Source of the DNA: Candidatus Latescibacterota bacterium
GTDB lineage: Bacteria; Latescibacterota; UBA2968
Assembly (NCBI GenBank): GCA_965207885.1
Contig: OZ242311.1
Coordinates: 5,504,001 to 5,568,000, forward strand
Direction: 5' to 3'
DNA length: 64,000 nt
Shown here: positions 1-64,000 of the stretch, one piece after another
How positions within the stretch are numbered: position 1 is the first letter of the stretch
How the letters are laid out: each line of letters opens with the position of its first letter
The notes under the pieces: generated by a model
What the model was told of the DNA's origin: nothing
What the model saw: only the letters and a program-made list of their open reading frames with translations
Databases searched by the model: none
Made by a program: the position numbers and the translations under genes

Positions 1-595
1 GATCAAAAAAAACCGCACTACCTTTCGGCACACACACCTGCATACCGCCCTCGGGCATTTCTGAGCGACTTTCGCCCGGAAACACATTGCCCAGATGCGA
101 ACCGGGGACCACAACAAAATTCCCGCGACCAGGCTCTGATGCATCCGTCAAAAAGAACGCCACCTTCAGCGAAATCCTCGGACGCGGATTCGTCTCAATA
201 TCGAGATTGAGGCGACCGCTATCCTGGTGAAATCCAAGCCCCGGACCATCCTTCTCAAGCGACTTTCCCGGACCAACAGGAGGCGTCACAATCATATGAG
301 AATGATAAAGCTGAATATTCCAATTCAGCAACCCCCATACCTTTGGAAAAGTCTTATACCAATCGAGCAACTCCAAAAACAAATCATCCTGCCCGATAAA
401 ATCCAGCATATTCGACCGCTGATCTGGCCCCATGCCCTCTCGCTCTCGATACGCGCCATCCACCCGATCTACAACCGGCACCAACTCATCCACCAGATCC
501 TCTGGCAACACGCTCTCAAGAATAAAAAACCCATCGCGTTCAAACTTCAACCGCTCCTCTTCGGTCACACAATAATCCAGACATCTCGCGTCCAT
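1..595 (-). CDS. PhyH-family Fe(II)/2-oxoglutarate dioxygenase, 3' end runs off the window
   Basis: Not in ORF track; manual translation MDARCLDYCVTEEERLKFERDGFFILE...GFHQDSG...LKVAFFLTD...VVPGSH...PKGSAVFFD; GAGGAGG RBS upstream of ATG 595. Confidence 0.85.
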   Translation of the reverse strand, partial: MDARCLDYCVTEEERLKFERDGFFILESVLPEDLVDELVPVVDRVDGAYREREGMGPDQRSNMLDFIGQDDLFLELLDWYKTFPKVWGLLNWNIQLYHSHMIVTPPVGPGKSLEKDGPGLGFHQDSGRLNLDIETNPRPRISLKVAFFLTDASEPGRGNFVVVPGSHLGNVFPGESRSEMPEGGMQVCVPKGSAVFFD

Positions 596-666
596 AACAC
601 AAGCCTCCTCTAACTCTGTGTGAGTGGAAAACCCCTCTCCCAATTCTCCCACACCTGCACATCAAC

Positions 667-1560
667 TCATACAACCTCCTCTTCAAGCTCTGCCAAACGC
701 GCCTTCTGCTCCACCAGCATGCGCTCTCGCTCGCGGCGGAACTCCGTATAATACCGCTCTCGCTTGCCCGTAATGCGGTAATCCAATCGCTCGACACCCA
801 GCGCCCTCAACACCACTCTCTCCACCAGTGAAAAATCATCGGGATCCTCGCGATTGAAATTCATAGGCTCTTTAAACGCAACCGGAGGATTCGTAATAAA
901 CCGCGGACGCCCCGAAGGATTTGGCGCAGCAGAATGCAACATATACGGATGAATCAGATACACCTCGCCTGCATTACCCGTCGCCTCGACAAACTCCTCA
1001 CATCCCTCAATCATCTTCCCAAACGAACCCGTCGGTTCCAGACCCTCGGGATGATCGTACAAAAACCGCGCAACTTTAGGAATCGAATCCGGCGCGAGAT
1101 ACGTACCGCCGCTATTGGGCAACACATCATCCCAAACCACAACCGTCAACAAACCCTGCTCTGGACTATCCAGAAAATGCCGGAAAAAATTGCCATCCTT
1201 GTGCCATCCCCCATGCTTTGCCGACGGAACATAGGGATCATCGGCATCTTTGTGGAAATTAATAATAAACCCATCCCCCCACGAAGGCTCACCCTCAATG
1301 CGCTCTGCCCCGCCCATCACATCGCATATCCCATCCCATGCTTTTGGCGCGAGATCGGCAACTGCCCGCCGATTCATTGACGGCATGTGAATGCGATCTT
1401 CGACCCAGGTCGTGGGATCATCCCTGTCATACCCCAAACGCAGATATGCCAGATCGAGCCAATCCTGAATCTCCGCCTTCTCAAAACACCCCTCTATCTT
1501 CACATATCCCTTCTCCACAAAATGCGCTGCCTGCGCGTCTGTCAATACCTTGAATTCCAC
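667..1560 (-). CDS. PhyH-family dioxygenase
   Basis: FVEKGYV start motif, WHKDG and MLH Fe-binding triad; GGAGG RBS before GTG. Confidence 0.8.
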   Translation of the reverse strand: MEFKVLTDAQAAHFVEKGYVKIEGCFEKAEIQDWLDLAYLRLGYDRDDPTTWVEDRIHMPSMNRRAVADLAPKAWDGICDVMGGAERIEGEPSWGDGFIINFHKDADDPYVPSAKHGGWHKDGNFFRHFLDSPEQGLLTVVVWDDVLPNSGGTYLAPDSIPKVARFLYDHPEGLEPTGSFGKMIEGCEEFVEATGNAGEVYLIHPYMLHSAAPNPSGRPRFITNPPVAFKEPMNFNREDPDDFSLVERVVLRALGVERLDYRITGKRERYYTEFRRERERMLVEQKARLAELEEEVV

Positions 1561-1571
1561 ATCAACCTCCT

Positions 1572-2492
1572 TTACTCAACCTTCAAATGCTTAAAAAAGA
1601 ACGCCAACATCGCCTGATTCGCATTCCCCGGCGGTGGCGATCCCATCTTCGGCAAATACATCTCCACCTCCACACCCGCTTCATCGCACCGCTCTTTGAT
1701 CGCAATTGAATGTTTGGGATGATGAACATAATGACCGCGATTTTGGGGCACCCCACCCCTTTGACTACAAAACAAAAACACAGGTGGATCGTCTTTAGTA
1801 ATCAACCCGCGCATATCCACATCCGCCCGAATCTGTTTGCCCTTTTCGGTCTCAGCTTCATCAAACGTAGCCAGACCGTAAAACGAGACATCCCTCGAAT
1901 AAAAATTCTCAGCAGGCAAACCGAGCACAGACTCCCATTGAAATATATCATAGGAAAACTGACCATTGCGAGACCCCGCCGCCACAATGCGCGAAGACTG
2001 GCGAAGCACGGGATCTTCACTATCGGGATCGGCCAGATCATCGTGAAAAGCCAGCCACATCGAAGTCCCCGCACCGGCAGAGCCACCATAAGAAGCGATG
2101 CGTTTGGGATCGACGTGCCACGCCTCGGCATTGTACCTGATAAACTGCACTGCCCGCGCCGCATCGCGCAAAATATCCTGTATGGGTGCAGTATTTTTAA
2201 ACCTGTAGTTAATCGCCGCAAATGAAACGCCCTTTTCCAAACAAGTCTCAACAACCACACTGCCGCGAACACCCCTTTTATTACCACCGACAAACCCACC
2301 CCCGTGAATAAAAATCAAAACAGGTGCTGGCGCATCCGACTCTGCCCTCCAGAAATCCAGCACATTGCGCTCATAAGGTCCATAAGCCACATTCTCCAGC
2401 GTGGGCGGCGTCCCTTTTCTCTCAGCCTCCTGAGCATATACACCTGTTGCCCCGATTAAAATGAAGCATAAAATCCATCTTCCAACGCGCAT
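1572..2492 (-). CDS. Secreted alpha/beta hydrolase (HSL/BD-FAE-like esterase)
   Basis: Signal peptide, HGGGF oxyanion motif, GGSAGA nucleophile elbow. Confidence 0.85.
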   Translation of the reverse strand: MRVGRWILCFILIGATGVYAQEAERKGTPPTLENVAYGPYERNVLDFWRAESDAPAPVLIFIHGGGFVGGNKRGVRGSVVVETCLEKGVSFAAINYRFKNTAPIQDILRDAARAVQFIRYNAEAWHVDPKRIASYGGSAGAGTSMWLAFHDDLADPDSEDPVLRQSSRIVAAGSRNGQFSYDIFQWESVLGLPAENFYSRDVSFYGLATFDEAETEKGKQIRADVDMRGLITKDDPPVFLFCSQRGGVPQNRGHYVHHPKHSIAIKERCDEAGVEVEMYLPKMGSPPPGNANQAMLAFFFKHLKVE

Positions 2493-2507
2493 TGCTTCCT
2501 CCTATTC

Positions 2508-3344
2508 CTAAACTTCAACCGTCCACGGAACCTGCTCGGGCGTCACCCCGTGCTCCTCTGCCCAATCGGTAAGCGGATACGTATTTGGCCTCGCACTCAA
2601 GTTGGGATTATCGCTCAACTGCACATCCAGAAGTTGCTTCTCAATATCGCTCAAATCTGCGATCACGTCATCATCTAAATTCCCCAAATAAAAACCATTC
2701 CGAATCCAGCTATAACTATACCCAAAAATAACCACCCTGGACGTGCGATGGCTCAAATTCGGCGACTTGGTGTGAAAAATGCGATTCTCAAAAAACAGCG
2801 CATCCCCCGCCTTACACACCGGCTGCACTACCTCGGGCGGATCCACTTCACCTCTCGGAATACCCAGCGGTTCATTGAGCACATGACTCCCCCTCGCAAA
2901 CCGCGTAATCCCCGAATCTGGTCCCGGAAAATCCGTCAAACAATAACACACCTTAATCCCAACACACGGCTGATACGCATGCCCGATCTCCTGCGTAATC
3001 CCAATATCCCGATGCCAGGAACGCATCGGCTCCGTCGTCTCGGCATCCTCTGGATCCTTGTAAATAATCGCCGTATTCTGCAAATGAATATCTGGACTCA
3101 AAAGCTGAATCACCAGAGGCACTGTCCCCGAATGGGCAATCAAAGAACGAAATACAGGCTCCTCCACTATCCCATCTCGAAACTGCTTATACGCCCTTCC
3201 CCTATCATCATAAAACGCCATCATCGCATCACACGCATCCGTCAACCGCGCGATTTCCTCAGCCCCCAGAACATCCTCCACCACCAGATATCCCTCCGCA
3301 TCAAAAAACTCCCGCTGCTCATCGCTCAACTTTACAAAATCCAT
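2508..3344 (-). CDS. PhyH-family dioxygenase
   Basis: FFDAEGYL, WHRD, GSH, GDALFF..RIFH. Confidence 0.85.
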   Translation of the reverse strand: MDFVKLSDEQREFFDAEGYLVVEDVLGAEEIARLTDACDAMMAFYDDRGRAYKQFRDGIVEEPVFRSLIAHSGTVPLVIQLLSPDIHLQNTAIIYKDPEDAETTEPMRSWHRDIGITQEIGHAYQPCVGIKVCYCLTDFPGPDSGITRFARGSHVLNEPLGIPRGEVDPPEVVQPVCKAGDALFFENRIFHTKSPNLSHRTSRVVIFGYSYSWIRNGFYLGNLDDDVIADLSDIEKQLLDVQLSDNPNLSARPNTYPLTDWAEEHGVTPEQVPWTVEV

Positions 3345-3372
3345 AATAACATTCTCCTTCTCACTTCATCCT

Positions 3373-4113
3373 TCACACTTCCCAATATTCCCACATATCA
3401 TCCGGCGTCTCAAACTGCAACAGATCCCAATTTTTTGTACTCATGCGACTCACCAGAGCCATCCGTATCTGATCGCTGCAATTCGACGTACCGCTGTGAA
3501 CCATATACCCGTGCCAGATACACGCAGTCCCTGCTCGTCCGACCAACTCAACAGGTTCATTCAGATCGAAAATGCGGCCCATATCGCGCTCGACAATGCC
3601 GCCGGGATGATGCATATTGAGACCCAGCAGGGAATGCGACTTGAAAAATTCAGCAACAGCCTTATGACTACCGGGCCACAGTGTAAAACCTCCGCCACGC
3701 GGCGCCACATCACTCAGATAAACCGTCACACCAATCGTAAACCCCACGGTTGCCTGCTCGCTCTTATTATAACCATCCAGATGTGGTAACTTGATCGCCC
3801 ACTCATCGCTGCCACTGGGATACACCAGAATGGTCGAAGGATCGGCATCATCGCTCAAATCGCCAGCCAGTTCCCTGCACATCGCAAACAAATCCGTTTC
3901 GTAAAGCGTTGCGCGAATCGCGGGATGATCCCAACAATCTGGACTCCGCGGCCCGGCATCCACCCAGGTCTGTGGATCATAGCGATCTGCTTCAATATAA
4001 TGCCAAAGCGTATCGACCGCCCCTTGAATTTGACCCTCACTCAACATATTGTATCGAATGAGATAGCCATTTTCCACAAAAAAAGTTTTATCTTTAGCTG
4101 TTAAAAGTGACAT
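3373..4113 (-). CDS. PhyH-family dioxygenase (start re-assigned to ATG 4113)
   Basis: MSLLTAKDKTFFVENGYL, PHLD, WPGSH, MVH; the track extension to 4401 overlaps the sulfatase. Confidence 0.8.
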   Translation of the reverse strand: MSLLTAKDKTFFVENGYLIRYNMLSEGQIQGAVDTLWHYIEADRYDPQTWVDAGPRSPDCWDHPAIRATLYETDLFAMCRELAGDLSDDADPSTILVYPSGSDEWAIKLPHLDGYNKSEQATVGFTIGVTVYLSDVAPRGGGFTLWPGSHKAVAEFFKSHSLLGLNMHHPGGIVERDMGRIFDLNEPVELVGRAGTACIWHGYMVHSGTSNCSDQIRMALVSRMSTKNWDLLQFETPDDMWEYWEV

Positions 4114-4137
4114 ACCAACCCCTTCCGGAGATTCATA

Positions 4138-5460
4138 ATGACCAGACAACCCAACATCCTCTTTTCCATGTGCGACGACCAGCGACACGACTGCATGGGA
4201 TGTGCGGGACATCCCTTCATCGACACACCTGCTATGGACCGCCTCGCCCGTGAAGGCATCCGCTTTGCCAATGGCTTCACCGCCATACCCCTTTGCGCGC
4301 CCAGCCGCGCCAGCCATCTCTCCGGTGTTTATCCTCACACCCACCGGGCAGCACACAATCGCGCACCGATTCGCCCCGATCTCATAACCTGGCCCGAACA
4401 ATTACAAAAAGCTGGATATCGCACGGGCTTCTTTGGAAAAATACACTACGGAACCGAAGGCATTGACCTGCCCGGCGGAGATCCCAAACCCGGCTTTGAA
4501 CACTGGGTCAGTTTTCGCGGTCAAGGAGACTACGAAGACCCGATCTTTATCATCGACGGTGAGGAAGTCAAACACCAGGGATACAACACCGACCTCCTCG
4601 CCGATTACGTCGAACAATTTCTCGACCAGGACGACGACCGCCCCTGGGCAATCTGCCTGTGGTACAAAGCCCCTCACGGACCCTTCACCCCACCGCCGCG
4701 TCATGCCCATGCCTATTCCGACAACGAACTGCCCAAACCCAATGCCCTGGGCGCATCTCGCGATGGCAAAGCCAGAACCCTTCGCGAACGTCCTTACAAC
4801 TTCGAAGACAACGAACGCTACGACACCTTTATGCGCAACTACGTGCGCACCGTGCGCGGCGTAGATGATGCCCTGGGCCGGGTACTCGACAAAATTGACA
4901 CCATTGGACAAACCAACAACACACTCGTCGTACACACCAGCGACCACGGCTACTTCCACGGCGAATTTGGCCTCGGCGACAAACGCTGGATGTATGACCC
5001 ATCCATCCGCGTACCCTATCTCATGCGCTATCCCGACCTCATCGCCAACCCCGGTCGCGTAGAACACACCGACGTAATCAGCCTCGACATCCCGGCAACC
5101 ATCATGGACGTATCCGGTCTCGGCGTGCCCGATCACTACCACGGCCGCTCCCTGAGACCACGCCTGACCGACGAAGGCGAACTACCTCGAGAAGACCTCT
5201 TCTTCGAATACTTCAAAGACCCGCCCTATCCGTATTTCCCAACAATGGTCTGCTTGAGAACCCAAACCGAAAAACTCATCCACTACATCCGCGAAGGCGA
5301 AGGCGACGAATATTACGACCTCGTCAACGACCCCGACGAATACACCAACGCCATCGCCGACCCCTCTTATGCCCATCGCGTGGCCGACATGCAAAAACGG
5401 CTTTCAGACGCCCAGGAACGCTTCGCATTCACCGTTCCAGACCTCTCGAGCCAGTACTAA
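4138..5460 (+). CDS. Formylglycine-dependent sulfatase (S1)
   Basis: PNILF..DD, CAPSRAS signature, GKIH, SDHG, DKR; no signal peptide. Confidence 0.92.
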   Translation: MTRQPNILFSMCDDQRHDCMGCAGHPFIDTPAMDRLAREGIRFANGFTAIPLCAPSRASHLSGVYPHTHRAAHNRAPIRPDLITWPEQLQKAGYRTGFFGKIHYGTEGIDLPGGDPKPGFEHWVSFRGQGDYEDPIFIIDGEEVKHQGYNTDLLADYVEQFLDQDDDRPWAICLWYKAPHGPFTPPPRHAHAYSDNELPKPNALGASRDGKARTLRERPYNFEDNERYDTFMRNYVRTVRGVDDALGRVLDKIDTIGQTNNTLVVHTSDHGYFHGEFGLGDKRWMYDPSIRVPYLMRYPDLIANPGRVEHTDVISLDIPATIMDVSGLGVPDHYHGRSLRPRLTDEGELPREDLFFEYFKDPPYPYFPTMVCLRTQTEKLIHYIREGEGDEYYDLVNDPDEYTNAIADPSYAHRVADMQKRLSDAQERFAFTVPDLSSQY

Positions 5461-5480
5461 CTTCCATTAAAGGAACACAC

Positions 5481-6980
5481 ATGACCGAACGCCCCAACCT
5501 CCTGCTCATCACAACAGACACCCAGCGCTGGGACACCCTCAACTGCATGGGCAGTTCGTTTGCCCATTCACCACACGCAGATCGCCTCGCAGCCGAAGGC
5601 GTCATGTTCACACAGGGACACACGCCCTCGCCCGTATGCAACCCCTCGCGCAGCAGCCTCATCACCGGCCTGCACACCCCCATACACGGCGTATGGGAAA
5701 ACGGCATGACCCGCCTCACCCACTTCCCAACCCTACCCGACCTCCTCAAAGAACAGGGATACACCAACATCATGGTCGGCAAACAACACTTTGGACAAAC
5801 CCCCGACACCTTCGACATCATCATCGGTCAGGACGACTACAGAGAATACATCCCAAAACACGGATTCACACCCCAGGACTGCCACAAACAGCCCACACCC
5901 GTACCCGAAGAACACTTTCTCGACACCTTTTTCGCCAAACAAACCATCGAACAAATCGACAAAGTAGTTAAGCGCGATTCGGGTCCCTTCTTTGCCTTCT
6001 GCTCATTACCCGCGCCGCATCCACCCGAATGTCCACCGGGCGACTGGCTCACCTTTTACGACAACTGCGACAACCTGCCCGACCTCAATTACACCCACCG
6101 CGAAGAACAAAACCAGCCCACACACACCAAACGCCTGCTCGGCATCAAACCCGAAAACGAATGCCATCCGGGTGAAGACCCAAACACCATCAAATACTGG
6201 CGAGAAGCCATTGGCCGCATCTACGACCCGCAATACCGCGACACCATCATGGAACTCCGCAAAACCTATTATGCGTATGCCGCGTACTGCGACGCCCTCC
6301 TCGGTCGCATCCTGGACTACCTCGACCAGAATAACCTCCGGAAAAACACCCTGATCATCTTCACATCAGATCACGGACAGCAATTCTTCGACCACGGCTT
6401 TAACGACAAACACAACTTCTACGACGAATCCTGGCGCGTCCCCTTTATCATGAGCATGCCCGGCACCCTTCCGCAAGGAGAAACGCGCGACTTCGCCATC
6501 TGGAACGACATCACCACGACCCTTCTCGCGGCCGCCGGCACCGAATGCCCCTCCATGCAGGGCTTCGACCTCTTCACCCCACTCGCCAGAGGCGAACAAT
6601 CCCCCCGCCGCTGTGCCGTTGCCACCCTCTACAAATCCTGCGCCGTCGCCACCAAACGCTGGAAACTCGATTACTTTTTTGAAGAAGACGAAGGCCGTCT
6701 ATTTGACCGCATCAACGACCCCCAGGAACAAAACGACCTCTACGACCAACCGGACCATCTCGAAATCCGCAACGAACTGCGCCACGCCCTCTTATCCTGG
6801 CGCGGCGACATCGCCGACCTCAAAACCGTCCTGGAAGGCACAACAAAAAGCAGGGGACCAAACGCCCGGGGATACACCACCGTAGCCCCTCGCATTGCCC
6901 CACATACCCATCAAATGCGCGGCACCGATGCCGAACAGCGCCTCAATGAAAAATGTGAACGGATAGACGAGATGGGGTAA
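5481..6980 (+). CDS. Formylglycine-dependent sulfatase (S1)
   Basis: PNLLLITTD, CNPSRSS, GKQH, SDHG. Confidence 0.9.
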   Translation: MTERPNLLLITTDTQRWDTLNCMGSSFAHSPHADRLAAEGVMFTQGHTPSPVCNPSRSSLITGLHTPIHGVWENGMTRLTHFPTLPDLLKEQGYTNIMVGKQHFGQTPDTFDIIIGQDDYREYIPKHGFTPQDCHKQPTPVPEEHFLDTFFAKQTIEQIDKVVKRDSGPFFAFCSLPAPHPPECPPGDWLTFYDNCDNLPDLNYTHREEQNQPTHTKRLLGIKPENECHPGEDPNTIKYWREAIGRIYDPQYRDTIMELRKTYYAYAAYCDALLGRILDYLDQNNLRKNTLIIFTSDHGQQFFDHGFNDKHNFYDESWRVPFIMSMPGTLPQGETRDFAIWNDITTTLLAAAGTECPSMQGFDLFTPLARGEQSPRRCAVATLYKSCAVATKRWKLDYFFEEDEGRLFDRINDPQEQNDLYDQPDHLEIRNELRHALLSWRGDIADLKTVLEGTTKSRGPNARGYTTVAPRIAPHTHQMRGTDAEQRLNEKCERIDEMG

Positions 6981-6989
6981 ATTAAACGC

Positions 6990-7024
6990 AAAAAACTCGA
7001 GTACCCTTCGGCACCCGAGTTTTT
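6990..7024. terminator. Bidirectional intrinsic terminator
   Basis: AAAAACTCGAGT..ACCCGAGTTTTT hairpin between convergent genes. Confidence 0.7.
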
Positions 7025-7045
7025 CACTTGAACCAGCGCATCTAT

Positions 7046-8851
7046 CTACCGGTATTGAAACTCCGGCGATCCTATCAACATACTCACCACCTGCATATCT
7101 TTGCGCTGAGCATCTGCGGGAATCATCTCCTTGACCTCTGATGCAATAGCACTGGTATCTTGCGCTGGCAACAGCAACTTGCTATACATCGCCAATGCCT
7201 CTTCCGTCGTTGGCACGAGCGCGTTCTGCCTGGGCAACTGCTTCAGTACAACCCCCCCAATCCTGCCCATCGCCAGACGCACGCCAAAATTCCATCGCGC
7301 GATCAGCGTACCCGAATTTGCCCACGACTCGGCATAATCCGGAAAACCCGTGGGTGGCTCATAACCATACAGCGGCTCGCCCATGCGATAAAACCAGCCC
7401 ATCATCGGCTGTGGATTCTTCACATCGGCTTCCAATGCGCGAAGAGAACTCACCGCCAGCTCAAACGGAGACTTCATCTTGCTCCGCTTCTTCGCCTCTG
7501 CCCAAAACTCGCGGGATTGCGCCAACGTCGCCATCACAGCAGCGATATCCCCATCCGTCTTGCGAAATGTCTTTGCCATCCGCTTGACCAGCGCCTCGGG
7601 CGGATTGTCATTGATAAACCGACGCGCCAGCTTCGTAGAAATAAAATGCGCAGTTGAAGGGTGTTTGGTCAGCATATCCAGAACGCGCTCACCCTCTTCT
7701 ATGCCACCCCCTGCCGGGAACTTCTCACCCAGCACCACCTTGGCCTTTTTATCGTGCCAGGCATTGCGGAATAGAAATTCACCCTGGCGAACGAGATTCT
7801 TATTGCCATTGGCAATTGCCTTATCGGTATTCTTGCGGCCATTTCCATAAGGCATCGCAGTCCAACCCGTCAACACACGCGCAACCTCCGTAACATCACG
7901 CTGCGTGTATCCACCATCCACGCCCAGCGTGTGCAACTCCATCAACTCGCGGGCATAATTCTCATTCAAACCATACTTGCGTCTTGGAGGTGTCTTCGGC
8001 TTCGCAACAGGCTTCGGAGGAGCCTTTGCCATCTCACCACCCATCATCTCGCCACCCATCATACCACCATCCATACCGCCATCCATACCCATCTCACCCG
8101 ATGCCATCTCCTTCACAGGCTCAGGCTTTGGTTGATTCCTCGGCGGTGGCGTTGCCATACGCGACTGGGCATTATCCAGATAGTGCAACATCGCGGGATG
8201 CTTGGCTGTCGCACCCAAAATCACGCGGAACTTACCCAGCACATTGGGACGAATCGCATCGCGCTCATAGGTAAGCACGCGACTGCGCGCGCCCCCATCG
8301 CGCGTGGTCACATTGAAATGATTAAACCAGAAATCCGTCAGCACCTCGGCGAGTTGGTTCTCGCTATACACAGCCCGCATCACTTTCTGACTCCGAAGCT
8401 CCTGATTAAAAAGCGCGCCATAGGGACGCAACCCGTGCTCCTCGCGATACGCTTTCATCTTTTCCCGCATCTCTTTGAGAGGCGTCGTCGCCGGATCCAT
8501 TACCCCTTCTCTTTTCATCTGATTGCGAAGTTGACCATCTGGCATATAGATCTCGGCTATTTGTAACTGCGTCATTTTCAACGCTGGAAATGCTTCCAAT
8601 CGCTTGTCCAACTCAGCATCTGGCAAATTGCCAGCCAACTGTTGAGCCAGCCACTTCTCGAGACCCGTCTTTGCCACTTTTTCCACTTCACCAGGCCGAG
8701 GCCCAAAGGCAAAACGCTCCAGAAGATACGCTGCAGCCTGCTCCTTACTCAGCCCTTCTTTTTTATAGGGCAATTTCAAACCGGCATCCGCTGTAGCACC
8801 TGCAAGCAACGCACCACAGCACAAAACGATAAGTGAAAAACGAAATATCAT
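7046..8851 (-). CDS. DUF1800-family secreted protein, paralog 3
   Basis: Signal peptide; FWFNHFNV, PAML.YLDN, NENYARELMELHTLGV, SPEFQYR. Confidence 0.88.
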   Translation of the reverse strand: MIFRFSLIVLCCGALLAGATADAGLKLPYKKEGLSKEQAAAYLLERFAFGPRPGEVEKVAKTGLEKWLAQQLAGNLPDAELDKRLEAFPALKMTQLQIAEIYMPDGQLRNQMKREGVMDPATTPLKEMREKMKAYREEHGLRPYGALFNQELRSQKVMRAVYSENQLAEVLTDFWFNHFNVTTRDGGARSRVLTYERDAIRPNVLGKFRVILGATAKHPAMLHYLDNAQSRMATPPPRNQPKPEPVKEMASGEMGMDGGMDGGMMGGEMMGGEMAKAPPKPVAKPKTPPRRKYGLNENYARELMELHTLGVDGGYTQRDVTEVARVLTGWTAMPYGNGRKNTDKAIANGNKNLVRQGEFLFRNAWHDKKAKVVLGEKFPAGGGIEEGERVLDMLTKHPSTAHFISTKLARRFINDNPPEALVKRMAKTFRKTDGDIAAVMATLAQSREFWAEAKKRSKMKSPFELAVSSLRALEADVKNPQPMMGWFYRMGEPLYGYEPPTGFPDYAESWANSGTLIARWNFGVRLAMGRIGGVVLKQLPRQNALVPTTEEALAMYSKLLLPAQDTSAIASEVKEMIPADAQRKDMQVVSMLIGSPEFQYR

Positions 8852-8947
8852 TGCAAACCTCCTTGAAAAGCATCCGCAGATGAACGCAGATGGACACAGA
8901 TAAAAGGCAACTATATGAAGCTATCATAAAAGTTAAAAAAACCCATT

Positions 8948-8979
8948 CTGGACGCCTGCTTAGGGCATGCAGGCGTGAC
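8948..8979. repeat. REP-like palindrome, CTGGA-stem-TGAC family (variant copy)
   Basis: CTGGA CGCCTGC TTAGGGCAT GCAGGCG TGAC. Confidence 0.55.
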
Positions 8980-9015
8980 AAGATTACTGACGCTGTGCCT
9001 TATTGCACATGGAGT

Positions 9016-10770
9016 TTATCGGTATTGAAATTCCGGTGATCCTATCAACATACTGATCACCTGAACCTCTTTGCGTTTGGCATCATCTGGAATCGTCTCT
9101 TTGACCTCTGAAGCAATAGCACTCGTATCCTGAGCCGGCAACAGCAACTTGCTATACCTCGCCAATGCCTCATCCGTCGTCAGACCATCGCTATCTTGAG
9201 ACAATCGCTTCAATGCAATCCCTCTAATTTTGCCCGTAGCCAGATGGACGCCGAAATTCATTCGCGCGATCAGCGTACCCGAATTTGCCCACGACTCGGC
9301 ATAATCCGGAAAACCCGTAGGCGGCAAATAACCATACAGCGGCTCGCCCATGCGGTCAAACCAGCCCATCACCGGCAACGGATTCCGTACATCCGCTTCC
9401 AATGCGCGAAGAGAACTCACCACCAGTTCAAATGGCGACTTCATCTTACTGCGCTTCTTCGCCTCTGCCCAAAACTCGCGAGACTGCGCCAGCGTAGCCA
9501 TCACAGCAACGATATCCCCATCCGTCTTGCGAAATGTCTTCGCCATCCGCTCGACCAGCGCCTCGGGAGGATTGTCATTGATAAACCGACGCGCCAGCTT
9601 CGTAGAAATAAAACGCGCAGTTGAAGGGTGTTTGGTCAGCATATCCAGAACGCGCTCGCCCTCTTCTATGCCACCACCTGCCGGGAACTGCTCACCCAAC
9701 ACCACCTTGGCTTTTTTGTCGTGCCAGTCTCTGCGGAACACAAATTCGCCCTCGCGAATGAGTCTTTTACTTCCCCTGGCGATTTGCTTCTCGAGATTTT
9801 TACGCGCATTGTTATAAGGCATCGCAGCCCAACCCGTCAACACGCGCGCAACCTCGGTAACATCCTGCTGCGTGTATCCACCATCCACTCCGAGGGTGTG
9901 CAACTCCATCAACTCGCGGGCATAATTCTCATTCAAACCGTACTTGCGCCTGCGTTGTGGAGGGGTCTGCACCTTCGCCATGGCCTCGCCGCCCATCATA
10001 CCGCCATCCATACCCATCTCACCCGATGCCACCTCCTGTTTGGGCCTGGGTTGATTCCGCTGTGATGGCGGCGCCATACGCGACTGTGCATTATCCAGAT
10101 AATACAACATCGCAGGATGCTTCGCCGTCGCACCCAAAATCACGCGAAACTTGCCCAGCACATTGGGACGAATCGCATCGCGCTCATAGGTAAGCACATG
10201 ACTGCGCGCCCCACCATCGCGCGTGGTCACATTAAAGTGATTGAACCAGAAATCCGTCATCACCTCAGTGAGCTGATTCTCGCTATACACAGCCCGCATC
10301 AGCTTCTGACCCTTCAATTCCTTATTGTAAAGCGCATTCTGAGCACGCAACCCGTGCTTCTTGCGATACGCGCTTATCTTTTGATTCATCTCTTTGCGAT
10401 CCATCTTTGCGGCATCAATCGCGCCCTGCCTCTCCAGTATTCTGCGAATTCGCCCATTCTGCACATAGATTGCCTGCATTTCAGCCTGCGTCATCTTCAA
10501 CGCGGGAAACGCTTCCAATCGTTTGTCCAGCTCGGCATCCGGCAAATTGCCAGCCAACTGCTGAGCCAGCCACTTCTCGGGACCCATCTTTGCCACTTTT
10601 TCCACTTCACCTGGCCGCGCACCAAAAGCAAAACGCTCCAGAAGATACGCTGCCGCTTGCTCCTTATTCAGCCCTTCTTTTTTATAGGGCAATTTCAACT
10701 TAGCATCCGCCGCAGCCCCAGAAAGTAAGGCACCACAGCACAAAACAATTAGCGCAAAGCGCAATATCAT
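9016..10770 (-). CDS. DUF1800-family secreted protein, paralog 2 (start at ATG 10770)
   Basis: MILRFALIVLCC signal peptide after GGAGG RBS; same motifs as paralogs. Confidence 0.88.
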   Translation of the reverse strand: MILRFALIVLCCGALLSGAAADAKLKLPYKKEGLNKEQAAAYLLERFAFGARPGEVEKVAKMGPEKWLAQQLAGNLPDAELDKRLEAFPALKMTQAEMQAIYVQNGRIRRILERQGAIDAAKMDRKEMNQKISAYRKKHGLRAQNALYNKELKGQKLMRAVYSENQLTEVMTDFWFNHFNVTTRDGGARSHVLTYERDAIRPNVLGKFRVILGATAKHPAMLYYLDNAQSRMAPPSQRNQPRPKQEVASGEMGMDGGMMGGEAMAKVQTPPQRRRKYGLNENYARELMELHTLGVDGGYTQQDVTEVARVLTGWAAMPYNNARKNLEKQIARGSKRLIREGEFVFRRDWHDKKAKVVLGEQFPAGGGIEEGERVLDMLTKHPSTARFISTKLARRFINDNPPEALVERMAKTFRKTDGDIVAVMATLAQSREFWAEAKKRSKMKSPFELVVSSLRALEADVRNPLPVMGWFDRMGEPLYGYLPPTGFPDYAESWANSGTLIARMNFGVHLATGKIRGIALKRLSQDSDGLTTDEALARYSKLLLPAQDTSAIASEVKETIPDDAKRKEVQVISMLIGSPEFQYR

Positions 10771-10783
10771 TGCAAACCTCCAT

Positions 10784-10821
10784 AAAAAAACTCGAGCGCC
10801 ATACTTCGACACTCGAGTTTT
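10784..10821 (-). terminator. Terminator-like hairpin between DUF1501 and DUF1800 paralog 2
   Basis: AAAACTCGAG...CTCGAGTTTTTTT on minus strand. Confidence 0.5.
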
Positions 10822-10901
10822 CTTTCCTGAAGCGGTGTAAACTGCACACGCGCAACACAACGTGTCAGTACAGCAGTTCAAATGAGTGGTCAATAATGAC
10901 T

Positions 10902-12167
10902 TTACGTCATCACCTTAAACCGCTCACCTTCCCAACCCGGGAACATCGCAATATCATGGGAACGATCGATATTCAGATGCTTACCAGCCACATCGGCAAA
11001 CACAGAACGGAAATCCGTCGTCACGGGCAAATCGCGCCGATCTTCGAGCGCATCTTTCACCAATAGCTCTGGCACATCCCCGTGGACCTTTCCACCAGCC
11101 ACGTTATTCCCCAGCACAAACAGACACGACCCGCGGCCGTGATCCGTACCCAGGGAACCATTCTGATGTACTGTGCGACCAAATTCCGTCATCGTCATCA
11201 GCACCACATCGTCCTGATACGTACCCAGATCCGTCCAGAATGCCGCGATAGCCTTGGACATCTCATCTGCTCTGCGCTGGAAAGAACCCGTCGTTGTGCC
11301 TTGTTGCACATGGGTATCCCAGCCGCCGGTCTCGGTAAAGGCAACCTCAAGCCCCACATCCGACTTGATCAGCAATGCGATCTGTTGCATCCTGCGACCC
11401 AATGCCGTACTGGGATATTCTGCGCCTTCAACGGGCTTGTAATCCCTCACACCGATCTTTTCCAATAACTCAATCGCATCAAAACTCTCCCGGCTCACCC
11501 TCTGAACCAGGCGTTTGGCACTCCGCGCATACATCGCCTCAAACCCTTCCTCCACCTGCTCGGCCCCCTGATCATTCGGCATCTGAATGCCAAAGGAACG
11601 CAGATCATCCACTGCAATCGAAGGCTCCTTCCCATAAAATGCGCGCGGCAATGCTCTGGTCAATGCCACAGACCGGAAGGGCGTACCCTCGTGCCCGAGC
11701 AGTCCAACAGCCCGATTGAGCCAACCCGTCCGCGTACCTTTCACACCAGGCGTCCCATTTTCCATATAATCCTGGGCGTCAAAGTGCGACCGCGTCTTAT
11801 TCGGCGAGCCTACGCCGTGTACAATAGCCAAACGGCCTTCTTTGTACAGCGGTGCCAACTCCGCAAAAGAGGGATGCAATGCAAAACGACCATCCAGATC
11901 CGTCAACTCGTTTTTTGGATCGGTCAGGTGCATAAACAAATTGGGGCGCGCCTCGACAAGCGCCGTATCGTTAAATGGCGTCACCGCCATCAACCCATCC
12001 ATAGCCCCGCGCTGGAAAATCGTCACCAGCACTTTGCGACGGCTGTGTGCCAGCGGATTATTCGCAGCATCAGCCGCGCGGCTCAAGAACAGCGGCGTAC
12101 CCCCAAACGAGGCCGAAAACAATGCCAAACCGCTGCCCTTCATAAATGCTCTTCGAGTCCATTCCAT
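10902..12167 (-). CDS. DUF1501-family Tat-exported protein
   Basis: TRRAFMK twin-arginine signal; FQRGAMDGL, RSHFDAQ, GGWDTH, TEFGRT..NGS.GTDHG. Confidence 0.9.
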   Translation of the reverse strand: MEWTRRAFMKGSGLALFSASFGGTPLFLSRAADAANNPLAHSRRKVLVTIFQRGAMDGLMAVTPFNDTALVEARPNLFMHLTDPKNELTDLDGRFALHPSFAELAPLYKEGRLAIVHGVGSPNKTRSHFDAQDYMENGTPGVKGTRTGWLNRAVGLLGHEGTPFRSVALTRALPRAFYGKEPSIAVDDLRSFGIQMPNDQGAEQVEEGFEAMYARSAKRLVQRVSRESFDAIELLEKIGVRDYKPVEGAEYPSTALGRRMQQIALLIKSDVGLEVAFTETGGWDTHVQQGTTTGSFQRRADEMSKAIAAFWTDLGTYQDDVVLMTMTEFGRTVHQNGSLGTDHGRGSCLFVLGNNVAGGKVHGDVPELLVKDALEDRRDLPVTTDFRSVFADVAGKHLNIDRSHDIAMFPGWEGERFKVMT

Positions 12168-12188
12168 AACGCTATCTCCTTTCCGAGT

Positions 12189-13991
12189 TTATCGGTATTG
12201 AAATTCCGGCGACCCCAGCAACATACTGATCACCTGAACCTCTTTGCGTTCGGCATCATCTGGAATCGTCTGTTTAACCTCTGATGCAATAGCACTCGTA
12301 TCCTGTGCTGGCAACAGCAACTTGCTATACCTCGCCAATGCCTCTTCCGTCGTCAGACCAGCGCTCTCCTTGGGCAATTGCTTCAATTCAATCCCCCTAA
12401 TTCTACCCGTAGCCAGATGGATACCAAAATTCATTCGCGCGATCAGCGTACCTGAATTTGCCCACGACTCGGCATAATCCGGAAAACCCGTAGGCGGCAA
12501 ATAACCATACAGCGGCTCGCCCATGCGGTCAAACCAGCGCATCATCGGCTGTGGATTCTGCACATCGGCTTCCAGCGCGCGAAGAGAACTCACCACCACT
12601 TCTAACGGCGACTTCATCTTGCTGCGCGTCTTCGCCTCTGCCCAAAACACACGGGACTGCGCCAATGTAGCCATCACAGCAGCGATATCCCCATTGGTTT
12701 TGGTAAAGGTTTCTGCCATCTCATCAATCAGATCATCTGACGGTGCATCGTTTACAAACCGACGCGCCAACTTGGTCGAAATAAAACGCGCGGTTGAAGG
12801 GTGTGCGGTCAGCATATCCAGAACGCGCTCACCCTCTTCTATGCCACCACCTGCAGGGAACTTCTCACCCAACACCACCTTGGCCTTATCGTCGTGCCAG
12901 GATTTGCGGAACACAAATTCGCCATCGCGAATGTTATTCATATTGCCCCTGGCCATTGCCTTATCGATATTTTTTCGCCCATTGCCATAAGGCGCCGCAG
13001 CCCAACCCGTCAACACGCGCGCAACTTCCGTAACATCACGCTGTGTGTATCCACCATCCACGCCCAGGGTATGCAACTCCATCAACTCGCGCGCATAATT
13101 CTCATTCAAACCATACTTGCGCCTGCGTGGCGGAGGGGTCTGCGCCTTAGCGGGAGCCTTTGCAGGAGCTTTCGCCATCTCACCACCCATATCACCATCC
13201 ATACCACCATCCATACCACCATCCATACCCATCTCACCTGCTGCCACTTCCTTCTTTGGCTCAGGCTTTGCCTGCTGCCGCTGCTCTGGCGGTGCCATAC
13301 GCGACTGTGCATTATCCAGATAATACAACATCGCAGGATGCTTCGCTGTCGCACCCAAAATCACGCGGAACTTGCCCAGCACATTGGGACGAATCGCATC
13401 GCGCTCATAGGAAAGCGTGCGACTGCGCGCCCCACCATCACGCGTGGTCACATTGAAGTGATTGAACCAGAAATCCGTCATCACCTCAGTGAGCTGATTC
13501 TCGCTATACACCGCCCGCATCAGCTTCTGACCCTTCAATTCCTGATTGGAAAGCATACCATAAGGACGCAACCCGTGCTCCTTGCGATACGCGTTTATCT
13601 TTTCATTCATCTCTTTGCGGGGCGTCTTCGCGGGATCGATCAACCCCGCTTTCGCCACCATTCTGCGAATCCGACCATTTTGCACATAAACTGCGGCCAT
13701 CTCTTCCTGCGTCATCTTCAGAGCGGGAAACGCTTCCAATCGTTTGTCCAACTCAGCATCTGGCAAATTGCCCTTCAACTGCTGAGCCAGCCACTTCTCG
13801 GGACCCATCTTCGCCACTTTTTCCACTTCACCTGGGCGCGGACCAAAGGCAAACCGCTCTAAGAGATACGCTGCAGCCTGCTCTTTACTCAGCCCCTCTG
13901 CCTTGTAGGGCAGTTTCAATCCGGCCTCCGCTGGAGCTACCGCAAGCAACGCACCGCAGCACAAAACAGCGAGTGCAACACGCAATATCAT
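12189..13991 (-). CDS. DUF1800-family secreted protein, paralog 1 (start at ATG 13991)
   Basis: MILRVALAVLCC after GGAGG RBS; DUF1800 motifs; directly upstream of DUF1501. Confidence 0.88.
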   Translation of the reverse strand: MILRVALAVLCCGALLAVAPAEAGLKLPYKAEGLSKEQAAAYLLERFAFGPRPGEVEKVAKMGPEKWLAQQLKGNLPDAELDKRLEAFPALKMTQEEMAAVYVQNGRIRRMVAKAGLIDPAKTPRKEMNEKINAYRKEHGLRPYGMLSNQELKGQKLMRAVYSENQLTEVMTDFWFNHFNVTTRDGGARSRTLSYERDAIRPNVLGKFRVILGATAKHPAMLYYLDNAQSRMAPPEQRQQAKPEPKKEVAAGEMGMDGGMDGGMDGDMGGEMAKAPAKAPAKAQTPPPRRRKYGLNENYARELMELHTLGVDGGYTQRDVTEVARVLTGWAAAPYGNGRKNIDKAMARGNMNNIRDGEFVFRKSWHDDKAKVVLGEKFPAGGGIEEGERVLDMLTAHPSTARFISTKLARRFVNDAPSDDLIDEMAETFTKTNGDIAAVMATLAQSRVFWAEAKTRSKMKSPLEVVVSSLRALEADVQNPQPMMRWFDRMGEPLYGYLPPTGFPDYAESWANSGTLIARMNFGIHLATGRIRGIELKQLPKESAGLTTEEALARYSKLLLPAQDTSAIASEVKQTIPDDAERKEVQVISMLLGSPEFQYR

Positions 13992-14025
13992 CGCAACCCT
14001 CCTTGAAAAATTCCCCAAAGGGAAT

Positions 14026-14128
14026 GGCACTGTGAATATTTACATATTTACATATAAAATATATCACAGTGCCTAATGGATCAATAAAATTATACAATTT
14101 TATACAACAATTATACAATTTTATACAA
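14026..14128. promoter_or_regulatory. Candidate operator region: 10-bp inverted repeat plus four phased TTATACAA direct repeats
   Basis: GGCACTGTGA (14026-14035)/TCACAGTGCC (14064-14073); TTATACAA at 14090, 14100, 14111, 14121. Confidence 0.5.
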
Positions 14129-14162
14129 TTCTCTCTTCTCAGAACAAAACGGGCTTCAACAA

Positions 14163-15500
14163 TTACCCTTGATCGAACAAATCTGCCGGAACGGGCTTAA
14201 CAACAATCGAGTCAACCCCAAATCCCTCCAGTTGCTGGGGATTCAGTGGGGCTTGTCTGTACTGCAGGATATAAGACGCACCGCCCTGTATCAGATTCAC
14301 AGTCAAAATATCGCCCTCTTTGCTGAAATCCACATCAGACGCCGTCACATAAGTCAGGCTCGTGCCATCTTGTGAACCACCTCGCAGTTCGCCATTGAGT
14401 ACGGGCAAGCCATTCTGAATCACATATCCCGCACGTCTGTTGAAGAATCGGGATTCATCGTCATGCGTGGAAAACCCAAGCGGCCTGGCAAACGTGATCT
14501 CCACCAGACCCTGTTCGATGATCACGCCATTTTCGATCAAAGGATCATGCACGCCATCGGCATGCTCATGGCCAGATGGTGCACGGTGGCGAGGGCTGCT
14601 ACGCTCCAGAACAGGGAACCACTGGATGTCCAGTGTAGCCGGAATACTCGGGAATGGCGCTTCGGCATCCATCCACGTGCCATTGAGGTGAGCATCAGCC
14701 AACGACCATGTGCCAGAATACGGCGGGTCATGGGGAGCCAGTTCTGCAACCACATCAGCAGGGGGTTCATAAATGCCATAGCGTATGCCATTACCGTCCT
14801 CCACGAACATCATCATGCGATGGGGGCGAGGATCTTCCCAGGGCCATGGACTCTGGAAACAGATGGCTGTTCGGTTGTTGCGATTTTGAAACGAGCGATT
14901 GTCTGGCCTCTGATTGTTTGGGATGTTAATGCGAACGCGCCCATTACCCAGCACCCTCACACGGCTATCCTCATCGGCTCCGGGCAGCAAGCGCAACAGC
15001 CTGTTAGGCTCGTTCAATGCATCAGACGCCTCATTCAGCGGAAACGGGCTCGTGTAGTTGTTGCGTATATCATTGGGGAATTCACCGGCCAGCGGCAACC
15101 TGGGACCGCTCTGCCAAATATAAAACGAACCGAATGATAGCCTGGAACGCTCTCGATGATTGCGAGCAAATTCAACGCGAAGTTGATCCCGCGTGGCCCG
15201 TGATGTACGCCAATAATGCCGCACGGTTTTTTCATACGTCACAGAAGCCATTGGCGGTGCTGCAAGCGGTGGATTGTACACAAATACCACCGTGCCATAA
15301 TCCGATGCCGCTGCTGTAAAAATGATATGCCGGGGCGTACCCTGAGGCGGATCGCCGACATCTATGGCACTACCCCCACTCGTCCCTGAAATCAGCCGAT
15401 AGCTGCCGCGCCACTCCTCGGCAGGCTCAGTCGGGATATCGCGAGTACATCCCGCTGTACCCAACACGCCAATGAGACAAAATAATAAAAATTTACGCAT
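14163..15500 (-). CDS. Hypothetical lipoprotein
   Basis: MRKFLLFCLIGVLGTAG-C lipobox-like signal; GGAGG RBS; no recognised domain. Confidence 0.7.
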   Translation of the reverse strand: MRKFLLFCLIGVLGTAGCTRDIPTEPAEEWRGSYRLISGTSGGSAIDVGDPPQGTPRHIIFTAAASDYGTVVFVYNPPLAAPPMASVTYEKTVRHYWRTSRATRDQLRVEFARNHRERSRLSFGSFYIWQSGPRLPLAGEFPNDIRNNYTSPFPLNEASDALNEPNRLLRLLPGADEDSRVRVLGNGRVRINIPNNQRPDNRSFQNRNNRTAICFQSPWPWEDPRPHRMMMFVEDGNGIRYGIYEPPADVVAELAPHDPPYSGTWSLADAHLNGTWMDAEAPFPSIPATLDIQWFPVLERSSPRHRAPSGHEHADGVHDPLIENGVIIEQGLVEITFARPLGFSTHDDESRFFNRRAGYVIQNGLPVLNGELRGGSQDGTSLTYVTASDVDFSKEGDILTVNLIQGGASYILQYRQAPLNPQQLEGFGVDSIVVKPVPADLFDQG

Positions 15501-15521
15501 TTTGTGATTCCTCCTGTCGGC

Positions 15522-15606
15522 GGGCGACCACGAAGGTCGCCCCTACAAGCGTCGGGACGGCACAGGGGCCGTCCCCTACAGGCGGGCACGGAGACACCGC
15601 CCCTAC
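15522..15606 (-). repeat. Three tandem GTAG-type REP palindromes
   Basis: Minus strand GTAGGGGCGGTGTCTCCGTGCCCGCC, GTAGGGGACGGCCCCTGTGCCGTCCC, GTAGGGGCGACCTTCGTGGTCGCCC. Confidence 0.8.
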
Positions 15607-16613
15607 TAGAACGTTCCCGAAAGCGTCAAACGCAACGGTCGCTCTCTAATTGCACCGCCGATATCGCTATACGAAACATCCACACTTATCTCGCGCTCTT
15701 CGCTCACATTGAGATTTATACCCGCCCCCACGCTCCAGGTCTCCACATCGTACCTGAACTTATAACCGGCGCGGAGTGCCAGCATATTTTGTATCCACAA
15801 CTCACCGCCAATGTGATCGCGCTCACCATAGTCGCGGAAAAACACATGCTCATAAGCAGTCGTCAGATAAAGCGGATCGCCCTGCTTGCCAAGCAATTCC
15901 ATTGCAATGGCCAGATTGTAGTAAAACGGCAGGCGATAATCCTCGGTCAGCACTTCTTTATTCCCACCCAGGTTGCTCATGGTCATGCCCACGCGCAGAC
16001 TCTTGAAACCCGTGTAAAAGAGCGTACCAACATCAAATGTCGTGGAACTCACATTGACAATGTGAATCTGAGACCGCACATAGCGCAGGCGGAAACCCAT
16101 CGAAAACTTATCGGTCAGTTGCTTGGCAAAAGACGCCGCAACGGAAAAATCGCCGAGCTTGATGTTCCGTCCCGTGCCATTGGGTTGCAAGGGCGTGGTC
16201 TCTTCTACATCGGGATAGTTAAACGAGCGAAAAGCGACACCCACAACGCCTATGGGAATGCGATAGGCAAAACCCGCAGCCCCCATCTTGGTGCCCACCA
16301 GCCACTCGTTATAAGAGGCCAGATATGCCATATTGTCGATATGCACCAGCCCGGCTGCATTCTGGAATATCGAGTGAATATCTCGCGACGTGCCCACATT
16401 GGCGTCGGCCATACCCGCCAGGCGCGCAGACGCCGAAATCTTCAAAAGCGCGAAGCCACTGCGCGCAATGCGGTTGCCCTTATCGCCTTCCGAGCGATAA
16501 TGCGGTTCTGTCAATACGGGCGGCAGATTCTGAAGGCTTGTCTCTTGTTGAGCCATGGCACTTTGAGGGCTGAGAAAAAGCGCGATAGCTGCTATCCAGA
16601 TCAAATGTTTCAT
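15606..16613 (-). CDS. PorV/PorQ-family outer-membrane beta-barrel
   Basis: Signal peptide; GFALLKISASARLAGMADA...SIFQNAAGL N-terminal motif; LALRAGY; terminal Phe. Confidence 0.8.
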   Translation of the reverse strand: MKHLIWIAAIALFLSPQSAMAQQETSLQNLPPVLTEPHYRSEGDKGNRIARSGFALLKISASARLAGMADANVGTSRDIHSIFQNAAGLVHIDNMAYLASYNEWLVGTKMGAAGFAYRIPIGVVGVAFRSFNYPDVEETTPLQPNGTGRNIKLGDFSVAASFAKQLTDKFSMGFRLRYVRSQIHIVNVSSTTFDVGTLFYTGFKSLRVGMTMSNLGGNKEVLTEDYRLPFYYNLAIAMELLGKQGDPLYLTTAYEHVFFRDYGERDHIGGELWIQNMLALRAGYKFRYDVETWSVGAGINLNVSEEREISVDVSYSDIGGAIRERPLRLTLSGTF

Positions 16614-16640
16614 AATTTGCTCCTCAATAATGACCAATGA

Positions 16641-19382
16641 TCAATTGACAATCACAAACAGACCCTTCTGGATCTGCCCCAAACTCTCGGGATGGTGCGA
16701 TTCAATCGCCCAGATGTACGTACCGGCATTGAGACGACCGCGCGTATTGGCATTCAAACCCACCGTGTGCGTATCCCACTCGATCTCGCCGCGCGCCACA
16801 GGGCGCCCCCGCTGCGGATCGAGTGTATCAAAGGTATCACGCCAGGCCAGATCACCCGTTAGCGTGTAAATGTACAGCGTACACCTGCTCGGCACATTGA
16901 TCCACCGGATGCGAGGTGCCCCATAGCTGTGTTCATCCCTGCCCTGTACCCAGGGATTGGGCACCACCCTGATCGGCAGCGACATGGACTCATTTTCATG
17001 GTTGAGCAATGCAGAGGTCAAACGCGGCACAATGCCATTGGGGTGCCACCGATACTGATTGCGCTCATCCGAGTGTCCGGTTTCCAAACCCTGCTCATCA
17101 AACGCGCGCACAGAATAGTGGTAAATAAAACCGAGATCGGGTTCTGAATCAGTAAACCTGTAGGTGCCCCAGCGGAAAGGACCATCGATCTCAATACTGT
17201 GAGGTTCCTCCAGACCTTCTGCCCAGGGTTGATTGTCAAAAGAAGCACCCGGGGGTGCATCTGAGGGCAACTGGCGTTCGCCTTCGGAACCCACAGCCTT
17301 GGGAATCGTTGCCAGCAATTTCCACGGACCAACCCGCATAAAATCAGAGCGATAGATCCGATAACCCAGCACATCGGGACGACCCAGATCCGGATCGATC
17401 GCCGTATCGGCAACGCCCGACCAGTCCACTTCGATATGTCCATCCAGGTTCGTCAGCGCATTGACCTTCACATCGGGCGGCTGGTTAAGCCCGTCAAAGC
17501 CCAGATCATACAGCTTTTGCGCTTCATTGCCGTGTGCATAGATCGCTTCCAGACCCAATTCCAATTCGTTGACCTGGCCCTGCTGCTGCCAGTTCCACTC
17601 GTAGGGACGCGCATAATTCTCGGTATCCATGCGATATTTGGCTGAATTGGACCCCATCCCCGCCACATAGGCGATCACGACTTTGGCCTTGTCGCCGGGA
17701 CCCAGGGTATAGGGACCGTAAACCTGTGCATCGATCCACGCACCCAATTCCTCATTGTCGTGGTGCTGCACCATGCGGTCTGTATCATTTTCCCCGAGCA
17801 CACCGGCAGCATCGCTGTAGATGTCAAACAACTGATTCTCGCCGTGCGTACCCCCATGCGGATCATCGCCTAATGCCGAAGAATACATGCGCCACCTGAA
17901 CACGGTGTGGGGCTGTGGACCTTGCGGCTTCACATAACCGCCTTTTCGATCCAGTGCATTGTAGGGATGGTCAGACGTACCCGTTGCAATCGGCATCATC
18001 CCGATATACTGCGGAGAGAGCAATGTGCCATCTTTAATATTGGACGATGACACATACTGATGCTGTGCGCGGGATCGGGTATAAGGCTCCCCGTAGTCAT
18101 TCCACAGGCGGGCAACGGCATCGCCATCATATACATAAGTCAGATGCATCGGCGCGCCCTTGTAGTTGTAGGCATATTCCGGATGATCGTAATTATCCGC
18201 CTGTGTATAGCGCCAGTAGTCATCTTGCGTCGAGGGCTGAATGAGCCTCCACGCCGCCGAGTTTGAACCGCCAGCCGGCACCCACTCAGAACCGGTCTGG
18301 TTGGGGACAAATCCGTTCTTGACCACGATATAGACTTCGTCGAGTTGTTTGGGATATCCGGCATTTGCCTTGCCATCGCCATCTGTATCGCCATTATTCC
18401 AGAACTCGATCTCCGTGAGCAAAAAGTCATCGTAATCACCCGTGGTCATAATCGAAGACTGCTTGCCTTTGGGAGTTGGCACGGGGATCATTACGTCATT
18501 ATCCGTGCCTGGCGCGGAATACGCATGGATCATCCGCTTCACCGTAATGCCCGAAGCCTGTGCCCAGCCCGTCACCATTGTATTCTCACTGAACAACTCG
18601 GGAGATAAACGCGGATCATTGGGCTTGACGCCATTTGACCGCATCTGATTCAACCCGGCGCGCACCCTTTTGTAGGACGACACCAGCATCTCCTTAAACG
18701 CCTCTTTGTTCAGGGGATAAAACCCATAGCCCCAGTTGTAATAATCCATTGGCTCCACTTTGTCGGGACCAGGTGGAAAACGGTATTGTGCCAAACCACC
18801 AAACCCCGTAGCGGGACCATACTGGAATTCCACAGCCTCGCCATTCACAAAATGGGACTTGATCTTCATATTTCTCATGCGGGGCCAGTAACGTGCGGCA
18901 CTCTGTCCGTAATTGAACAAATTAAATGGTCCCCCGCGCCATACAGACCGCCAGATCGATGCAATGCCTTCGATATTATTGCGCGGATTGTGCTGGATCG
19001 GAAAAATATCTGCGGACGGCTGGCGGGGACCCCCCTGAGATACAAATTTGCGTCCATCGTCTGTGCGCGCCATCACCCACATGCCATTGCCCCGCGAATT
19101 GTCTGGCCGATTCACGCGGTTCACAAGGCCCGCCCGATAGGTCGAGGTCCACCGCCCGGGATAAGACATGCCCACTTCGACGCCAAAGGTGCTGCCACCA
19201 TCCAGCGAGTGCCCCAGTGTGCCATTGTTGCGCATCGACAACCAGAGTTTTCCGCGGTTGGTCGTGCGGCGGCGCGTGCGTTGCTGCGCTTCGGCATCGA
19301 TAATCATATACAATTCCGATGCACCCCAAAACACCACAAAGGCGAGCAACACCCGCGTAACACTTTTGAATATCCGTTGCAT
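16641..19382 (-). CDS. Large secreted protein with FN3-like region and T9SS-type C-terminal domain
   Basis: Signal peptide; GYRIYRS...YHYSVRAFD (FN3-like); IRVVPNPW...IRWINVPSRCTLYIYTLTGDL...GTYIWAIE...KGLFVIVN. Confidence 0.75.
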   Translation of the reverse strand: MQRIFKSVTRVLLAFVVFWGASELYMIIDAEAQQRTRRRTTNRGKLWLSMRNNGTLGHSLDGGSTFGVEVGMSYPGRWTSTYRAGLVNRVNRPDNSRGNGMWVMARTDDGRKFVSQGGPRQPSADIFPIQHNPRNNIEGIASIWRSVWRGGPFNLFNYGQSAARYWPRMRNMKIKSHFVNGEAVEFQYGPATGFGGLAQYRFPPGPDKVEPMDYYNWGYGFYPLNKEAFKEMLVSSYKRVRAGLNQMRSNGVKPNDPRLSPELFSENTMVTGWAQASGITVKRMIHAYSAPGTDNDVMIPVPTPKGKQSSIMTTGDYDDFLLTEIEFWNNGDTDGDGKANAGYPKQLDEVYIVVKNGFVPNQTGSEWVPAGGSNSAAWRLIQPSTQDDYWRYTQADNYDHPEYAYNYKGAPMHLTYVYDGDAVARLWNDYGEPYTRSRAQHQYVSSSNIKDGTLLSPQYIGMMPIATGTSDHPYNALDRKGGYVKPQGPQPHTVFRWRMYSSALGDDPHGGTHGENQLFDIYSDAAGVLGENDTDRMVQHHDNEELGAWIDAQVYGPYTLGPGDKAKVVIAYVAGMGSNSAKYRMDTENYARPYEWNWQQQGQVNELELGLEAIYAHGNEAQKLYDLGFDGLNQPPDVKVNALTNLDGHIEVDWSGVADTAIDPDLGRPDVLGYRIYRSDFMRVGPWKLLATIPKAVGSEGERQLPSDAPPGASFDNQPWAEGLEEPHSIEIDGPFRWGTYRFTDSEPDLGFIYHYSVRAFDEQGLETGHSDERNQYRWHPNGIVPRLTSALLNHENESMSLPIRVVPNPWVQGRDEHSYGAPRIRWINVPSRCTLYIYTLTGDLAWRDTFDTLDPQRGRPVARGEIEWDTHTVGLNANTRGRLNAGTYIWAIESHHPESLGQIQKGLFVIVN

Positions 19383-19448
19383 AAGCTAACTCCTTATTAA
19401 ATAGCGGTCAGCAATCGGCGTTTCCCGCTGACTGCTGACCGCTGAGCT

Positions 19449-22400
19449 TTAGAATCTCGCTCTCAAACCAAAGTGAAACTCGCGAGGTGAATCCTGCTGG
19501 CGCAGATAATCACCCACATCGCCATAAGTGATATATTCGGGATTGTCCGGCAATGGCGTGTAAATCACACCCCATTCCACGTATTCAGCCCCCACTTCCA
19601 CCAGCTGATTATCCACGCGATAGCTGATGTGCGGGTCTTTCTGATTGAACAGATTAAAGGCTTCGAAGAAAGCCGTCACGCTCGCGCGCCTGTTAAATCT
19701 AAATGTCTTCTCAAAATTGATATCTGTGCGCGTGTGAATCGGGCCATTGTAGAACCCTTCGCCGCCTCTTCCCGGCGGTGAATAGAAAAACCTGCGCCCC
19801 GTGAACAGGCGATACACCGCATTCAGACGCAGATTTTCAAACGGATGGAAACCCACAAACCGCGGACCAAATTTTCCGGGCGACGAAAACATAAAGGTCA
19901 CCGTGCCGAAATTGGTTCGGTTCAAATTGGCGGGCCGAAACTCCTGAGACTGGTTGTTGCGCTGTAACCAGGTTGCGGCACCTTTGCCGTCCCAGTTGAT
20001 CAGGCTGTTTTCTTCATCCAGCGACCAGTTATTCACTCCTGTCCCCATTTCGAGTAGCTCAACCCGGTTGATCGCCTGGTTGCCAAAAGCCCGTGCCCGC
20101 TCAAAGCGCGTAATACCATCCATGGCTCGCGGGAACTCTTCGCCCGTATCGCTGCCATTGACGATACCGAGACCGGCAACACCATCGCCAACAAAATCGC
20201 CATCGCCATTGGAATCGTGTGTCCACTCATACCAGTAATGCGTCAAAAAGTTGCCATCGTTGTCGATATAGCCGGCATAATTGCCAAAGTTCGACGGATT
20301 CTTGGTCGCCAGTCTGTCTGGAGAAATATAGTGACTGCCGCGAACGCCCGAGTTGCCATTTTCGACCCACTGCACATTGTAGGCAATCGTGAACGCCGTC
20401 ATGTAGTTGAATTTCTTTTTGACCGACAACTCAAAGCCGCGCGTGTCCCGGTTATTCGTCTGACCCGATGCCCGCACGGTTCGGTTGTGCTGCAAACCCT
20501 GCTCCTGAATCCCGTAACCACCACCGCTGCGGCGGAAGACCTGTTGCTTGTAATACGCCGTCAAACCCGCCGTGTAATCCGTGATGAAGTTCCAGTCTGC
20601 ACCCACTTCAAAACTCGTGGTCACCAGCGGCTTGATCTTCGGCCAACCCCACTGCCCCGCATCCACAACATCCAGTGAGTTGTTTACCTCAGACGGGTCA
20701 ATCCGACCATTCTGGTTCAAATCCAGAAACTCCTCTTCGGTGCGGTAACTGTGAGAGAAGATCCACCAGAACTGCTCGATCTGTTCAAACTTGCCAAAGG
20801 TGAAGTGCATCGCACTGCTCTCCGTAATCGGATGGGATACACCCACGCGCGGCGAAAAGACCTGGATTGCTTGCGGGCGATAGGTCGGAATATTCTCGAC
20901 CTTTGTCGGATCGTGATATCTGTAAAACGGAATAAAATGTTCTGCCTGCGGCATCTCGGTATTCGGGCTCCAGCGCAAGCCGCGCAAGCCCACGTTCACC
21001 ACAATTCCTTCAAACTCCATTTTGTCCTGGAAATACACGGCATACTGGCGCGGCACTATGCCGACCTCGGGATTGTTAAACTGGCTGTAATACTGCTCAA
21101 CCAGGCCCCTGAAGTCGTTTTTGTTGCGAGAGAAACCCCAGTTGTCGTAGAACAAAAAGTCAATACCCGCTTTGATGAAGTGTCCCTTGGTCACCTGGCT
21201 CGAATAATCGACCTTGAGCTGATAGCGGTCGCGCTTTGAATTTGTCCAGTTCACCACCGGGCGGCCAACGTAATACCAGCCAGAGTCATTGCCAATGCCC
21301 GGCTCGACATAAGGCTGGTCTGTATTGAATGGCACTTCCGTATTCACTTCAGATGTGCGTGAATACGAGAACCGAATTTCGTAAAAGGTGCGCGCCGACA
21401 GCGTATGCGTCAAAGACGCGTAATTTAGAAAATCGCGCGTGCGCCGCTTGCCAGCCCCCGAGTATTCGGAAGGCACAAAGAGATTGCGACCGGAAGAGTT
21501 CATATTCTTGCGCGCACCCTGTTCAATGCGCCGAATAACGCCCGCATTGTACCGAGAACGCTGATTGAACAGAGAACCGTAGTTAAATTTGACGTTATTA
21601 CCCGGGCGATACGTCAGCTTGAAGTTCGTGCGGTTGTTGGGCAATGATACCGCCGTGGGTGCGGGAAAAGCCGACGGATTGCGATTTGCCGAAGACGTCA
21701 CCGTGAAGCCAATTCTTCTCATAATCGGACCGCCCAGCATTGCTTCGGCGCGGCCACCCCACACACCCGTGTAATCCTGACGCTCGTGAACCTTGCGCTG
21801 AACATCGTCGGCGGCAAACTGAGGATCCCTTATCTCTCCCGTCTGATTGTCGTGCCCCAATATCCCATCGGGACCGGGATACCACGCCTGCAAGTTTTCC
21901 CACTCGGGATTGCCCCACTGCATCCTGCCGCGATGCACGGGTGCTTCATACACATTTGCCCCCCAGTGCTTTTGTCCAGGCGGCGTAATGCGATATTCGC
22001 CCCTGCCCGTGTACCTCTGACCACCTTCTTTGGTCACCACGGAGACGACAGAACCCGCATTGCCATACTCCGCATTCATCCCACCAGTCAACACCGTCAG
22101 TTCCTGCACGGCACTCGTGTTCACGCCCTGAAAACGCGTAAATCCGGCGCGCGCATCGTTGTTCACCACGCGCACCCCATCGACCATATACGCCGTCTCC
22201 CAGAAGTTACCACCGCGAACACTCTCCGCCTCGTCGGGGGTCACGCCCGCCTGCAACTCCACAAAATCCGACATCTCGCGCACAATTGGCAAAGACTCGA
22301 TTTCTTCTGCCGTAATGACTGCTTTGCTCTCCGTTTTGTCGTGCTCCACTGGCGGACGCTCTGCAACGACGATCATCTCGTCCAATTCGAGCGTTTCCTC

Positions 22401-22724
22401 CCGCATCTGGAAGTTCACCGTCGTGGTATGGTCAACATTGACCACCACACCCTGGCGAATAGATTTTGTGTACCCCATCATCACCGTTTCAATATCATAG
22501 GTTCCCGGAGGAATATTGATGATGAAGTATTCGCCCTCCCCATCGGTGATCCCGGCGCGTTTCACGCCATCGATATCGATCACCACATTGGCACCGGGCA
22601 ACGGATCACCTGTAGCCTCAGTGACCCGCCCACTGATTTTACCCGTTGTGGCCGCTTCTGCCAATCCGGTACTGATCGCCAGCGCGACCAGCAGACCCAG
22701 ACAACACAATAATCGCTTACTCAT
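19449..22724 (-). CDS. TonB-dependent receptor with N-terminal carboxypeptidase-regulatory-like domain (start at ATG 22724)
   Basis: GKISGRVT...PLPGANV, plug VRGG...GGMNAEYG, C-terminal FNLFN...PREFHFGLRARF. Confidence 0.9.
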   Translation of the reverse strand: MSKRLLCCLGLLVALAISTGLAEAATTGKISGRVTEATGDPLPGANVVIDIDGVKRAGITDGEGEYFIINIPPGTYDIETVMMGYTKSIRQGVVVNVDHTTTVNFQMREETLELDEMIVVAERPPVEHDKTESKAVITAEEIESLPIVREMSDFVELQAGVTPDEAESVRGGNFWETAYMVDGVRVVNNDARAGFTRFQGVNTSAVQELTVLTGGMNAEYGNAGSVVSVVTKEGGQRYTGRGEYRITPPGQKHWGANVYEAPVHRGRMQWGNPEWENLQAWYPGPDGILGHDNQTGEIRDPQFAADDVQRKVHERQDYTGVWGGRAEAMLGGPIMRRIGFTVTSSANRNPSAFPAPTAVSLPNNRTNFKLTYRPGNNVKFNYGSLFNQRSRYNAGVIRRIEQGARKNMNSSGRNLFVPSEYSGAGKRRTRDFLNYASLTHTLSARTFYEIRFSYSRTSEVNTEVPFNTDQPYVEPGIGNDSGWYYVGRPVVNWTNSKRDRYQLKVDYSSQVTKGHFIKAGIDFLFYDNWGFSRNKNDFRGLVEQYYSQFNNPEVGIVPRQYAVYFQDKMEFEGIVVNVGLRGLRWSPNTEMPQAEHFIPFYRYHDPTKVENIPTYRPQAIQVFSPRVGVSHPITESSAMHFTFGKFEQIEQFWWIFSHSYRTEEEFLDLNQNGRIDPSEVNNSLDVVDAGQWGWPKIKPLVTTSFEVGADWNFITDYTAGLTAYYKQQVFRRSGGGYGIQEQGLQHNRTVRASGQTNNRDTRGFELSVKKKFNYMTAFTIAYNVQWVENGNSGVRGSHYISPDRLATKNPSNFGNYAGYIDNDGNFLTHYWYEWTHDSNGDGDFVGDGVAGLGIVNGSDTGEEFPRAMDGITRFERARAFGNQAINRVELLEMGTGVNNWSLDEENSLINWDGKGAATWLQRNNQSQEFRPANLNRTNFGTVTFMFSSPGKFGPRFVGFHPFENLRLNAVYRLFTGRRFFYSPPGRGGEGFYNGPIHTRTDINFEKTFRFNRRASVTAFFEAFNLFNQKDPHISYRVDNQLVEVGAEYVEWGVIYTPLPDNPEYITYGDVGDYLRQQDSPREFHFGLRARF

Positions 22725-22803
22725 GTACGACCCTCCATAAAAAATGGTGAGTGGGATCATCCAGTTCTCCACGCCCTCCCGTGTGAAAAACTGAATCTCT
22801 GTT

Positions 22804-23619
22804 TTACTCGAAATAATATTTAAAACTCACGCCAGCATCCACCGTACCTATCGGAAACGCCTTATTCATTCCCCAGGCAGTCAATGGATTGACCTCGCCA
22901 AAAACGAGATTGTAGCGCACGCGAAAATCAAGCCCATACGAAGACCCCAGCGATCCCTCAAAACCCGCACTCACGGGAATCGTCCACGCTGTGCGCGTAT
23001 CCTCTGTGGGTTCCTTCCCATACAATAACACCTGGCCATTGACAATCAGACCAATGCTTTTCTTTTGCGCTTCGGTCATAGCCGAAGCATCTAAGTCCGG
23101 ACTGCCGGGATACACCAGCAGAACTCGCACGCCGCCGCGATCCACCTCTTCTGGAATATTGGGATTGGTTGGGATAATCAAGCCGTGCTTCACCCTGTGG
23201 CTATAATCGTAAAACCCAAGGCCCAAACCCAGATAAGGCGACCACTTCCGGTCGGACATTGTCTCGGCATTTTCCCTGAAGAACCACAGCCAGTTTGAGG
23301 CCACGCTATTCCAGGTCATCTCCGAATCCGCATCGGGACTTGGAACTTGACGACCTCTATATTCAAACGTGCGCCCGGGAAGATTTGAATTTCGGAACTT
23401 CGAGTAGTGATACTCCACCTCTGTGGTCAAACGCGGAGAAACCACATAACTCACATTCAAACCGTACTTCAAATCACCAGCGTACCAACCGCTCAAAGAA
23501 GCCGTCGGCTGGTGATAGCTCAGCAATCCGCCAATAGCCCACAGGTCTGCATCGCGGGCATCAACGGAAGATACAGCAAATAAGAAAACCCCGGCATACA
23601 AAGCTAAAAATCTTTTCAA
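22804..23619 (-). CDS. Small outer-membrane beta-barrel protein (TTG start 23619)
   Basis: AGGAGG RBS before TTG; signal peptide; SPYLGLGLG; C-terminal VDAGVSFKYYF. Confidence 0.7.
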   Translation of the reverse strand: MKRFLALYAGVFLFAVSSVDARDADLWAIGGLLSYHQPTASLSGWYAGDLKYGLNVSYVVSPRLTTEVEYHYSKFRNSNLPGRTFEYRGRQVPSPDADSEMTWNSVASNWLWFFRENAETMSDRKWSPYLGLGLGFYDYSHRVKHGLIIPTNPNIPEEVDRGGVRVLLVYPGSPDLDASAMTEAQKKSIGLIVNGQVLLYGKEPTEDTRTAWTIPVSAGFEGSLGSSYGLDFRVRYNLVFGEVNPLTAWGMNKAFPIGTVDAGVSFKYYFE

Positions 23620-24019
23620 AAGTGCCTCCTTTGGTTTGGGGTGAGCAAAAAGAGAGGATAGTATAATGCCGAATAATCGGCAAGACAAGCGTTTTTTAAA
23701 GCACATGGCAAGCCCAATCAGGCTTCCGGAAAAGCATCCAAAACCGTGTTGAAAATCGAGAATCTTTTTGAGTTTTTTGTACGGAATTACATATATTTCA
23801 TTTTAAAACAATAATTTATGGAAATTACGAATTCCAAAAACTTATGAAATATAACACGAAAAATAAGAATTTCTAAAACATCATATTAAGGCGTAAGCAA
23901 ATAGAAATAAAAGAGTTAAAACAACCTTGTCAACGAAAAGTTTGTTAAAAATTGTAACAGGCCAGTCGTTTGGATTCATAGAACTCACTGGTCTTGAAAA
24001 AAATGACAACCAAAACCTT

Positions 24020-24082
24020 CTGGATCGCGGCTCAAAAGCATGCCGCGATGACGGACACGGGCGAGGCATGCCTCGCCCCTAC
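24020..24082. repeat. CTGGA-stem-TGAC REP copy adjacent to a GTAG REP
   Basis: CTGGATCGCGGCTCAAAAGCATGCCGCGATGAC (24020-24052); minus GTAGGGGCGAGGCATGCCTCGCCC (24059-24082). Confidence 0.75.
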
Positions 24083-24095
24083 ATTGATGGTAAGA

Positions 24096-25091
24096 TTAAC
24101 GCATTTTCAAAATCCGGTTGATCTCTGCTCCACTCATTTTCCTTTCAAAACGCGGACCGTATTTGGCGACAACGCGCGAGGAAACATAGGTTGCGAGCCT
24201 CGCAGCCTGAGCCGCATCGTAACCCCGGGTCACAGCAAACAAATACGCCCCGGCAAACGAGTCGCCCGCGCCATTGGTATCCACAGCATTGACCTCAAAA
24301 CCCGGCGCATGCAACACATCGCCACCGTCGCAAACCCGGGCGCCATCAGCACCATACGTCAGAGCCAAACCGCCCACGCGTTGTCGCAACGCGTCAAAAG
24401 CCTCATCCGTTGTCTCGGCACCCGTGAATATCATGCCCTCATCCTCATTGCAAAACAGCATATCCACGCCCGCATCGACCAATGCCGTCATCCTATCCTT
24501 AAAAGCGGCCACAATAGACGGATCGCTCAGGGTGAGCGCGACCTTTGTACCGCGCTCCTGCGCTATCTTTTGCGCTGCCTGTGCCGCTTCAAAGCCATCG
24601 TCTGCCGCAATTAGATAACCCTCGATATAAATAAATTGGCTATCGGCAATCACACCACCCTCAACCTGCGCCACACCAAACGTACTCGTAATCCCCAAAA
24701 ATGTATTCATCGTGCGATCTGCATCCTCCGTAATCATCACCAGACACTTGCCCGTAACCCCTTCCCCGCGATGTGAAGGATTACACGCCACCCCCGCGGT
24801 ATTGAGATCGCGAAGATAAAACGCGCCATCTGCATCCTCAGCCACCTTACATCCGTAATAGCCCCTCCCACCACAATTGGCCAGCGCGATCATCGTATTG
24901 GCTGCCGAACCGCCCGACGAACGCGCCATCTCCTTCCCGCCCAAAGCATTGATCAACGCGCGCTGGCGATCTCCGTCAATCAGCGTCATCACACCCTTGT
25001 CAATCTCCATCGCCTCAAAAAATGACGGATCAACCCGAAACTGGATATCCACCAGCGCATTGCCCAGCCCATATACATCGTATTGACGCAT
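24096..25091 (-). CDS. PfkB-family sugar/nucleoside (adenosine-like) kinase
   Basis: GNALVD, SGGSAANT, DTNGAGDSFAG. Confidence 0.9.
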   Translation of the reverse strand: MRQYDVYGLGNALVDIQFRVDPSFFEAMEIDKGVMTLIDGDRQRALINALGGKEMARSSGGSAANTMIALANCGGRGYYGCKVAEDADGAFYLRDLNTAGVACNPSHRGEGVTGKCLVMITEDADRTMNTFLGITSTFGVAQVEGGVIADSQFIYIEGYLIAADDGFEAAQAAQKIAQERGTKVALTLSDPSIVAAFKDRMTALVDAGVDMLFCNEDEGMIFTGAETTDEAFDALRQRVGGLALTYGADGARVCDGGDVLHAPGFEVNAVDTNGAGDSFAGAYLFAVTRGYDAAQAARLATYVSSRVVAKYGPRFERKMSGAEINRILKMR

Positions 25092-25190
25092 GACTTCTCC
25101 TCTCTCAATGTAATACCCACCTCAATCAAAAATTAAAATTAAAAACTGATATTACGCAATACTCAAGTACAGAGCGGCACAATTCACATT

Positions 25191-26498
25191 CTACGGATGC
25201 AACCTGTTGGGGGTGCGGGACAAAAAAGTCGTCTCGCGCACAGAGGGCAACCCGAGCATAACCATAAGCAAACGCGACAGACCAAAACCAAATCCCCCGT
25301 GTGGCGGACATCCATACTTAAAAAAATCGAGATAAAACTGGATAACCTCTAAATCCAGCCCTTTCTCTCTCGCTTGTGCCCTCAGAAAATCGGGACGGTG
25401 CTCACGCTGCGCGCCCGTGGTAATTTCCACACCGCGATAGAGCAGATCAAAGCTCCTGGTCAACGCAGGCTGTTCTGGGTGAAGCATGTGGTAAAATGGC
25501 CGCACAGATACCGGGTAGTCTATCACAAAGACATAATCGCAACCCCGGGTTTTGCGGATATATTCACCGAGCAGACGCTCGCCCTTTGGATCGAGGTCGC
25601 CTTCTCGATCTGGCGCGTGACCCTGTTCGTACAACACCGCCAATGCCTCGGCCATCGCGATCCGCGGAAAAGGCAGTACTGGCACCATGAGTTCAACATC
25701 GTAATTTTCCGCAATAGCGTCACCGTGTCTTTCGCTTACTGTGTAAATGACATGTTGCAGCCATGCTTCTTCAAATGCCATCACATCCTCGTGACTATCA
25801 ATCCATGCGATCTCAACATCCACACTGGTAAACTCCGTCGTATGGCGTGAAGTAAATGAAGGATCAGCGCGAAAAACGGGCGCAATCTCAAACACGCGAT
25901 CAAAACCAGACGCCATCGCCATCTGTTTGTAAAACTGAGGCGATTGCGCCAGATAAGCTGTGGAATTGAAATACGGCAACGCAAACAACTCCGCTCCCGA
26001 TTCACTGGCTGTACCCATCAGTTTGGGAGAATGTATCTCGATAAAATGATTCTGCATCCAGTACTCGCGCATCGCCCATTCAACAGTAGTTTGTATCTCA
26101 AAAATCAACCGATTGCGCGGAACGCGAAGATCGAGATGCCGCCAATCCAGCCGATGGTCAATACCCGATGCACTTTCGGAAAACGGATCCAAAGGCAACG
26201 GCGCTTCAGCTACATTGACAACACTCAGTTCCTCAAGCTGAATTTCAACACCACCCAGACGAACACCTATATTTTCGACAACACGTCCGCTTATAGTTAC
26301 CGCCGATTCTCGCGTAAGAGCAGAAACCCGCTCTGCCAACGCCCCTGTCTTTTCATGCACGACCTGTACACTTCCCGTGCGATTTCTCAAAATGAGAAAC
26401 TGGACATACTTCTGGTCGCGCAGGGTATGCACCCATCCGTGAAGGGTAACGGTTTGGCCGATATATTTGGAAAGTTCAGATATTGCGATGTATTTCAT
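25191..26498 (-). CDS. aspS: Archaeal-type, probably non-discriminating aspartyl-tRNA synthetase (start at ATG 26498)
   Basis: 435 aa with no GAD insert; LAQSPQFYKQ, FRAD..FTSRH..EF, GAQREH, PPHGGFGFGLSR; AAGGAG RBS. Confidence 0.88.
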   Translation of the reverse strand: MKYIAISELSKYIGQTVTLHGWVHTLRDQKYVQFLILRNRTGSVQVVHEKTGALAERVSALTRESAVTISGRVVENIGVRLGGVEIQLEELSVVNVAEAPLPLDPFSESASGIDHRLDWRHLDLRVPRNRLIFEIQTTVEWAMREYWMQNHFIEIHSPKLMGTASESGAELFALPYFNSTAYLAQSPQFYKQMAMASGFDRVFEIAPVFRADPSFTSRHTTEFTSVDVEIAWIDSHEDVMAFEEAWLQHVIYTVSERHGDAIAENYDVELMVPVLPFPRIAMAEALAVLYEQGHAPDREGDLDPKGERLLGEYIRKTRGCDYVFVIDYPVSVRPFYHMLHPEQPALTRSFDLLYRGVEITTGAQREHRPDFLRAQAREKGLDLEVIQFYLDFFKYGCPPHGGFGFGLSRLLMVMLGLPSVRETTFLSRTPNRLHP

Positions 26499-26525
26499 GA
26501 TAGACTCCTTTTGGTTTTCAGGCAC

Positions 26526-26561
26526 AAAAAAAGCCCGTTGTCGTATTTTTCGACAACGGGC
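26526..26561 (-). terminator. Attenuator terminator upstream of aspS
   Basis: GCCCGTTGTCG-AAAAATA-CGACAACGGGC-TTTTTTT, perfect 11-bp stem. Confidence 0.88.
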
Positions 26562-26591
26562 ACTTTACTCTACATGCTGGCACAAGACGAC

Positions 26592-26681
26592 CTATGCCGG
26601 TCCAGCCCGTCGCCGGATCGGATTATTATCGTCATTATTATTGCCAGAGAATTGAGCGATTTGGAAATAGTGTATATGCAT
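26592..26681 (-). CDS. Asn/Asp-rich attenuator leader peptide (29 aa)
   Basis: MHIHYFQIAQFSGNNNDDNNPIRRRAGPA*; contains antiterminator strand 26605-26615. Confidence 0.8.
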   Translation of the reverse strand: MHIHYFQIAQFSGNNNDDNNPIRRRAGPA

Positions 26682-26686
26682 GGTAT

Positions 26687-27424
26687 TTATCCAGTTTTTC
26701 TCCCGCCAAAAACAGCCAGTTCAAACAGCTTGAAATAACAATCTACATCTGAAAAACCAATAGCTCTGAGCCATTCGCATTGAGCTTCAACAGACGCGAG
26801 AATATTCGCCTGTTTGTCATCGCGATAATAATAAGCCCGCGCGATTTCATCGCGAGAAGCATTTGGATCTCGCCGCGTAACAGAATCGTAAAGCGCGTCA
26901 ATAAAGCGATCTGCAAAACGCGACTCAACCCACTTCGACGGAGAGCGAACATGCTCGACATTGACAAACACGCCATTGGGAGAAAGCAGATCAAAAATCT
27001 CGCCATAAACTTCGCGCTTGCGTTCATCGCTCTGATGATGAATTGAAAAACCCGATACAATCGCGTCATAAGGCGCGTCATCTGCAACCAGACTGAGCCA
27101 ATCGGACGTTGCATAATCGCCAATAACAAAACGGTGCTGTGAAGCCGTTTCCCCAAACCGCTTCTGCGCAGCCTCGATCATAGCCTCAGAAAAATCTACA
27201 AAAACGCCGCGTGCATCCGGGTGGTATTCAATAACCGCGGCGCCGAGTATGCCATCCCCACACCCCAGATCGAGCACAGTATTGACCCCGTGATCATCCG
27301 CATTAATCACCCGGCACATAACGGCAATCTGCTCATCGGACAGCGGAATTGCCTGCCGAATATTCTTGAGATATTTCTGCGCCAGATCTCGCGCCTGCCA
27401 GGCTGTATCTTTGCGTTTGCTCAT
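26687..27424 (-). CDS. Class I SAM-dependent methyltransferase
   Basis: VLDLGCGDG motif I, VDFSEAM, YDAIVSGFSIHH. Confidence 0.88.
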   Translation of the reverse strand: MSKRKDTAWQARDLAQKYLKNIRQAIPLSDEQIAVMCRVINADDHGVNTVLDLGCGDGILGAAVIEYHPDARGVFVDFSEAMIEAAQKRFGETASQHRFVIGDYATSDWLSLVADDAPYDAIVSGFSIHHQSDERKREVYGEIFDLLSPNGVFVNVEHVRSPSKWVESRFADRFIDALYDSVTRRDPNASRDEIARAYYYRDDKQANILASVEAQCEWLRAIGFSDVDCYFKLFELAVFGGRKTG

Positions 27425-27472
27425 AAAAATTCCATTTCTCAGCTTTTAGCGGTCAACGGTCAACAAAACCTT

Positions 27473-27505
27473 CTGGATCGCGGCTCAACACCATGCCGCG
27501 ATGAC
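27473..27505. repeat. CTGGA-stem-TGAC REP copy
   Basis: CTGGATCGCGGCTCAACACCATGCCGCGATGAC. Confidence 0.75.
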
Positions 27506-27551
27506 AACCTCCCTTCATACTTCACACTTCCTACTTCACACTTTCCCATAT

Positions 27552-29132
27552 TCAATACCCCACTGCCAGACCATCCTTGCGGGGATCGGAAGCCGCGCAA
27601 TAACCGTCGTCCAATTTATAAATGAGTTGACCTCCGCCATATCCAATAGCTGGTGGAATTTGGATATCGTGCCCGCGGGCGCGAAGATCGTCCAGCACAC
27701 CGGCATCCACACCTGGCTCAATACCCACGCTCAAACCGCCAAAAACCTGCCACCGGGGCGCATCACACGCAGCCTGTGGATTTTGACCATAAGCAAAAAT
27801 CCGAATCATCATCTGCGCGTGACCTTGCGGCTGCATGTGCCCACCCATAACGCCGAAAGACATCACCGGTTGGCCCTCTCGGGTCGCAAACGCTGGAATA
27901 ATCGTATGATACGGTCGCTTGCCCCCATCTACGCGATTGGGATGGTCCTCCGTCAAAACAAAACCCGCACCCCGGTTCTGCATACTAATACCCGTATCCG
28001 GAATCACAACACCAGATCCAAAACCCATATAATTGGACTGAATAAACGAAACCATCATCCCATCTGCATCTGCCGCCGTAAGATAAACCGTATCCCCACG
28101 CGGCATGCCAAAAGTGGGCATCCCTGCCCTTTTCAGATCAATCGACCTCGCGCGTTGCGCCAGATAATCCGGATCGAGCAATTGCGCGAACTCAATATCC
28201 CGCGTACCCGGATCAGACACGTACCTGTGCGTATCCGCATACGCCAACTTCATCGCCTCAATCTGAAGATGTAAACTATCCGCCGAATCAACAGCATACC
28301 CGGACAAATCCCAATTCTCCAGTATCCCCAGCGCAATCAGTGCCGCAATACCCTGACCATTCGGCGGAATTTCGTGCAGCGTATAACCCCCAAAATCCAT
28401 CGTCATTGTATCCACCCAATCTGTCCGATGCTCCGCCAGGTCTTCTTCTGTCATCGCACCGCCAGTGCGTTTTGCATGCGCAGCGATCTTCTCTGCCAAA
28501 TCTCCCGAATAGAACGCCTCTCCTCTTGTCTCCGCAATCCGTTCAAGCGTGCGCGCCTGCGCGCCACACACAAATTTCTCTCCAATTTTCGGCGCGCGTC
28601 CCCCGGGTGCAAAAGTCGCCATCCAATCGGGCATATCGCCGTAATTATACACAGCCTGTGCCCAGCTATGCCCGGTAATAGGCGAAACTACAAAACCATC
28701 GCGGGCATAGTGAATCGCGGGTTCAAACAACGCCTCAAACGGCAACACGCCAAACCGCTCTGAAACCTCGGCCCATGCCGAAACACAGCCAGGCACAGTC
28801 ACGGCATCCCAACCGCGCTGAGGCATCAGAGTGTGCGCTGCAAATAAATCGGGCGACCACGCTTTTGGGGAACGCCCCGATGCATTGAGACCGTGTATTT
28901 GCTCGCCATCCCACAAAATGCAAAACGCATCGCTACCTATACCATTCATATTGGGTTCAACAACCGTAAGCGCCATGGCTGTTGCCAGAGCTGCATCTGC
29001 GGCATTGCCACCTTTGAGCAACATCTGCAACCCCGCCTGAGCGGCCAGAGGTTGAGAAGTCGCAACCACATTGCGCGCCATAACCGGCATGCGTTGTGAA
29101 GAATACGGAAAAGACCAGGATAATTCGGGCAT
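27552..29132 (-). CDS. ggt: Gamma-glutamyltransferase family protein
   Basis: GGNAADAA, PPNGQG, GD-TVY nucleophile Thr, KRPYHTIIP, GVMGG.MQPQG, SDPRKDG. Confidence 0.9.
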   Translation of the reverse strand: MPELSWSFPYSSQRMPVMARNVVATSQPLAAQAGLQMLLKGGNAADAALATAMALTVVEPNMNGIGSDAFCILWDGEQIHGLNASGRSPKAWSPDLFAAHTLMPQRGWDAVTVPGCVSAWAEVSERFGVLPFEALFEPAIHYARDGFVVSPITGHSWAQAVYNYGDMPDWMATFAPGGRAPKIGEKFVCGAQARTLERIAETRGEAFYSGDLAEKIAAHAKRTGGAMTEEDLAEHRTDWVDTMTMDFGGYTLHEIPPNGQGIAALIALGILENWDLSGYAVDSADSLHLQIEAMKLAYADTHRYVSDPGTRDIEFAQLLDPDYLAQRARSIDLKRAGMPTFGMPRGDTVYLTAADADGMMVSFIQSNYMGFGSGVVIPDTGISMQNRGAGFVLTEDHPNRVDGGKRPYHTIIPAFATREGQPVMSFGVMGGHMQPQGHAQMMIRIFAYGQNPQAACDAPRWQVFGGLSVGIEPGVDAGVLDDLRARGHDIQIPPAIGYGGGQLIYKLDDGYCAASDPRKDGLAVGY

Positions 29133-29150
29133 AGATCTGCATCTCCTATA

Positions 29151-29612
29151 TCAATTCAAAGTGATTTCTTTTTTAACATCATTCATCAAATCATCGCTAT
29201 CAACAGGTGCGCGCAACGGCTCTGTAAAATTCAGCCGATACCCATTGGGATCTATCACAATAACCTCGCGCGCATTCCACGGGCGATCGTGCGGACCGGA
29301 AACCTGGACATTGCCATCGCGTCGCACCCGTTCCGCAATCGCATCAACCGACTCGCGCAACACTGTAAAATTGAGCGTAACGCCCGCACCCCTTATGGAT
29401 GCTATCAATGAGTTTGGTCCCTCCTCCATCAGAATCAAATCCGCATGAGGAGCCCAGCGCAAATGCGACATAATGGGATCGCCCTGGGCACCTGGCATCT
29501 GTGAAATTAGAGAAAAACCGAGCGTATCGCAATACCACCGCGTAGATATATTGAGATCGTGAACCATCAGAGTTGTATAGGACGGCATCTGGTAGTCGAA
29601 ATCGGATTCCAC
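29151..29612 (-). CDS. VOC/glyoxalase/bleomycin-resistance family protein
   Basis: LMVHDL..STRWY..TLGF, GPHDRPWNAREVIVIDPNGYRL. Confidence 0.85.
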   Translation of the reverse strand: MESDFDYQMPSYTTLMVHDLNISTRWYCDTLGFSLISQMPGAQGDPIMSHLRWAPHADLILMEEGPNSLIASIRGAGVTLNFTVLRESVDAIAERVRRDGNVQVSGPHDRPWNAREVIVIDPNGYRLNFTEPLRAPVDSDDLMNDVKKEITLN

Positions 29613-29653
29613 CTTGCATGTCCTTTCTCCCCAAAGGGGTAGTAACCACCAAC

Positions 29654-29686
29654 AAAAAAACCCGCCGAAGATGCTTCGGCGGGTTC
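29654..29686 (-). terminator. Terminator/attenuator upstream of the VOC gene
   Basis: AACCCGCCGAAG-CAT-CTTCGGCGGGTT-TTTTT. Confidence 0.85.
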
Positions 29687-29718
29687 GTTTTTACAAGACT
29701 CATTTGCATTTAAGTCTA

Positions 29719-29898
29719 TCATCTCATTTTGAACCCGCCAATAATATTTTTATCATTACCCGTGAAAACCGCGAGATTCGATCCACCATCCGGGCACACA
29801 TGACCAGTGGCACGGATAAATGACATCTGCGCAGTTGCACTGATAGCGCAGTCATCCATCATTTGCAGGGTATTATACTGGTGGGTTACAAAAATCAT
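29719..29898 (-). CDS. Putative 59-aa leader peptide
   Basis: MIFVTHQYNTLQMMDDCAISATAQMSFIRATGHVCPDGGSNLAVFTGNDKNIIGGFKMR*; GAGAG RBS-like site; between promoter and terminator. Confidence 0.55.
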   Translation of the reverse strand: MIFVTHQYNTLQMMDDCAISATAQMSFIRATGHVCPDGGSNLAVFTGNDKNIIGGFKMR

Positions 29899-29942
29899 AT
29901 TACACTCTCAACTGTATCTGCAAACAGAACCGAACGATGCAG

Positions 29943-29971
29943 AAGATATATTGGGAATTGATCAAAGTCAA
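29943..29971 (-). promoter_or_regulatory. Sigma70-type promoter for the leader-VOC transcript
   Basis: TTGACT-N17-TATCTT. Confidence 0.6.
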
Positions 29972-29985
29972 GCGGGTTTTTCGCG

Positions 29986-30780
29986 CTAAGGTCGCTTCCG
30001 ATGAAACATGAGATCGGCAAACGCGCCCGTCACCTTACTACCCGTATTATCCGAATCAGACATGAGATATACGCGCACAACTTCTGCGGGTTCTTCATCG
30101 GGATAAAATCGCTTGAAATCCCGATAAAAATTGCGCGACTCCCCAACCCATTGATTCACATTTTGATCCCCGCTCTCGGCAACAATGCGATACCACTTAT
30201 ATTTCACAATTCCCAGCGCAACAGACGTCACCTGTGTCAGCGAAGTCTCTTCGGGTATGGTCCGCGTCCAGAGATAGGCAACCTCCCGCAGCTTCCCTCT
30301 GGTATTGAGAACCGAAATACCGATCTTAGCTGCAAAATCATCGCCCGATTTCTGAATCTTGCCTTTGTGATCTGCCGTACCGCTATCATCAATCGTATTG
30401 CTGACCCGCCAGCGCCATGAAATATAGGGATACTCAGTTGCAGATATGAGATCATACTGCCCCTGCGCCTGTTCGCGGACATCCTTCCCAAAGCTCCTGG
30501 GTGGTCGGTCACAGCGCTTGATCCAATCCTGACTGCGATCAATTGACAACGCCGTGCCATTCTTTGTCGGCACCTGCCAGAAAAGTGCCGCCGCATGATC
30601 GCTGCGAATCGCAAACACGCCATCTCGATGTTGCCCAGTAACATTCTCGCCGCAATCGTCCCAATCGCGTCGCAACCAATCGCCTCCCATATCTACGGCA
30701 ACACGATCCTGCGCTTGCACAACACACGGGAAAATTAAAAAACCTATCTTGAGCAAATTCCAAAAAATATTACGAATCAT
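29986..30780 (-). CDS. DUF3047-like periplasmic protein
   Basis: Signal peptide; PYISWRWRV, DDFAAK, WVGESRNFYRDFK, MSDSDNTG. Confidence 0.75.
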   Translation of the reverse strand: MIRNIFWNLLKIGFLIFPCVVQAQDRVAVDMGGDWLRRDWDDCGENVTGQHRDGVFAIRSDHAAALFWQVPTKNGTALSIDRSQDWIKRCDRPPRSFGKDVREQAQGQYDLISATEYPYISWRWRVSNTIDDSGTADHKGKIQKSGDDFAAKIGISVLNTRGKLREVAYLWTRTIPEETSLTQVTSVALGIVKYKWYRIVAESGDQNVNQWVGESRNFYRDFKRFYPDEEPAEVVRVYLMSDSDNTGSKVTGAFADLMFHRKRP

Positions 30781-30926
30781 ATCTACCTTTTGTTGAAATA
30801 TTAAAAACTGATTAGAACCGATCTTCGCGTGTGAATCAAATTCACACCTGTTGCGAAAACACCACAGACAAGCGCGGTTTTAACGGAGATTTTATTCATT
30901 ATACGCACAAATGCAAGTTTCATACC

Positions 30927-30959
30927 AAAAAAAAACGCGACGGGAAAAAACCCGTCGCG
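30927..30959 (-). terminator. Intrinsic terminator after Spy-like gene
   Basis: CGCGACGGG-TTTTTT-CCCGTCGCG-T9. Confidence 0.8.
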
Positions 30960-30987
30960 CTTATGCGATCAAATGGCAAATAGAAAA

Positions 30988-31686
30988 CTACATCTCTGAT
31001 GACTCTTCACTGTGGTGTTCGGACTTCTCTTTCATCTCGGACTTCTCCTGCGTCTCAGATTCTTTTTTCATCTGATCGCGATCTCCACCTCGGCGGCCTC
31101 TGAAACCTGGACCACCGCGACCTCTGAACCGAGGACCATCGTTATCTCTGAACCCAGGACCACGGCCTCTGAACCCAGGTCCCCCACGGCCTCTGAAACC
31201 TGGACCACCGCGACCTCTGAACCGAGGACCATCGTTATCTCTGAACCCAGGACCACCGCGACCGCGAAAACCCTCGCGTCCTCCTCGGCGCATCTCACCG
31301 AGCTTCTCCTTTTGTTCAGCAGTCAGCAATTTTCTAACATCTATATTGTGCTGAATCTCGCGCGCCATAATTTTCCCCTGCGCCGCCGTCACCGCATCGA
31401 CCTTAGCCTGAATATCCGAAGCCGATGGATTGTCCTGCTTCCGAATCTCACCCAAATCGATCCGCGCTTTCGCATGTGCCGCGCGCAAATCGACCATCGC
31501 CTTTTGATGGGCAGAACGCAGATCAGACATCTTTTCCTTCTGCTCATCCGTCAACTCCAGCGCCGCCATACCGCGCATACCGCGGCGTTGGCCCCTTTGA
31601 GCTTCTGCCTGTTTCACAAAAGCGACACTTCCAATAATTCCAATAACGAAAATACCGATAACTGCGTAGATAATTTTGCGTTTCAT
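30988..31686 (-). CDS. Spy/CpxP-family periplasmic chaperone with repetitive Arg/Gly-rich tail
   Basis: LELTDEQ and LLTAEQ (LTXXQ) motifs; GPGFRGRG repeats. Confidence 0.8.
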   Translation of the reverse strand: MKRKIIYAVIGIFVIGIIGSVAFVKQAEAQRGQRRGMRGMAALELTDEQKEKMSDLRSAHQKAMVDLRAAHAKARIDLGEIRKQDNPSASDIQAKVDAVTAAQGKIMAREIQHNIDVRKLLTAEQKEKLGEMRRGGREGFRGRGGPGFRDNDGPRFRGRGGPGFRGRGGPGFRGRGPGFRDNDGPRFRGRGGPGFRGRRGGDRDQMKKESETQEKSEMKEKSEHHSEESSEM

Positions 31687-31860
31687 GATACCAACTCCTC
31701 ATAGTTAAACAGCAGTTTCCCAGCATACTATCTGCTTGTAGTAAAAAATCGAACAACCCTCGGCTGTGTTCAGGCCGGCATCTGTTCACAACTCGAAAGT
31801 CGCGAGTCAGAAGCTGTCTTAATCCCCCCAGAGAATACATCGGGATTTTTAAAACAGCTT

Positions 31861-32310
31861 CTATGGTGGGCCCCTACGGGAACCGGGTGGACGGTCTCCC
31901 GGGGGACCTCGGCGGCCGCCACCTCGGCCGCGGAATCCTTGACGTTTATTTTTTTCCTCAAATTTTGCAAACTGCTCAGGCGTGAGAATCGTCTTCAACT
32001 TCTCGCGCAATTTTTGCTCCTGCGACCGCATATCTTCGCCAATTTGTCGGCGCACCGTATCAATCTCGCGCCGATATTCCTGAAATGCAGCCCGCACAGC
32101 ACTCTTTTGCTCATCTGACAAATCGAGATCCTGACCCATTCGATCAATCATGCGATTGTAGTCATAAGGACGCCCACGCGCCCCAGGTGGGCCGAGGGGA
32201 CTGAGTGAGCGCAAAAACTTGCGCTCGACAATAGTACCACACACCAGCCCCAGGGCAAAAATGCCCATAAATAAAAGAACGGCCTGTGTGCGAGGGGAAA
32301 AAGAAAACAT
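31861..32310 (-). CDS. Membrane-anchored LTXXQ/Spy-like protein
   Basis: N-terminal TM; LDLSDEQ and ILTPEQ motifs. Confidence 0.7.
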   Translation of the reverse strand: MFSFSPRTQAVLLFMGIFALGLVCGTIVERKFLRSLSPLGPPGARGRPYDYNRMIDRMGQDLDLSDEQKSAVRAAFQEYRREIDTVRRQIGEDMRSQEQKLREKLKTILTPEQFAKFEEKNKRQGFRGRGGGRRGPPGDRPPGSRRGPP

Positions 32311-32330
32311 GATAGTCCTTTTGCAGTCGT

Positions 32331-32729
32331 TTACTCGGGATAAATAGCCAGGCTATCGGCTTGTACCTCCGACAGCACCATTTCGGTTTGCGAATCGAAA
32401 TAATCCGACACCGTATTTGCCTCGGTATCTCCATTATCGATTAACACCATAAAAATAACAGCAGCGGCAGCGGCCAATGGCACGAGGCGTTTGCCCGCCC
32501 AGACCAGGCTATTCCATAAACCCTCTTCCCCAATCTGTGCCTGAACACCATCCCACAACCCCGGCGAAGGCGCCATCGGACGCTGACCCAGGCGTCTCTG
32601 CACATGGCGAAGCAAATCGTATTCAGCGCGAAACTCTGCATCCTCTGCTATCCGCGCTTCAATTTCGCGCGCGTGCTCCGCAGACAAATTACCGTCAACA
32701 TAGAGCAACAATTTATCGCGATCAGTCAT
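32331..32729 (-). CDS. Putative anti-sigma factor
   Basis: LLLYVDGNLS...IEARI anti-sigma-like N-terminus, single TM; ATGA overlap with sigma stop. Confidence 0.75.
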   Translation of the reverse strand: MTDRDKLLLYVDGNLSAEHAREIEARIAEDAEFRAEYDLLRHVQRRLGQRPMAPSPGLWDGVQAQIGEEGLWNSLVWAGKRLVPLAAAAAVIFMVLIDNGDTEANTVSDYFDSQTEMVLSEVQADSLAIYPE

Positions 32730-33319
32730 ATCTCCTCCCCTTGCCATTCGCGGTACAGCGGCATAAGCAAATCGCGTAAACGCGCCCGTGCCCGCGAAAG
32801 CCTCGACTTAACAGTGCCGACGGAAACATCTAAAACATCGGCAATTTCCTCTTGAGAAAAACCCTCTATATCTTTCATAATCACCACCGCACGATGCTCG
32901 GGCGACAGGTAATCAAGCACCTTCTGAATCTCCTCGCGCAAACCAATGCGCTCAATATCATTTTGCGGTTCATCCGTACCCAAAAACCGGTCCAGCGCCA
33001 TATCGCTCGCCTCCTGCATCCCCTCAATAGAAACCCGATCGGGCCGCCGTTGCTCGCGCTGGGCAAACGTGAGACAAACATTGGTGGCAATGCGATACAA
33101 ATACGTGTAAAAACTCGACCGACCCTCAAACTTCCCCAGTGCTTTATACGCTCTAACAAACGCCTCTTGCGCCGCATCCCTTGCCGCTTCCGGATCGCCG
33201 AGAATCGAACACGCCAGACCGTAAATTCGGTCTTCATAATGTTCAACCAGATGGCGGAAAGCCTGCACATCGCCCTTTTGGCATTGACGAATCAGATCTC
33301 GTTCATCAAAATCAGCCAC
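32726..33319 (-). CDS. ECF sigma-70 factor
   Basis: DAAQEAFVRAY, FYTYLYRIATN, SQEEIA...GTVKSRLSRAR. Confidence 0.92.
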   Translation of the reverse strand: MADFDERDLIRQCQKGDVQAFRHLVEHYEDRIYGLACSILGDPEAARDAAQEAFVRAYKALGKFEGRSSFYTYLYRIATNVCLTFAQREQRRPDRVSIEGMQEASDMALDRFLGTDEPQNDIERIGLREEIQKVLDYLSPEHRAVVIMKDIEGFSQEEIADVLDVSVGTVKSRLSRARARLRDLLMPLYREWQGEEI

Positions 33320-33458
33320 TTATTTTTCCTTTGACTCTGATATGAATAGACGTCCAGGGTTATCTTTTGGTCTATTCGCTGATTCGTTGATTCGCTGATT
33401 CGTCTATCCGTTTCGCAGGATTAGACCACCAGATCAACACCCGCGTTCCCTATAAAAC

Positions 33459-33493
33459 AAAAAAATGGACATCGCTTTGAGCAATGTCCATTT
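33459..33493 (-). terminator. Intrinsic terminator after ilvB
   Basis: AAATGGACATTGC-TCAAA-GCGATGTCCATTT-TTTT. Confidence 0.65.
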
Positions 33494-33509
33494 CCGACAG
33501 CACAGATGC

Positions 33510-35276
33510 TTACTCCGTAATAATATCGGCAAATGTCATACCCGAGGGAATCATGGGCAGCACATGCTCTTGATACGGCACAACCACATCGAGCAAATAG
33601 GGACCATTGGAAGAAATCATGCGATCAATAGCCGGCACGAGATCCTCCTTGCGCGCCGCCCGTTCGGCAGGCACGCGAAAACCCTTTGCTATCGCCACAT
33701 AATCGGGGAAAATGGCGTGACTCGGCGGAATATTCATATCTTCATGCGCCTGCGCCGCTTCCGGATCGCCAATAAACGTATGCCCGCGATTGCTCTTGTA
33801 AAAGCGATCCTCCCATTGCACCACCATACCCAGATGCTGATTGTTGAGAATCATAGTCTTAACGGGAATTTTCTCCGCATAAAGCGTCGCCAACTCCTGC
33901 ACATTCATCGCAAAACTGCCATCGCCATCAATATCAATAACCAGCGCATCGGGAAAAGCCAATTGCGCCCCCAGCGCAGCGGGCAAACCAAAACCCATCG
34001 CCCCCAAACCGCCCGACGTGAGCCAACGGCGCGGCTCATCAAAAGGATAAAATTGCGCCGCCCACATCTGGTGTTGCCCCACCCCCGTGGATATAATGGC
34101 CTTACCCTGCGTCATCTTATAAAGCATCTCAATTGCATACTGGGGCAAAATGACATCTTCGACATCTTTGTATGTAAAAGGATGTCTTTTGCGCCACGTT
34201 TCAATCTCATCACACCAGGCCTGATAATCGCCCGGCACAACAATACTGTTTAGCTCTTGCAGGGCATATTTAATATCGCTCACAATCGGCAAATGGGCGA
34301 CCTTGTTTTTATTAATCTCAGAAGGATCAATATCGATATGCACAATGCGACCGTGTTTGCAAAACTCTTCGAGCTTACCCGTCACCCGATCATCAAAACG
34401 CACCCCAAATGCCAGCAACAAATCGGCGTGATTGATGGCGTAATTGGCGTAAACCGACCCGTGCATACCCAGCATTTGCAAAGACTGAGGATCAGTCTGC
34501 GGAAAAACACCCAACCCCATCAGCGTCTGTGCCACGGGAATGCGTGTTTTTCGAGCAAACTCGCGGAGTTCTTCCGACGCCTCGGCAGTCACAATACCCC
34601 CGCCGGCATAAATAAGCGGGCGTTTGGATTCTAAAATCGCCTGGGCGACCTCTTGCATTTGAGCACGGCTGGCGTGCAAATGGCTGGGGGTATAGCTGCG
34701 AATGGAAACCGTCTCTGGAAAATCGGGCACACAAGCACTTTGCTGCACATTTTTGGGAATATCGATCAACACGGGACCTGGCCGCCCAGAAGAAGCAATG
34801 TAAAACGCCTCTTTGACAACGCGGGGAATGTCTTCAATGCGATCTACGAGATAATTGTGCTTCGTAATCTGCCGCGTGACCTCAATAATCGGGGTTTCCT
34901 GAAACGCATCGCGACCAATAACAGCAGTGGGAACCTGACCCGTGATGGCAACAAGCGGCACAGAGTCCATCTTGGCATCGGCCAGCCCCGTCACCAGATT
35001 GGTAGCACCCGGTCCAGAAGTTGCCATACACACCCCAACCTTGCCCGAAACTTTGGCATATCCCTCAGCCGCAAAAATTTCGCCCTGTTCGTGCCGGCAC
35101 AACACAACCTGGATATTGGAACGCGTGAGGGACTGGTGCATCTCCATACTGGCCCCTCCGGGATAGCCAAAGAGCACTTCGACCCCCTCGCGGATGAGAC
35201 ATTCAACCAGAATATCGGCACCACTCATTTCGCCAGAGGTGGAGCCAGATGCCGGAGTCTGGGGTTTGCTCGCCAT
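33510..35276 (-). CDS. ilvB: Acetolactate synthase large subunit (start at ATG 35276)
   Basis: [37 protein letters not shown] motif; AAGGAG RBS. Confidence 0.93.
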
Positions 35277-35299
35277 TGCAACAATCTCCTTTGTTAGAC

Positions 35300-35334
35300 A
35301 AAAAAAAACCGTCATTGCATTGTAGCGATGACGG
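35300..35334 (-). terminator. ilv attenuator terminator
   Basis: CCGTCATCGC-loop-GCAATGACGG-T9. Confidence 0.85.
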
Positions 35335-35363
35335 GACAAGATACTTTTTATGCAATCCCATCA

Positions 35364-35444
35364 TCACATAGGTACAAGTACTACAACACGGCCTACAACA
35401 GCCGTTGTAATTGCAATGCGGGATGTGGTGATCTGATGTGTCAT
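35364..35444 (-). CDS. ilv leader peptide (26 aa)
   Basis: MTHQITTSRIAITTAVVGRVVVLVPM*; rich in Val/Ile/Thr/Leu, directly before terminator. Confidence 0.8.
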   Translation of the reverse strand: MTHQITTSRIAITTAVVGRVVVLVPM

Positions 35445-35474
35445 AAATTTGCGCTCTCTTTCAATGGAACAGAG

Positions 35475-35503
35475 AAGATACAGACTTAGTCCAGTTCTGT
35501 CAA
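35475..35503 (-). promoter_or_regulatory. Sigma70-type promoter of ilv leader
   Basis: TTGACA-N17-TATCTT. Confidence 0.7.
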
Positions 35504-35525
35504 GAAAACTCGCTTCTTACACTTC

Positions 35526-36296
35526 TCACCCCTCCTTCTCACCCATCATATTAATGCGGTCTCGAAGCTCGGCAGCGCGTTCAAACTCTTCGTTGTCAAT
35601 CGCTTCGAGCAATTCTTTTTTCAGGCGTTCAGATTTCGTGAGAGGGCGCTGTTGCTCGAGCTCGTTGAGCAATTCGTTCAGAGACTCAACAGAGCGTTTT
35701 TTTTCAACATCAAATTCTTCTGCATCGACCTCTTCCAGATTCTCGATCTTGTCGAGCACATCTCGAATAATTTGGATGCCCTTCGTAAAATTGTTCTCTT
35801 GCGATGCAATCATCACGCGCGCAATCGCGTGGATTCGCAAAACATAAGGCCACCATTTTTCGAGATTGAGACGATCTTTCTCCGCGGCAGCGTATTGATT
35901 GACAAAACGGAACAACTCCATATTGCGCTGTGTATCGCGAATAACGCGGTCATAGTCTCGTATTTGGAGCAAAAAAACATAGCGCTCGTAGAGCAGGCGG
36001 CTTTCATCAAACAGTTCACTACAGTGCGATTTTTTTAGTGAAAAACCATCGGATGTACCGTGTTCTTCAATAAAATGATGCAGCCTATCGGTAAAATGAT
36101 CCAGAGCAAACGCGTTATTGTGTGGTCTGCGTCCATCGGGACGCCCGTCGAGTTCCATTTGTAGAATGCCTTGAAATGGACCCTGATCTATGCGTACCTG
36201 AATTTTTTCAACGCCTTTGGACGAGAAAATTTTGCGAATGCTGTTTTTGGGATCATAGGGCCAGTGCTTCAGCAAAGGGCCAATATCTTCAGTCAT
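35526..36296 (-). CDS. UvrB/UvrC (UVR) motif-containing hypothetical protein
   Basis: GRPDG motif; C-terminal LLEAIDNEEFERAAELRDRI UVR coiled coil. Confidence 0.75.
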   Translation of the reverse strand: MTEDIGPLLKHWPYDPKNSIRKIFSSKGVEKIQVRIDQGPFQGILQMELDGRPDGRRPHNNAFALDHFTDRLHHFIEEHGTSDGFSLKKSHCSELFDESRLLYERYVFLLQIRDYDRVIRDTQRNMELFRFVNQYAAAEKDRLNLEKWWPYVLRIHAIARVMIASQENNFTKGIQIIRDVLDKIENLEEVDAEEFDVEKKRSVESLNELLNELEQQRPLTKSERLKKELLEAIDNEEFERAAELRDRINMMGEKEG

Positions 36297-36513
36297 GGCA
36301 AGTTCTCCTGATATGTGGGAGAGACATCCCCTGGACTGCTGATGGCGGAAGAATATCCGAACCTATCGCGCTATAGGTTTCAATCTAATTGCATTTGATT
36401 GCAGACGCAAGTATCATGTAAAGTGCGTAATATTCCCTCTTACGAGTAAGACGTAAAAGCGAGAAGAGGGTTCCTTTTACGTCTCATATCTCACCCATAA
36501 AAAGGAAAAACAA

Positions 36514-37845
36514 ATGGGAACAGAAAAAATTACAGGAACAATCGCTGAGTTCTTTAAGTTTAACGAGCAAAATACAGATTGGCGCACAGAAATAACAGGT
36601 GGGCTGACGACATTTGTGACAATGGCTTATATCGTAGCCGTAAATCCGGGCATCTTATCCGACGCATTGGGCATGGATTTATTTCCCGAACTGTTATTTG
36701 CAACGTGTGCTTCTGCAGCAATAGCAACAATACTAATGGGCCTTCTGGCAAATTATCCCTTTGCCCTGGCGCCCGGCATGGGCCTCAATGCGTTTTTTAC
36801 CTACACAATTGTACTGGGCATGGGCGTGCATTGGAAACTGGCTCTGGGCGTGGTCCTCGCCTCCGGGCTCTTGTTTTTATTATTAACTGTATTGCGGGTG
36901 CGCGAGGCCATTATCACAGCAGTGCCCCAACCCCTCAAACTCGCCGCCGCCGCGGGTATTGGACTATTTATTGCGTTTATCGGATTTAAGAATGCGGGTT
37001 TTATTGTCGATAATCAGGCCACATTGGTCAGCCTGGGCGATGTACGTACAGGACCTGTTGGACTGGCACTGGTGGGGCTTTTGGGCACGGCCATCATGTT
37101 GACGCGCGGCATCCGCGGGGCGATTTTACTCGGCGTGATCGGCGTCACCTTATTATCCATGATCCTCGGGCTTACACCCTGGCCAACAGGCGTCGTAAGC
37201 CTGCCCGTTTGGCCCACCCATCTCTTTGGAGAAGCCATTTACCATCTGCCTCTCGCATTTCACACGGCAGTCATTGAACTCGTCTTTGCTTTTCTCTTTG
37301 TCGATCTATTTGATACCATGGGCACACTGGTGGGATTATCTGAACGCGTGGGATTCCTGGATAAGCGAGGACAATTGCCGCGCGCCAACAAAGCACTGCT
37401 ATCAGACTCTATTGGAACCGTATGCGGCAGCGTATTGGGCTCCTCAACCGTGACGACCTATATCGAAAGTGCCGCGGGCATATCATCGGGCGCGCGCACG
37501 GGCTTTGCCAGCCTGGTGACCGGCGGACTATTCGTCTGCGCCCTATTCCTCACACCTCTGGTCCAGGCCATACCGTCCTTCGCCACAGCACCCGCGCTCA
37601 TAGTCGTAGGCGTCATGATGATGGCCCCGGCTGCGCGCATTGCCTGGGATGATATGTCGGATGCCGTACCCGCTTTTTTAACGCTGATTGCAATACCCCT
37701 GACATTCAGCATTGCCGATGGACTGGCACTCGGATTTGTCGCCTATCCCATAATCAAGCGACTGAGCAAAAAAGACTCCGAGGTACATTTTTTTATCGAT
37801 GTACTGGCCATCATATTTATTCTCAAATATATCTTTATGGCGTAA
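36514..37845 (+). CDS. AzgA-type NCS2 purine permease
   Basis: TTFVTMAYI..VNP, APGMGLNAFF, DLFDTMGT, TTYIESAAG. Confidence 0.9.
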   Translation: MGTEKITGTIAEFFKFNEQNTDWRTEITGGLTTFVTMAYIVAVNPGILSDALGMDLFPELLFATCASAAIATILMGLLANYPFALAPGMGLNAFFTYTIVLGMGVHWKLALGVVLASGLLFLLLTVLRVREAIITAVPQPLKLAAAAGIGLFIAFIGFKNAGFIVDNQATLVSLGDVRTGPVGLALVGLLGTAIMLTRGIRGAILLGVIGVTLLSMILGLTPWPTGVVSLPVWPTHLFGEAIYHLPLAFHTAVIELVFAFLFVDLFDTMGTLVGLSERVGFLDKRGQLPRANKALLSDSIGTVCGSVLGSSTVTTYIESAAGISSGARTGFASLVTGGLFVCALFLTPLVQAIPSFATAPALIVVGVMMMAPAARIAWDDMSDAVPAFLTLIAIPLTFSIADGLALGFVAYPIIKRLSKKDSEVHFFIDVLAIIFILKYIFMA

Positions 37846-37942
37846 GAGGCCTCATGCCTGACTCCTGCTTTTGTTCGTGACATTTGTATTTTTTTTCTCT
37901 ATTATTTTAAAATAACTATAAGAAATATTAAAGGAGGGTTTT

Positions 37943-40801
37943 ATGCGTGCATTGTGTGTCATCTGTCTCATAATGTGGAGTACATGCCCCGTCGTAGCTC
38001 AGGATATGGGCAGCTTGACGGGCAAAGTGGAAGATGAGACGGGAGAAGCATTATTCGCGGCCAATGTCGTAGTCAAAGGACCGGCTATTGAAGGCATAAG
38101 GGGCGTAATCACCGATGAACAAGGTAGCTATCGCATCGACCGCTTGCCGCCGGGCATGTACGAAATCACCATCAGTTATATCGGCTATGAAACCACAGTT
38201 GTATCCGGCGTAGAAATCCGCGCTGGCGAAAGTACAACGCGAAATTTCGAGTTGACCGCTGTAGCCCTCATTGGTCAACAAGTGGTCGTGTCAGCATCGC
38301 GCAAACAGGAAAAAGCCCTGGACGCGCCCGCTTCAATAGCAACGATCGATGCAGCCGAAATCAGAGATCGGGGCGTATTGTCGCCGACTGAGCATATCAA
38401 AGCCCTTCCCGGCGTTGACTTTTCCAAAACGGGCATCTCACAAAGCAACGTGGTCGTTCGCGGATTCAACAATGTATTTTCTGGCGCACTGCTCACACTC
38501 GTTGACAACCGCATTGCCCGCGTCCCTTCCCTGCGTTTCAATGCCTTTGATATGATCCCCGTTACCGGTGAAGACATTGAGCGTATTGAAGTGGTATTAG
38601 GACCCGGATCGGCGCTTTACGGGCCCAACACCTCCAGTGGCGTCATGCACATTATCACCCGCTCGCCATTTGGATCGGAAGGCAATACAATTTCCATATC
38701 TGGCGGGCAGCGCAGTGTGCGAAAAATATCACTGCGGCACGCCAGCAGCCTCAACGACAAAATCGGGATCAAAATTTCGGTTGGGCAAAGTTCAGCCCAT
38801 GACTGGGAGTACATCGATCCCCTGGAAGTGGAATCGCGCGGTTTTAATCCACGCGATTACAACTCAAAAAAGACAATAGGAGAACTCAGGCTTGATTTTC
38901 GACCAACAGATGACCTGACAATCATAGGATCAACGGGTTATGCAAAAACAAGCGGTATTGAACTAACTGGTTTGGGCGCGGGCCAGGCAAAAGACTGGAC
39001 CTATAATTTTTATCAAGGACGCCTGCTCTATCGCGAGTGGTTTGCACAGGTCTTCTTCAACGCCAGTGATGCAGGTCAGACGAGAATGATCGCACCTAAC
39101 GATCCAATTGTAGATAATTCACATCTGATGGTCATGCAATTGCAACACAGTGCCAATTTGGGAGAAAAACAACACTTTGCTTATGGTGCTGATGTACTGC
39201 GAACCCGACCCAAGACAGGGGGCACAATAAATGGCATGCATGAAGACATTGATAACATCGATGAATACGGGGTCTATTTGCAAAGTGAAACCAGCCTGAG
39301 CGATCAAATCGAGCTGGTATTGGCCGGGCGCATAGACAAGCACAGCCATGTTGAAGATCCATTTTTCTCACCCCGCGCGGCACTCGTCATTAAACCCAGA
39401 CCGCTCAACACCCTGCGATTGACGTATAACCGCGCATTTAGCACGCCTTCGACCACCAACTTATTTTTGGACCGGATCGGCCTCCCCGATCCCTTTGGGT
39501 TCGGGGCATTGCAATCGTCATTGGGATTTAGTCCAGCAATTGACGTTCGCGCACAGGGCACTGCCGGTACCGGATTCACATTTCGCAGAGACGACAATGG
39601 CCTACCCATGTATCGAACGCCCTTTGCACCCATAGCGGGCTTGTCAAAAGATCACTACTTCTCGCTGCACAGTCCCCAGGGGACCAATTTGATGTGGGGC
39701 GCTGCCAGATCAATAATAATGAGTATCCTTTTGGCGGAACTGGAACCTCTCGCAACAGGGCTTTTCGTCGAGCGGCTTGGGCTACCACAAGATCAAGCGG
39801 CTGCGGTAGCCGCACAACTGGTCGGAGACTTTCCCGGGATTATACCAGAACAACTGCCAGGCTTGCAAAATACGGCCGGCACACTGAATACGGCAACGGC
39901 GAGTTTTGATCCCGAGCCCAGCCTCGCCAATGCAGTGGCAGACATAAACAAAATCGAATCGACCATCTCAGAAACCTTTGAAGTGGGATACAAAGGCGTC
40001 ATCAATAACAAACTCATTCTCGCAGCCGATGCCTACCTGAGCAGAAAAAAAAATTTCACCAGCCCGTTGCGGATTGTAACACCCAGTGTATTTCTCGCAG
40101 CCGGTCCCATGAGCGAAGCTCTCACAAACGGCATCACCGAGAACTTAAAAGACCCCGCCAATGCAAGTCTCGCAATTGCCATCGGACTTTTGGATCAGCT
40201 CAACCTGCCGGATCTGGGCCTAATTGGCAATGGCAATGGCACAGGCATAGATGAATTGACGCAATTATTTGTATCCAACGCCGCGGGGATTCCCTTTGGC
40301 ACCATGTCTGCCGAACAGGCATCAGACCCCACTGCGGTAATGGTCGCATATCGCAATTTTGGTCGCATAACACTCTACGGTGCCGACCTATCGTTTGCGT
40401 ATTATCCAAACGAAATATGGACTTTTACCGGCAATTACTCCTATGTCAGCGATGATTGGTTCCCCAATTTAGACAACATCGGCGACATTGCTCTCAATGC
40501 CCCCAAACACAAATTTAACATCGGAATTGATTGTCAACTGCCCAATATGCCACTCACCATCCGCGGGAAATTGAGCTATCGCGGGGGTTTCCCCATGCAA
40601 TCCGGTGTATATGTCGGCGATGTAGCTGCCTATACTGTTTTGGACCTGAATGCCGCATATCAGTTGCCACTCTCAAATGATCAATTCAAGATCACCTGGA
40701 ATGTGGAAGCCAGCAACGTGTTAAACCAGGAATATCGATCATTTATCGGTGCACCATTTATTGGACGCCTAATCTTAACCGGCCTGAATATTCGGTTCTA
40801 A
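37943..40801 (+). CDS. TonB-dependent receptor, paralog A
   Basis: Carboxypeptidase-regulatory-like N domain, VVVSASR, IERIEVVLGPGSALYG, C-terminal Phe. Confidence 0.9.
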   Translation: MRALCVICLIMWSTCPVVAQDMGSLTGKVEDETGEALFAANVVVKGPAIEGIRGVITDEQGSYRIDRLPPGMYEITISYIGYETTVVSGVEIRAGESTTRNFELTAVALIGQQVVVSASRKQEKALDAPASIATIDAAEIRDRGVLSPTEHIKALPGVDFSKTGISQSNVVVRGFNNVFSGALLTLVDNRIARVPSLRFNAFDMIPVTGEDIERIEVVLGPGSALYGPNTSSGVMHIITRSPFGSEGNTISISGGQRSVRKISLRHASSLNDKIGIKISVGQSSAHDWEYIDPLEVESRGFNPRDYNSKKTIGELRLDFRPTDDLTIIGSTGYAKTSGIELTGLGAGQAKDWTYNFYQGRLLYREWFAQVFFNASDAGQTRMIAPNDPIVDNSHLMVMQLQHSANLGEKQHFAYGADVLRTRPKTGGTINGMHEDIDNIDEYGVYLQSETSLSDQIELVLAGRIDKHSHVEDPFFSPRAALVIKPRPLNTLRLTYNRAFSTPSTTNLFLDRIGLPDPFGFGALQSSLGFSPAIDVRAQGTAGTGFTFRRDDNGLPMYRTPFAPIAGLSKDHYFSLHSPQGTNLMWGAARSIIMSILLAELEPLATGLFVERLGLPQDQAAAVAAQLVGDFPGIIPEQLPGLQNTAGTLNTATASFDPEPSLANAVADINKIESTISETFEVGYKGVINNKLILAADAYLSRKKNFTSPLRIVTPSVFLAAGPMSEALTNGITENLKDPANASLAIAIGLLDQLNLPDLGLIGNGNGTGIDELTQLFVSNAAGIPFGTMSAEQASDPTAVMVAYRNFGRITLYGADLSFAYYPNEIWTFTGNYSYVSDDWFPNLDNIGDIALNAPKHKFNIGIDCQLPNMPLTIRGKLSYRGGFPMQSGVYVGDVAAYTVLDLNAAYQLPLSNDQFKITWNVEASNVLNQEYRSFIGAPFIGRLILTGLNIRF

Positions 40802-40855
40802 AGCAATCTCTCTCCCATATAGAAAAATTCGGACCATTGCGGTAAGGAGAGTGTA

Positions 40856-43717
40856 ATGCGCATACTGTATATCCTTACTTTCGTACTGTGGAATGCTTAC
40901 TCGGTCGTAGCTCAGGATATGGGCAGCTTGACGGGCAAAGTGGAAACCGAGGACGGAGAAGCATTATTCGCGGCCAATATCGTAGTCAAAGGACCGGCCA
41001 TTAAAGGCACCCGGGGTACAATCACCAACGAACGAGGTAGCTATCGCATCGACAACTTGCCGCCGGGTACTTACGAAATCACCATCAGTTATATCGGATA
41101 TGAAACCATCGTCGCAACCGGCGTAGAAATCCGCCCCGGTGAAAGTATAACGCGAAATTTCAAGTTGACCGCTGTAGCCCTCATTGGTCAGCAAGTCGTC
41201 GTCTCGGCATCCCGCAAACAGGAGAAAGCCCTGGACGCGCCTGCCTCAATTGCAACAGTCGATGCCTCTGAAATCAGAAATCGAGAAGTCTTGACAATGA
41301 GTGAATATGTCAAGACTCTGCCCGGTGTTGACTATGCTCAAACGGGCATATCGCAAGGCAGCATGGTCGTTCGCGGATTCAACAAGGTATTTTCTGGCGC
41401 ATTGCTCACACTCGTTGACAACCGCATTGCCCGCATCCCTTCCCTGCGCCTCAATGCTTATGATTTAATCCCCCTTACCAGTGACGACATTGAGCGCATC
41501 GAAATCGTTCTGGGACCCGGATCCGCACTTTACGGTCCCAACAGTGCCAATGGCGTGATGCACATTATCACCCGCTCGCCATTTGGATCGGAAGGCAATA
41601 CAATTTCCATATCTGGCGGCCAGCGCAGTGTGAGAAAACTATCGCTGCGACACGCCAGCAGCCTCAACAACAAGATCGGGATCAAAGTTTCAGGTGGATA
41701 TGTTGCAACCCACGACTGGGAATATGTCGATCCTCTGGAAGTGGAAGCACGCGGTTTTAATCCACGCGATTACAGCACAGAAAGGACAAGTGGGGAGTTC
41801 AGGCTCGACTTTCGACCAACAGATGACCTGACACTGATAGGGTCGGTGGGCTATTCAAAAATGAGCGGTCTTCAACAGACGGATTTGGGTGCAGGCCAGG
41901 CGAAAGACTGGACCTATAGTTTTTATCAAGGCCGCCTGCTCTATCGCGGGTGGTTCGCACAAATCTTCTACAACACCAGCGATGCTGGTGACACGGAACT
42001 GATCACAGCCGGCGACCCAATTGTAGATAACTCGCATTTGATGGTCTTGCAACTGCAACACAATGCCAGCCTGGGGCAGAAACAACACTTTGCTTATGGT
42101 GCCGATGTATTGCTCACCCGGCCCAAAACACAGGGCACAGTACACGGCATGCATGAAGACGATGACGATATCGATGAATACGGGATCTACCTACAAAGCG
42201 AAACCAACCTGAGCGACCAGATCGATCTGATAGTGGCCGGGCGCATCGACAAACACAGTCTTATCGAAGACCTGTCTTTCTCACCCCGCGCAGCACTCGT
42301 CATCAAACCCGCGCAGGACAACGCCCTAAGACTGACATATAACCGCGCATTTAGCACGCCCTCAACCCCCACCTTATTTGTAGATCGAGTCGGCGTCCCC
42401 GACATCTTTATGCTCGGCACGAGTTTCAGCCCGGTATTGGGATTTAGTCCAGCAATTGACCTTCGCGCACAAGGCACTGCCGCTACCGGATTTACATTTC
42501 GCAGAGACAAAAATGGGCTACCCATGTTTCGGACGCCCTTTGCGCCCATAGCGGGCTTGTCAAAAGATCACTACTTCTCTCTTCACGACCCCCAAGGCAC
42601 CAATTTGATGTGGGGCGCTGCCAGAGGAGTAATACTGGATGGCCTATTGGCACAATTTGAACCTCTGGCAATAGAGATTCTCGCAGACGGGCTTGGGCTA
42701 TCACCAGATCAGGCTACTGCAATGATCGAACAACTCGTCGGGATATTTCCCGGAGTTATTCCAGAACAACTGCCGGGCTTGCAAAATACGGCTGCGATAT
42801 TGAATACGGAAACTCAGGGATTCGATCCCATACCCGACCTCGCCAATGCGGTGACAGACATAAGCAAAATCGGATCAACCACCACAGAAACCTTTGAAGT
42901 GGGATACAAAGGCATCGTCAAAAACAAACTCATTCTGGCAGCCGATGTCTATCAAACCAGAATCAAAAATTTTGTCAGCCCATTGCGGATTGAAACGCCC
43001 AACGTATTTCTCGCACCCGGTCCCTTAAGCGAGGCTCTAACAGACGCGATTACCGAAAACTTGAAAGACCCCGCCAATGCAAGCCTTGCACTCGTCCTCA
43101 TTTTTTTAGATCATCTCAACGAACCAGAATTCGGGTTGGTTGGCAATGGCAATGGGACAGGCATAGATGAATTGACGCAGTTATTTGTATCCAACGCCGC
43201 GCTGATCCCCTTTGGCACCATAGCACCCGAACAGGCAGCAGACCCCACCGCAGTAATAGTCACACCTCGCAATTTTGGCCGCATAACACTCTATGGTGCT
43301 GACCTATCATTTGCGTATTACCCAAACGAAATATTGGCTTTTACCGGCAATTATTCCTATGTCAGCAAAGACTTATTCCCCAATTTAGACAACATCGGCG
43401 ACATAGCCCTCAATGCGCCCAAGCACAAATTTAACATCGGTATCGATTGTCAATTGCCCAATACACCGCTCACTATTAGTGGAAAATTGCGCTATCGCGG
43501 TGGTTTCCCCATGCAATCGGGTATATATGTCGGCAAGGTAGATTCTCATACTGTTCTGGATTTGAATTTGACCTATCAGTTGCCACTTTCAAATGACCGC
43601 TTCACGACCTCCTTAAATTTGAATGCCAGCAATGTGCTAAATCAAGAATACCGATCATTTGTCGGTTCGCCGTGGATTGGGCGCCTGATTACAAGCAGCT
43701 TACACGTTCGGTTCTAA
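40856..43717 (+). CDS. TonB-dependent receptor, paralog B
   Basis: Colinear tandem paralog of A with the same motifs. Confidence 0.9.
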   Translation: MRILYILTFVLWNAYSVVAQDMGSLTGKVETEDGEALFAANIVVKGPAIKGTRGTITNERGSYRIDNLPPGTYEITISYIGYETIVATGVEIRPGESITRNFKLTAVALIGQQVVVSASRKQEKALDAPASIATVDASEIRNREVLTMSEYVKTLPGVDYAQTGISQGSMVVRGFNKVFSGALLTLVDNRIARIPSLRLNAYDLIPLTSDDIERIEIVLGPGSALYGPNSANGVMHIITRSPFGSEGNTISISGGQRSVRKLSLRHASSLNNKIGIKVSGGYVATHDWEYVDPLEVEARGFNPRDYSTERTSGEFRLDFRPTDDLTLIGSVGYSKMSGLQQTDLGAGQAKDWTYSFYQGRLLYRGWFAQIFYNTSDAGDTELITAGDPIVDNSHLMVLQLQHNASLGQKQHFAYGADVLLTRPKTQGTVHGMHEDDDDIDEYGIYLQSETNLSDQIDLIVAGRIDKHSLIEDLSFSPRAALVIKPAQDNALRLTYNRAFSTPSTPTLFVDRVGVPDIFMLGTSFSPVLGFSPAIDLRAQGTAATGFTFRRDKNGLPMFRTPFAPIAGLSKDHYFSLHDPQGTNLMWGAARGVILDGLLAQFEPLAIEILADGLGLSPDQATAMIEQLVGIFPGVIPEQLPGLQNTAAILNTETQGFDPIPDLANAVTDISKIGSTTTETFEVGYKGIVKNKLILAADVYQTRIKNFVSPLRIETPNVFLAPGPLSEALTDAITENLKDPANASLALVLIFLDHLNEPEFGLVGNGNGTGIDELTQLFVSNAALIPFGTIAPEQAADPTAVIVTPRNFGRITLYGADLSFAYYPNEILAFTGNYSYVSKDLFPNLDNIGDIALNAPKHKFNIGIDCQLPNTPLTISGKLRYRGGFPMQSGIYVGKVDSHTVLDLNLTYQLPLSNDRFTTSLNLNASNVLNQEYRSFVGSPWIGRLITSSLHVRF

Positions 43718-43741
43718 TACTTGTCCTCTTTTTATCTTTAC

Positions 43742-43776
43742 AAAAAAATCCGAATCGCAATGATTCGGATTTTTTT
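43742..43776. terminator. Bidirectional intrinsic terminator
   Basis: AAAAAAATCCGAATC-GCAAT-GATTCGGATTTTTTT. Confidence 0.85.
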
Positions 43777-43788
43777 ATTCTCAGCGAT

Positions 43789-44979
43789 CTACCCAAGCGG
43801 CTGATACGGCCGAGATTCTGGATCGCGTTCGGGAAGCCCCAAACTATCCCAAAAAATTGTGTGTTCAAATGGCGTGAGGCGAAAATCTGGAATGGGAACT
43901 GGCGCACCGCCCAACTCAGCGGATTTATTTGCCAAAATCCCCGGCAAGCAGTACTCAATGGCGCGATACACATCAATCGGCGCTGGCTTGCCAGCGAGAA
44001 TAGACTGTGTAAAATGTCGGGCGAGTTTTAAGTCCGCGCCACCGTGCCCTGCAGAAGTATCATCGCCATGTGCGCCAAGACCAACAGGTAAAACCTCCCA
44101 ACCACTGCGATGATCTGCCCCTCGGGAAAAACGACGAGCGTGTTTTTCATAGCTAAACCATTCGGCACCGCCCTCAACGCCAAAAATGCGATATCGGTGT
44201 TCAGAAGGTCGAGCCGTATTCAGCGTAACCATAATTTTAATAAGCGCACCCTTCGCTGTTTCGAACACCGCGATCTGGCCGTCGGAACGCAGAGGCGCGT
44301 CGGCACTTCGGAATGGCGCGCTGCGGCAAGAGACAGAAACACAGCGGTCGTCAATCACTTCGAGCAATGGCCCCAGGTCATGCGTCAGGTATTGAATAGG
44401 CGGTTGATCGGCACGCCAGATCGGCATTGTATCCGCATACCCGGCTGCCCGCGCTCGAGTCGGCGTATGACGCGAACTATCCGGACGAAAAAGCGTAGCC
44501 GGCAAATGGTGAATATATTCGCCTTCGGCAATGGAAATGGGACCAAAGCGATCTTCGGCAACCCATTTACGGAAATAGCGGAAAAAATCCCAATAACAGG
44601 TATTTTCTCCCAACATATAAGTTTTGCCTGTGTACTCAACGGTCTGCCGCAAATTCATACACTCTTCCTGCGTATAAGCCCCCGGCACTTCCGAAAGCAC
44701 ATGACACCCCGCGCGCATCGCCTCACATCCGTGTTCCACCTGTAATTTCCCATTCGTCGCAATCACAACAGCATCGGGCTTGAGATCGAGCAAATCGTCA
44801 AACTCGGGCAAGATTGGAGCCGATGCACCAACCGATGCTATATGTTGCTCGGCGCGTTCTCTCAAGCGAGGAAAGCGGTCGCAAGCACCGATAACCTCTG
44901 CCTCTTCCAGCGCGAGGAAATTTCTAAAATGCGTAAAACCGCGACCGAGACCCAGAATACCGACTTTGAGCTTATCCAT
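43789..44979 (-). CDS. Gfo/Idh/MocA-family oxidoreductase
   Basis: KVGILGLGRG, DAVVIAT, HVLSEVP, GHGGAD. Confidence 0.85.
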   Translation of the reverse strand: MDKLKVGILGLGRGFTHFRNFLALEEAEVIGACDRFPRLRERAEQHIASVGASAPILPEFDDLLDLKPDAVVIATNGKLQVEHGCEAMRAGCHVLSEVPGAYTQEECMNLRQTVEYTGKTYMLGENTCYWDFFRYFRKWVAEDRFGPISIAEGEYIHHLPATLFRPDSSRHTPTRARAAGYADTMPIWRADQPPIQYLTHDLGPLLEVIDDRCVSVSCRSAPFRSADAPLRSDGQIAVFETAKGALIKIMVTLNTARPSEHRYRIFGVEGGAEWFSYEKHARRFSRGADHRSGWEVLPVGLGAHGDDTSAGHGGADLKLARHFTQSILAGKPAPIDVYRAIEYCLPGILANKSAELGGAPVPIPDFRLTPFEHTIFWDSLGLPERDPESRPYQPLG

Positions 44980-44994
44980 AATAAAAACCCCCAA

Positions 44995-46680
44995 TCAAAC
45001 AGACACAATGCGGATATCAACCTCAAATGCGCTGACGGGATAATTTATACCCCAGATTTCGAGAACGCCGGGATGAATCTCACCAATAAGCCCGTAAACG
45101 CGCTCGTCTATACAGATCTCGCCACTGCGACCAGGCAAAAATGTGGGATGCTCAATCGGCGCAATCGCGTATTCAAAATCAAAATAATAGGACAACACCT
45201 CCAGATAGCTCTGAACACCGGACAAATTGGCTTCGTCACTCGCTTCGAGCGCGCAAAGATGAATATCTGTGCGCGTACCGTAATCTTCCCCCGGAGCGAG
45301 AACCCCCACCTCACCCACTTCAAAAATTCGATGCGGGTACAGCGCGCGGCGACTTGTGGCTTCGGTCTTGAGCAAACCGGGCAACAACGACCCTCGAATC
45401 GCGCTGTAATTTTCGGACATAGGATTTGAAATCGAAATAATCTGTGCATCTGGATTATTCATATCCACCGTCTGTTCTTTTTGAGAACAGAGAATCGGCA
45501 AAAAGACCTCTTGAAATCCACACCCAACCATGAGATTGCGAAATCGATCTGCAAGATCCTCTTCTGGCGCGGCTTTGCCAACCGTAAAATCCCGGGGCAT
45601 CTCGGGTTCAAAAGCCTCGTACCCCACGCCGATCACAACATCTTCCACAACATCCACGGGATGTAAAATATCGTCGCGATAAGGTGCTGGACGCACGTTA
45701 ATACTCCGCTCTCCTAAATCAACATCTCGGTAACCCATCGCGTTGAGCGCAGTCTGAATCTGCCCCATCGAAACAGGTGACCCAACCACTTTGTAAATCT
45801 CATCTACATCGACCTCTAACGACTCGGTCAGATCATAGGGACACGTCACAACCTGCCCCCTCGACGTGTGATATGGATAGCGCACAGTCACGGGATAAAT
45901 GCGGGCACCCCGGTCAGCCATATTAACCGCCATAATCGCCATAGACAAAAGAATAGCGTCGAGTTCAGGTCCCGTCGCCTCGCAAAACAAAAACGCATCC
46001 CCCACTTCAACGCGCCCCAGACTCTGGCTATTAATCACAGGCGGCATGGACAGAACCTCGCCGCGCGAATCGCGGATCAGGGGAAACTTATCCTTCCCCT
46101 CGAGAAGATGTGCATACGTTCTGCCCGTGGGATGATCGGACAAAATTCGTCGCAAAGACATCTCAGACTCAGACTCCAGAGGAACAAAAGCCGTCGCATC
46201 GGGATCAACCGCATCGTATCGCACGGGATACACAATATCGGACGCATCGTAAATCCCGATCGCAACAACACTGCGACCGCGCCCATACCCATCGGCGAGT
46301 TTTTCCTGTGCCTCGATAAGCGCGTCCAGCGCCGCTTCGTCAATCGCAATACCACCACATGCAAAAGCGGCAATATAGGGACGAACATTTTGCAACGCGG
46401 GATCGACAATAACCTCCCGTTCCTCCGATACACCAGACGCATTGAAAAAAGAATACTCAGGCTGAACATTCTCCCGATGGCTTTTGAGCAACCGCGCAAG
46501 CCCCTCTGCCGACCACAAATCGGGGCGATTGGTATCCTTGAGTTGAATGCGAAGCGTATCGCCCTCTTCAGCATCAATCTCGGCCTTCGCCGTTTCAAGC
46601 GCAGCACTCAGACTCTCCGACGAATAAGCCTGCCCTGCGAGACGTTCAAAATCGGGTTTATTGACAGTAATTGTTGGCAT
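44995..46680 (-). CDS. pheT: Phenylalanyl-tRNA synthetase beta subunit, archaeal/eukaryote type
   Basis: 561 aa; MPTITV, NRPDLWS.EG, SMPPVINS, YRDDILHPVDVVEDV; lacks bacterial B2 and B8 domains. Confidence 0.9.
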   Translation of the reverse strand: MPTITVNKPDFERLAGQAYSSESLSAALETAKAEIDAEEGDTLRIQLKDTNRPDLWSAEGLARLLKSHRENVQPEYSFFNASGVSEEREVIVDPALQNVRPYIAAFACGGIAIDEAALDALIEAQEKLADGYGRGRSVVAIGIYDASDIVYPVRYDAVDPDATAFVPLESESEMSLRRILSDHPTGRTYAHLLEGKDKFPLIRDSRGEVLSMPPVINSQSLGRVEVGDAFLFCEATGPELDAILLSMAIMAVNMADRGARIYPVTVRYPYHTSRGQVVTCPYDLTESLEVDVDEIYKVVGSPVSMGQIQTALNAMGYRDVDLGERSINVRPAPYRDDILHPVDVVEDVVIGVGYEAFEPEMPRDFTVGKAAPEEDLADRFRNLMVGCGFQEVFLPILCSQKEQTVDMNNPDAQIISISNPMSENYSAIRGSLLPGLLKTEATSRRALYPHRIFEVGEVGVLAPGEDYGTRTDIHLCALEASDEANLSGVQSYLEVLSYYFDFEYAIAPIEHPTFLPGRSGEICIDERVYGLIGEIHPGVLEIWGINYPVSAFEVDIRIVSV

Positions 46681-46700
46681 TTTTTATTCCTGATATTTAT

Positions 46701-48242
46701 CTACCGCGTATTCCTGACCAGATCCAAATCCGTACTGAACAAATCGCGTATATCGTTAATACCCAGCGCGACCATCGCCATTCGATCAACTCCCAGACCC
46801 CAGGCAATAACCGGAACATCCACCCCCAGAGGTCGTGTAAGCTCAGGACGAAAAAGACCCGCGCCACCGAGTTCGATCCATCCCAGAACGGGATGCTTCG
46901 CCTGAAGTTCTACCGAAGGCTCGGTAAAAGGAAAATAATCGGGCACATAGCGCACATCTTCGGACTGCGCGATCTCAAGGGCGAACAACTTGAGCAAACC
47001 GAGCAAACTGCGAAAATTTATCTCCTCGCCCAGAACAATACCCTCAGCCTGAAAAAAATCTGCCGCGTGCGTGGCATCGACATCGTCCGGGCGAAAGCAA
47101 CGCGCAAGAGCGAAATATTTACCCGGGATATTCGGCTCTGAAGCCAGCGTACGCCCCGAAAGCGCAGTACCCTGGCTACGCAAAATAAGGCGGCGCGACT
47201 GCTCGGGATTGAACTCATATCGCCACCCGCGCGAACCCGTCTCACCCCCGTTTTGATGCGCCTCGGCAACCCTGGAAAAATGGGGTTCTTCAGCCTCTCG
47301 GGATTTCGTCGGCTCCGTCACATAATACGCATCGTGAATATTGCGCGCCGCGTGGAACTGCGGCATAAAAAGGGCATCCATATTCCAAAACTCGGTCTCG
47401 ACCAGCGAACCCTTCATCTCTTCAAAACCGAGCGCCATCAACCGGCGTCGCACATTATCGAGATACGCCCGATAGGGATGGTGCTTCCCAATAAGCACGC
47501 GCGGCGGCTTAATCGACAAATCATATCGGCGAAAAGACGCACCCTGCCATGTGCCCTTCTGAATCATATCGGGCGTAAGACGAGAAATCTCATCCCCCGT
47601 GAGATTGGCTTTAACAACCTCCACAAGCACGCGCTGCCCTTCATCCGTAAGGCAATAAACCCGCTCCGTGCGCTCGTCCAAGCGAACAGGTGCCTTGCTC
47701 CCCCCGCGTTTGCGGGCATTGGCTTCGATATACTGGACAATATCACCGGGAAAATCATCAATCTCAATTCCGGTATCGGAAAATTTCTCAAACAATTCTG
47801 GCATGAGCCGATCAACAAAAAAAGAAGCGCGCTCTGCATCGACAATAACAACCGCCCCTTTGTCCAGATCGACAACCCCATCCCTTTTCAAACCGCCAAA
47901 TGCACTACCCCAGGCACCTCTGTCAAAACGCTCGTCGGCTTGCAAGTCCTGGATCCCAACGCGCTCTGCGCTCACCCGGGCCAAAAGTGCCGTCTCTGGC
48001 GTCGCGCCCTTTGAGGCAAAATCCCGTCCCACTTCCGTAAGCGAAACAGTCACGCGTGTATTTTCTCCGGTAACTTCCAGCAACTGCTTGGAAATCAGCC
48101 ACTCAACCGCGCGCCGAACCTGTCCCTCGCCGAGATCCGCGCCACTTTGAAGTTGTGCATCGGACTGCTCGGCACTGGCATTGTTTTGATACACACGCAA
48201 AATGCGAATTTCGAGCGCATGTAAAGATGCGAGATCAATCAA
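46701..48242 (-). CDS. pheS: Phenylalanyl-tRNA synthetase alpha subunit, archaeal/eukaryote type (TTG start 48242)
   Basis: About 513 aa with long N-terminal extension; FWNMDALFMPQFH, YFPFTEPS, GGAGLFRPE, INDIRDL; GGAG RBS. Confidence 0.9.
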   Translation of the reverse strand: MIDLASLHALEIRILRVYQNNASAEQSDAQLQSGADLGEGQVRRAVEWLISKQLLEVTGENTRVTVSLTEVGRDFASKGATPETALLARVSAERVGIQDLQADERFDRGAWGSAFGGLKRDGVVDLDKGAVVIVDAERASFFVDRLMPELFEKFSDTGIEIDDFPGDIVQYIEANARKRGGSKAPVRLDERTERVYCLTDEGQRVLVEVVKANLTGDEISRLTPDMIQKGTWQGASFRRYDLSIKPPRVLIGKHHPYRAYLDNVRRRLMALGFEEMKGSLVETEFWNMDALFMPQFHAARNIHDAYYVTEPTKSREAEEPHFSRVAEAHQNGGETGSRGWRYEFNPEQSRRLILRSQGTALSGRTLASEPNIPGKYFALARCFRPDDVDATHAADFFQAEGIVLGEEINFRSLLGLLKLFALEIAQSEDVRYVPDYFPFTEPSVELQAKHPVLGWIELGGAGLFRPELTRPLGVDVPVIAWGLGVDRMAMVALGINDIRDLFSTDLDLVRNTR

Positions 48243-48271
48243 GAGAAACTCCAATGTTAGTATTAGACAAC

Positions 48272-48538
48272 AAAAAAGCCCCTTCGTCATCATAGGGACG
48301 AAAGAGCTTCTCCGCGGTACCACCCTATTTGCGCTAAAAAGCACCACTCAGCGGACGGCCATCACCATCCTGTCCATTATCGGTGGATCCACCGGCTCGG
48401 CTTAATAGGAAACTGTCTTTCCATTCGGCTTTGCAGCTCGGGAGGGAACTTCGCCTGTGCATCCTGCAGATGTGTTCTCAGCCCGGGACACATCCTCTCT
48501 GTCCAGTTGGGAACAGACTACTTTTCTCCGTCATCACC
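48272..48538 (-). ncRNA. T-box riboswitch, Phe (UUC) specifier
   Basis: Stem I GA motif, AGTA, AGAGA box, GCTGA box; GAAG-TTC specifier 48446-48448; T-box AATAGGGTGGTACCGCG 48313-48329 with TTCGTCCCT; terminator 48272-48308. Confidence 0.92.
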
Positions 48539-48548
48539 TTGAAGGCAA

Positions 48549-48577
48549 AACATAGAAATTTGCGCTACAAGTGTCAA
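48549..48577 (-). promoter_or_regulatory. Sigma70-type promoter of T-box-pheST
   Basis: TTGACA-N17-TATGTT just upstream of stem I. Confidence 0.7.
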
Positions 48578-48593
48578 GCCGAAAGTCGCAAAT

Positions 48594-49877
48594 CTATCCG
48601 TCAACCGTTTTTCCAAAGGACTCCACAAAAAGGAGAAAATCCGTAATACCAACCGCGCCATCGCCATCGATATCGAATTTGGGATTGGTTGATCCAAATG
48701 CCTCCACAAAAAGGAGAAAATCCGTAATATTCACTTGTTTATCACCGTTAAAATCGGCCCTGGGGTTGGCAGAAGAGACCTTGACTATAATAGAAACGGA
48801 CAATGTCTGTGTTGCACTATTCGGATCATTACTCGAAATCGTGATATTGCCCGAAAACGTGCCCGCTGTCGAACCTGGAAACCTAATCGTAACCGTCTGT
48901 GAACCATTGGGCTCCACTGTGAACATAGAAGGTTCAAAAGTCAGGCCCGATACATCGCTCTCAATACCTGTAATTTCAAGAGGACCCGTACCCGTGTTCG
49001 CGACCGTAATAGTTTGTTCACGCGTTTGACCAACGTCAATCGTCCCGAAATTAACTGCCGTTTGCGGCACAGAGATCGCTGGCGCAGAGGGCGATTGAAC
49101 TATGATAGAAACGGACAATGTCTGTGTTGCACTATTCGGATCATTACTCGAAATCGTGATATTGCCCGAAAACGTGCCCGCTGTCGAACTCGGAAACGCG
49201 ATCGTCACCGTAGCTGAACTATCGGGAGCCAGTGTGAACATCGTAGTATCAAACGTCAAACCCGGCACATCGCTCTCAATACCCGTAATCTCCAACGGCG
49301 CAGTACCCGTATTCGTAATCGTAATCGTTTGTTGACCTGTTTGACCGGCGTCAATCGTCCCGAAATCAACTGCCGTTTGCGGCACTGCGATCGTCGGCGC
49401 AGGGGGCGGTATTTGCGCCAATAGTTCATTAACCCCGTCTTTCACTCTTGTAACAGAACTTGAACTCAAACCGCCTATGACGGGCAATGCAGTCCCATTG
49501 GGACGAACCACAACGAAATTCTCATACTGGGCCGGAGCAGCACCACCTGCATTTAGAAGCAAGGGAAAGGTAATGCCTCCGTTCCTGCGAAAGCCATCCA
49601 CCTGTGCCTGATTGCCATTCCAAGCATCGAGACCGAGCATCTCAACATTGGGATCTGCTTTATAATCTTGCCATAAACCTTCGAGTCGCGGACCCGCGGC
49701 TCTACAGGAAGGTCAGCTATACCCAAAGACCGCAAGTATGAGCACTTTGCCGCGATAGTCAGAGGCACTATATGTATTGCCGTCGAGACCCCGTAAAGAA
49801 AAATTAACCGTTTGTGCAGAAGCGGACCCGACGAGCAAAAGCAGAATCATCGGGATGGACAATAGATATTGGCGCAT
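48594..49877 (-). CDS. Predicted secreted selenoprotein: UxxC redoxin + two Ig-like (ASH/choice-of-anchor D-like) repeats + dockerin-like EF-hand pair (427 aa)
   Basis: MRQYLLSIPMILLLLVGSASAQTVNFSLRGLDGNTYSASDYRGKVLILAVFGYS-TGA-PSCRAAGPRLEGLWQDYK continues in frame into track ORF 48594..49640; GAGGA RBS. Confidence 0.85.
49678..49712 (-). promoter_or_regulatory. Bacterial SECIS-like hairpin
   Basis: After TGA 49713-49715: CCTTC/GAAGG lower stem, GAG/CTC, CGCG/CGCG, apical loop GGTC 18 nt from the UGA. Confidence 0.7.
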
Positions 49878-49923
49878 GGCATTTATCCTCGTATATTGAT
49901 GAAAATAATGACAACCAAAACCT

Positions 49924-49956
49924 CTGGATCGCGGCTCAACTTCATGCCGCGATGAC
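49924..49956. repeat. CTGGA-stem-TGAC REP copy
   Basis: CTGGATCGCGGCTCAACTTCATGCCGCGATGAC; shares upstream flank AATGACAACCAAAACC with the 24020 copy. Confidence 0.75.
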
Positions 49957-50032
49957 GGCTCTTCTGTCCTAAAGGTATCAACGCTTCAATTTAACAGAAG
50001 TTTCTCCACAGGTCAACCACAAGGAGCGAGCG

Positions 50033-50872
50033 ATGGACATCCTCACCGAAGAAAAAAAAGCGTTTTTTGACACCTTTGGATTTCTCGCATTTCCGGGGTT
50101 ATTGGCAGATTGCATCGACGAAATTATCGATGCATTTGAAACGATATGGGCACAACGGGGTGGTGGACACAACGGACAACCGCACGACGGCATCCGTCGA
50201 TCGTGCATTGTGCCATTTATCGACCAGCACGAACGGCTGTGCGCCCTCTTAGATGACCCGCGAATAAAAGAAATCCTGGTCGGATTACTCGGTGAAAATT
50301 TCAACTACATGGGATCAGACGGAAATTACTATGCCGGAGACACGCAATGGCATTCGGATGGCTGGGGCAAGGAAATTCGATTTGTAAAAATTGCCCTGTA
50401 TCTGGATCACTTAACGCGCGACACGGGTTGTTTGCGCGTCATCCCCGGGAGTCACCACCTCAAAGATCAATATGCAAATAATGTCGAAAACACCGTCCGA
50501 AATTCCCAGGATGAATGGGACATGCACGGACCAGACATACCTGCATTAGCCCTGGAAACCAACCCGGGCGACGTCGTCTTATTCAACCACAACCTCAAAC
50601 ACGCGGCCTTTGGAGGCAGTCCACGGCGGCGGATGTTCACCATCAACTGCAGCGAACGCTTCCCTGAAGATGAAGAACATATTGCACTGTTAAAAACACA
50701 GATCGCCGTACGCGCGCGGTTCTGGATTGATCGCGCTTACGGAAAAATCATGGTCGCAACCGCTGGTCCCGAACGCAAAAAACATCTATCGCAAGTCATG
50801 GCCCACGATGGTCACCTCGCCGAACTCGCCGCACGCGCGCGGAAAGAAATGCCCGAGCCATCGCGCGGATAA
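50033..50872 (+). CDS. PhyH-family dioxygenase
   Basis: FFDTFGFL, WHSD, GCLRVIPGSH, PGDVVLF..NLKH. Confidence 0.88.
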   Translation: MDILTEEKKAFFDTFGFLAFPGLLADCIDEIIDAFETIWAQRGGGHNGQPHDGIRRSCIVPFIDQHERLCALLDDPRIKEILVGLLGENFNYMGSDGNYYAGDTQWHSDGWGKEIRFVKIALYLDHLTRDTGCLRVIPGSHHLKDQYANNVENTVRNSQDEWDMHGPDIPALALETNPGDVVLFNHNLKHAAFGGSPRRRMFTINCSERFPEDEEHIALLKTQIAVRARFWIDRAYGKIMVATAGPERKKHLSQVMAHDGHLAELAARARKEMPEPSRG

Positions 50873-50893
50873 CGCGGACACGATCAAAACCAG

Positions 50894-50928
50894 AAAGCCC
50901 TGTGTCTTGGATCACAGGGCTTTTTTTT
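50894..50928 (+). terminator. Intrinsic terminator
   Basis: AAAGCCCTGTG-TCTTGGAT-CACAGGGCTTT-TTTTT. Confidence 0.85.
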
Positions 50929-51024
50929 GTTTAGGAATCCGTGTTCAGGAGTCACATATATATAGCGGGCGGAAAACAAGCGACCAGCGGCCAGCACAGC
51001 AATCGTCTTTTTGGAGTTACAATG

Positions 51025-52222
51025 CATAGTACACGACAAAAAATAAAAGACCTGTGAAAAAAGCTAAAAAGAGTTAGGTTTGAATGTCCCAAGACAAACC
51101 TTTCTCATCTTAACAAGGCACAGGTCTATGTCTCCTGAAACTATTGAACTTCAAACGATTATGCAAGGATATTTTCACTGGCATAAAGCCCGAATAACGT
51201 TTACCGCTGCGTTCATATTGTCGCTGATAAAATTGCGTAGCGTCAATTTTATGAAACTGGCAAACGCACTCAATGGAACCGTCAAGCAGAAATCTAATTA
51301 TCGTCGTATCCAACGCTTCTTTGCCCACTTTGCCTTACCCTATGCGTGTGTGAGACAATTGATCTTGCACTTATTACCTATAAAGTCGGATTTTATAGTC
51401 TCAATAGATCGCACCAATTGGAAGTTGGGAAAATTCAATATCAACATCCTAACCGCAGGCATTATCTATGAAGGGGTCGCCTTTCCTATCTGTTGGCACT
51501 TGTTAAAAAAACGGGGCAATTCCAATAGTGATGAGCGTATCCATTTGATGCAAGAAATGCTCAACTGCATCTGCAAATCGCATATCCGCGTTGTCGTCGC
51601 AGACAGAGAATTTATTGGAAGAGAATGGTTTAGGTGGTTAGACACACAAAATATACCCTTTGTTATTCGCATCAAGGAAAACGCTCTTGTCTCATCAGGC
51701 GGTAGAGAGATCCCCATAAGAAAACGGTTTGAAAATCTTAATATCCATCAGCAGGTCAACTTGTGCAAACGCCACCGCGTTTATGACCTGCCTGTATATC
51801 TGTCTGCACTAAGATTGAAGGACCAATACCTCATTCTTGCCAGCAACCAAAAAGGTCAAGCCGCATTGGATACCTATAAAAAACGATGGGGCATTGAAGT
51901 CCTTTTTGCCAATCTTAAAAGTCGAGGATTTAATCTGGAAGAGACCCATCTTATACATCAAGACCGCATTGAGAAACTCATCGCGCTTTTGGCCATTGCC
52001 TGCATCTGGGCGCATATCATCGGCGAATGGATAGCAAAAACAAATCCTTTGACGATCAAAAATCACGGGCGGATGGAGAAAAGTCTCTTCCGATATGGGT
52101 TGGACTATTTGCAGTATGTCCTGCTCAATATAAACCAACAAACCCAACAGTTCCTCATATGCATTCGTTTACTGAGTAATCCGCCACTGTTTAAAACAAT
52201 TTAAGTTTTGTCGTGTACCATG
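51025..52222 (+). mobile_element. IS4-family insertion sequence, 1198 bp, 17-bp terminal IRs, 9-bp TSD
   Basis: IRL CATAGTACACGACAAAA, IRR reverse complement CATGGTACACGACAAAA; GTTACAATG at 51016-51024 and 52223-52231. Confidence 0.92.
51128..52204 (+). CDS. IS4-family DDE transposase
   Basis: SIDRTNW, ADREFIG, YKKRWGIEVLFANLK (YREK signature); start uncertain. Confidence 0.9.
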   Translation: MSPETIELQTIMQGYFHWHKARITFTAAFILSLIKLRSVNFMKLANALNGTVKQKSNYRRIQRFFAHFALPYACVRQLILHLLPIKSDFIVSIDRTNWKLGKFNINILTAGIIYEGVAFPICWHLLKKRGNSNSDERIHLMQEMLNCICKSHIRVVVADREFIGREWFRWLDTQNIPFVIRIKENALVSSGGREIPIRKRFENLNIHQQVNLCKRHRVYDLPVYLSALRLKDQYLILASNQKGQAALDTYKKRWGIEVLFANLKSRGFNLEETHLIHQDRIEKLIALLAIACIWAHIIGEWIAKTNPLTIKNHGRMEKSLFRYGLDYLQYVLLNINQQTQQFLICIRLLSNPPLFKTI

Positions 52223-52228
52223 GTTACA

Positions 52229-53458
52229 ATGAGCAAACGCGATGCAGAGCAAGTACAAAAAGTATTGTCTGGCGACCAGACAGCTTACGAACCGCTGGTT
52301 GAGGCGTATCAAGGGCGCATCTATGCCTTTGTGGCTGGTCGAATCCGCAACTTTTCCGCAACAGAAGACATCGTACAAAATGCGTTTGTGGAGGCATACA
52401 TGCACCTCAAGTCTCTAAAATCGCCCGAAAAATTCTCCGGTTGGCTACGGGGAATTGCACTCAATCTATCAAACAAATGGATTCAACAAAAGCGTCCCGT
52501 CGTCTCAATTGACGATACATCACAAGATGTAACGCCTGAAATATCAGAACTTCCATTGCCAGACTTGCCCGACGAAGTACTGGAAAAAACCGAAACAAAA
52601 GAAGCCGTTACAGCCGCCGTGGATGCACTGCCAGACATTTATCGAGAATCGGTATTGCTCCACTACATGGAAGGCATGACCTATCCCCAAATCGCCGCCT
52701 TTCTCGACATCCCCGAAAGCACAGTAACGGGTCGCCTGCAGGTTGCGCGCAATCGCTTGCGCGACGAATTGCTCCCACTGGTAGAAGACACACTCCGCGA
52801 AAAACGCCCAACCTCTCAACTGACGCGCAAAGTAATGGCCGCATTACCCCCGCTATTGTACGCAGTGCCAACACAGGCAAGCCTACTCGCCAAACTGAAA
52901 GGAACAGGCATGATAAAAATAACGGGTATCATCGGCGCAGGTATCGCGGGAACGGGATTGTATTTTGGTGGGATTTCGGCAGTGTTGAATTTAGAACAAG
53001 AAAACAATGAGTCATCCCAGATGCCCCAAATACAGCTCGAATTGGAAAACCCCGCTCCAAATGAGCAGCCCATTCCTGAGAAAACTGATGCGACAGACGG
53101 AACAGAATCTTCGCGACAAGAAGTCAAATCCGATACCAATACAAGTGGCGACACACAAGCAGAAAAACTGGACTTCAGAATGGAAACTTCGCCACAAGAT
53201 TCACTGGTAAAAATAGTGTACTGGATCCCTAAAGCGGTCTATTCGGATTCCGTCTTTATAGAACTCGATTGCTTCAACATCCAGGGGGCAAGAGCCGCTA
53301 AGCCGGTCAATAAAATGCACGCACCCGGTTCTTATACGACATTCTTATCTAAACAGGGACTTCCCGACGGAAGATACTATGTGAGATTAAGAGCAAATCG
53401 ATCAGATAAAAACGCAATGGTACGCGCATTGAATCTAATTTGGACAGAAAGAAAGTGA
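52229..53458 (+). CDS. ECF sigma factor with C-terminal TM segment and Ig/CTD-like extension
   Basis: EDIVQNAFVEAY, FSGWLRGIA, TYPQIA...STVTGRL; hydrophobic GIIGAGIAGTGLYFGGISAV; FNIQG...GLPDGRYYVRL; ATG lies within the TSD. Confidence 0.8.
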   Translation: MSKRDAEQVQKVLSGDQTAYEPLVEAYQGRIYAFVAGRIRNFSATEDIVQNAFVEAYMHLKSLKSPEKFSGWLRGIALNLSNKWIQQKRPVVSIDDTSQDVTPEISELPLPDLPDEVLEKTETKEAVTAAVDALPDIYRESVLLHYMEGMTYPQIAAFLDIPESTVTGRLQVARNRLRDELLPLVEDTLREKRPTSQLTRKVMAALPPLLYAVPTQASLLAKLKGTGMIKITGIIGAGIAGTGLYFGGISAVLNLEQENNESSQMPQIQLELENPAPNEQPIPEKTDATDGTESSRQEVKSDTNTSGDTQAEKLDFRMETSPQDSLVKIVYWIPKAVYSDSVFIELDCFNIQGARAAKPVNKMHAPGSYTTFLSKQGLPDGRYYVRLRANRSDKNAMVRALNLIWTERK

Positions 53459-53466
53459 GGCTCATC

Positions 53467-54750
53467 ATGTATTTCAACAAGTGCAAACTATTAGTGAGTC
53501 TGGCGATGTGTCTGAATGCATATTCCGTGTGTTTTGCACAACAGCCAACCCATTCGAAAGAAGAAATGAATCGCTTTAATCAATTTAGGAGCGGATACCC
53601 ACCCGAGACCACAGAGCAGTACTGGGAACGTATTTTGGGACTGGAGCAACTGCTTGCCGATTATCCCAACACCTTTTTGAAAGGCGACATCTCCATCACC
53701 CTGTTGAATTATTACCAGCATGTCACCGATGATCCACACCTGTTGATAGAGCTATCTGACAAAATGCTCGCATTGCGAATGTATTCCAACGGTGCTTATG
53801 AAACGGCTGCTCGGATACTCGTAGATAAGAAAGTTCGGTCTGATAAAACGCTTCTATATGCACAAAACGCATTAAAAGAAGCGCTGCAGAAACAAAAAAA
53901 ATGGGGAGGTAATGGTCGAGGAGAACTAATTTGCCGGGATCTATTGGCGCGTGCTCATCAACTCCTTGGACAACACGACCGTGCTGTCGCAGAAATAAAG
54001 ACCGCGATTCGCGGTTGGCAAACTCGAGAAGATTTAGGCGACCTGGAAATGGCATCTCGGCAGGCATCAGTCGATAAAGCAAAGACCCACTTGCTTCGGA
54101 TCTATATCGACCAAAAAGCATGGACAGAGGCTTATGAACTCGCCTCAGAACTATTGCTCTCATCGATCATCCGCACGGATATAGCAGAATTATGGAGCCA
54201 GGCTTATACTGGCAAATTCGGTTCAGGTGCAGGCATGAGCAAAGCATACGTTGCCTTAAAAGCCAGGTGGGATAAAAAAATTATCCAACGCGTCGAAAAA
54301 AAACGCATCTCACGCCCTGCACCCACCTTTGAAGTCCAAAAGTTAGACGGTGAGAAAATCACTTCAGAGGACTTAAAAGGCAAAGCTATGGTACTAACAT
54401 TTTGGGCGGGATGGTGCAGCCCGTGCATTGAAGAACTGCCCTATCTCCAAAACCTCAAAACGCAATTTCGCAAACAAAATGTTGAATTTTTAGCGATAAA
54501 TATCGACCAGGACAGCTCAATGCGCCGGGATATGGTCGCCAGCTTTCGGTACCAGAGCGCACCGCTTTTAACCTTTGCATTGGGCGATCTGCAAATGCGA
54601 AAAGCGTTTGGCTCCGACGAGATTCCCTATACCTGCATCATCGATCAGAACGGACAGATTCGATATGAACGCAAGGGATTAGGTGCGGACTTCAGCGTGG
54701 CAATGGCGCATCAATTGGAGTGGGTCATCGGAATGAATGGAACACAATGA
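53467..54750 (+). CDS. TlpA/ResA-like thiol-disulfide oxidoreductase with helical-repeat N-terminus
   Basis: Signal peptide; APTFEV..LDG...LKGK...FWAGWCSPC...IPYTCIIDQNG. Confidence 0.85.
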   Translation: MYFNKCKLLVSLAMCLNAYSVCFAQQPTHSKEEMNRFNQFRSGYPPETTEQYWERILGLEQLLADYPNTFLKGDISITLLNYYQHVTDDPHLLIELSDKMLALRMYSNGAYETAARILVDKKVRSDKTLLYAQNALKEALQKQKKWGGNGRGELICRDLLARAHQLLGQHDRAVAEIKTAIRGWQTREDLGDLEMASRQASVDKAKTHLLRIYIDQKAWTEAYELASELLLSSIIRTDIAELWSQAYTGKFGSGAGMSKAYVALKARWDKKIIQRVEKKRISRPAPTFEVQKLDGEKITSEDLKGKAMVLTFWAGWCSPCIEELPYLQNLKTQFRKQNVEFLAINIDQDSSMRRDMVASFRYQSAPLLTFALGDLQMRKAFGSDEIPYTCIIDQNGQIRYERKGLGADFSVAMAHQLEWVIGMNGTQ

Positions 54751-54807
54751 TCAGGAAGAAAAAAAGGAGTTCGGGAGCGAAAGCAGATTGTGATTAAAAA
54801 TAGAAAT

Positions 54808-55206
54808 TCACCAAATAGTTTCAACATCTGATTGCTGGATTCGATAATCTGTCGTGACAAGTGGTAGGCGGAGGTACTGTGCTGTTGCCGAAATCATACG
54901 ATCTGGCATATCGGGTATTTGATCGCGTGGGATATTTTCCAACTGTTCTGCAATCGCAAGATCAAAAGGAGCAACTTTGAATCCCGAATCGGATCGGTGC
55001 AATGTAGCTTTCAAATCAATCAAATTCTGTCGAGGCAATCGATTTTTCTCAGTTAAGTATATAACCTCGACAATTGTTACTGATGACACATAGACTGGGT
55101 GACCCGATGTAATTGCCTCTCGAATAGCCTGACGCGCAACAGATGAGAGGTCTGATGACCGTGCTAAGAACCAGATAAATGAATGCGTATCTACAACCAG
55201 AGACAT
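54808..55206 (-). CDS. PIN-domain (VapC-like) toxin
   Basis: VVDTHSFIW, VSSVTIVE, DMPDRMISATA, LVTTD. Confidence 0.88.
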   Translation of the reverse strand: MSLVVDTHSFIWFLARSSDLSSVARQAIREAITSGHPVYVSSVTIVEVIYLTEKNRLPRQNLIDLKATLHRSDSGFKVAPFDLAIAEQLENIPRDQIPDMPDRMISATAQYLRLPLVTTDYRIQQSDVETIW

Positions 55207-55211
55207 TGCGC

Positions 55212-55478
55212 CTAATCCTCTTGATTAAATTTATGCCACATCTCCTTTCGGGCTTCGGCTATGTCTCGAGCGGTTATTGGATCCATCTGATCCCACAAGC
55301 CTTCGGGATTAAAGAGCTTGCCTTGATCAAAGGCAGACGAATCTGGTGCGTTTGCCATAGGAACGAGTTGAAAGGCCGAACCATCTTCCTGCGTAATAAC
55401 CACTTTCTCTCCATTGGCCGCTTCTTTGACCAATGCTGCAAGACAGTTTTCCGCCTCTGTAAGATTAATTTTGTGCAT
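55212..55478 (-). CDS. Putative Phd/YefM-like antitoxin (start at ATG 55478)
   Basis: INLTEAENCLAALVKEAANGEKVVIT; directly upstream of the PIN toxin. Confidence 0.7.
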   Translation of the reverse strand: MHKINLTEAENCLAALVKEAANGEKVVITQEDGSAFQLVPMANAPDSSAFDQGKLFNPEGLWDQMDPITARDIAEARKEMWHKFNQED

Positions 55479-55642
55479 ATTCTCATCCCTTCGGTATTCT
55501 CTAACAGCTGAGCGTTGTTCCCGGATGGTAATTATCCTCAAAAACAAAAAGTGTAGCAATGACGCGATTTTGTCAACCGCATTTCAAAACATCTCCGACT
55601 CACTCCAAAGAACAAATGAATCAGTTTTGCTTTTAAAATTTC

Positions 55643-56572
55643 CTAATTATTGAGGATTTCATCAATCTCTTCCATCTCCTCATCGCTGAGGTCCCAACCA
55701 ACCGTCGCGGCATTTGCCGTGACCTGCTCGGGCGTGGTAGCTCCCGCAATCACAGAACACACACAGGGATTGGCGAGAAGCCATGCAAAAGCCAGATCGA
55801 GAATCGTGTGATCGCGTTCCCGTGCAAACTCTTCCAACGCCTCCAGAATATCAAAATTTTTATCCGTAAACATACCGCGGTCGCCCTCTGCCAACCGCGT
55901 GCCCTCGGGCGCTGGTTCATCTCGGCGATATTTACCCGTAAGAAAACCACTGGCAAGGGGAAAATAGGGCAAAATGCCAATACCGTAAGACTTGCAAAAC
56001 GGCACAAGCTCTACCTCGACCTCGCGGTCGAGCATACTATAGCGGGGTTGCACAGTCGAAAACGCAACCAGATTTTTCGCACGCGAAGTCCATATCGCCT
56101 CACAGACCTCCCACGCCATAAAATTGGAACAGCCGATATAGCGCACCTTGCCCTGAGCAACGAGATAATCAAGCGCGTGCAAAGTCTCCTCAATAGGCGT
56201 ATTGGAATCCGTCTGGTGAATCTGATAAAGATCGATATAATCCGTATTGAGACGCTTGAGACTATCCTCGACCTCTTTGAGAATATGGTACCGCGAATTG
56301 CCGCGCATATTCGGTCCATCCCCCATACTCATCGACACCTTGGTCGCCAGAATAAACGCATCGCGCTTACCTCTAATCGCCCTGCCAATATAGGACTCCG
56401 ACAGCGAATCCCCGTACATATTAGCCGTATCGATCAACTTAATACCTTCATCCAGCGCCTGGTCCATAACACGCGCCGTACTCCTCGCGTCAAGACGCCA
56501 GCCAAAATTATTGGTCCCCAATCCAATAGCCGAAACTTGAAGCCTTGAATTGCCGAGTTGCCGATATTCCAT
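55643..56572 (-). CDS. Aldo/keto reductase
   Basis: IGLGT, IDTANMYG, SLKRLNTDYIDLYQIH, GKVRYIGCSN. Confidence 0.92.
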   Translation of the reverse strand: MEYRQLGNSRLQVSAIGLGTNNFGWRLDARSTARVMDQALDEGIKLIDTANMYGDSLSESYIGRAIRGKRDAFILATKVSMSMGDGPNMRGNSRYHILKEVEDSLKRLNTDYIDLYQIHQTDSNTPIEETLHALDYLVAQGKVRYIGCSNFMAWEVCEAIWTSRAKNLVAFSTVQPRYSMLDREVEVELVPFCKSYGIGILPYFPLASGFLTGKYRRDEPAPEGTRLAEGDRGMFTDKNFDILEALEEFARERDHTILDLAFAWLLANPCVCSVIAGATTPEQVTANAATVGWDLSDEEMEEIDEILNN

Positions 56573-56589
56573 CTTGAAACTCCTTCATA

Positions 56590-56659
56590 TTGTAAAAACA
56601 CATTGCAAATTTACAAGACCGTTGTAAAAATGCATTGTAAACTTACAAAACTGTTGTAA
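56590..56659. repeat. 32-bp tandem repeat containing TTACAA-N5-TTGTAA palindromes
   Basis: TTGTAAAAACACATTGCAAATTTACAAGACCG / TTGTAAAAATGCATTGTAAACTTACAAAACTG / TTGTAA. Confidence 0.65.
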
Positions 56660-56715
56660 GATTGCAATCTCACAGATACAAATAACCACCCGTAGAGACA
56701 AACTCGTATGTAAAA

Positions 56716-57534
56716 TTAAAAGGAATAAGATGCAGAGAGGGACAAAGGCGTGTGAGAGCGGTTGAATTTGAGGCGATCCAATGGGATAGATTGCCAGGTC
56801 TCATAGCTGGCAAGTTTGCCAATAATACTACCGATACCGGCACCGACCCCAGAAATAACAACCGTCTTGGGACTCAGAACAATATTGGCAAGAGCCGACC
56901 AGCCGGTCTCGTTACTCCTGTTCAAATCGGACGAAGAAAAAATAACACCAATACAGAAACCCGTAACCAGACCAGCTTTAAATCCCTTCCTGATATGGGA
57001 TATCTTACTCAGATTAATCGACAGTTGATCCAGTTCCGAAACCGTCAGATTTTTGTACTCATCGCGCTTATGCGTATCCGCCAACACGATCAAAGAATCG
57101 CTCACACTCGCAATAACACCCTCAAACCGGCTATCTGCCGTCTCCAAAATGCCAATAACTGCCCGGTGTCCGGGTACGACGCTGGACCGGGTCAAAAATC
57201 GCCGCGCCTGGGGATTGAACTGCACGGCGATTCTTTTTGTCTTCTTTACGCGCAAATGATCAATAGACCGATAAGGGATGCGGCGTCTATAGGGCAATTG
57301 ATTTGTGACAATTGTAACCACATAGCCCTGTGTGCGATTGATATAGCCTCGAAAACGCCTTTTTTGCGCGCCGGAAAAATACGCACCCTCGACATACGTC
57401 CCGATCTCGAGCTTTTTTACTCTTTCACTTACATCACTCGCATAACTCTGCGTACAAAACTGTCCCAGCAGCAATATGAGAAGTATCAAACAAGTCTTAA
57501 AAGCGCGAAAAAAAAAGAAAGACAAGATAGGCAA
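56716..57534 (-). CDS. Hypothetical exported/membrane protein
   Basis: Signal-like N-terminus, Gly-rich hydrophobic segments, terminal Phe; start uncertain. Confidence 0.55.
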   Translation of the reverse strand: MPILSFFFFRAFKTCLILLILLLGQFCTQSYASDVSERVKKLEIGTYVEGAYFSGAQKRRFRGYINRTQGYVVTIVTNQLPYRRRIPYRSIDHLRVKKTKRIAVQFNPQARRFLTRSSVVPGHRAVIGILETADSRFEGVIASVSDSLIVLADTHKRDEYKNLTVSELDQLSINLSKISHIRKGFKAGLVTGFCIGVIFSSSDLNRSNETGWSALANIVLSPKTVVISGVGAGIGSIIGKLASYETWQSIPLDRLKFNRSHTPLSLSASYSF

Positions 57535-57551
57535 TCCGTGAATAGAAGATA

Positions 57552-57914
57552 TTACGTTTTGTCTTTGGATGGAATATAGCGGTTGGCAAGCTCGACGTAA
57601 TCCTCGCGAATCGGTGAGAAAATATCGAGAGCCACACAGGGGCCATCTACTGCCTCGGCCCGGTGTGGCACATGGGCGGGAATCAGAAAAGCTTCGCCGG
57701 GTTCAACAGTGCGGGTCTCGCCATCAATCGTGAACTTCATCTTCCCCTCAAGCATCATCCCACCCTGCTCGTGGGGATGGCTGTGCATCGGCACGACAGC
57801 ACCCGCGTCAAACTCAACGCGAGAGAGCATCAAATTCTCCCCATAAGGCGTCCGGATGCGTACGCCGGGTGCGACTTCGTTAGCGGGATACTTGTTCCAA
57901 TCAATAAATGACAT
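57552..57914 (-). CDS. Cupin-domain protein
   Basis: PMHSHPHEQ and IPAHVPH cupin motifs. Confidence 0.88.
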   Translation of the reverse strand: MSFIDWNKYPANEVAPGVRIRTPYGENLMLSRVEFDAGAVVPMHSHPHEQGGMMLEGKMKFTIDGETRTVEPGEAFLIPAHVPHRAEAVDGPCVALDIFSPIREDYVELANRYIPSKDKT

Positions 57915-57943
57915 CTTGTTAAGCCTTAGAAAAGTTTGACTTT

Positions 57944-58390
57944 CTATCCTGCAGACGCACGCGCCTCCGCGTCAATCGCGCCAAAGAGTTGCCGCGTCAT
58001 CAAACGGGCTGCGCTGGCGTGCATGCGCTGCCCCACAGCGGCGATTGGCCCGCCGATTTGCACATCGCCCTCAAACGAAATCCGCGTATTCTCGCCTTCA
58101 GGGGCGAGTTCCACAACACCCTCCCCCTTGACGAACCCGGTCGTGCCCTTGATATCGATCACCATCGTATAGCGCTCGGGCGGTTGAATATCTGAAAGCG
58201 TGACACTACCCGTGTATTTGCCGCGAACGGGACCAATCCCCGCTGAAACGGCCATGTCATAAACTCCATCTTCCCTGTGTTCCAGCTTGTCGCAACCGGG
58301 CATACAGCGAGCGAGCACCTCGGGATCGATAAGCAATTCAAAAGCGCGCTCAACCGTCGCGCCAATGGTATGTGTACCCGTGAGTTTCAA
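57944..58390 (-). CDS. coxG: CoxG/SRPBCC-family protein (TTG start 58390)
   Basis: LIDPEVLARCMPGC, GIGPVRGKY, GGPIAAVGQRM; AGGAGG RBS. Confidence 0.82.
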   Translation of the reverse strand: MKLTGTHTIGATVERAFELLIDPEVLARCMPGCDKLEHREDGVYDMAVSAGIGPVRGKYTGSVTLSDIQPPERYTMVIDIKGTTGFVKGEGVVELAPEGENTRISFEGDVQIGGPIAAVGQRMHASAARLMTRQLFGAIDAEARASAG

Positions 58391-58400
58391 AACGCCTCCT

Positions 58401-58442
58401 AAAAAAATACAGCCCCCTTCCCCGAAAGAGAAGGGGGCTGTA
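58401..58442 (-). terminator. Intrinsic terminator between coxM and coxG
   Basis: TACAGCCCCCTTCTC-TTTCG-GGGAAGGGGGCTGTA-T7. Confidence 0.75.
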
Positions 58443-58445
58443 AAA

Positions 58446-59303
58446 TCAAGCTGCGCGTTCAATTGCCTGGCTCAATGCCCGTTGGGCAAACACGCGAGCC
58501 AAATGGGCGCGGTAATCGCCAGAAGCGTGGTGATCTTCCTGAAATTCCTCCACGCCATCAGCCGCATGGGCCGCTGCATCGACCACAGCGTCAATACCCT
58601 GCCCCACAAGCGCGTCTTCGACCGCATGTGCGCGGTACGCCGCAGGCGCAACACCGGTAACACCCACAGCCACAGAAGCGCAGTTGCCCGCATCATCCAG
58701 CGTGACATGAGCCGCAACGCCTGCAAGGGCAAAACCGGACGCAGATTGTCGCATCTTGACATACGCACCACCCGAATTCTCGGGCGGCGTAGCAATGCGA
58801 ATACCAGTAAGAACCTCGTCGGGTTGCAAATCTGTGATAAAAAGATCTACAAAAAAATCAGACGCAGCAACCGCGCGTTCACCATTGGGACCGGCAATAT
58901 CGAATTGTGCATCGAGGGCGAGCATAGTCGCTGGCCAATCCGCAGCCGGATCGGCATGGGCAATACTCCCGCCCACAGTGCCCCGATTCCGCACCTGCGC
59001 ATCGCCAATTTCCGCTGCAGTCTCGGGCAAAAGTGAACATTTTGAAGGCAACAAGCGATGGCTTTCCACAGCATAATGCGTGGCCAGAGCACCAATGGTA
59101 ATGGTCTCATCGCCCGCTGTCACTCTTTTTAAGCCAGCAATGCCGCCCAGATCAATAATGACCGAAGGCGCGGCAAGACGCAATTTCATAGACGGAATCA
59201 GACTGTGACCGCCCGCCAGTACTTTGGCATCGTCGCCGAACTCCTGCACCAGCCGCATCGCGCTTCTCATAGTTTTGGGTGCGTGGTAATCAAAGGGGGT
59301 CAT
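58446..59303 (-). CDS. coxM: Molybdenum hydroxylase FAD subunit (CoxM-like)
   Basis: FDYHAP, LAGGHSL, QVRNRGTVGGS.AHADP. Confidence 0.88.
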   Translation of the reverse strand: MTPFDYHAPKTMRSAMRLVQEFGDDAKVLAGGHSLIPSMKLRLAAPSVIIDLGGIAGLKRVTAGDETITIGALATHYAVESHRLLPSKCSLLPETAAEIGDAQVRNRGTVGGSIAHADPAADWPATMLALDAQFDIAGPNGERAVAASDFFVDLFITDLQPDEVLTGIRIATPPENSGGAYVKMRQSASGFALAGVAAHVTLDDAGNCASVAVGVTGVAPAAYRAHAVEDALVGQGIDAVVDAAAHAADGVEEFQEDHHASGDYRAHLARVFAQRALSQAIERAA

Positions 59304-59306
59304 CGT

Positions 59307-61640
59307 TCAAGTCTCCTGCATGAGTTTCCAGAGTTTTTCAGGGCGCAAAGGCAGATCGATATGTCGCACACCAAAAGGTTTCAGCGCGTCAATCACCGCA
59401 TTGGCTATCGCGGGCGTGGAACCAATCGTACCCGCTTCGCCCACACCTTTGACACCCATTGGATTGACGGGCGAAGGCGTGACCGTATTCGCCAATTCAA
59501 AGCGCGGGAAATTGTGCGCTTTGGGCAAAGCATAATCCATAAATGAACCGGTGATCATCTGCCCGCTTTCGTCGTAAATGGCTTCCTCGTAAAGGGCTTG
59601 TCCCACCCCCTGTGCAATACCGCCGTGTACCTGGCCTTCAACAATCAGCGGATTGATAATATTCCCGCAATCGTCAACGGCGATATAACGCTGTATCTCG
59701 ACCTCACCCGTATCGGCATCGACCTCGACCACGGCGATGTGCGTACCAAACGGATAGGTAAAGTTTGGCGGCTCAAAAAAGTGCGACTCAGCCAAACCGG
59801 GATCTGTTCCCTCCGGAAGTTCCACACCCACATGGGCCACCATAGCAATTTCGCCCAAAGTGAGACCCGACTCGGGCGCACCCTGAACGCAGTATTTGCC
59901 GTCTTCAATCACAATATCCTGCGGATTGCTCTCGAGCAAATGCGCGGCGATATTGACCACTTTATCTTTCACCTTGCCCATCGCATGCACCATCGCCGTA
60001 CCACCCACAGCCGTCGCGCGACTGCCGAAAGTACCAATACCGTATTGCACCGTATCGGTATCGCCGTGGATAATGCGAATATCGTCAATATCAACGCCTA
60101 AACCATCGGCAATAAGCTGGGCAAAAGTGGTCTCCTGCCCCTGTCCGTGGGGCGATACACCCGTGAGCACAGTAACCTTACCCGTGGGATCTACGCGCAC
60201 AGTGCTGCTTTCCCATCCACCAGCGGGCATCGCAGCAGAAGGACCCATCCCGCAAATCTCCACATAAGTGGAAAATCCAATACCGAGGTACCGACCCTCT
60301 TCGCGTAATTCGGCCTGCTGCTCGCGCAAAGTGTCGTAATCGGCGATCTTGAGCGCTTTATCGAGCGCAGCCGTATAGTCGCCGCTATCATAAGCCAGCG
60401 CAGTTCCCGTTTCATAGGGAAAGGCATCTTTGCCAATAAAGTTTTTGCGCCGCACCTCCAGGGGATCCAGATCCAGATCGTGCGCCACCACATCGATCAT
60501 GCGCTCAATGAGATACGTGGCCTCGGGACGTCCCGCACCCCGATAAGCATCCGTCGCCATTTTATTGGTAAAAGCGGCTGTGAGATTCATCTGCACATTT
60601 TTAAAAGTGTAAGAACCGCACAGCATCAAACCCGTAAGCGTGGGAATGGCTGGCGTGAGCAACTGATAATAAGCCCCCACATCAGCCGTAACCGTGTATT
60701 TGAGACCGAGGATCGTACCGTCGTCTTTCACCGCAAGTTCGACATCCCCAGTCTGATCGCGTCCGTGAATCGTATGCACAAAATTTTCACGCCGCCCTTC
60801 AATCCACTTCACGGGCTGCCCGAGATATTTTGCCATATGCCCGAGCAGGGCTTCTTCGGCATACACATTGAGCTTGCAACCAAAGCCACCACCCACTTCG
60901 GGCGCGATAACGCGCACGTGATTTTCGGCCATACCCAGCATAACGGATATTTGCGTGCGCAAAAGATGGGGAATTTGCGTAGATGACCATAAATTGAGCT
61001 GGTCTTTGCCGGGCAAATATTGGGCAACCACGCCCCGCGTTTCCATAGGATTGGGAACCAGACGTTGATGGTCAATTCGCTGGCTGACGACATGATCGGC
61101 TTCGGCAAAAGCCGCATCAACATCGCCCCCGGCAATACTCCAGGTAAAAGCCATATTATCGTCCCAATCTTCGTGAATAACAGGCGCGCCATCGGCAAAA
61201 GCCGCATCAGCCGAGTTAATAGCATCAAGAGGTTCGTAATCGACCTCAATCAAATCCAGTGCATCTTGAGCAATGTACGCATCAGTCGCTGCAACAGCGG
61301 CGATGGGTTCACCGACAAAACGCACTTTTCCGGTTGCGAGCACGGGATGATGGGGCACCTTAATACCCGGAAATCCCTCCGGATCTGTAGCCGCACAGGG
61401 AATCCCACCAATGACTTCTTGGACATCATCGCCAGTGACAACAGACTTGACGCCGGATAAATTTTGAGCCGCATCGGTATTAACACTATTGATGCGCGCA
61501 TGGGCATAAGGGCTTCGCAAAATCGCGACATGCAACAAATTGGGCAACTTGATGTCATCGACGTAATGAGCAAGGCCCTGAATCAATCGGGGGTCTTCTC
61601 GGCGCTTAATACGGGCGCCAACAGATTTGCTAACAGGCAT
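59307..61640 (-). CDS. coxL: Molybdenum hydroxylase large subunit, form II CoxL-like
   Basis: GGGFG, AYRGAGRPE (form II motif), HGQG, KGVGEAG. Confidence 0.85.
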   Translation of the reverse strand: MPVSKSVGARIKRREDPRLIQGLAHYVDDIKLPNLLHVAILRSPYAHARINSVNTDAAQNLSGVKSVVTGDDVQEVIGGIPCAATDPEGFPGIKVPHHPVLATGKVRFVGEPIAAVAATDAYIAQDALDLIEVDYEPLDAINSADAAFADGAPVIHEDWDDNMAFTWSIAGGDVDAAFAEADHVVSQRIDHQRLVPNPMETRGVVAQYLPGKDQLNLWSSTQIPHLLRTQISVMLGMAENHVRVIAPEVGGGFGCKLNVYAEEALLGHMAKYLGQPVKWIEGRRENFVHTIHGRDQTGDVELAVKDDGTILGLKYTVTADVGAYYQLLTPAIPTLTGLMLCGSYTFKNVQMNLTAAFTNKMATDAYRGAGRPEATYLIERMIDVVAHDLDLDPLEVRRKNFIGKDAFPYETGTALAYDSGDYTAALDKALKIADYDTLREQQAELREEGRYLGIGFSTYVEICGMGPSAAMPAGGWESSTVRVDPTGKVTVLTGVSPHGQGQETTFAQLIADGLGVDIDDIRIIHGDTDTVQYGIGTFGSRATAVGGTAMVHAMGKVKDKVVNIAAHLLESNPQDIVIEDGKYCVQGAPESGLTLGEIAMVAHVGVELPEGTDPGLAESHFFEPPNFTYPFGTHIAVVEVDADTGEVEIQRYIAVDDCGNIINPLIVEGQVHGGIAQGVGQALYEEAIYDESGQMITGSFMDYALPKAHNFPRFELANTVTPSPVNPMGVKGVGEAGTIGSTPAIANAVIDALKPFGVRHIDLPLRPEKLWKLMQET

Positions 61641-61650
61641 GGGGCGCCTC

Positions 61651-62115
61651 CTATGTGGTCATTTTTTTCGATGCGTATTGAACCGCATCGACAATGTGTT
61701 GGTACCCTGTACAGCGGCACAAATTGCCTTCTATACCGCGACGAATATCGGCTTCGCTGGGTTTGGGATTGCGTTCTAAAAGCTGGTGCGCGGCAATAAT
61801 CATGCCCGGGGTACAAAAACCGCACTGCAATCCGTGACACTCCCAGAAGCCCTCCTGAATAGGGTGCAATTCACCATTTTGGGCAAAGCCCTCAATGGTC
61901 GTAATTTCAGCACCATCGGCTTGCACTGCCAAAACCGTACACGATTTGACAGCATCTCCATTGAGCATCACACTGCACGCGCCACATAGGCTGGTCTCGC
62001 AGCCCACATGCGTGCCAGTAAGCCCGACGACATCGCGCAAAAAATGCACGAGCAACATCCGCGGTTCGATGTCGTGGCTTTGATGCTCCCCGTTCACAGT
62101 GACTTCAATTTTCAC
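61651..62115 (-). CDS. coxS: 2Fe-2S subunit (CoxS-like)
   Basis: [27 protein letters not shown]. Confidence 0.9.
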
Positions 62116-62242
62116 GCAAGCCTCCTTTGAAAAGGGGGGGAAGAAAAAATAAACTTACACTCTACCGCAAGATATGGCGCATGAGAACGCCATGCAAATA
62201 GTTTCTCTAACGCACAGGTGAACCGTCTTGGGATACGACCCA

Positions 62243-63388
62243 TTATTTATTTTTTTCTTCATCTAATTTTTCAAGTGCTTTGCGGGCAGATTCTTGTTTG
62301 GGCCTCCACTTGAGAGCAGTTTGGAACGCCTCGCGAGCCTTTTGGATTTCGTTTTGATGAAGATAAATTTGCCCTATCCGGTTATATGCGTTACCTCTTG
62401 TTCGGTCTGAACCTGGTGGTAGAATTTGCAGACACTCTTTGAAGTATTCAAGACCGAGGTCAAGTCTATCCCCAGATTCCGCTAATATGCGTCCCAAAGC
62501 GTATAATGCATTCATTTTACGTGCTTGAAATGTTATTATCTTTTCAAATGATGAAATAGTTGTATTGCGCCTTACCGATAGGGAATCGGTCGTTATCTGG
62601 AGACATTGTTCCGCAGCGCGATATGCTCGATCAGGTTGTTTGAGACTCAGCAAATAGGTACGGAGCGTACTTAAGGCACGACTGGAAAAAGGGTGTTGTT
62701 GCACATAAGATTCGAGCAACTCAACGGCTTCTTCACGACGTTCTGTTTGCCAGAGATGCTCGCCAAGCCATAAAACGGGCCGGGGGCTGGATGGGGCTTT
62801 TTCTAATGCGGTTCTCAACTCCTGTTCGGCTTTATCCCACTCATCCCTGCTGCGATAAATTTCAGCTTGTTCTGCATACCCCCTGATGGGATCGCGCATC
62901 TTAATCTGATCGGCCAGATTTTGTGCTTCTTCTTTTTTTCCCCCTACAATACCCGGTGCTTCAAGATGATATCTTATCAAGTAAAACCGCGCTTCAATAT
63001 GGTCTGGATCCAGAGCAATGACTTTTTCCATGGCTTTTTTTGTATTGCGAGCGTGTCCAAACCTCTTGAAAATGCTGGCTGTCACCGCTTTTTCACCATA
63101 CATTTGTCCCAGCCACCAGTAATAATTGGCATTGTGGGGATCGAATTTAGCGGCTTTCTCAAAATGGTCAACAGCATCATCTAATCTATTATCCCAAAAT
63201 GCTAATCGACCTAAAAGAAAGTGTATCTCGCCTTTATCCGACGATGTTTTTAGAAGCGTTTGTAAATGCGCCTCTGCTTTCTCATAGTGTCCGGCAATAA
63301 ATGCGTCGAAAACCTGGCGCAACGACGCATCGGCCTGCCCCATCAAGAGTAGAAACCACAGAGCCAGAATTAAATATCTCAAACGCAT
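62243..63388 (-). CDS. Secreted tetratricopeptide-repeat protein (start at ATG 63388)
   Basis: Signal peptide, multiple TPR-like helices, APGIVGG motif. Confidence 0.8.
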   Translation of the reverse strand: MRLRYLILALWFLLLMGQADASLRQVFDAFIAGHYEKAEAHLQTLLKTSSDKGEIHFLLGRLAFWDNRLDDAVDHFEKAAKFDPHNANYYWWLGQMYGEKAVTASIFKRFGHARNTKKAMEKVIALDPDHIEARFYLIRYHLEAPGIVGGKKEEAQNLADQIKMRDPIRGYAEQAEIYRSRDEWDKAEQELRTALEKAPSSPRPVLWLGEHLWQTERREEAVELLESYVQQHPFSSRALSTLRTYLLSLKQPDRAYRAAEQCLQITTDSLSVRRNTTISSFEKIITFQARKMNALYALGRILAESGDRLDLGLEYFKECLQILPPGSDRTRGNAYNRIGQIYLHQNEIQKAREAFQTALKWRPKQESARKALEKLDEEKNK

Positions 63389-63452
63389 TATTTTTAACCC
63401 CTTTCGTAATTTGGCGAGATAGCAACTACCCATTATACAACAGGAGAAACCC

Positions 63453-64000
63453 ATGAAAACACTTTACTACGTCGCCGACCCCATGTGTTCGTGGTGCTGG
63501 GGATTTCAGCCAGTATTGGAAAAAATAAAAAAAGCCGTACCCGAAAAGTTATCACCCGTATATATCATGGGAGGATTGGCGCGCGACACCGATGAACCCA
63601 TGCCCGATGTGATGCAGGCACATATCCAGCGCGCATGGCGCGAAGTAGCGACGATAACAGGCGCGAATTTTAACTGGGACTTTTGGGAAAAATGCAAACC
63701 GCGGCGATGCACATATCCCTCTTGCAGGGCATTTTATGCGGCTCAAAATCAGGGAGCGGGAACTGAAATGTTCGAGGCAATTCAATGCGCCTATTACCAG
63801 GCAGCGCGCAACCCCTCAGATGTAGAGGTCCTCGTCGCATTGGCGGGTGAAATCGGATTAGACACACAGCGATTTGCCCGCGATCTATCCTCACCCGAAA
63901 CAGAACAACAGATGCAAGATGGATTTAATATCAGGCGGTCAATGAATGCCAATCAATTTCCAAGTCTCGTCGTAAGAAACAACGCGTCCGTAACCTTCAT
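63453..64000 (+). CDS. DsbA-family protein, truncated by window end
   Basis: Not in track; MKTLYYVADPMCSWCWGF..., AGGAG RBS, FPSL cis-Pro region near end. Confidence 0.85.
   Translation, partial: MKTLYYVADPMCSWCWGFQPVLEKIKKAVPEKLSPVYIMGGLARDTDEPMPDVMQAHIQRAWREVATITGANFNWDFWEKCKPRRCTYPSCRAFYAAQNQGAGTEMFEAIQCAYYQAARNPSDVEVLVALAGEIGLDTQRFARDLSSPETEQQMQDGFNIRRSMNANQFPSLVVRNNASVTF

What the first reader, a model, noticed from the sequence alone, without database searches (positions are those of the whole stretch)
26498..26681. Asn/Asp-sensing leader-peptide attenuator on an archaeal-type (likely non-discriminating) AspRS
Seen: a 29-aa ORF missed by the track, MHIHYFQIAQFSG-NNNDDNN-PIRRRAGPA, has seven consecutive Asn/Asp codons. 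Its segment CGGCGACGGGC (26605-26615) can form an 11-bp helix (two GU pairs) with the 5' arm GCCCGTTGTCG of a perfect terminator ending 27 nt before the aspS ATG. Known: ribosome-mediated attenuation (trp, his, thr, ilv, pheST); ND-AspRS charges both tRNA-Asp and tRNA-Asn, with GatCAB completing Asn-tRNA. Inference: stalling at N or D codons frees the antiterminator, so the leader monitors both products of the dual-specificity enzyme. I know of no described Asn/Asp leader attenuator.
Basis: partly seen in the sequence, partly recalled or inferred. Interest (0 to 1): 0.9.

Follow-up and report, generated by a model that had tools for sequence, protein, structure and literature searches.

The report
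Asn/Asp leader attenuator with arrest motif
A short, conserved upstream reading frame rich in asparagine and aspartate codons, ending in a SecM-like RAGP stalling motif and followed by a terminator, most likely switches a spare aspartyl-tRNA synthetase gene on when Asn or Asp charging runs low.

Summary
A 29-codon ORF (26681-26592) has seven consecutive Asn/Asp codons. An 11-nt segment (26615-26605) pairs with the 5' arm of a perfect terminator (26561-26533, T7), which ends 27 nt before the aspS ATG.

The element is not chance. It recurs in 28 of 53 genomes of one order of Candidatus Latescibacterota. In 27 of these 28 it lies next to this archaeal-type aspS or its remnant, behind different upstream genes. 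Both the terminator and the antiterminator helices show compensatory changes.

The gene is an accessory second AspRS. The genome also has a bacterial AspRS, AsnRS, GlnRS and GatA/GatB, but no AsnA and no AsnB above cut-off. That is the gene set known for tRNA-dependent asparagine synthesis.

RAGP is the SecM arrest core. Footprint-constrained folding shows that in 5 of the 7 lineages modelled only a ribosome parked at RAG|P blocks the antiterminator; a ribosome at the stop codon does not.

Best reading: an Asn/Asp-sensing attenuator whose OFF state depends on a nascent-peptide arrest. This is a new variant of a known kind and is untested experimentally.

The parts
26592..26681 (-). Leader ORF, 29 codons plus stop (MHIHYFQIAQFSGNNNDDNNPIRRRAGPA*). 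It starts 5 nt after the stop of the upstream methyltransferase gene.
   Evidence: orthologous uORFs in 28 genomes
26622..26642 (-). Regulatory codon run: AAT AAT AAT GAC GAT AAT AAT (N14-N20).
   Evidence: In 24 distinct leaders, the 10 codons before P-I hold 113 N, 44 D and 16 H out of 240. Runs of this kind are rare in the genome.
26605..26615 (-). Region 2, the antiterminator 5' strand CGGCGACGGGC (codons R23 R24 R25 and GC of A26).
   Evidence: Duplex -21.1 kcal/mol, 2 of 3000 shuffles as good. 93.9% of cells paired in 24 sequences, with 2 pairs showing compensatory changes.
26598..26609 (-). RAGP codons (CGG GCT GGA CCG), a putative SecM-type arrest core. The predicted arrest has Gly (26603-26601) in the P site and Pro (26600-26598) in the A site.
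   Evidence: Conserved in 23 of 24 distinct leaders with wobble T/A/G/C at Ala and A/T/G/C at Gly, and in 27 of 28 genomes. RAGP is the SecM and YwcI arrest core. Footprint folds.
26567..26657 (-). Long imperfect hairpin predicted in this genome's leader. It sequesters region 2 when no ribosome is present (anti-antiterminator). It was not seen in the other lineages modelled.
   Evidence: MFE and centroid; 'no ribosome' state
26533..26561 (-). Intrinsic terminator hairpin: 5' arm 26561-26551 (region 3), loop 26550-26544, 3' arm 26543-26533 (region 4).
   Evidence: -19.7 kcal/mol; 97.3% of cells paired, 6 pairs with changes on both sides
26526..26532 (-). T7 tract of the terminator.
26505..26510 (-). 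AAGGAG Shine-Dalgarno sequence of aspS2.
   Evidence: read from the sequence
25191..26498 (-). aspS2: archaeal-type aspartyl-tRNA synthetase, 435 aa, the regulated gene. It is an accessory copy.
   Evidence: NCBIfam NF003483 493 bits (cut-off 353) and TIGR00458 399 bits (368). PDB relatives 3nel and 1n9w. Second AspRS and AsnRS elsewhere in the genome.
26687..27424 (-). Upstream class-I SAM methyltransferase-like gene. It is not part of the regulatory unit, but RNA contigs run from it into the leader.
   Evidence: The upstream gene differs in other genera (valS in genus g6).

Best explanation
This is a ribosome-mediated transcription attenuator that controls an accessory archaeal-type AspRS (aspS2).

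Mechanism proposed:
- The leader RNA is transcribed, apparently together with the upstream gene, and its short ORF is translated.
- When Asn-tRNA(Asn) and Asp-tRNA(Asp) are plentiful, the ribosome runs through the N/D codons and reaches R-A-G-P. There the nascent peptide arrests or strongly pauses it, with Gly in the P site and Pro in the A site.
- In that position the ribosome covers the 11-nt region 2 (the R-R-R-A codons). The terminator hairpin then forms and transcription stops before aspS2.
- When charged tRNA(Asn) or tRNA(Asp) is scarce, the ribosome stalls on one of the first five or six N/D codons. Region 2 stays free and pairs with the terminator's 5' arm as it emerges, and RNA polymerase reads into aspS2.

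Likely physiological role: the genome has AsnRS, GlnRS and GatA/GatB but no AsnA and no AsnB above cut-off. Induced AspRS2 probably supplies Asp-tRNA(Asn) for amidation to Asn-tRNA(Asn), as well as extra Asp-tRNA(Asp).

Shown here: the anatomy, its conservation, covariation of both helices, and peptide-level selection on A-G-P.
Inferred: translation of the ORF, the arrest, the response to starvation, and the non-discriminating specificity of AspRS2.
My odds: real N/D-codon attenuator about 0.8; functional arrest or pause at RAGP about 0.55.
For: 1. Anatomy.

2. Rarity: 7 N/D runs of 6 or more in six frames of 6.23 Mb. 2 of 3000 shuffles match the region 2:3 duplex.

3. Conservation:
- The motif pattern hit 26 of 168 genomes of the phylum, and the reversed control hit none. 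24 of the 27 hits are true leaders and 3 are chance hits inside long ORFs.
- The covariance model found strong full-length hits in 28 of 53 genomes of the order.
- 27 of these 28 have aspS2 or its remnant downstream.
- The upstream genes differ: a methyltransferase in g1, valS in g6.

4. Covariation:
- Terminator: 97.3% of cells paired, 6 pairs changed on both sides, slid controls 29-55%.
- Antiterminator: 93.9% paired, compensatory GC<->AU at columns 38-106 and AU<->GC at 42-102, slid controls 31-61%.
- Column 102 co-varies with both partners, 42 and 122.

5. Peptide-level selection: P-I-(R/Q)-(R/Q)-R-A-G-P in 23 of 24 distinct leaders, with all four wobble bases at Ala and at Gly. Residues after P are not conserved. 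The stop codon lies at +1, +3 or +4, or is absent before the terminator (G026 and G022).

6. Footprint-constrained folding:
- In G000, N/D stalls at codons -8 to -2 give 10-11 nt of antiterminator. A ribosome at RAG|P or at the stop gives none.
- In 5 of the 7 lineages modelled (G024, G037, G083, G085, G036) the antiterminator forms with no ribosome, with an N/D stall, and with a ribosome at the stop codon. Only the RAG|P position abolishes it.

7. RAGP is the SecM arrest core and supports arrest in ApdP, ApcA and YwcI, with the P site at Gly (passages read in PMC12992588 and PMC10987492). In this genome RAGP occurs 18 times in long ORFs against 57.7 expected.

8. Genome context in G000: AsnRS 558 bits and bacterial AspRS 841 bits, GatB, GatA 643 bits, GlnRS 714 bits. 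No AsnA. The best AsnB-family hit scores 123 bits against a cut-off of 267. The same AsnRS + GlnRS + GatCAB set is described for Deinococcus and Thermus (abstract of PMC4206432, seen in the listing).

9. Analogy within the lineage: weak model hits turned out to be other leader-plus-terminator units whose codon runs fit the gene. These are WWW before TrpRS, a V/L/I/G-rich leader before ilvB, and a T/H-rich leader before a ThrRS-like gene.

10. Shine-Dalgarno-like sequences (GGAG, AAGGAG) precede the leader ATG in g6 and g7.
Against: - There is no experimental evidence of any kind.
- RAGP alone is often not enough. [quoted passage not shown]
- The R-R-(R)-A part of the motif is also dictated by the need to pair with a GC-rich terminator. 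Similar R-rich region-2 codons occur in unrelated leaders of this lineage that lack G-P.
- Leaders of genera g6 and g8 carry many non-cognate His codons, up to 4 of the 10 codons before P-I.
- In this genome the leader has only a weak SD-like GGAT and starts 5 nt after the upstream stop, so its translation may depend on coupling.
- Non-discriminating specificity of AspRS2 is unproven. The best PDB match is the Thermococcus kodakarensis enzyme, 371 bits against 309 for Thermus AspRS2; that it is discriminating is recalled. Of two recalled specificity determinants, one looks ND-like and one does not.
- 4 of the 7 genus-g1 genomes without aspS2 also lack AsnB, so AspRS2 cannot be the only route to Asn in the genus.
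- aspS2 is broken or partial in several genomes (G040, G022, G023, G086, G088).
- The folds are thermodynamic and use an assumed footprint of -12 to +15 nt around the P site.
Confidence: 0.7

Rival explanations
1. A classical leader-peptide attenuator without any peptide-mediated arrest. Under this reading the N/D codons sense charging, and region 2 is masked simply by the transiting or terminating ribosome. A-G-P would be conserved for another reason, for example slow Pro peptide-bond formation giving only a trivial pause, or an unknown role of the peptide.
For: - In G000 a ribosome at the stop codon already prevents the antiterminator in the model.
- Most RAPP-like motifs do not arrest on their own.
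- The upstream tandem leaders in G036, G026 and G022 lack RAGP yet have N/D codons and terminators.
Against: - In 5 of the 7 lineages modelled, a ribosome at the stop codon leaves 10-12 nt of antiterminator paired. G026 has no stop codon before the terminator.
- A-G-P is invariant in 23 of 24 distinct leaders with free wobble positions, while the residues after it and the position of the stop codon vary.
Confidence: 0.2
2. The arrest itself is the sensor. Here the RAGP arrest would be strengthened or relieved by a small molecule or cellular condition, for example free Asn or Asp, in the manner of TnaC with tryptophan. The N/D/H-rich stretch would act as the tunnel-contacting part of the arrest peptide and not as a codon-level sensor.
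For: - With Gly in the P site, the N/D/H segment would lie about 7-14 residues from the peptidyl-transferase centre (position inferred).
- Its composition is conserved but not its exact sequence, and it includes non-cognate His codons.
Against: - The run matches the amino acids handled by the regulated enzyme.
- Other leaders in the lineage also match their genes: WWW before TrpRS, branched-chain-rich before ilvB.
- The upstream tandem leaders keep N/D codons without RAGP.
- Stalling at the run gives the antiterminator in every lineage modelled.
- No ligand-sensing precedent for RAGP peptides turned up in the passages read.
Confidence: 0.06
3. The run senses decoding by queuosine-modified tRNAs. 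All NAY codons (Asn, Asp, His, Tyr) are read by Q34 tRNAs, so the leader would report on that group and not on Asn/Asp charging specifically.
For: The residues substituted within the run are almost only N, D, H and Y, which means first-position changes of NAY codons. That these four tRNAs carry queuosine is recalled knowledge, not a tool result.
Against: - There is no link between queuosine and AspRS2 in any result here.
- In genera g1, g4, g5 and g9 the run is purely or almost purely N/D.
- N-to-H, D or Y changes are single-base neighbours and may simply be tolerated drift.
Confidence: 0.03
4. The element is not regulatory. The hairpin would just be the terminator of the upstream gene, and the short ORF and its complementarity would be chance.
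For: - In this genome the ORF starts 5 nt after the methyltransferase stop.
- RNA contigs run from that gene into the leader and none bridges the terminator.
Against: - The unit travels with aspS2, not with the upstream gene: a methyltransferase in g1, valS in g6, others elsewhere.
- Only 27 nt separate the terminator from the aspS2 start, which leaves no room for a separate promoter.
- Both helices show covariation.
- The peptide shows selection at the amino-acid level.
- Chance controls.
Confidence: 0.01

Closest known systems
Classical leader-peptide attenuators of amino-acid operons (trp, his, leu, thr, ilv, pheA) and of pheST in Enterobacteria (recalled; the review-type references were seen only in the reference list of PMC1262725)
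   Same: - A short translated leader with a run of codons cognate to the regulated function.
- An intrinsic terminator and a mutually exclusive antiterminator.
- A stalled ribosome that frees region 2.
- pheST is a precedent for an aminoacyl-tRNA synthetase controlled in this way.
   Different: - Amino-acid specificity is Asn/Asp; none was found in print in six searches.
- The target is an accessory archaeal-type AspRS.
- The host phylum is Latescibacterota.
- In most lineages there is no 1:2 hairpin, and the stop codon is too far downstream, or absent, to mask region 2.
- A conserved RAGP motif sits exactly where a parked ribosome would cover region 2.
SecM and other RAPP-like arrest peptides: ApdA, ApdP, ApcA, B. 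subtilis YwcI (PMC12992588, passages and section 13 read; PMC10987492, passages read)
   Same: - A C-terminal R-A-G-P core identical to that of SecM and YwcI.
- The motif lies near the C-terminus of a small uORF product.
- Residues after the Pro are not conserved.
- RAGP is depleted in this genome's long ORFs, as reported for bacterial proteomes.
   Different: - It is not upstream of sec or yidC genes.
- No signal or membrane segment was noticed on reading the peptides; none was predicted with a tool.
- The proposed output is formation of an intrinsic terminator, not exposure of a ribosome-binding site.
- Relief would come from stalling upstream at hungry codons, not from a pulling force.
- Arrest is untested here.
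TnaC / tna operon (recalled)
   Same: An arrested ribosome on a leader peptide decides whether transcription continues into the downstream genes.
   Different: - TnaC arrest occurs at the stop codon, needs free tryptophan, blocks Rho and turns the operon ON.
- Here the proposed arrest is at an elongation step, acts on an intrinsic terminator and gives the OFF state.
T-box riboswitches upstream of aspS and other synthetase genes in Firmicutes (recalled)
   Same: They sense tRNA charging and control a synthetase gene through a terminator/antiterminator choice.
   Different: There is no T-box here. An Rfam scan at E up to 10 over 25000-28000 gave only two sub-threshold, unrelated hits. Sensing is proposed to go through the ribosome.
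AspRS2 of Deinococcus radiodurans and Thermus thermophilus with GatCAB: tRNA-dependent asparagine synthesis (abstract of PMC4206432 in the listing; PDB 1n9w named 'non-discriminating and archaeal-type')
   Same: - An archaeal-type second AspRS beside a bacterial AspRS.
- AsnRS, GlnRS and GatA/GatB present.
- No AsnA and no AsnB above cut-off.
   Different: - Specificity of this enzyme is untested.
- I found no report of leader-peptide control of those genes.
- Some relatives lack both aspS2 and AsnB.

Membership tests
Ribosome-mediated (leader-peptide) transcription attenuator | Short ORF in the 5' leader with a run of codons cognate to the regulated function | tested here: met
   29-codon ORF with 7 consecutive N/D codons before an AspRS gene. 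N/D-rich runs in all 24 distinct leaders aligned and in the 3 added later.
Ribosome-mediated (leader-peptide) transcription attenuator | Intrinsic terminator between the leader ORF and the regulated gene | tested here: met
   11-bp stem plus T7. 97.3% of cells paired, 6 pairs with changes on both sides in 24 sequences.
Ribosome-mediated (leader-peptide) transcription attenuator | Alternative antiterminator that uses the terminator's 5' arm | tested here: met
   11 bp, -21.1 kcal/mol, 2 of 3000 shuffles as good. 93.9% paired, 2 compensatory pairs.
Ribosome-mediated (leader-peptide) transcription attenuator | Geometry: a ribosome stalled on the regulatory codons leaves region 2 free, and a ribosome further on masks it | tested here: met
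   Footprint-constrained folds in 7 lineages. This is a model with an assumed footprint.
Ribosome-mediated (leader-peptide) transcription attenuator | Read-through rises when the cognate charged tRNA is limiting; the leader is translated | not testable with these tools
   Only indirect support: peptide-level selection and SD-like sequences before the leader ATG in g6 and g7. RNA contigs cover the leader but cannot show ends or levels.
RAPP-like / SecM-type ribosome arrest peptide | R-A-(G/P)-P core near the C-terminus of a small uORF product | tested here: met
   RAGP in 27 of 28 genomes, 1-4 residues before the stop or with no nearby stop.
RAPP-like / SecM-type ribosome arrest peptide | Selection acts on the peptide, not only on the RNA | tested here: met
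   Ala wobble T/A/G/C and Gly wobble A/T/G/C with invariant amino acids. The wobble variation is not compensated in the hairpins considered (read).
RAPP-like / SecM-type ribosome arrest peptide | Demonstrated elongation arrest with Gly-tRNA in the P site and Pro-tRNA in the A site, dependent on Arg and Pro | not testable with these tools
   Needs toeprinting or detection of peptidyl-tRNA. The literature shows that context matters.
RAPP-like / SecM-type ribosome arrest peptide | Monitoring substrate: upstream of sec/yidC genes, with a localisation signal, arrest relieved by pulling force | tested here: not met
   The downstream gene is an AspRS. No hydrophobic signal was noticed on reading the leader peptides; no predictor was run. 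It is therefore not a member of the Sec/YidC monitoring class, although it may work through the same arrest chemistry.
T-box riboswitch or other Rfam family | Match to a curated covariance model | tested here: not met
   cmscan of 25000-28000 at E up to 10 gave only isrN (19.7 bits, gathering score 44, elsewhere in the stretch) and mir-2001 (16.8 bits, gathering score 74, which is just the hairpin).
Archaeal-type non-discriminating AspRS | Membership of the archaeal-type AspRS family | tested here: met
   NF003483 493 bits (cut-off 353), TIGR00458 399 bits (368). PDB 3nel 371 bits, 1n9w 309 bits.
Archaeal-type non-discriminating AspRS | Charges tRNA(Asn) as well as tRNA(Asp) | tested here: inconclusive
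   His24 aligns with the Thermus AspRS2 His and with Trp26 of the Thermococcus enzyme, and no Pro aligns with its Lys85. The meaning of these positions is recalled, not tested. Genome context fits an ND enzyme but the bacterial AspRS could play that role.

The most novel reading that the evidence does not exclude
This would be an 'arrest-locked' attenuator: a class of leader-peptide attenuator in which a SecM-type nascent-peptide arrest (RAGP) is the obligatory OFF switch. It would replace the stop codon and 1:2 hairpin of the classical design, while hungry Asn/Asp codons upstream override it. It would be the first Asn/Asp-sensing attenuator. It would also be part of a wider habit of Latescibacterota of placing accessory aminoacyl-tRNA synthetases (AspRS2, TrpRS, a ThrRS-like gene) under leader-peptide control. 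In that case tRNA-dependent asparagine synthesis is switched on only when Asn-tRNA runs short.
Probability: 0.5. Interest if true: 0.85.

Novelty: new variant of a known kind. Interest (0 to 1): 0.75.

Why it matters
- Leader-peptide attenuation is a textbook mechanism, but I found no case that senses asparagine or aspartate, and none that builds in a peptide arrest motif.
- If the RAGP arrest is real, it links two fields usually treated separately: codon-run attenuators and SecM-type arrest peptides. It would show that arrest chemistry can be used to hold a ribosome on an RNA switch.
- It also offers a regulatory rationale for keeping a second, archaeal-type AspRS: making Asn-tRNA through GatCAB on demand in a sponge-associated, uncultured phylum.
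- The element is about 160 nt long and can be tested in E. coli extracts or purified systems without the native organism.

Tried and rejected
- T-box, riboswitch or known sRNA: the Rfam scan at E up to 10 gave nothing relevant.
- Chance ORF or terminator of the upstream gene: rejected by conservation with changing upstream genes, covariation and peptide-level selection.
- RNA-level explanation for A-G-P: I looked for hairpins that would constrain the Ala and Gly wobble positions. These were the RNAalifold pairs 30-51 and neighbours and a CCGAUCC/GGACCGG pairing read by eye. The wobble changes are not compensated, so I dropped this.
- A second NNNDNN ORF at G000:C1:4858583(-) is a 39-aa hydrophobic small protein with its own SD and no attenuator. 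It is unrelated.
- An 'RPP...RPP' peptide before a terminator at G000:C1:3443100(-) is the C-terminus of a longer gene, not a leader.
- Genome-wide scan of G000 for leader-position terminators with codon-rich short ORFs: of 121 candidates, only the aspS2 leader showed an N/D run or an RAGP-like motif. The scan was crude (perfect stems of 7 or more, ATG starts only).
- Outside the phylum: 0 of 69 loci with AspRS2 homologues (58-65% identity; Anaerolineae, Solirubrobacterales and others) had 5 or more N/D in any 8-codon window within 400 nt upstream. One of them had only 52 nt of upstream sequence.
- Metagenome pattern scan: 5 hits, of which 1 is a true leader (L144) and 4 are chance matches in GC-rich coding DNA.
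- Phylum pattern scan: 3 of 27 hits were chance matches inside long ORFs (L034, L037, L038).
- RNA libraries (4 metatranscriptome runs from 3 studies, kept as contigs, laid at 90% likeness):
  - Contigs cover 26558-26716, 26609-26815 and 26578-27424, that is the leader joined to the upstream gene.
  - Separate contigs cover aspS2 (25719-26533 and 25195-25964).
  - No contig bridges the terminator hairpin. Contigs cannot show RNA ends or levels, and hairpins break assemblies, so this is no evidence for or against termination.
- aspS2 versus AsnB: in genus g1, 13 of 14 aspS2-positive genomes lack AsnB above cut-off and 3 of 7 aspS2-negative genomes have it. But 4 have neither, and most g6 genomes have neither. 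The complementarity is only partial and kin are not independent.
- Specificity residues of AspRS2: ambiguous.
- Supplementary files of the papers were not opened. Supplementary lists of RAPP-like uORFs in PMC12992588 and PMC10987492 might contain related entries that I could not see.


Full report
**1. What is in the window.** All elements lie on the minus strand.

- A class-I methyltransferase-like gene ends with TAA at 26689-26687.
- Five bases later an ATG at 26681 opens a 29-codon ORF, MHIHYFQIAQFSGNNNDDNNPIRRRAGPA, which stops at 26594-26592.
- Codons 14-20 (26642-26622) are AAT AAT AAT GAC GAT AAT AAT.
- Codons R23-R24-R25 and the first two bases of A26 (26615-26605, CGGCGACGGGC) are complementary to GCCCGTTGTCG (26561-26551), with two G-U pairs.
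- That segment is the 5' arm of a perfect 11-bp hairpin (loop 7) followed by T7 (26532-26526).
- Twenty-seven bases further on, behind AAGGAG (26510-26505), the ATG at 26498 opens a 435-aa archaeal-type AspRS. NCBIfam names it aspartate--tRNA(Asn) ligase: 493 bits against a cut-off of 353, and TIGR00458 399 against 368.

**2. More than chance.**

- N/D runs of six or more occur seven times in all six frames of the 6.23-Mb genome, and one is this leader.
- The best duplex between the 125 nt upstream and the terminator arm is -21.1 kcal/mol. It was matched by 2 of 3000 dinucleotide shuffles.
- The 202-nt leader folds with z = -4.4.
- Rfam finds nothing relevant at E up to 10.

**3. Organism and gene content.**

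- Record titles of near-identical loci name MAGs of Candidatus Latescibacterota. DNA runs that hold the stretch are mostly sponge metagenomes.
- The genome also encodes a bacterial-type AspRS (841 bits) and an AsnRS (558 bits).
- It has GatB and an adjacent GatA and GlnRS.
- It has no AsnA of either type and no AsnB above cut-off. The best AsnB-family match scores 123 bits against 267.
- The gene behind the leader is therefore an accessory second AspRS (aspS2). The set AsnRS + GlnRS + GatCAB + second AspRS is the one reported for Deinococcus and Thermus, where it serves tRNA-dependent asparagine synthesis (abstract of PMC4206432 in the listing; PDB 1n9w is named 'non-discriminating and archaeal-type').
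- Non-discrimination is not shown for this enzyme. Its best solved relative is the Thermococcus kodakarensis AspRS (371 bits against 309), which I recall to be discriminating. Two positions that I recall as specificity determinants give a mixed answer.
- aspS2 is present in 14 of 21 genomes of the genus. Of these 14, 13 lack AsnB. Of the 7 without aspS2, 3 have AsnB and 4 have neither. The complementarity is only partial.

**4. Conservation.**

- Upstream regions of all aspS2 orthologues found among 41 relatives carry a similar uORF and terminator.
- A degenerate pattern for the peptide tail hit 26 of 168 genomes of the phylum, all in one order, and the reversed control hit none. Three of the 27 hits were chance matches inside long ORFs.
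- A covariance model built from 24 distinct leaders gave strong full-length matches in 28 of 53 genomes of the order. This added genera g9 and g10.
- 27 of the 28 have aspS2 or a remnant directly downstream. In G012 the leader and terminator remain but the gene is gone.
- The upstream gene differs between genera: a methyltransferase in g1, valS in g6. The unit therefore belongs to aspS2.
- Outside the phylum, 0 of 69 loci with 58-65% identical AspRS genes had an N/D-rich uORF within 400 nt upstream.
- A metagenome scan added one more true leader out of five hits.

**5. RNA structure.** All counts are on the 24-sequence alignment.

- Terminator: 97.3% of cells paired, six pairs changed on both sides, slid controls 29-55%.
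- Antiterminator: 93.9% paired, with compensatory GC<->AU at columns 38-106 and AU<->GC at 42-102, slid controls 31-61%.
- Column 102 changes together with both of its alternative partners, 42 and 122. This is what mutually exclusive helices predict.

**6. The peptide tail.**

- The tail P-I-(R/Q)-(R/Q)-R-A-G-P is present in 23 of 24 distinct leaders. P-N-(Q/R)-R-R-A-G-P occurs in g9.
- The Arg codons are partly explained by the RNA, because they form region 2. Similar R-rich region-2 codons occur in unrelated leaders of the lineage.
- Ala and Gly, however, are invariant while their wobble positions take all four bases. The residues after Pro are not conserved.
- The stop codon lies at +1, +3 or +4, or is missing before the terminator (G026, and G022 where the frame runs into aspS). 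That is the signature of selection on the peptide up to Pro.
- R-A-G-P is the C-terminal core of the SecM arrest sequence. It supports arrest in ApdP and ApcA contexts, and in B. subtilis YwcI the ribosome stalls with Gly in the P site (passages of PMC12992588 and PMC10987492).
- RAGP is depleted in this genome's long ORFs: 18 observed against 57.7 expected. Such depletion is reported for bacterial proteomes.
- The same literature warns that most RAPP-like segments taken from ordinary proteins do not arrest efficiently in vitro. Arrest here is an inference.

**7. How the parts fit.** I folded the nascent transcript up to the terminator loop, with a stretch of -12 to +15 nt around the P site made unpairable.

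- In this genome:
  - without a ribosome, region 2 is buried in a long imperfect hairpin (26657-26567) and the terminator arm stays free;
  - with the A site on N/D codons -8 to -2, 10-11 nt of the antiterminator form;
  - with the ribosome on the last N codon, at RAG|P or at the stop codon, none forms.
- In five other lineages (G024, G037, G083, G085, G036) the antiterminator forms with no ribosome, with an N/D stall, and with the ribosome at the stop codon (10-12 nt). Only the RAG|P position abolishes it.
- G026 has no stop codon before the terminator.
- In most of the family, then, the only modelled state that lets the terminator form is a ribosome held at RAGP. This is the main reason I include an arrest, or a long pause, in the mechanism.

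**8. Support from neighbours.**

- Weak hits of the model turned out to be other leader-plus-terminator units whose codon runs fit their genes:
  - ...GWWWSGDISIGQP* before a TrpRS (271 bits, over cut-off);
  - a V/L/I/G-rich leader before acetolactate synthase (590 bits, over cut-off);
  - a T/H-rich leader before a truncated ThrRS-like gene (371 bits, below cut-off).
- Three genomes carry a second, upstream N/D-containing leader with its own terminator and no RAGP.
- Codon-run attenuation therefore seems to be in use in this lineage, which favours reading the N/D run as the sensor.

**9. Expression.**

- In four metatranscriptome runs kept as contigs, pieces join the upstream gene to the leader (26558-26716, 26609-26815, 26578-27424). 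Other pieces cover aspS2. None bridges the hairpin.
- Contigs cannot show ends or levels, so I draw no conclusion beyond presence of the leader in RNA libraries.

**10. Weak points.**

- There is no experiment.
- Leaders of g6 and g8 contain many His codons.
- The g1 leader has a poor SD and may rely on coupling to the upstream gene.
- Specificity of AspRS2 is unknown.
- aspS2 is decaying in several genomes and is absent from relatives that also lack AsnB.
- The folding model is thermodynamic with an assumed footprint.

**11. Comparison and novelty.**

- The element meets every sequence-level criterion of a leader-peptide attenuator. It works like the trp/his/pheST class.
- It differs in amino-acid specificity, target, host and the built-in RAGP motif.
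- It shares the core of SecM-type arrest peptides but is not a Sec/YidC monitoring substrate.
- Six full-text searches found no Asn/Asp leader attenuator, no leader control of AspRS2, and no arrest peptide coupled to an intrinsic-terminator attenuator. PMC12992588 has no mention of tRNA synthetases, attenuation or terminators.
- I rate it a new variant of a known kind.

**12. Verdict.**

- Observation confirmed.
- Interpretation supported and extended.
- Confidence 0.7 for the attenuator as described: about 0.8 for N/D-codon attenuation and about 0.55 for a functional RAGP arrest.
- Interest 0.75.

Noticed in passing
L175 (G087:C151, about 9290-9510), outside the window: A 42-aa uORF ending ...VTGWWWSGDISIGQP*, then a strong terminator with a T8 tract, about 220 nt upstream of a TrpRS gene (TIGR00233 271 bits, cut-off 177). 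It looks like a Trp-codon leader attenuator on a tryptophanyl-tRNA synthetase.
   Followed up: partly
L174 (G081:C45, about 70200-70400), outside the window: A uORF ending ...SLIGVGLVAGLVVANGEDRQRERP*, with the stop two codons after a region-2-like CGACAGCGGG, then a terminator, upstream of the acetolactate synthase large subunit (TIGR00118 590 bits). It looks like a branched-chain leader attenuator.
   Followed up: partly
L177 (G024:C500, about 1420-1700), outside the window: A uORF ...AHSTMHHHTMTSTHQTRRLAGALLE* plus a terminator, directly before a 386-aa ThrRS-like gene. That gene matches only the catalytic and anticodon-binding part of archaeal-type ThrRS (PRK03991 positions 258-612, 371 bits, below the cut-off of 484).
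   Followed up: partly
L016/L032 (G036), L017/L031 (G026), L019 (G022); L176 (G080:C1:4468759-4468846): A second, upstream N/D-containing leader with its own antiterminator and terminator, but without RAGP, stands in tandem before the RAGP leader. In G080 the corresponding copy lies about 4 kb upstream. An ORF that looks like a transposase by eye (no family search was run) lies downstream of that copy, between it and the RAGP leader.
   Followed up: partly
L044 (G012:C19, about 3835-3960): The leader and terminator are retained behind the methyltransferase gene, but aspS2 is missing. The sequence diverges right after the T-run.
   Followed up: partly
L008, L011, L012 (G015, G004, G017), between terminator and aspS2: An insertion of about 95 nt lies between the terminator and the aspS2 SD. 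It contains a repeat-like element (...GTCATGCTGAGCGGAGTGAAACGGAGTCGAAGCATCT...). L004, L007, L012 and L008, L010 also have 130-200-nt insertions between the methyltransferase stop and the leader.
   Followed up: no
G000:C1:4858583 (minus strand), outside the window: A 39-aa ORF, MNNNDNNGFVGGFIRGFCIVFFGGLIVLGIIIILLLAL, with a strong SD. It is the only other short ORF in the genome with an N/D run of 6. It is a hydrophobic small protein, not a leader.
   Followed up: partly
G040, G022, G023, G086, G088 aspS2 loci (L021/L033, L019, L020, L162, L163): aspS2 appears broken or partial (internal stops, frameshift, internal deletion, or only the N-terminal 71 residues) while the leader is kept. Some of this may be assembly error in fragmented MAGs.
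   Followed up: partly
window 24096-25091 (minus strand): Directly downstream of aspS2 lies a PfkB/ribokinase-family sugar or nucleoside kinase gene (best NCBIfam hit 88 bits, far below cut-off). Whether it is co-transcribed with aspS2 was not examined.
   Followed up: no

Follow-up and report, generated by a model that had tools for sequence, protein, structure and literature searches.

Selenoproteins of the Prx-like thiol:disulfide oxidoreductase family (PF00578, UxxC/UxxU) are the closest described counterparts of the redox head of the protein analysed here. The available part of PMC1088965 describes AhpC-TSA proteins in which a thioredoxin-like U-x-x-C replaces the peroxiredoxin T-x-x-U and for which Cys homologs are known, and a table in the available part of PMC13188914 assigns the Prx-like family the status "predicted with high confidence". 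Those parts of the two papers make no mention of Ig-like repeats, a dockerin or a secretion sorting domain for the UxxC family, and the words Latescibacter, Gemmatimonad, signal peptide, secreted and periplasm are absent from the main text of PMC13188914 as far as it was available. Literature searches, judged by titles and the starts of abstracts, returned nothing on topic joining selenoprotein or selenocysteine with dockerin; nothing was found joining selenocysteine with choice-of-anchor.

Two further systems are relevant for comparison. The Cys enzymes ResA, TlpA, StoA and CcmG are exported and share with the head its fold and an active-site motif placed where helix 1 begins. ResA-type proteins are tethered to the membrane at their amino terminus, while the protein described here starts with a signal peptide that looks cleavable and ends in an anchor module. 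The carboxyl terminus recalls cohesin-dockerin assemblies, both cellulosomes and non-cellulosomal ones, with which it has in common the tandem calcium-loop segments, the presence of cohesins in the same genome and the many dockerin-tagged hydrolases encoded there. The differences from cellulosomes are that the cargo is a selenoenzyme, that single cohesins are carried by giant proteins with a type IX sorting-type domain rather than by multi-cohesin scaffoldins, that Latescibacterota are diderm, and that docking is predicted.

The window (the whole stretch of DNA analysed, 64,000 nucleotides) carries a database-shortened gene whose product is most likely an exported redox enzyme containing selenium, with a stalk and a docking tail (Table 1). 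The gene is judged to be that of a real exported selenoprotein. The explanation considered best, with a probability of about 0.8, combines recoding of codon 55 as selenocysteine, export, a redox head followed by an Ig-like spacer, and a dockerin held on a surface cohesin. Under table 11 the same frame yields an ORF of 348 aa (48594..49640). The sequence-only reading had extended it upstream to an ATG preceded by a ribosome binding site and a signal peptide, with a TGA as the sole interruption. All these elements were found at the coordinates given, and the interpretation is supported, surface display being a prediction; full-length orthologues have a layout identical to that of the window gene. 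The product would be a single pre-protein of 427 residues rather than the 348-residue one. Its first 21 residues have a basic start, a hydrophobic core and A-S-A preceding Q22, and aligned homologs have an amino terminus of the same kind; this putative signal peptide would carry the protein through the inner membrane.

Table 1. Features of the selenoprotein gene in the window.
Feature	Position	Strand	Description and basis
Whole gene	48594..49877	minus	427-codon frame, ATG (49877-49875) to stop TAG (48596-48594), one UGA read through
Shine-Dalgarno-like GAGGA	49886..49890	minus	8 nt before the ATG; by inspection
Signal-peptide-like amino terminus, residues 1-21	49815..49877	minus	MRQYLLSIPMILLLLVGSASA; by inspection
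ResA/Prx-like thioredoxin-fold domain, residues 22-158	49404..49814	minus	Active site U55-P-S-C58; Pfam AhpC-TSA and Redoxin; ResA by sequence and fold
In-frame TGA (codon 55), interpreted as selenocysteine	49713..49715	minus	66 homologous copies: 59 with TGA, 7 with Cys
SECIS-like hairpin	49683..49702	minus	GAGCCGCG/GGUC/CGCGACUC; folding; compensatory exchange at one base pair among relatives
First Ig-like (choice-of-anchor D / HYDIN-VesB / DUF1573) domain, residues 161-261	49095..49397	minus	Profiles, repeat, model, fold search
Second Ig-like domain, residues 266-366	48780..49082	minus	315-nt duplication; profiles, model, fold search
Dockerin, residues 373-424	48606..48761	minus	Calcium-loop and helix segments DFNGDKQVNITDFLLF and DIDGDGAVGITDFLLF; Pfam, NCBIfam, 42-nt repeat

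The head has the features of the Prx-like UxxC family: an AhpC-TSA domain (Pfam, residues 23-120, 44.1 bits for a cut-off of 26; 53-60 bits in relatives), U-x-x-C instead of T-x-x-U, and Cys homologs. The motif rules out a peroxiredoxin proper. The difference from that family, compared by description only and on the available parts of the sources, is that the head is here one of several modules in an exported protein of 427 residues. The TGA occupies the first position of ...AVFGYS-U-PSC... and falls, in the alignment, on the leading Cys of the ResA active-site motif (CPHC in the 3c71 variant). The UxxC redoxin motif of the sequence-only reading stands as U-P-S-C in a ResA/Prx-like thioredoxin fold. 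ResA is matched by sequence (E 1e-7) and by the predicted model in Foldseek (TM 0.77-0.82, rmsd 2.2-2.8); the mean pLDDT of this model is 89.1 and U55 immediately precedes helix 56-60. The second C of UxxC is invariant in alignments A2 (17 loci and the public protein P0119) and A3 (19 loci), each of which includes the window's gene. Besides Sec in place of the first Cys, the family departs from the ResA group in having no conserved counterpart of the cis-proline loop of the thioredoxin fold: the ResA proline segment falls in an alignment gap, and no conserved Pro is present ahead of the strand ...FVVV in A2 or A3. Curated NCBIfam models score under their cut-offs (ResA 38.8 versus 170, TlpA 19.1 versus 230, StoA 25.6 versus 210), and the protein is therefore not a ResA equivalog. 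By its motif, Sec55-x-x-Cys58 would cycle between selenol/thiol and selenenylsulfide, trading redox equivalents with exported substrates through their thiols or disulfides.

Another curated ResA-like Sec family, NF041054, is defined by a different motif (WAxxUGC versus G-Y-S-U-P-S-C here) and is absent from the NCBIfam matches of the window protein. Note that a gene coding W-A-S-W-U-G-C adjoins selD in this genome, and that a neighbouring Cys protein (53440-54750) has an NF041054 match far below cut-off.

The head is followed by two Ig-like domains, which at the DNA level form a 300-nt direct repeat of 84% identity with a spacing of 315 nt, the duplication that had been noticed from the sequence alone. 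They are recognised by Pfam as HYDIN/VesB/DUF1573 Ig-like domains (PF22544, 109.1 bits versus 25.5) and by the NCBIfam model choice_anch_D (NF012200, 127.2 bits, cut-off 45), and this part of the predicted model folds like HYDIN/CEP192-type domains in the fold search. The number of repeats varies in the family, from 0 to 4 by regex in complete homologs and from 1 to 5 as inferred from the lengths of public proteins. The two domains may serve as a spacer. The OS_HP2 (seleno)protein model NF041425 was considered and rejected, as it scored 55.2 bits for a cut-off of 100 and no more than 43 bits when the genome was scanned; its match lies in the Ig-like repeats, while Sec of the window protein sits in the redoxin head.

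The carboxyl terminus is a dockerin. Its two segments form a 42-nt repeat with 90% identity and 81-nt spacing, and their loops have D/N at positions 1, 3, 5, 9 and 12 (by inspection). Pfam Dockerin_1 (residues 374-416) scores 24.8 bits, just over its cut-off of 22.9, and NCBIfam dockerin_GC scores 34.9 bits for a cut-off of 29; in the genome scan the latter reaches 39.2 bits, the best dockerin_GC match of the genome. The paired dockerin-like motifs seen earlier are thus borne out by both profile libraries and by the repeat, and the redoxin, Ig-like and dockerin assignments are upheld by Pfam, NCBIfam, the confident structural model and the fold search. The cohesin partners that a dockerin calls for are also encoded: two cohesin modules, at C1:722612-722974 and 726488-726841, are found in the genome with 32.1 and 37.5 bits for a cut-off of 24.1, each directly preceding a FlgD_ig/Por_Secre_tail domain with which a giant protein ends. 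The genome encodes a SprA homolog as well. Dockerin_1 is found at 40 places in the genome, versus only 2 cohesin modules. The 35 other dockerin ORFs scanned include GH5, GH10 and GH113 enzymes, sulfatases, peptidases and an esterase, and a subtilase of the genome has the same cassette of two Ig-like domains and a dockerin. A predicted complex of a cohesin (L089:13300-14172, residues 50-195) with dockerin residues 366-427 scored 0.13 for a mark of 0.32, in a prediction without folded controls that speaks neither for nor against docking.

The most likely location of the dockerin would be one of the two cohesin modules. Because both cohesins stand just before a type IX sorting-type domain, such docking would hold the Sec head at the cell surface beside the dockerin-tagged hydrolases. 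The co-occurrence of these modules, together with the relatives that carry a sorting domain, suggests surface docking of the selenoenzyme. The main alternative is a real selenoprotein that stays periplasmic as a ResA/TlpA-type reductase, acting for example in cytochrome or copper-protein maturation, whose tail does not dock to cohesins and is a calcium-binding pair or binds another ligand. The cell is diderm, as indicated by a TonB-dependent receptor encoded within the window. In a diderm, a plain signal peptide alone delivers a protein to the periplasm only, and the window protein has just such a plain signal peptide, no sorting domain or lipobox being found in it. Its closest solved relatives (ResA, TlpA, StoA, DsbF) work beyond the cytoplasmic membrane but not at the outer face of the cell. 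The Dockerin_1 score barely over cut-off, the tails of some relatives that match EF-hand only (L100, L111) and the number of only two cohesins for about 40 dockerins are in line with a periplasmic enzyme too. Against it, the same head is found in relatives on a carboxyl-terminal domain resembling a type IX sorting domain, which would be an outer-surface address; among the genome's other dockerin proteins are glycoside hydrolases, sulfatases and peptidases, which depend on substrates outside the cell; the number of Ig-like spacers varies, as expected for stand-off from an anchor; and the NCBIfam dockerin model is clearly over cut-off, with this tail as its best match in the genome. A periplasmic reductase is judged somewhat unlikely, and docking on a surface cohesin is preferred.

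The selenoprotein family spans four families of one class of Latescibacterota. The phylum search covered the Latescibacterota, and a single-protein query with P0122 reached only close relatives. The 56 complete homologs comprise 37 with Sec and a dockerin and 13 with Sec and a PNPF-type carboxyl-terminal domain. In the nine PNPF-type relatives scanned with Pfam (of these 13), FlgD_ig is over cut-off in all, and Por_Secre_tail reaches its own cut-off in one. Relatives in another family have the Sec head on an apparent type IX sorting domain that replaces the Ig-like domains and the dockerin. In this sister family the same head would get to the same kind of address directly, by means of its own sorting domain. 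The architecture had been called unusual in the sequence-only reading. This stands for the modular organization: since the UxxC Prx-like head is of a known kind (PMC13188914 and PMC1088965, available parts), it is the architecture, with its interchangeable anchoring, and not the Sec chemistry that is new.

Decoding of UGA-55 as selenocysteine would proceed via SelB and tRNA-Sec, aided by the hairpin downstream. A look for the genes for this (selA, selB, selC, selD) in the genome had been proposed, and selA, selB, selD and tRNA-Sec are all present above curated cut-offs; selA adjoins selB, and selD, which contains its own TGA, adjoins tRNA-Sec (70.1 bits). The column of U55 was compared in 66 homologous copies (62 loci, four families of the phylum), where it has TGA or, in the seven remaining copies, two of which are doubtful members (L074, L046), Cys; Trp, which would have spoken against the proposal, occurs in none. 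With the same column being TGA in 59 of the 66, its presence is beyond chance. The three Cys-plus-dockerin forms are each isolated among Sec forms on the tree. Conservation at the protein level extends upstream of the TGA, signal peptide included, and downstream of it. A different genetic code (TGA as Trp or Gly) is ruled out by paralog B, which ends at TGA, by the Cys homologs and by the complete Sec machinery.

The TGA could instead be a true stop, in which case the locus would code for a 54-residue exported peptide and a 348-residue "choice-of-anchor D" protein starting at Met80. Exactly these two ORFs are obtained under table 11, and the 348-residue form and its relatives are present in public collections. 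Such a stop would, however, cut the thioredoxin fold between strand 1 and the active-site helix and leave Ig-like and dockerin modules without signal peptide; homologs with Cys run continuous, in 59 copies both frame and TGA column persist even where identity falls to about 30%, and the Sec machinery of the genome is complete. A true stop is very improbable. Faulty sequencing, a nonsense mutation of one strain or a pseudogene in decay has nothing in its favour beyond the lone in-frame stop that one assembly, viewed by itself, would show, and is already refuted by the recurrence of the codon: it is TGA in 59 of the 66 homologous copies, in 143 of the 150 phylum matches listed (six others have no stop and one has TAA; 102 of the 168 genomes searched were matched) and, identically, in contigs from runs of two other studies (0 differences listed at 49713-49715), both gene halves being conserved at the protein level. 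On the point of reads, which the sequence-only reading had named, the contigs of those runs show the same codon. One contig from an RNA library also bridges the TGA. The RNA-library contigs X18 and X19 have a gap at 48778-49263; since contigs show neither transcript ends nor level, expression rests on the one bridging contig. Decoding as Sec is the reading retained.

The hairpin begins its stem 10 nt after the UGA and its loop (49694-49691) 18 nt after it, which agrees with the G-initiated apical loop reported before at that distance; a lower stem can lengthen it to about 49712-49678. One of its pairs shows a compensatory C-G to G-C change in relatives. The hairpin of the window gene alone is statistically unremarkable, with z = -1.28 versus dinucleotide shuffles (25 of 200 fold as well) and z = -0.99 versus synonymous recodings. 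Hairpins recur at that place across the family, with modest statistics. For 52 distinct Sec forms the best hairpin there averages -9.3 kcal/mol versus -6.1 in synonymous recodings (mean z -1.31), and 49 of them have a G within the first two loop bases; the seven Cys forms average -5.8 versus -4.7 (z -0.56). This place-specific measure replaced folding of the whole segment, which was too blunt: over the 45 nt after the codon the mean z versus synonymous recodings is -0.94 for Sec forms, +0.92 for the window's own gene, and near 0 or positive for the closest orthologues. In a fixed helix register (alignment A1) pairing is 70.1% versus 67.8% when shuffled, a value reached by 23 of 500 shuffles, and three pairs change on both sides, a weak covariation. 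At least three hairpin registers are found, in different clades. Note that the conserved peptide C-x-A-A-G-P by itself imposes a G+C-rich palindrome, which counts against the hairpin evidence.

In public data the whole family is mis-called and named for its Ig-like repeats only. Among the public protein calls listed, 84 of 120 begin directly behind the TGA with M-[LFIVM]-G-[LVAIM]-D, and three begin at MPRLEG; one full-length call was found (P0119), which has CAPC at the active site. The name given to relatives, "choice-of-anchor D domain-containing protein", covers the truncated product only, and on the redox head every curated NCBIfam model stays below its cut-off. As a consequence of calls from the Met past the UGA and of the lack of a model for the head, the selenoproteomes of the phylum are under-counted.

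Exported thioredoxin-fold selenoproteins are single-domain predictions in the available parts of PMC1088965 and PMC13188914; here the Sec head forms a cargo module whose surface address is exchangeable. A dockerin or a type IX sorting-type address makes the extracellular location of the head a testable claim and raises the question of the role of a selenol outside the cell without an obvious reductant. The data also suggest that a diderm phylum has a cohesin-dockerin system with cohesins on type IX-type cargo only, and cohesins borne in this way raise the question of the route of dockerin proteins through the outer membrane. A far-reaching proposal, unlikely as a whole, is that Latescibacterota run a surface selenoenzyme system in which the Sec head would be displayed on its own type IX domain or through an Ig-dockerin part plugged into cohesins of type IX-secreted giants. 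The roughly 40 dockerin proteins devoid of a sorting domain, the selenoenzyme among them, would then cross the outer membrane on cohesin cargo, a piggy-back branch of type IX secretion, to build a mixed redox/hydrolase "cellulosome-like" coat in a sponge symbiont. The window stretch is found in contigs of runs labelled sponge metagenome, and selenium use may therefore matter to the symbiosis.

The minus-strand sequence confirms that the frame, as claimed in the sequence-only reading, extends to ATG 49877 with TGA codon 55 as its sole break. Genetic code table 11 cuts it into a 54-codon ORF (49713..49877) and a 348-codon ORF (48594..49640). The ribosome binding site proposed for the upstream start is GAGGA, located 8 nt 5' of the ATG. 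Residues 1–21 have, by inspection, the look of a signal peptide with a basic start, a hydrophobic core and A-S-A. The redoxin, Ig-like and dockerin-like modules suggested earlier are all matched above cut-offs. In Pfam these are AhpC-TSA (residues 23–120; 44.1 bits, cut-off 26), together with Redoxin, two HYDIN/VesB/DUF1573-type Ig-like domains (residues ~161–261 and ~266–366) and Dockerin_1 (residues 374–416; 24.8 bits, cut-off 22.9), while NCBIfam yields choice_anch_D (127.2 bits, cut-off 45) and dockerin_GC (34.9 bits, cut-off 29). The Ig duplication, put at 315 nt, is real and measures 300 nt at 84% identity; the paired dockerin motifs are likewise real and form a repeat spaced by 81 nt (42 nt at 90%).

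Features of the selenoprotein gene and its neighbourhood (window coordinates)
Feature	Position	Strand	Evidence or remark
Selenoprotein gene, 427 codons	ATG 49877 to TAG 48596-48594	-	one frame, sole interruption TGA
In-frame TGA, codon 55	49715-49713	-	frame reading
Hairpin GAGCCGCG/GGUC/CGCGACUC	49702-49683	-	RNAfold
T-box leader, Rfam RF00230	48291-48543	-	98.5 bits, gathering score 93
34-nt hairpin repeat	49923-49956; also 24019, 27472	- (first copy)	dispersed repeat
DDE transposase	51080-52204	+	
ECF-type sigma factor, long C-terminal extension	52208-53458	+	
436-residue protein, C-terminus a Cys ResA/TlpA-like redoxin	53440-54750	+	overlaps ECF-type sigma factor

The selA, selB, selC and selD genes, whose presence was a check on the claim, are all found in the window's own genome, a single contig of 6.23 Mb: selA adjoins selB, and selC (tRNA-Sec, 70.1 bits) adjoins selD, which itself contains one TGA. 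Homologs were searched with the N-terminal 161 residues, stops read through. Matches occur in 30 of 31 genomes of the same family, the best ones, to ~28% identity, with one TGA each. Across the phylum 102 of 168 genomes are matched at E <= 1e-10. They belong to four families, f1 (29/30), f2 (20/22), f3 (2/3) and f4 (50/76), and at this threshold the ten other families give no match in 36 genomes. Among the 150 matches listed (13 more exist), 143 have an in-frame TGA, six have no stop and one has TAA. When 66 copies from 62 loci are aligned to the query, the column of U55, the residue at codon 55, holds TGA in 59 and Cys in seven, with no Trp or any other residue; the Cys rows include two doubtful members, an ordinary WCAPC redoxin (L074) and a fragment with TAA (L046). 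The U-x-x-C motif is invariably kept and the 15 residues upstream of it are conserved. Among the best 120 public predictions resembling the read-through protein, 84 start downstream of the TGA at M-[LFIVM]-G-[LVAIM]-D, which corresponds to Met at codon 80; three start at MPRLEG. The sole full-length call among these 120, P0119, has C-A-P-C in place of U-x-x-C. In a tree of the head domain inferred by maximum likelihood (55 rows, a masked one omitted, midpoint root only) the three Cys-plus-dockerin forms are each isolated among Sec forms. Codon 55 is also covered by contigs from runs of two other studies, and 49713-49715 is unchanged in them. One contig (X5 record 17) has zero other letters across 49142-50000, another (X7 record 28) has one, and a 719-nt metatranscriptomic contig (X19 record 11) bridges the TGA, DNA being possible in such libraries. 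On these findings an error of sequencing, a nonsense mutation private to this strain or, as the table 11 ORFs would have it, a pair of separate genes are all very unlikely. The locus is a real selenoprotein gene with a probability of about 0.9.

The hairpin with a G-initiated loop claimed 18 nt downstream of the TGA is present, its stem beginning 10 nt and its loop 18 nt past the UGA, but its stability is unremarkable. With an optional lower stem, the 66-nt segment folds at -19.1 kcal/mol (RNAfold), which is nothing unusual against dinucleotide shuffles (z -1.28; 25 of 200 equally good). The stem sits on the conserved peptide C-x-A-A-G-P, which alone favours a G+C-rich palindrome, and synonymous recodings of the closest orthologues fold about equally well. 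When the best hairpin at this particular place is scored, 52 distinct Sec forms average -9.3 kcal/mol and their synonymous recodings -6.1 (mean z -1.31). The corresponding values are -5.8 and -4.7 for the seven Cys forms (z -0.56), and -12.4 and -9.7 for the window's own gene (z -0.99); the sequences being related, none of these hairpin figures is a probability. A G lies within the first two loop bases in 49 of the 52 Sec forms. Stems and registers differ between clades. In a single register, pair 18–29 changes from C-G to G-C in four sequences and covariation is weak overall, 23 of 500 shuffles attaining it. A passage of PMC1088965 describes the SECIS as having a small apical loop with a guanosine; the hairpin fits this description and is a plausible, unproven SECIS.

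The AlphaFold2 model, for which 18 full-length homologs were aligned, has high confidence (mean pLDDT 89.1), with a pTM of 0.48 as expected of beads on a string, and places U55 immediately before helix 56–60. In Foldseek the repeats resemble HYDIN/ASH/CEP192-type Ig-like domains and the head resembles ResA (1su9_B, 3c71, 2h1b_A; TM by target 0.77–0.82, rmsd 2.2–2.8, 20–22% identity). ResA is also the best solved relative by sequence (E 1e-7), and U-P-S-C lines up with its active-site motif. The head nevertheless differs from a ResA equivalog, scoring 38.8 bits against the NCBIfam cut-off of 170. The cis-proline segment of ResA faces a gap in the selenoprotein head. Alignments A2 and A3 show no conserved Pro in its place (head, 49404-49814), and the positions ahead of strand ...FVVV mainly hold acidic or amide residues (Y-E-N, V-E-N, R-E-D). 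The head is not covered by any curated NCBIfam model. The best-fitting description is the Prx-like selenoprotein family, in which a domain of AhpC-TSA type bears a U-x-x-C like that of thioredoxins; the family is known from computational surveys (passages of PMC1088965, a table passage of PMC13188914). The protein is probably an exported thiol/selenol redox enzyme.

One in-frame TGA is found in 8 of 29 AhpC-TSA matches of the genome, and the organism therefore seems rich in redoxin-type selenoproteins; of the eight, this gene and two others were looked at. One is paralog B (L092, G000:C1:5298 kb), a second Sec copy with the same architecture. The other (L093), which is ResA-like, carries the NCBIfam NF041054 motif W-A-S-W-U-G-C and lies alongside tRNA-Sec and the TGA-containing selD (G000:C1:5699077-5700926; L014, L017, L093).

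The T-box leader, here found in a Latescibacterota genome, lies directly 3' of the selenoprotein gene and 5' of pheS (46701-48347) and pheT (44995-46680). The 34-nt repeat, with one copy 46 nt 5' of the selenoprotein ATG, is made of ATCGCGGC, a 10-nt loop, GCCGCGAT and then CCAGAAGGTTTT. It has 37 genome copies at <=4 mismatches, four with a compensatory ATTGCGGC...GCCGCAAT change, and looks REP-like or terminator-like. Summed contig depth at the repeat rises from ~20 to >1000 in two DNA runs. The stretch, whole or in part, appears in 20 run rows of nine studies, mostly labelled sponge metagenome, and is present at high identity in the three runs so labelled that were compared. Seven close relatives turned up in a species-representative genome collection, and each bears the title of a Latescibacterota or Latescibacteria MAG. 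Similar public proteins, from Gemmatimonadota/Gemmatimonadetes or Latescibacteria MAGs, are named 'choice-of-anchor D domain-containing protein'. UGA/SECIS recoding, Prx-like U-x-x-C heads, exported redoxins of the ResA type and cohesin-dockerin pairs each belong to a known kind; in the titles and passages searched in openly available papers, no selenoprotein is described that bears a dockerin or a stalk of the choice-of-anchor D type.

The 56 distinct complete read-through homologs comprise Sec forms with a dockerin (37), with a C-terminal PNPF-type domain (13) or with neither (2, one masked by N), Cys forms with a dockerin (3) and a doubtful Cys redoxin (1). Dockerin forms come from f1–f3 and PNPF forms from f4; in the head-domain tree f4 and f3 lie on one side and f1 and f2 on the other (99/95; midpoint root). 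Complete homologs have 0–4 Ig-like repeats by a regex count in which miscounts are possible, and public post-TGA calls, at lengths of 243, 348, ~470, 560 and 665 residues, point to between 1 and 5. The PNPF-type domain is read as a putative type IX secretion sorting domain: FlgD_ig is above cut-off in 9 of 9 forms scanned, CHU_C occurs in two, and Por_Secre_tail is listed in five and attains its own cut-off in only one (Pfam). In one member (L104, G114:C206, 639 aa), a serine hydrolase domain of the beta-lactamase family (225.8 bits) is inserted between the Sec-redoxin head and the putative sorting domain. Tandem arrays also occur, with two copies in two genomes of the same genus (L028, L029) and three in a row in L109 (G071:C1:5119500-5124500): Sec with two Ig, Cys with no Ig and Sec with one Ig (regex count).

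The window's genome has an SprA homolog and eight Por_Secre_tail places (five above cut-off) against 40 Dockerin_1 places, the latter either C-terminal or right behind a signal peptide. Cohesin proteins, a further check, were found: two ORFs, of 3034 and 1265 residues, each end in a FlgD_ig/Por_Secre_tail domain with a cohesin module directly ahead of it (32.1 and 37.5 bits, cut-off 24.1). Both carriers are among the four best sorting-domain proteins of the genome. A scan of 35 other dockerin ORFs identified a 2694-residue GH5/fn3/cadherin/LRR protein, GH10, GH113, two sulfatases, S8, M10 and M12-like peptidases, a PHB-depolymerase-like esterase, a pectate-lyase-like protein, and five WD40 and four LRR proteins; nine had no family at E <= 1e-6. 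Two Cys TlpA-like redoxins, L090 (G000:C1:772188-772904; WATWCSPC) and L091 (G000:C1:6073152-6073871; WGTWCGPC), have an N-terminal dockerin right behind the signal peptide and dockerin-bearing LRR proteins as neighbours. One of the 35, a subtilase (L145, G000:C1:4999860-5001425), has the same two choice-of-anchor-D Ig-like domains and dockerin, and the stalk-and-anchor cassette is thus common to unrelated enzymes. The window also codes for a TonB-dependent receptor, which shows that an outer membrane is present. Docking at the cell surface is the best reading because the head is joined to two different surface-address modules, dockerins are found on enzymes for external substrates and the only cohesins are on type IX-type cargo. 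For the selenoprotein, which carries only a predicted signal peptide, the chance of docking at the cell surface to the giant proteins that bear the cohesins would be about even.
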